Assembly (NCBI GenBank): GCA_964035545.1
Contig: CAXIUT010000141.1
Span: forward strand, 1 to 18,659
Direction of reading: 5' to 3'
Source of the DNA: Bugula neritina
Lineage: Eukaryota; Animalia; Bryozoa
DNA: 18,659 nt
Shown here piece by piece: positions 1 through 18,659 of this stretch. The translations under genes and the position numbers were made by a program. Within the stretch, counting starts at the first letter, position 1. Each line of letters starts with the position of its first letter. The notes under the pieces were generated by a model. It saw only the letters and a list, made by a program, of their open reading frames with translations, did no database searches and had not been told where the DNA came from.

Positions 1-69
1 GTGAGAGAAGTCAAAATCAAAGGATACGAACTGCACAAAGTAGTATTCGGTTAGAAGATTGAAGAGTGA
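1..69 (+). CDS. 3' end of a TLDc-domain gene (partial; gene 0 of the tandem array)
   Basis: Frame 1 reads VREVKIKGYELHKVVFGEKIEE then TGA at 67-69. Nearly identical to the ends of the genes at 2245-2313 and 5091-5159. Confidence 0.9.
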
Positions 70-189
70 TTCAGTAGATAGTTTAAAGTATATTAATATC
101 ATTAAAACAATAACTATCAATCTTTATTTGATAGATGTTCTTACAAGAATTATTATTAAGATAATATAATAAATTCTTACAAATCAAAA

Positions 190-2313
190 ATGAATAAAGA
201 AAAGATGAAGCCTAAAATTCAAAGTGTAAAATAATTTTATCAGAATAATTCAGATTTAAAGTATGAACATAGTCATGAGATTCATAAAGTTGAGTACAAT
301 TCACTCAAATACTATTTTACATATGCTCAAACAAATGAGTGGTTTTCGTTAAATAATGAGTGTTTGTTGTTTATTCTTCAAAGCTAAGATAACTAGCTAT
401 CAATAGGCTATACTAAATCTGTTCAAATACTTCCTTCGAGTTCAAAACCTATTCCAGTTCTTCAGGCTGTAATTCCTTTAAATAAAATAATTTAGTGTGA
501 TTTATCATATAACTGTCTTAGTATAACCTCAAGATAAGATAAAGAATGGAAATTCTACTTTTTTGGAAATAAAAACAACTAAATCGGAGACTAATGGAAT
601 CGTTTAATAAACTTACTTAAAATCAATATTTATAGTGATAATTAAATTTTTAATCTTTTGAAATCTTGTACCATGAAAAGAGTTCATCGTAAAGATATTT
701 AATTAGAAAATTGCAGCAATAAAAAAATGAATAAATAGGAATAAAATAACAATAAACAATAAAATTCAACAATGTTTTTTTTAAAACCTGTTATTAAAAC
801 AATTGAAAGATAAGGTTATGAAGTATGTGAAAAATTCATTAAAAAAATTGATTATTTTAAAGAAGAAATACAGTCAAACATTATTAATCAAAAATAAAAT
901 ATAAAATAAAACAATGATTTAGATCTTAAGGAATCTGAAAAAATGTCTTCGATGGAAGAAATTATAAAAGAGTTTCAAAATAAAATATTCTAATATGAAA
1001 AAATAGTATCTAACAAAAATAGTTAATTAGAAAAAATAAATACTCTCTGCAATAAAATAAGAAAATAAAGAGATAATTATGAAAAACTGTTAAATGCAAC
1101 TTCTTAAAATATTCAAAATAAATAAAATTAGATAAAGAAATAAAATACTATTGCGAAAGAATAAATAAAAAACAGAAAGAAATTAGAAAATTAACTCAGT
1201 TTAATTTCAAAATAATTTGAAAAAAATAAAAAGTAAAAAAGTAAATTAGAATAGAATCTTGCATAAGTAAAATAGAATTTAATTAATCTAAAATAATCTC
1301 ATAGAGAATCTATATAAAATCTATAGAGTGTTAATAATCAGTTGAAAGTAAAGAGTGAAAATATTCTTGATGAGAAGAAAAAAGTTGAATAAAAACTAGA
1401 AAGCATTTCAGGTCAACTAAAAAGTCAACAAATATCACTAGAGAAATAGATAAAGAAAAATAAATAACTAGAAACCTAGATCTCAGATAAAGAAAAGCTA
1501 CTTGAAGATTAAAAGACAAACAGTGTAAAACTATTGCAACAACAAAAAGATAAATATTAGAATTAAGTAAACAAAGTCAATAAAGAAATGAAGTAAAACA
1601 AAATCCAATACTAGTCTTAGAAGTAGCAGTTGATTGACAAGATGAGAGTACTGACTGTTGAGGTTTAGATTCTGAAATAAAGCAAAGAAGAACTCCAACT
1701 AGTCAGAAACACTCTCTCTCAGAAAGAAGAGTAGCTCTCGTACTTCAAAGCTAAGTCACAGTAGCCATCGTTTTCTCTCTTTTTCCACGCTAAAGTGCTT
1801 GCTTAGCAGACTTAGCACAAAAAGGTGATGAAAAAGTATATCGAAGGCATGAAGAAGCACAAAATAGTTTCGACTGAACTCCTATTCGCAGCCGATGCCT
1901 TGAACCCGACTTCTTTCCACAAGTACATCGACGAAATCCCCGACATAGCTTTAGTCGTGTGCACAGAGACAGGCAACTACATCGGAGGCTTCTCTGAGAG
2001 TCCTTTCCATAGCAAAGAGGCAGCTAGCAAAGGAGGCATCATCTTCTCTCTGACTCAGAAGAAAGTCTTTTCCATTCTTCCTGGAAAGAGGTCAGTAGGC
2101 TACGACCCTTTCTACCTTCTCTTCGGCAACGCCTAGATCAGACTGAAACAGAATGAGTGGAAAGTCTTTTGTAACTTTGGGATTGCTAATGGCTTTTACA
2201 ACTCTAATGGAAGTGTAGTGAATGACCTTTTGGGTGAAGGAGGTGTGAGAGAAGTCAAAATCAAAGGATACGAACTGCATAAAGTAGTATTCGGTTAGAA
2301 GATTGCAGAGTGA
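190..2313 (+). CDS. Gene 1: PH-like N-terminal domain + coiled coil + C-terminal TLDc domain, 707 aa
   Basis: ATG 190 to TGA 2311-2313 with no in-frame TGA once TAA/TAG are read as sense. TLDc motifs at ~1870-2295: ELLFAA..SFHKYID, LVVCTETGNYIGGFSESPF, GIIFSL, FGNAEIRL, IKGYELHKV. K/E-rich heptads at ~900-1740. Confidence 0.9.
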
Positions 2314-2314
2314 T
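1290..2314 (+). repeat. Direct repeat copy A (~1.02 kb; distal coiled coil + TLDc), paired with 4137-5160
   Basis: Begins at AAAATAATCTCATAGAGAATCT in both copies. About a dozen differences by eye. Offset is 2847, becoming 2846 after the missing C. Confidence 0.95.
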
Positions 2315-2458
2315 TTACAACTCTTTAGAATTATTCGACTATTTATTTTATCGTAATAAGAAATAGTAAGAATAATTATAAAAAATATAATAAATTCTTG
2401 TTGATATTTATACTTGTATAATTATTTCTTGTAAAGTTAAGCACTGAATCAAAAGAGG

Positions 2459-5159
2459 ATGAAGCCAGAAGTTCAAAGCATTAAGAAATTCTATGATAAG
2501 TATTCTTTTCTCAAGTATCCGCATTCCAGGTAAATTAAATAGGTGAAGGTTAATTCAATCAGATATTATTCAACATATGCTCATACATAATCGTGGTTTG
2601 ATGATGAGTGTTTATTAGTTTTGTTACGGAGCTAAGACAACAAATTTTCAATTGGATATGCCAAAGAGATTCATAAATTTCCCTTAATCTAAACACCTAT
2701 ACCAGTTCTTACGACCCTTATTCCATTGGAAAGGATCACTTTAAAAGGAGTTAAAAATGGATAGCTCACTTTATAATTACAAAATCATGAAGATAGACAA
2801 TGGAAATTTAGGTTTTTTGAAGTCTAAAAAATAGCTTTAGAATGGAATCAACTATTAACTTCATTGAAGTCAAATGTTTACAATAAAGATCAAATCACTT
2901 ATGTTTTACAAATATTTACAAAAAAATGTTCTTAAGTTCAAAATATTTAGAACCAAGACTATTAAAAAACTACAAAAAAGTTTAATCGTCGCATAAAAGA
3001 AGAGAAACCTCATATGATTAATTTTAGTTCTGCTTTAAATAACTTAAATTCTGAAGAATATCAAGAATTAGCTAAAACAAAAGATCTTCTAAACAAATCT
3101 GAAGAATAATCAAACGAAAAGACATAACAGATAAACAGTTTGACAGCCTCGATAAATAGTTTAAAAAAAAGACTAGAACTAAAAGATAAGTAAGTGATTG
3201 ACAAAAAAGAAAAAAATGGATAATCAGTAGATTAAAAGATGAAATTATCATCATTGGAAAAAGGTTCTAAAGAAAATGTTTAAAAATTTGAACATTTAAA
3301 AAGATAAAACCAATAATTACGATAAAAAAATGATCAAATGTAGTAGAAAATAAGATAGAATGATAAAAACTTGATTGAATTTCAGACAAGTCTTTAAAAA
3401 TAAGACAAAGAGAATATAAAAGATAAAAATACTGAATTGGAAAAATAAAATAAATCTCTCCAAGATAAAATAAATAAATTTAAGAATCAAATAAATATTA
3501 TTCAGCTCGATGCAAAATCTGAAAAGGATAAATAAATAGAAAAATATAAACAGTTATTTGAAATCTTGAAAAATAAAAATACTTAATTATCAGAAATTTA
3601 AATTCAGAAGAACTAATATGTTAATAAAAATCTTTAACTTTCAAACAAGATCTCAGAAATGGAATAAAATAATAAAAAGTTATTAATAAAATAAGAAGGA
3701 TTGAAGATTAGGTTAAAATAAATTAAGAACAGAATAATACTCTTCGTTAATAAAAAGATAACTATGAAAAGAAGATAAAATAACTCTAAGAAAATAAATC
3801 AGAAATCGAAGGTCATTTATCAAAGAAAGATGCTTAGCTAAAATAAGTAAAGATATTATATGAGTCACAATAAAAAATCAATACTGATAAAATACAAGAG
3901 ATCTAAGAAATTAAACAAAAATATTCAAGTTAATTAGATAGGCAGGACAGTTTATTGAATAAATAGATAAGTAATGCTAATTCTTTGATAACTATAAAGC
4001 AACAATAAATATAAGAATTGAAAAAAGATAAAGAAAATCTTGAAGAGTAACTTGTTTTGGAAAGATCTAAAATATCAGAACTAAAAGAAGATTATTAGAA
4101 ATCTAAAATAAATCTTTAAAATACTATTTTAAAACAAAAATAATCTCATAGAGAATCTATATAAAATCTATAGAGTGTTAATAATCAGTTGAAAGTAAAG
4201 AGTGAAAATATTCTTGATGAGAAGAAAAAAGTTGAATAAAAACTAGAAAGCATTTCAGGTCAACTAAAAAATCAACAATTATCACTAGAGAAATAGATAA
4301 AGAAAAATAAGTAACTAGAAACCTAGATCTCAGATAAAGGAAAGCTACTTGAAGATTAAAAGACAAACAATGTAAAACTATTGCAACAACAAAAAGATAA
4401 ATATTAGAATTAAGTCAATAAAATCAATAAAGAAATGAAGTAAAACAAAATCCAATACTAGTCTTAGAAGTAGCAGTTGATTGACAAGATGAGAATACTG
4501 ACTGTTGAGGTTTAGATTCTGAAATAAAGCAAAGAAGAACTCCAACTAGTCAGAAACACTCTCTCTCAGAAAGAAGAGTAGCTCTCGTACTTCAAAGCTA
4601 AGTCACAGTAGCCATCGTTTTCTCTCTTTTTCCACGCTAAAGTGCTTGCTTAGCAGACTTAGCACAAAAAGGTGATGAAAAAGTATATCGAAGGCATGAA
4701 GAAGCACAAAATAGTTTCGACTGAACTCCTATTCGCAGCCGATGCCTTGAACCCGACTTCTTTCCACAAGTACATCGACGAAATCCCGACATAGCTTTAG
4801 TCGTGTGCACAGAGACAGGCAACTACATCGGAGGCTTCTCTGAGAGTCCTTTCCATAGCAAAGAGGCAGCTAGCAAAGGAGGCATCATCTTCTCTCTGAC
4901 TCAGAAGAAAGTCTTTTCCATTCTTCCTGGAAAGAGGTCAGTAGGCTACGACCCTTTCTACCTTCTCTTCGGCAACGCCTAGATCAGACTGAAACAGAAT
5001 GAGTGGAAAGTCTTTTGTAACTTTGGGATTGCTAATGGCTTTTACAACTCTAATGGAAGTGTAGTGAATGACCTTTTGGGTGAAGGAGGTGTGAGAGAAG
5101 TCAAAATCAAAGGATACGAACTGCATAAAGTAGTATTCGGTTAAAAGATTGAAGAGTGA
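2459..5159 (+). CDS. Gene 2: PH-like + long coiled coil + TLDc, ~900 aa after correcting two 1-nt frameshifts (~3675 and ~4786)
   Basis: MKPEVQSIKKFY is homologous to the gene 1 start. The frame switches at the A run 3674-3678, and at CCC 4785-4787 where the gene 1 copy has CCCC. The 3' ~1 kb is nearly identical to gene 1. Ends at TGA 5157-5159. Confidence 0.8.
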
Positions 5160-5160
5160 T
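4137..5160 (+). repeat. Direct repeat copy B of 1290-2314
   Basis: Same sequence as copy A, also reflected in the duplicated shadow ORFs of the supplied track (1331 vs 4178, 2092 vs 4938). Confidence 0.95.
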
Positions 5161-5282
5161 GATTCAGTAGATAGTTTAAAGTATATTAATATCATTAAAA
5201 CAATAACTATCAATCTTTATTTGATAGATGTTCTTACAAGAATTATTATTAAGATAATATAATAAATTCTTACAAAATCAAA
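5091..5282 (+). repeat. Near-identical copy of 1-188 (TLDc 3' end plus the whole intergenic spacer)
   Basis: TCAGTAGATAGTTTAAAGTATATTAATATCATT...AATAAATTCTTACAAA is shared, differing by a few substitutions and small indels. Confidence 0.93.
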
Positions 5283-5285
5283 TAA

Positions 5286-6927
5286 ATGAATCAAGAGATG
5301 AGGCCTTGTGTTCAAAGTGTAAAGAAATTCTATGAAGCGAATTCAAATCTCAAGTATCAGCATTGTGAATAGATCAAATAGGTAAAGGCTAATTCATTAA
5401 AATACTATTTTACATATGCTTAAACATAGTAGTGGTTTAATAGTGAATGTCTATTGGTTTTGTTACGAACCTCAGACAACAAATTTTCAATTGGATATGC
5501 CAAAGAGTTTCATAAATTTCCTTTAATCTAATAACCTATACCATTTCTTAAATATATTATTCCTTTGAATAAAACTACCCCGAAAGGAGTTAAAAATGGA
5601 TAACTCACTTTATAATTATTGATACAAAGAGATAGATAATGGAAATTTAAGTTTTTTGGAGTATAAAAAATAGCTCTTCAATGGAATCAACTATTAACTT
5701 CATTGAAGTCAAATGTTTACAATGAAAATCAAATAACTTATATTTTACAAATCTTTACAAAAAAATGTTCTTAAGTTCAAAATATTTAGAACCAAGACTA
5801 TTAAAAAACTCTAAAGATGTCAAACAATTACAAAAAAGTAGAAAAATCTCTTAGTTCTGCTTTGAATAAGTTAAATTTTGAGGAATAATAGAAATAAGTA
5901 AATCTAGAATAAAAAATGAACTAATTGTAGAATAACAAGGCAAAAATAAACTCCAAATATAATATAAAATAAGAACAGTTATCTCAATAATTTAAAATAT
6001 TAGAAAAATAAAAGAATTAGATCTAAACTAAAAACAACTAAATAAAGACCTAAATGGTCTAAAATAATTAAAAATAGATTGAACATCAGTTAAACTAAGA
6101 CTAATAAGATAATGGAAGCATGATACTTTTAAAAATAGAATCCTAGATATTTTAATAATATCAAGAATTTGTGGCATAAGAATAATAACTTCAATTTTCA
6201 AAAGAGAAAAATCAGCTACTTCAAAAAGAAAATACGTATGAGATAAATGCTTTAAAACTAAAAAATTAAGTATAGTAATATAAAATTAATCTACAAAGAA
6301 AAGATATTGAATTAAAATAAATAAAGATTCTCTATTAATAATTAAAAAACGAAAAGGATGACAAAGTAAAGGAGATTCAAGATATTTTCCTTTTGAAATA
6401 ACATTAATCAAATCTCCATATTCATAATTTGAAAAATGAGATCAGTTTTCAACAAAAACAATTCGAATCATTAAAAATTAGTAAAGAAAATGTTGATTAA
6501 GAACTTGTTTCAGAAAAAAAAAAAAATATATAACTTAAACAATTTTATTAAAATTCCTTATCAAATCTTAAAAGTATCAATAGAAAACAAGAATATCTCA
6601 ATTTAAAAGGAAAAAGTACAATAATTACTTAATAATATTTTGGGTTAATTAAATTGTCATCAAAGGTAACTTTCAAAAGAAAAAGAAAAAAAATCTGAAA
6701 CAAAAGTTTAAGTATTAAGGAAAGGTGATTTTGAAGAAGAAGATTAAACTAAATTTTATAAGAAAAATCAAAAATAAAATTCAATTTAAAATATTGAAAA
6801 TATTGAAAAAATGATTAAAAAGTCTGAAATTTTGGAGAAATAATTAGCTGATCAAAGCTAAGTTCTTAAATCAATGAAAAATCAGCTAAAGTTGACTATG
6901 AGCAGAAATCCAGAAAAGAATGAATGA
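5286..6927 (+). CDS. Gene 3: PH-like + coiled coil paralog lacking TLDc; frameshift at ~6582, possibly decaying
   Basis: MNQEMRPCVQSVKKFY, with an N-terminus very close to gene 2. Frame 3 stays open to TGA 6696-6698, but homology to gene 1 (KKKVEEKLESISGQL vs KEKVQELLNNILGEL) continues in frame 1 from ~6583 to TGA 6925-6927. Confidence 0.72.
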
Positions 6928-6997
6928 ATGATGAATCTTGCATAAATAAGTATTAATATTTTGGTTTGATTTTTGTAAGAATGTATTATATTTTATC

Positions 6998-8136
6998 ATG
7001 ACGGACACTCAAGATCAGGACCAAAAGGAAAAAGTTCAATCGTACAACATTCCAAACAATCATGAAAATAAGATTATCTTTAATTCTGGAGGACCAAATG
7101 GTGGAAAATATGCTGTTAAAAACCAAGAAGTTATACATAAAAAGAAGAACATTTTGGAACCAATACCTGAAGTTAGTTTGACCAACTATAATCTCAATGG
7201 CTTTAACAGTACTTCTATTGATACTGTAGTTGCTAATTCTGTTTAAATAGTTAGCTTATTTAAAAAACTCAAAAATAATGTTAATGATCGTTCATCCGAT
7301 TCACCAGAAGATAGAGAGCTGAAATAGATTTTTTATTCTCTAGAAGAGAAAATTAATGAGAAACCAGTGTTTATGAGCAATGAAGATGCTGCTTCAGAGG
7401 AAGATAAAGTCAGTAGTTGCAATTCTCTATCTAGGATGGTGAAATAAGAGAAAATTTAGACTAAAGATCAGAGATTTAATGCTTATTAAACAAGACTCAG
7501 AGAGGCACTTTTTAAGACTTATGACAACTTGATGAAAGCTAATGCAAAAATAAAATCTTTGCAATCGAAAAATGGAAAAAATTCTAGAACTATTTAACCA
7601 TTAATTGAGGAAATTAACAACCTCAGAGCTAAAGTAATCATCTTAAGAAATAGAACCGTTAGTTGAAAAAAGAATTAAAAATAAAATAAGAGGAAGCTTT
7701 AAAGCAGGTTGAAAGTTTTTTCAATCAAGAACAAGATTTTTATACGAAAAATGATAAAAGAAAGACAACATAAAAAGAAGAAAGTCCAAAGAACGAGCTT
7801 GAACAGAAATATCAAAGAAATAGTGTTGAAGTAAGATTTACTCCTGAATAAATTCTTGATAAAAGAAATTCAGTTGATACAGCAGGAAGTCCAAACTAAA
7901 GTGACAATTCTTCGAGATTTAATGGCTACCGAAACTCAGCATCTTAAAGTTAAAGTTTATCTTATAATTTAAATGACTTAGAGGATCGAAGAAGCGCATA
8001 AATTGAATGGGAAGTAACAAAGCGAAAATAATTTTTGGATAGAGAATCAAAATAAAGCAAAAGTAGTTCTTCATATGTTAGCGCTCATTATAAAGCATTT
8101 TAAGAGGATTATAAAAACTAAGAGATTAGAAAATGA
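6998..8136 (+). CDS. Gene 4: hypothetical protein with central coiled coil and Ser-rich, probably disordered tail, ~379 aa (one 1-nt frameshift at ~7632)
   Basis: ATG 6998 in frame 2. Adding one A at AAA 7631-7633 joins it to frame 1 (NLRAKSNHLKKENRELKKELK), which runs to TGA 8134-8136. No similarity to the PH-like family was seen. Confidence 0.7.
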
Positions 8137-8295
8137 TTTGAAGACATCAATTAAATTACAAAGGTATTTATTAATAAAATAAAATAAAATAAAATAATAT
8201 TGATCATTTACTATCAAAATCTTTTTGATTAATATTTTTTAGATTGTATTTGATAAAATTAGCTCCAAATTTTATTAAGAAGTATAAAAAAAATC

Positions 8296-9729
8296 ATGAG
8301 TAGATTATAAGATAGATTTGTGACTGAAAAGTTACCCAATATGAAAAGATCATCAATAAATGGTGATAGTAGGAGTTATGTCAAGTGTTTTGAGGTCAAT
8401 GGGAAAAGAGATTTCTATTCTTTTGTCTAAACAACTGACGGAAAACCTAGTAATATTAAAAAGATCAATCTAGAACAATATCAAGAATTAATATTTCAAG
8501 AATCATCTTTGGAGATCCATCCTAACTAACATTAGTTTTATCTAAAACAGATCGAAGGTCTTTAAATTGAGAAAAGGATTTATCAAAACAAGATAACTAC
8601 TATCTAACTAAAACATAGTTAAGCAATTTAGGGCTATTAATTTCTTAAATTGTGTCATAGAGATTGTGAAGATAAAGATTTGGAGAGAAAACAATAGATA
8701 TTGAGATTGTAAAAATAAAATATTAATCTTTTAGATCGATGTGATAGATTATAGAGACATATTGAGAGATATGACAAAGAAAAATTACTTTAGAAATAAG
8801 AGATTCCTTGTTTATTATTGTTGTTTAAGACAATAATAAAGAGATAGGAATAAAATATCTTTCTTAAATTATCTGATATAGAGAAAAAATTTAATGATTT
8901 TGATAAAAATATAGCTGGATTGCTCATTCTAGAATAAGAAAATACAAAAGATCAGCTCAATACTAAAGATCTTGTTTAATAAAAATTGAAAGAATTATCC
9001 CAGGTAAAAAGTTAGTTCTAAAATTTGAATAAATAAGCTAATTATTAAAGAGAACGTTATCCAAAACACTAAGAATTGATACATTAGTAATAAAGAAGTT
9101 AAGTTAGATAAAAACTATAAAATAGTTTTAATTTGGTTGAAAAGAATATAAATAGCATAAATCTAAAGATTATAAAACTTAAAGAACAATGTGAATAATG
9201 TTCATTAAAATTGAAAAAATATGTTTAATAATTTGACTAAAAGAAATAAATGGGCAAATTAATATAAATCTAACTATTTGAAAAACTAGATTAATTAAAA
9301 AGTCTCAGAATAATGTACTATAAGGTTCTTTAATAAGCATAATAATCTTAAAATTCAAAAGATAGTTTTAAATCAATCTTAGAAGAAATGCCTAAAGTAA
9401 AATGGAGAAAGAAAAATACTTCTAAAGTTACAATTAAAAATATATAGAATACTCAACATCTAATTATCAAAGGATTAAACAGAAAAAAACTATTCTTTAA
9501 AAAATAATAAAATAAAATTGATATATCAAGTCAAAGTTAGCTTGAAGTAGATGAAGAAGGAAAATTAAAAGAAAAATCACTTTCTAATAAAAATTAAAAT
9601 CTATAGATAAATATAAGAAATTTTGTTTAGATTAGAAATAATTAAGAGAACTCTAATGAAAATTCTGAAAGTGGAAGTTAAAGTTTCTCTTAATACCGTA
9701 GAGCAGTATAGGATGATTTTCCTTTTTGA
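8296..9729 (+). CDS. Gene 5: hypothetical coiled-coil protein, 477 aa; N-terminal ~100 aa beta-rich, possibly a divergent PH-like fold
   Basis: Uninterrupted frame from ATG 8296 to TGA 9727-9729. N-terminal YVKCFEVNGKRDFYSFVET..KKINLEQY..LEI..FYLK, then K/E-rich helices. Confidence 0.75.
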
Positions 9730-10107
9730 TTTTTCTTAATCTTCTTTTGCTATTTTTGGAAAGATATAAAAGAAAGTAATCTAAATATTTTTTTTAATTA
9801 ATAAGACTTTTAATGTTTAATTAATCATTTTAAAGAAATAAATCATAAATTTAACTACATTAGTCCGTGAAAGGTAATTATTAAATTCAACTATCAAGAA
9901 AATAAACTTTGAAAAAAAAGTATTTTAAAAATATTGATCCAAAAAATGTATAAATCAATATTTTTTGATAATTAAGAACAATTGAACACACATATTCTTG
10001 TTTTTTCAGAATAAAGTGAAATATCTTATATTATTGACTAATCAAATTAACATTTTTTATATTTTTCTTGTTCAAAAGATAGTTTATAAAAATAAAGTAT
10101 CAATAGT

Positions 10108-12060
10108 ATGGGAGGGAATTTTTCAAAGACAAGAAATCCATCATATTTAGAGTCTAATATTCGAAATTTATTAGTAAAAAGTAGTCGTAAAAATCATTTA
10201 AATAATGACTAGAATCTAGATGGAAATAAATATTTTGCATAAATATAGAAAAAATAAAGGCAATAGTGGATCTCCTGTTAATTAATGCTTTTTTAGAATA
10301 AATAATCATACTAAATTGGATATACATTTTAAACAAAAAATATTTAGATCATTTAAAATTTTATTTTTGATCAAAGTATATCTCTCAGTAAAATAAGTAA
10401 AACATTAATTAATGGAAATCATCTTATCTTTTATCTATAAAATTAGAGAGATAATAAATGGTAATTTCGATTTAATGGACCTAACTAGATAATTAATAAT
10501 TGGAATCAGCTTATTATTTAATTAAAAAATGATTAACTTTGGAAAAAATCATATTCTTAGTCAAAATATCGATAAGGATCATAAAAAGATATAATTTTCA
10601 GAAAGAATAAAGGTTATTTCAGATAGAATAATAATAGATATGAGCATGAGAGGATATAAGTACATAATGATGAAGATTAAAAAATCAAAATATAGAAATA
10701 AATTGAAGAGAATATAAAAAACTAAGAAATATTGATATAAAATGAAATTTAGCTGAAAAGTTTATCAAATAAGATCTAAAAAAATAAAAGACGTATAAAA
10801 AAATTGAAATAGTTTATGTTATTGCTTAAAACTGGATAAAATAAAGAAAAAGAATAAATATCATAGTTATAACAGTACGATAGATAGTTAAAAATCATAT
10901 TTTAGAAGTAATGTGTATAATTATAAGAATAAAACTTTAATATTTTATTGAAAAAATAATAAATATAATAATCAATATAATAGTAGATACTAATTAAACC
11001 AAGAGTTATTAAATAATTTTCTTTGTTAAAGGATTATTCTCATTCTAAATTTTAAAAGAGTTAATTTAGATAGTCAATTGAACTTTCGACTATCGATGTT
11101 AAAGTACAACTGATATCTTAATAAATTATTATTTTAAAGATTTAAAGAACAAAGACAATCAGATAATTAAAATAAAAAATACAATAAAAAACCTTATTAA
11201 AAAACTATCTTTCTTAACAACTAGTTTTATAATATAAAGGTAAAGTTTTTCGAAATAATATTTAGCTAAAATCTCTTTGCATTCATACATAAAAATTAAA
11301 TTTTAGACAAAGAAAGGCTTAAATTTGGGAAATATAGTAATTAAACAGTGATAGATATAAAGAAGACCCGATATCTTGTTAAATTGGAGTTGCTATTATG
11401 CCATGTGGTCATTATTTTTCAAGAAATTCAATGGTTTGTTTGATAAAATCAATATGTGATAGTCAAAAAATATCTATCAGATGTCCGATGGAAAAGGATA
11501 AAAACGTAATTTGTAATTACTAATGGAGATATCAATAATGTCTGCTTGTTTCTGGATTTGATAAAACATAATTCAGTTTAATAAAATAAAAATTGAGTGA
11601 AAATTGGATAAAAAATAACATAAAAAAGTGTCCATTTTGTTTAGAATCAGTTACAAATATAGGTTTAACTACAAAAAGAGTAAAATGCATAGGATGTAAT
11701 TCAGTAGATTTTTGTTTTTCTTGTTTGCAGCCATGGAAGAACAAAGATAATATATCTTGTGGAAGTAGTATTTGTTCAGCTAAAGAAGAGCTAGTAATGA
11801 ACTCCCCTTTTAATAGAGAATTTATATTGAGGGAAAAAGGTACAAATAAGACTATAAGAGTGAAAACACCATAGTATAGAGCATGTCCACGTTGTGGATA
11901 GATTATACAAAATTATCAGAATTGTAAGCATACTAGATGTTTTTCATGTCATAGTTATAGTTTTTGTTTTATTTGTCTTAGGTAGTATAAGAATGGAAAA
12001 TGGCCTTGTGGGTCTTATAACTAGTATTGTGGATTTGTAGCTCCTAACCAAATAAATTGA
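10108..12060 (+). CDS. Gene 6: PH-like + coiled coil + ubiquitin-like domain + RBR (RING1-like/IBR/RING2) E3 ubiquitin ligase, 650 aa (704 aa if the in-frame ATG at 9946 is used)
   Basis: Uninterrupted frame to TGA 12058-12060. UBL-like at ~11092-11310 (IDVKVQLISEEIIILKIERTKTIRELKEKIQEK..LVLEYKGKVF). Degenerate RING1 DPISC..MPCGH..RCP..C. IBR CPFC..CIGC..FCFSC..W..C..C. RING2 RACPRCG..NCKHTRCFSC..FCFICL, with the putative catalytic Cys at 11923-11925. Confidence 0.88.
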
Positions 12061-12367
12061 TTGATTTATTCAAGTAAATATAGTCTTTTCTATTTATTAT
12101 TGTTATTTTAATTAGAATGTATGATATTTTACTTGTAAAAGAGTGGGAAAGGTTAGTATAAAGGAATTTTAGACAGAATATAGAAGTTCTTGATTAGAAA
12201 ATATTCTTACGAAATATAGAGAACAATTTTTATTTATAAATTAATTTATAATGATATCGAAATAACAAATTAGGAGAATAAATATCAATGAATTAAGATA
12301 AATAGAATATCATTGATTTTATATCTTAATTATTTAACAAAATCATGATATATTATAAGTAATAAGT

Positions 12368-14082
12368 ATGAAAAATTAAAAAAGCCAATAACTAGCTTTT
12401 TAGAACTTAAGATCAAATGACATTTTTCTATCTTTGAAAGGTAGAAATTATTCATCTTTAACGAAAGAATATGAAGAGATTACTTATTATCCTAAAATTG
12501 CAGGAAATACATATTTTGTGATTTAAGTAAAAACATTAAAGTAGCACTAGGTAATAGGGCAAATGATTTTTATGAAAAATTAAAATTAGAAGTACAAAGT
12601 GGGAAAGTATGAAGGTATTATTCTACTAGACAAAATTGCAGATGATTTAGATCAAGGTAAATTTATATAAATAGATCAAATAAGTAATAGTTCGATCAAA
12701 GATAATATTCTTACACTTTAGTTAAATAATTGTGAAGATAAGATATGGTAATTTAAATATAGTGAGTAATTTATTCATTATATTCCTTTGCTAATAGATA
12801 CATTTAAAGAAAATATAAATTGCGAAAATGAGATTTAGGAGTTTATAAAATCCTTTCCAATTAATAGTCTTTAGTTTTAAACTTAAAAAATATACTAGAA
12901 TAAGAATAAGAAAATCCTGAAAAATAAAGATGAGAAATAAGGAAAAAAAAATTATTCAAAAAAGATCATCCTTCTTTATTGATGATGATTTGTTAAAGAA
13001 TAAAAAAAAATTTAGAGTATGTATAAAAAGATTAAAATTTTCTAATGAATTAAAATTAGCCATTTGAAAATAATATGTTATTTAAAAATAATCAAAATAA
13101 TTAAAATGGTATTATTTATAATATTGCTTTGATTGAAAAATTGATAACCTAAGCGATAAAAAAGGTTGAAATACAAGTATTAAATATATAATTTGATAAT
13201 TTAAATGTCAAATTAAATGGGTTAAATAGTGAACATGAATAAATAAGGAAAGAAAAAAGGTTAATTAAAGGTTCGATTTAAAATAGATAGCACTAAATAG
13301 AAGAAAAGAAAAACAAAGTCAGAGAACTTGTTTAAAAAATTAATGATGTTGAAAAACGTTTACATCAACAATCATAGTTCATGAATAATTTTTAGAGTTA
13401 TTGTTAAAAATAGGAGGAAAATCCAAATAAAAAGCTTAGATAATCTGATTAATAGTTAAATTTTAAATTAAAACAAAACTTCAATAAATGGTAAATATCA
13501 AGAAAAAATCTTATTCAAGATAAATAAAAAAATGAAGAAGAAATCAGCTCACTATCTAAATCATTATAAATAGAACTATAAAGATTTAGATCTTTAATAA
13601 TCCGTTTTTAATAAATTTAGTTATAAATACAAGAAACTTAGTAAAAAATAATTAAATTTAAAAGTAAATATTGCTTAAACATTAAAAATACTTAAAAAAT
13701 AAAAAAATTTATTAAAAATCTTAACTCATTGGTCAAATAAAATTAATAAATATTCTAATTTTAGATATCTGGCTGTAAGAAAAAGATGAATACTATGGAT
13801 AATATTGAAAAAAAGTATTTTGAAAAATATAAATAAAGAAATTTTTCAAATATGTCAGACATATCATAAATAAAGAAATCTTAGAGATTTTAGTAAGACT
13901 CATAAAGAAAATAATTGCAATAAATATAAAAAATCATTGATCTTTCAGGTAAATCGTTTGTAAATCAAAAATAAGCCTCTAAAAGTGAACTGAATAAAGA
14001 TTAAAAAGAGTAACAATCTTCATTTGGAAAAGATTTATACGAGTTAATCAGTAATGTTTCGAACAATAGTTCTTAGTAATGA
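12368..14082 (+). CDS. Gene 7: PH-like + coiled coil protein with no recognisable C-terminal domain, ~571 aa (one 1-nt frameshift at ~12945)
   Basis: ATG 12368. Family motif IEIDQISNSSIKDNILTLELNNCEDKIWEFKY. The frame changes at the A9 run 12943-12951, then frame 1 is open to TGA 14080-14082. Confidence 0.72.
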
Positions 14083-14315
14083 GGAATGATTCTCATGTTA
14101 AATATCCTTTTAAATTGGACTTTGTTTTATATTCTTTTGAGTATTTATTTTAAAAATTTATATATTTGTTTTTCCGAAATTAACAAGAATATAAATTATA
14201 AAGAATCAAGTAAGTAACATCTGAAGAGATTAGTTAATAATTTTAACAATAAAATATCTTGAGTTTGATTTATAAAATAAAAAGTATCAAATTTAATTTA
14301 TAATAAGTACGATCT

Positions 14316-16349
14316 ATGGACACGTAAAAATTAAGACAAATAGCTATAACAGCCAGATAACACGGACGTTTATTCTAAGATATTAGACAAATATATCAAA
14401 GGTTTTAAAAAGAATATATGGTCTAGTCGACTGTTTGTTAGGCAAATGATGATGTTATCATAAAATAGTTAACTATTAATTTCCATACACATGCTAAAGT
14501 GGAACACATTTGGCAGTTTAAATATGGTCAACTACTATTATTTGAAAATCAAAGAAAAAATTATCAGCTAGGTTTTACTTGTGGAGCATAATAATATCCT
14601 ATTCTTGAAAAAATTGAAAAAATTGATTTTCAATGGATTATTTCTTTAGATCAAATCAAAAATAACTACATAGAAGGTAATAAACTGATCTTATAGCTTA
14701 AAAATATTAAAAATGATAAGTTCAAATTGATTTTTTCTGATTATTTGCTTTTAAAGAGTTGGAATAAAGTTATAAATTGTTTCATAACGTTAGAAGATAT
14801 TAAAATAAATTTAAGAAAGAAGAATTTATAAAGCTGCAATGATATTAGTCTCTCTATTGGCTATACTTCTTCAGGAAAAAGTTCAATACTTAATTATTTT
14901 TTGAACTAGAATCAAAAAATTTTATCAAAAATAGCTAGATATTCAAGAGCAATTGCGATGAAAAGATTATTAATAAAAGAAAGCTTAATTCATTTTCATG
15001 ATCAAATTTCTCATGGAATTAAAAATAAAAATAAATAAAAAGAAATTTAGAAATTTATCTAAAAAATGAAACTATGGGAAAAAGAAAAGCCATAAAAATA
15101 ATAAAAATAATTATAAATTAAAAAATCTGATTCAGAATTAATGAAAGAATTATAAAATAATATTTTTTTAGTCAGAGAAGATTATTAAAGAATTGCTTTT
15201 TAAATATAAAAAAACTTAAAATAAGTTTTTAATAACTCAAATTAAATAAACAATCTATAAAATTTAATCTAAGAATCAATAATAAATGCAATAAAACTTA
15301 AAAAAGAATCAAGTATTTAATAAAAAGGTCTTATTTCTTCTATTTAGTCTATTCATTCTAAATCAGCAAAAGGGATGAAATATTTGTTATGGTTTGGTAT
15401 GAGTCAAACTGGTAAATCAAGTTCGATAAAACTTTTAACATCTGACTAATCGATTGTTTGTGGATAGTATGGAGTAGGAAATCCTACTACTTCATAAGTT
15501 AAAATTTATTAAGATTTGATACCAAAATTATCTTAGAAGTATTCTCATATTGATACTATTGGTCTTGGAGATTATCGTTCAAACTATAGTGAAAAAGAAA
15601 TAAGAAATCATATTGAAATAGAAATTATAAAAAATGTTTATTTTAAAAAGTTAGATTCTTTATCTGCTATTATTATTACCTAATCCCTTAGAAGTGATAC
15701 TGTTCAATTGAAACAGATTTTCGAGCAAATTAGAAATATACTTGGTTATTTTCCATCTAAATCGATAGTTATTTTAGGTACTAAAAAGAATGACTGTAGT
15801 AAAATATTAGCTGAGAAAAAAATAACATAAATAATGAAAACTTTAGATTAGTATGGCATTCCACAACAGCAATATATTTAATTTTATACTCCATGTCCTG
15901 AAATTGATTTTCTTTTGAACTAAATTAACCCTTTGCAGTTTTAATAGCTTGAAAAAAGAATAAAAAATTGTTAAAAAGTTCCAATTGATTCTTTCTTGAA
16001 AAAACAATAAAAAATTAAGGCCAGAGCAAATCAACTTGTTCAAGAAAAGACTATTATCGAAACTCAATATATTGAAAGATAGTAAGTAAGATACAAAACA
16101 TAAAAAAGAACTAGAACAATATTAATACCTTATAAACAGAGTTCAAGAGGATTTGCTGGCATATTTGGAAGAGGACAGACATAATATAGAGAATATCATG
16201 AGACTTAAGATGTTTAGGTTCCTTATGTTGAAAAAATTAAAATACCTATAAAAGTACCTAAACCTCCTTCATATGATTAATGCTATCATCTTGCACTTGA
16301 GTAATTTGAAAAGAAATAGAATCTTCCAAAGGAGTACCAACCAAAATGA
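14316..16349 (+). CDS. Gene 8: PH-like + helical linker + AIG1/GIMAP-like P-loop GTPase with C-terminal hairpin, 677 aa
   Basis: Uninterrupted frame to TGA 16347-16349. G1 GMSQTGKS (15396-15419), G2 Thr in NPTTS, G3 DTIGLGD (15552 on), G4-like IVILGTKKND (~15780). Start uncertain because the frame is also open upstream to ATG 14079. Confidence 0.85.
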
Positions 16350-16956
16350 TTATCCCATCAATAAATAGCTTTAATAGAAAATTTGTTTTATGGTATTTAT
16401 TTATAGATAAAAAGTTATTTGAATTTCTTTTTATTATTAAATTTTTACTTGATATGATATCTTATCAAGTTGATATTTACGATAAGTTATCTTTTATACA
16501 TTTTGTATTTAGTTTGGTAAATATTGTTAGTCAAGTTTCTTCTTTGATAGTTTTATTTTATTTTCTAAAAGTTATGACTAAATGATTTTTAAATGATCAA
16601 TATAATATTATATTCAATAGTCATCTGAATAAAACGTATACTTGCAACATTAAAAAATATTTAACTAATATTGTCAATATCAAATAATTCGTTTTGATTC
16701 AATAAAGTAAATAGAAATTTACATTACGAATATGATGAATGATTATTAATTGGTTAAAATGAGTTATTTTGTTGATTATTGTCAATATAGTAATAAAAAT
16801 GTATTAATATTTATCTATATTCTTATTAAAATATGATAACATCTTGCAACTTCTTATTCGTATGATTTCATTTATTAAGTACAATGTTTGAGTAGCAATC
16901 TTTCTCACTTTGGCAAGATAGATCACAAAAATAATGCGTCTATCTGTGAAAGTTCC

Positions 16957-18486
16957 ATGCAGAAGATCAACAAGATCTCTGTTGGTTCTGTGGATTACTA
17001 TATGTCTTATGCACAGATAGAAGTCGAACTGTATTTGGTTGATTGTCAGCTTGTCCTCTATCGTAACTCATAAAATCAAAACTAAATAGGATATTCTGTT
17101 GAAACGAGAGGGTTTCCTTCTGTGTCTGATGTTCATCCAATTATCAAAGAAAACATAATTTTGAGACAAATTGTTAAAAATTAGATACAAAGGGAATATC
17201 TCATTCTATACTTTTCTGATTGTAGATTTAAGACTTGGAAGTTGAAGTTTATAGGAGTTTAGGAGATAAAATATCAATGGAACTAGTTGATAGCATGTAT
17301 GAAAGATAAAAGAAGATAGCATCTATCTTTGCTGATGTTAAATCCTTAAAGATAAATATATGAATAGTTTAATCCTTCAAAGAATCATAATTTAGACGAA
17401 GAATTTAAACAGAATGTCAATAATTTACTTGACAAAGAATATTATTTGTAACATAAGTTAAGTAATTTATAAAGAGAAACTGCATTTATACAAAAAGATA
17501 TTAATATGAACTTGAACTATTCGAGAAATGTAGGAGCATATGAATAAATATTATAGAAATTGCATAAAAGTTCTTCAGATAAATGGTTTATCAGATAGAA
17601 GATGACTTAATAAAAAAAATAAATTAAAAAAATAAAAGATAAAATAAAAACTTATGATTAAAGATTTGATTCAATCAGAACTAAACTCTAAAATTGTTCA
17701 AAATACGTACTAAGTCTTTAATATTCATTAGTAAATTATGATGCTGTTTTATACTAAGAAGAATAAGAAGAAGATTAGATATCGAGTTTAGAGTTATTAT
17801 CGAAATTTAAATAAAATATTACTCTAATTAAAAAAAAGATCAATAGAGTATAAAAAATAAAGAGAGCACATAGATAATTATAGATAAAAAATTATTAATA
17901 AACAAGAGAAAGTGATAAATAAAAGTTATTGACTGAATAAAGAAAGTTTATTTAATTGACAAAATAAAAAGAACGTTATAAAAAAGTCATAAGTGAGACA
18001 AAGGTTGAATTGGCTTAATATGAATAATAATAAAAGTTTCGAAATAAATATAGAAAAGCGATATTACTAGAAAACTCACATAAATAAAAAAGAAAATTCA
18101 TGATGAGAAGCAAAAAGACATTAAAAAGAAGATTTTTATAGAATAAAAGTAAATAATTCTTATTTAAGAAAATAAGAAAGAAAAAGAAAATAAAGAATGG
18201 TTGATAAATCAAACATAGATCTATCTCATTAAAATGAATTAAAAGATAGATAGCAAAGTTCCCTTTAGCTCAAAGGTTGTCTATCTCAAGATGAACATTC
18301 TGAAAGTCAATAAAATATTTCCCATCAGTTATCAGGTAACTATAGTTATAGTGTTATTTATAGAAAGACAGAACTAAGTCAAAATTAAAAGAAGAGAGTT
18401 TGAATGAACAAGTCGATAGTAGTTCCATGATAATAAAAGACAGCAAATTCTAATAGTATGTTGATGAGGCCAAAGAAGGTTTATGA
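16957..18486 (+). CDS. Gene 9 (telomere-proximal): PH-like + coiled coil, ~510 aa after correcting three 1-nt frameshifts (~18033, ~18243, ~18389)
   Basis: Family motifs YYMSYAQ, NEIGYS, YLILYF..KTWKLKFIGV..YQWNELI. Frame 1 is formally open 16837-18204. The more protein-like reading needs one extra A at each of three TAAAAG sites and ends at TGA 18484-18486. Start uncertain (out-of-frame ATG at 16884). Confidence 0.68.
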
Positions 18487-18575
18487 TTTGATTAGTTAAA
18501 TAGATTTGGATAGAATCGAAGAAAATCTCATATAAAATTGAAGATATGGTGCTTTAATATATATATAATTATCAA

Positions 18576-18659
18576 GGGGTTGGGGTTGGGGTTGGGGTTG
18601 GGGTTGGGGTTGGGGTTGGGGTTGGGGTTGGGGTTGGGGTTGGGTTGGGTTGGGTTGGG
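18576..18659 (+). repeat. Telomere, (GGGGTT)n, Tetrahymena-type repeat, G-rich strand running 5'->3' to the end
   Basis: 11 perfect GGGGTT units, then three GGGTT and a GGG at the sequence end. Confidence 0.97.

Follow-up and report, generated by a model that had tools for sequence, protein, structure and literature searches.

The window, the whole 18,659-nt stretch of DNA analyzed here, is a ciliate macronuclear chromosome end in which TGA is the sole stop codon. All of its genes lie on the + strand, oriented toward a telomere that starts with (GGGGTT)11 at 18576, ~370 nt past the g9 stop, in keeping with the telomere-adjacent array proposed by the first-pass annotation. In the following list, "head" denotes a shared N-terminal domain, and the coiled coil is the stalk that precedes any C-terminal module, or "tail."

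1..69, + strand: g0, last 22 codons and stop of an upstream TLDc gene; 97% identical to 2245-2315 (g1 end)
190..2313, + strand: g1, intact 707-aa TGA-only single ORF with head, coiled coil, and TLDc
295..642, + strand: g1 head, by HMM alignment (head HMM E 8e-57)
1795..2292, + strand: g1 TLDc (TLDc profile, 223.7 bits)
2459..5159, + strand: g2, with head at 2549-2887 (head HMM 1e-64), coiled coil, and TLDc at 4642-5138
5286..6927, + strand: g3, with head at 5391-5729 and coiled coil; tail-less
6998-8136, + strand: g4, interspersed and headless (no head-HMM match); no Pfam match on one g4 piece
8296-9729, + strand: g5, interspersed and headless (no head-HMM match)
9946..12060, + strand: g6, with head at 10219-10545, short coiled coil, ubiquitin-like stretch, and RBR-like array
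~11092-11310, + strand: g6 ubiquitin-like stretch, by eye
11377-12030, + strand: g6 RBR-like array, by Cys/His spacing and weak IBR_1, zf-RING_UBOX, and ARIH1 matches
12368..14082, + strand: g7, with head at 12500-12829 and coiled coil; tail-less
14079..16349, + strand: g8, with head at 14481-14825, orphan P-loop at 14859-14882, coiled coil, and putative GTPase at ~15378-15878
16957..18204, + strand: g9, with head at 16984-17322 and coiled coil; no recognized tail
18576..18659, + strand: telomere, (GGGGTT)11 and then degenerate GGGTT units

Because the end of a TLDc gene (g0) lies at the left edge of the window, the array extends past that edge. The likely start of g6 is 10108 (alternatively 9946), with the N-terminus MGGNFSK, and g8 starts at 14079 or 14316. 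Beyond the head, g3, g7, and g9 consist of coiled coil only. The headless neighbor g5 is likewise rich in coiled coil, and ORFs in other frames continue 3' of g9 to 18486.

Genetic code and reading frames

Peritrichs read TAA and TAG as Glu. To examine the code, we compared TLDc rows of the window with those of fetched loci (77 distinct rows in all). Column 152 held 29 TAA/TAG, 45 E, and 2 D, with no Q, and Glu also dominated columns 208 (10 TAA/TAG, 63 E) and 201 (26 TAA/TAG, 41 E). Just 4 TAA/TAG occurred in the Q-dominated column 211. The window's sole TAA/TAG in the conserved part of TLDc, between FGNA and IRLK, was opposite E in five of six farther homologues and D in the sixth. Table 30, the peritrich nuclear code anticipated by the first-pass annotation, is thus the right one, with TAA/TAG read as Glu. 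A comparison among paralogs only gave 29 E vs. 28 Q opposite TAA/TAG, and table 6 (TAA/TAG as Gln) was dropped after the homologue columns showed Glu. A "Q" in the relative P0152, considered as support for Gln, is a gene-caller artifact, since the underlying DNA has TAG.

Several genes change frame in the window. In g2, the frame is broken by two 1-nt deletions, one after 3706 and the other after 4784. Among short-read contigs, those of four runs carry an additional C after 4784, and two of these also carry an additional A after 3706, all at full local depth except for X2 at 4784, where about half of the depth supports it. Both insertions put the gene back in frame, indicating that the g2 breaks are assembly errors; we rejected g2 as a pseudogene because both breaks vanish in the short-read contigs. 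The frame of g3 shifts from f2 to f0 near 6520-6600, where a 2%-diverged X1 contig has a net gain of 14 nt that restores it and X4 agrees with the window. In g7, the shift lies inside an A9 run (12943-12951), which suggests that this break is probably an assembly error like those of g2. Finally, g4 also changes frame and contains a candidate intron of 20 nt.

A shared N-terminal head

Seven + strand genes (g1, g2, g3, g6, g7, g8, and g9) encode a homologous N-terminal domain of ~110-120 aa, bearing out the initial proposal of one common ~115-aa head. The g1, g2, g3, and g9 heads were linked pairwise by phmmer at E 1e-12 to 1e-80. As predicted for domains that align significantly, an HMM built from these four recovered the other three (g6 at 1e-13, g8 at 1.2e-7, and g7 at 4.3e-6, with Z = 10,000), and its alignments covered the full domain length with the same conserved motifs. 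Scores were 55.5 bits for g6, 35.9 for g8, and 28.5 for g7, compared to at most 10.7 for 1,000 shuffles per weak member. Among the other window ORFs, an eighth copy was not found in any of the six frames, so g4 and g5 are not family members. Every head is followed by heptad-like sequence, according to a crude score devised for this analysis. Head dN/dS, a check suggested by the first-pass annotation, was 0.34-0.47; this indicates moderate purifying selection, and nothing at this resolution points to positive selection.

These comparisons bear on the possibility that the array is an artifact or is decaying. Under this explanation, only g1-g3 would be related, the g6-g8 matches would be compositional, and the frame-broken or tail-less members would be pseudogenes or errors. 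The assembly does contain 1-nt indels, g3, g4, and g7 do change frame, and the DNA has a high AT content and low complexity. However, same-composition shuffles stay at or below 10.7 bits when real heads reach 28-55, alignments span the whole domain with shared motifs, and the g2 breaks are gone in short-read contigs. Moreover, dN/dS is below 1, and environmental homologues of the head-TLDc gene exist. We therefore regard this explanation as largely refuted and highly improbable.

Every head contains TAA/TAG codons, and database searches with heads and tails used stop-free pieces. Twelve such head pieces gave no PH-like or other Pfam match at E up to 1 or 10, in agreement with the first-pass annotation, which did not recognize the family as a described one. 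Its conserved pattern, consisting of strand-like blocks and then a Trp-bearing helix with W-N-x-L-L, is compatible with a PH/GRAM-like fold. Embeddings of head pieces (Atlas) fell into generic beta-sandwich clusters with low recognition, or into none. A second head type, that of the L003 group, occupies the same position and aligns to this head with 56% probability (hhalign, E 1e-4). The sole foldable related piece was of this L003 type, and its all-beta AlphaFold model was unusable at a pLDDT of 54.

C-terminal modules

The TLDc assignment of the g0, g1, and g2 tails appears solid. A 106-aa stop-free TLDc piece from the window scored 22.9 bits on PF07534 (E 9e-5), below the cut-off of 24.5 because just a piece was scanned. 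Relatives at 36-53% identity passed the cut-off (P0004, 37.0; P0014, 32.7; P0005, 24.8; and P0003, 24.6 bits). The stop-free g1 piece matched 152 proteins at E up to 0.001, among which were multi-TLDc proteins scoring 159-411 bits on PF07534, plus close relatives above the cut-off. The fold was tested on a relative, P0002, rather than on a window protein. This relative is 53-55% identical to the g1 tail, and its AlphaFold model (pLDDT 93.2) matched only TLDc structures at Foldseek ranks 1-15 (probability 1.00, TM 0.60-0.67), beyond which E rose abruptly to >0.1. The TLDc tail of the first reading is thereby upheld. Several of the 15 best PDB matches of P0002 are TLDc domains bound to V-ATPase, and by analogy the tails of this family may bind V-ATPase as well. 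By sequence, neither the TLDc piece nor a TLDc profile had a match in the PDB. This TLDc subtype comes mostly from contigs reading TAA/TAG as Glu, and it is present on bacterial contigs too.

The g6 tail is likely an RBR-type E3 ligase. Its cysteines follow IBR spacing (C562-x2-C565 ... C581-x2-C584-x5-C590-x2-C593) and RING2 spacing (C647-x2-C650-x9-C660-x-H662-x2-C665), the latter placing C660 at the position of the catalytic Cys. RING1 is degenerate, with single Cys residues where the canonical CxxC pairs are expected, both pairs being missing. All Pfam scores of the g6 RBR pieces, which alone were scanned, were below cut-offs (IBR_1, 20.8 bits vs. 27, E 3.5e-4; zf-RING_UBOX, 3e-3), and the best PDB match was the RING2 of ARIH1 (E 7e-4). 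The originally proposed UBL-RBR tail is thus likely: its IBR and RING2 spacing is intact but its RING1 is not, and its ubiquitin-like part was recognized by eye.

In g8, a G1 motif (GMSQTGKS, aa 440) and a G3 motif (DTIG, aa 492) point to a P-loop GTPase by motifs only. A scan for [NT]KxD found no canonical G4, and stop-free pieces of the domain gave no Pfam match and only noise in the PDB. The best named Atlas embedding cluster was AIG1 (0.80), a weak lead toward the AIG1/GIMAP class. Therefore, of the AIG1/GIMAP-like tail first suggested, the GTPase part stands on G1 and G3, whereas the AIG1 class is an embedding lead that neither HMM nor PDB searches supported.

Shuffling of heads and tails and the range of the family

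Heads and tails within the array have discordant similarities. The g2 head is 78% identical to that of g3 vs. 43% to that of g1, and yet the distal stalk and TLDc of g2 are 97-100% identical to those of g1. In addition, GC3 in g1 is 0.53 in the TLDc module vs. 0.23 in the rest of the gene. This discordance and the GC3 break at TLDc support the original idea of unrelated, interchangeable tails on a common head. They provide direct evidence, as read from the DNA, that the array grows and reshuffles by tandem duplication combined with recombination or gene conversion within the repetitive stalk, which leaves heads and tails with differing histories. The view of a fast-evolving paralog family with one head and unrelated C-terminal modules is likewise supported. 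This is a real, lineage-restricted, modular multigene family in a ciliate that reads TAA/TAG as Glu.

The combination of head, stalk, and TLDc recurs in environmental contigs of two further ciliate lineages, L021/L024 and L010/L011; the head-TLDc gene of L010/L011 lies directly 3' of another TLDc gene. That the combination persists in three or more lineages speaks for head and tail being functionally coupled. A 50-aa head piece had no match in a metagenome scan, and a head-piece profile run against 5.8 billion proteins found just two fragments, both of the L010/L011 organism. Head-RBR and head-GTPase fusions were seen in the window alone. Because the RBR and GTPase pieces had no relatives, nor any candidates sharing words with them, the g6 and g8 fusions could be recent and even non-functional.

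This distribution matters for an alternative in which the family consists of coiled-coil proteins with a structural or scaffold role. The head would then be an oligomerization or cytoskeleton-binding module of cortical or contractile structures, and the tails, incidental fusions made by recombination at a chromosome end prone to duplication, would not act at any common site. Most of each protein is a long heptad-like stalk, three of the seven members are tail-less, headless g5 is rich in coiled coil too, and Pfam and embedding searches of head pieces returned nothing PH-like. Still, we consider this alternative fairly unlikely given that head, stalk, and TLDc have been kept together in at least three lineages, that purifying selection acts on the heads, and that their strands and Trp-bearing helix would fit PH/GRAM.

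Discussion

We favor, with a probability of roughly 0.6, a model in which the family combines a common address head, a dimerizing stalk, and tails that act together. Each protein carries an apparently beta-rich ~115-aa head near its N-terminus, a coiled-coil stalk of variable length, and a C-terminal module that is TLDc (g0, g1, and g2), a ubiquitin-like stretch (by eye) plus a likely RBR ligase (g6), a putative P-loop GTPase (g8), or absent (g3, g7, and g9). The head would serve as a common localization or partner-binding module, the stalk would dimerize, and all tails would work at the same place. If the TLDc members resemble Oxr1/Ncoa7, in which a GRAM head accompanies a TLDc tail, they may bind and regulate V-ATPase on a membrane that acidifies its compartment, for example that of a phagosome or contractile vacuole. 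Ubiquitylation and GTP-dependent switching would be added at the site of the TLDc members by the RBR and GTPase members, and the stalk could let tail-less members pair with tailed ones.

Oxr1 and Ncoa7 are LysM-GRAM-TLDc proteins in which GRAM is PH-like and phosphoinositide-binding and TLDc binds V-ATPase (PMC12146697, PMC5614904), and they are a closer known analogue than IFI44. Like them, the TLDc members have a small, apparently beta-rich N-terminal domain, a long linker, and a C-terminal TLDc, and the TLDc fold of the P0002 subfamily matches Oxr1/NCOA7 structures at TM 0.61-0.67. Unlike them, these proteins lack LysM, their linker is a long coiled coil, and the same head also occurs on non-TLDc tails. 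Head pieces also have no sequence match to GRAM or PH in Pfam, and the TLDc of this family is just 9-16% identical to solved TLDc domains. TLDc genes have been amplified in Paramecium bursaria (PMC7702705) and Tetrahymena utriculariae (PMC11834939), and our array resembles these cases as a lineage-specific TLDc amplification in ciliates. However, those studies, which tally TLD domains by Pfam and consider oxidative stress, describe no shared head, alternative tails, or chromosome-end position.

The other tails also have known counterparts. As in Ariadne/Parkin RBR ligases, g6 has an upstream ubiquitin-like stretch (by eye), IBR/RING2-like spacing, and a Cys at the catalytic position, but unlike in those ligases, its RING1 lacks both CxxC pairs. 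We know of no RBR ligase with an N-terminal head and coiled coil such as those of g6. The G1 (GxxxxGKS) and G3 (DxxG) motifs of g8 and its AIG1-like layout, judged by eye, resemble AIG1/GIMAP and IFI44-type GTPases. As IFI44 illustrates, TLDc and GTPase modules can be parts of a single system (PMC5614904), but here they reside on separate paralogs that share a head rather than in one protein.

An alternative, put forward in the first-pass annotation, is a cell-autonomous defense toolkit. In this case, the head would deliver its effectors (TLDc, RBR, and GIMAP-like) to food vacuoles or compartments that contain pathogens, tail-less members would be decoys, and the family would diversify at chromosome ends under host-pathogen conflict. 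The tail types have animal immune relatives: IFI44 belongs distantly to the TLDc proteins (PMC5614904), and AIG1 is the best named look-alike of the GTPase. The tandem array adjoins a telomere, its tails have been shuffled and converted, the family is lineage-restricted, and some contigs with this TLDc subtype are bacterial, perhaps from symbionts or pathogens. By contrast, head dN/dS bears no mark of positive selection at the resolution available, studies of other ciliates interpreted their TLDc expansions as adaptation to oxidative stress and not as defense (PMC7702705, PMC11834939), and the AIG1 assignment is weak. A search of the run index for RNA from this organism returned none. This outcome is, in our judgment, decidedly unlikely.

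The array adds a case of domain shuffling at a macronuclear chromosome end; if the head proved to be just a structural module, the array would be an ordinary lineage-specific expansion. TLDc proteins are emerging as V-ATPase regulators, and it is an open question how they are routed to particular membranes. In this array, a single unannotated head occurs on TLDc, a likely RBR ligase, and a putative GTPase within 18 kb, and the DNA itself shows that heads and tails have recombined. We think it improbable, but conceivable, that the head is a new targeting domain defining a ciliate organelle-surveillance or immune-like system, in which an address module is joined to V-ATPase-binding, ubiquitin-ligase, and GTPase effectors recombined at chromosome ends. 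If true, this would be a protist counterpart of animal interferon-type effector families (such as IFI44, GIMAP, and RBR ligases). Under our preferred model of a shared site, with the head as a membrane or partner address, the family would be a natural experiment in effector swapping and would offer a handle on the regulation of phagosomes or contractile vacuoles in filter-feeding ciliates.

Gene layout and genetic code

The + strand ends in (GGGGTT)11 starting at 18576 and then some degenerate units; this end is a ciliate macronuclear telomere. Long TGA-free ORFs occupy the window, nearly all on the + strand and densely packed, with spacers of 70–600 nt; they stop only at TGA, and GC is ~0.19–0.34. 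In the list below, genes are numbered from the left edge towards the telomere; "head" is the common N-terminal domain, "stalk" the coiled coil after it, and "tail" the C-terminal module.

Genes of the window
g0, 1–69, +, 3' end of a gene starting upstream of the window
g1, 190–2313, +, head, stalk, TLDc tail
g2, 2459–5159, +, head, stalk, TLDc tail
g3, 5286–6927, +, head and coiled-coil C-terminal end, tail-less
g4, 6998–8136, +, without head
g5, 8296–9729, +, without head
g6, 9946 or 10108 to 12060, +, head and RBR-like tail
g7, 12368–14082, +, head and coiled-coil C-terminal end, tail-less
g8, 14079 or 14316 to 16349, +, head and GTPase-motif tail
g9, 16957–18204, +, head and coiled-coil C-terminal end, tail-less

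The g7 stop and the first ATG of the g8 ORF overlap as ATGA (14079–14082). The initial ~30 codons of that ORF are T-rich and spacer-like in appearance, so the true start of g8 may be 14316.

TAA and TAG make up 9.1% of codons in the window ORFs, and the first-pass annotation had read them as Glu under table 30, the peritrich nuclear code. Comparison of paralogs alone did not separate Gln from Glu. We masked both codons in 77 distinct aligned rows, drawn from 80 fetched metagenomic TLDc-tail loci, earlier-fetched loci, and the window, and found them concentrated in otherwise Glu columns, namely column 152 (29 masked, 45 E, 2 D, 0 Q), column 208 (10 masked, 63 E), and column 201 (26 masked, 41 E). 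The sole Gln-dominated column held only 4 masked codons. The single such window codon in the conserved TLDc part, between FGNA and IRLK, faces E in five of six farther homologues and D in the other. A "Q" at this site in the database protein P0152 was dropped as a sign of Gln; the underlying contig reads TAG there, so the residue is an artefact of gene calling. Table 30 is thus borne out for the organism and its relatives. Downstream local analyses translated TAA/TAG as Glu, and the head statistics were unchanged in outcome with Q, E, or X.

Frame breaks

Several genes are interrupted, and we compared contigs from four public short-read runs (X1, X2, and X4 among them) with window positions 2400–8399. 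An added C after 4784 occurred in all four runs, at full depth in each but X2, where it made up about half. Contigs over this site could partly come from other TLDc copies, yet the window's deletion at 4784 appeared in none of the contigs of any run. An added A after 3706 was present at full depth in X1 and X4, the runs covering the site. Each insertion restores the g2 frame exactly, so the window has deletion errors at these sites and g2 is a single ORF of ~900 codons. Deletion-type errors are to be expected in gene models elsewhere in this genome. The g7 break sits inside an A9 run (12943–12951) and is probably the same kind of assembly error.

At 6521–6578 in g3, one X1 contig carries −1, +1, and a 14-nt insertion (net +14 nt) that restore the frame. 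This contig is 2% diverged from the window over 6111–8165, and X4 matches the window at the break; the X1 version could be allelic, paralogous, or an alternatively processed macronuclear version. The g4 frame changes at 7634–7653, where short-read contigs have no indel. A 20-nt GT...AG stretch there, of length 2 mod 3, would splice both frames cleanly, which makes it a candidate for a very small intron; otherwise the frameshift may be real, or g4 may be short and end at TGA 7664–7666. Within 18107–18486, protein-like ORFs in two other frames continue beyond the g9 TGA (18204) to 18486. Given assembly indel errors, g9 may exceed its annotated length, or a tenth small gene may adjoin the telomere.

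A shared N-terminal domain

The proposal that seven genes share one N-terminal domain of ~115 aa was upheld by phmmer, a four-head HMM, and shuffle controls. The g1, g2, g3, and g9 heads were directly linked by phmmer (E 1e-12 to 1e-80, Z=10,000), and an HMM built from them recovered g6 at 1e-13, g8 at 1.2e-7, and g7 at 4.3e-6, each alignment lying near the N-terminus and covering essentially the whole 128-position model. These three weak members scored 55.5 (g6), 35.9 (g8), and 28.5 bits (g7), against a maximum of 10.7 bits in 1000 composition-preserving shuffles of each. The HMM did not match g4 or g5, and a search of all six frames of the window found no extra head copies. The consensus contains the motifs originally noted: YY-x-T-Y-A, C-L-L-V-L-L, S-I-G-Y, I-P-L-x-x-I, L-I-L-E-L, W-K-F-K-F-F, and E-W-N-x-L-L. 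With pairwise dN/dS of 0.34–0.47, the heads are constrained yet fast-evolving. Coiled-coil-like segments lie downstream of all seven by a crude ad hoc heptad score.

Head pieces had no match in a Pfam scan, the sole foldable related piece reached pLDDT 54, and embedding look-alikes were generic beta-sandwiches. Judged from sequence, the conserved pattern, in which strand-like blocks precede a helix containing Trp, would be compatible with a PH/GRAM fold.

TLDc tails and mosaic genes

A 106-aa stop-free piece of g1, a fragment query only, scored 22.9 bits against PF07534 (cut-off 24.5). The same piece matched 152 proteins among 1.84 billion, most of which gene calling had cut into short pieces at TAA/TAG; canonical multi-TLDc proteins were among the matches. 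Relatives with 36–53% identity exceeded the Pfam cut-off for TLDc. The AlphaFold model of one database relative (P0002, 53–55% identical to the g1 tail; pLDDT 93) found only TLDc domains in its best 15 PDB matches, before a sharp cliff; these come from TBC1D24, Oxr1 on V1, mEAK7 on V-ATPase, NCOA7, and OXR2. Together, these results make the TLDc assignment of g1 and g2 secure, and near-identity of the last 22 codons extends it securely to g0.

Close relatives of this TLDc subtype also occur on bacterial contigs, namely the protein P0014 (42% identical) and environmental locus L007 (10001–10636, 51% identical; GC 0.31), beside genes for Rho, CNNM, SecD, EF-Ts, S2, and SRP54. P0014 has a hydrophobic N-terminus, signal-peptide-like by eye, and a coiled coil. 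These genes may reflect host-to-symbiont gene capture.

DNA self-matches (1268–2971 with 4117–5810, and 1–345 with 5091–5438) define a tandem unit of ~2.85 kb. Within it, g1 and g2 match at 97–100% identity over the distal stalk and TLDc, with 1668–2268 essentially identical, whereas the g2 head is 78% identical to that of g3 and only 43% to that of g1. Head and tail similarity are therefore discordant: the head of g2 is of the g3 type and its tail of the g1 type. The g1/g2 TLDc module (1630–2313, 4480–5159) has GC 0.43 and GC3 0.53, compared with GC3 of 0.23 for the head and stalk that precede it and 0.15–0.19 in other tails. Environmental relatives L021 and L011 have no such step. The step fits a TLDc module with its own history, one that may have been grafted in or made uniform across copies by GC-biased gene conversion. 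L001 and L002, the environmental loci nearest to this tail, are GC-richer as well. The earlier interpretation is partly supported overall, and its reading of interchangeable tails on one head is backed by the head–tail discordance and the GC3 step.

Other tails and relatives outside the window

In the g6 tail, Cys/His spacing resembles that of IBR and RING2, and the catalytic position is occupied by a Cys (C660); RING1 is missing both CxxC pairs. Pieces of g6 matched IBR_1 (3.5e-4) and zf-RING_UBOX (3e-3) in Pfam, both under cut-offs, and the best PDB match was the ARIH1 RING2 domain (7e-4). A ubiquitin-like stretch precedes this Cys/His array, by eye only. In g8, P-loops lie at aa 261 and 440 and DTIG at aa 492; an [NT]KxD scan found no G4 motif, and g8 pieces matched nothing in Pfam or PDB. 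The nearest named embedding cluster was AIG1 (0.80), a class that is only a lead.

The head HMM also matched environmental contigs using the same code. In L021/L024 the ORF is 709 codons long and has its head at aa 116–226 (E 3e-5), then stalk and TLDc; L010/L011 encode a 624–625-codon ORF of the same order (head at aa 50–172, E 3–4e-3). Two TLDc genes lie in tandem in L010 (about 5900–8560) and L011 (about 4900–7539), the downstream one bearing the head, so the tandem habit is older than the window's genome. In the L003 group, other TLDc genes of this clade, a different small N-terminal domain takes the place of the head; its hhalign match to the window head (56% probability, E 1e-4, 85 columns) is suggestive only of a relationship. 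Very weak piece-based searches found neither head + RBR nor head + GTPase outside the window.

Proposed function

Oxr1/Ncoa7 bind phosphoinositides through an N-terminal GRAM and Rabs through a middle region, and their C-terminal TLDc engages V-ATPase (PMC12146697). This is the best-supported analogy for the mechanism. By this analogy, the head would serve all members as a common address, the stalk would dimerise and act as a spacer, and the tails would be alternative activities brought to a single site; the TLDc members may act as V-ATPase regulators through V-ATPase binding. The likely g6 start, MGGNFSK (10108–10128), fits an N-myristoylation motif (MGxxxS) seen in no other member; if g6 is so modified, the RBR member would gain a second membrane anchor. 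Any link to phagosomes or defence would be hypothetical.

TLDc expansions are known in other ciliates and have been interpreted as oxidative-stress adaptation (PMC7702705, PMC11834939), but the head and alternative tails of the window appear in none of these reports. United by homology and architecture, with TLDc tails and mosaic members, the window family is a modular, lineage-specific expansion centred on TLDc.
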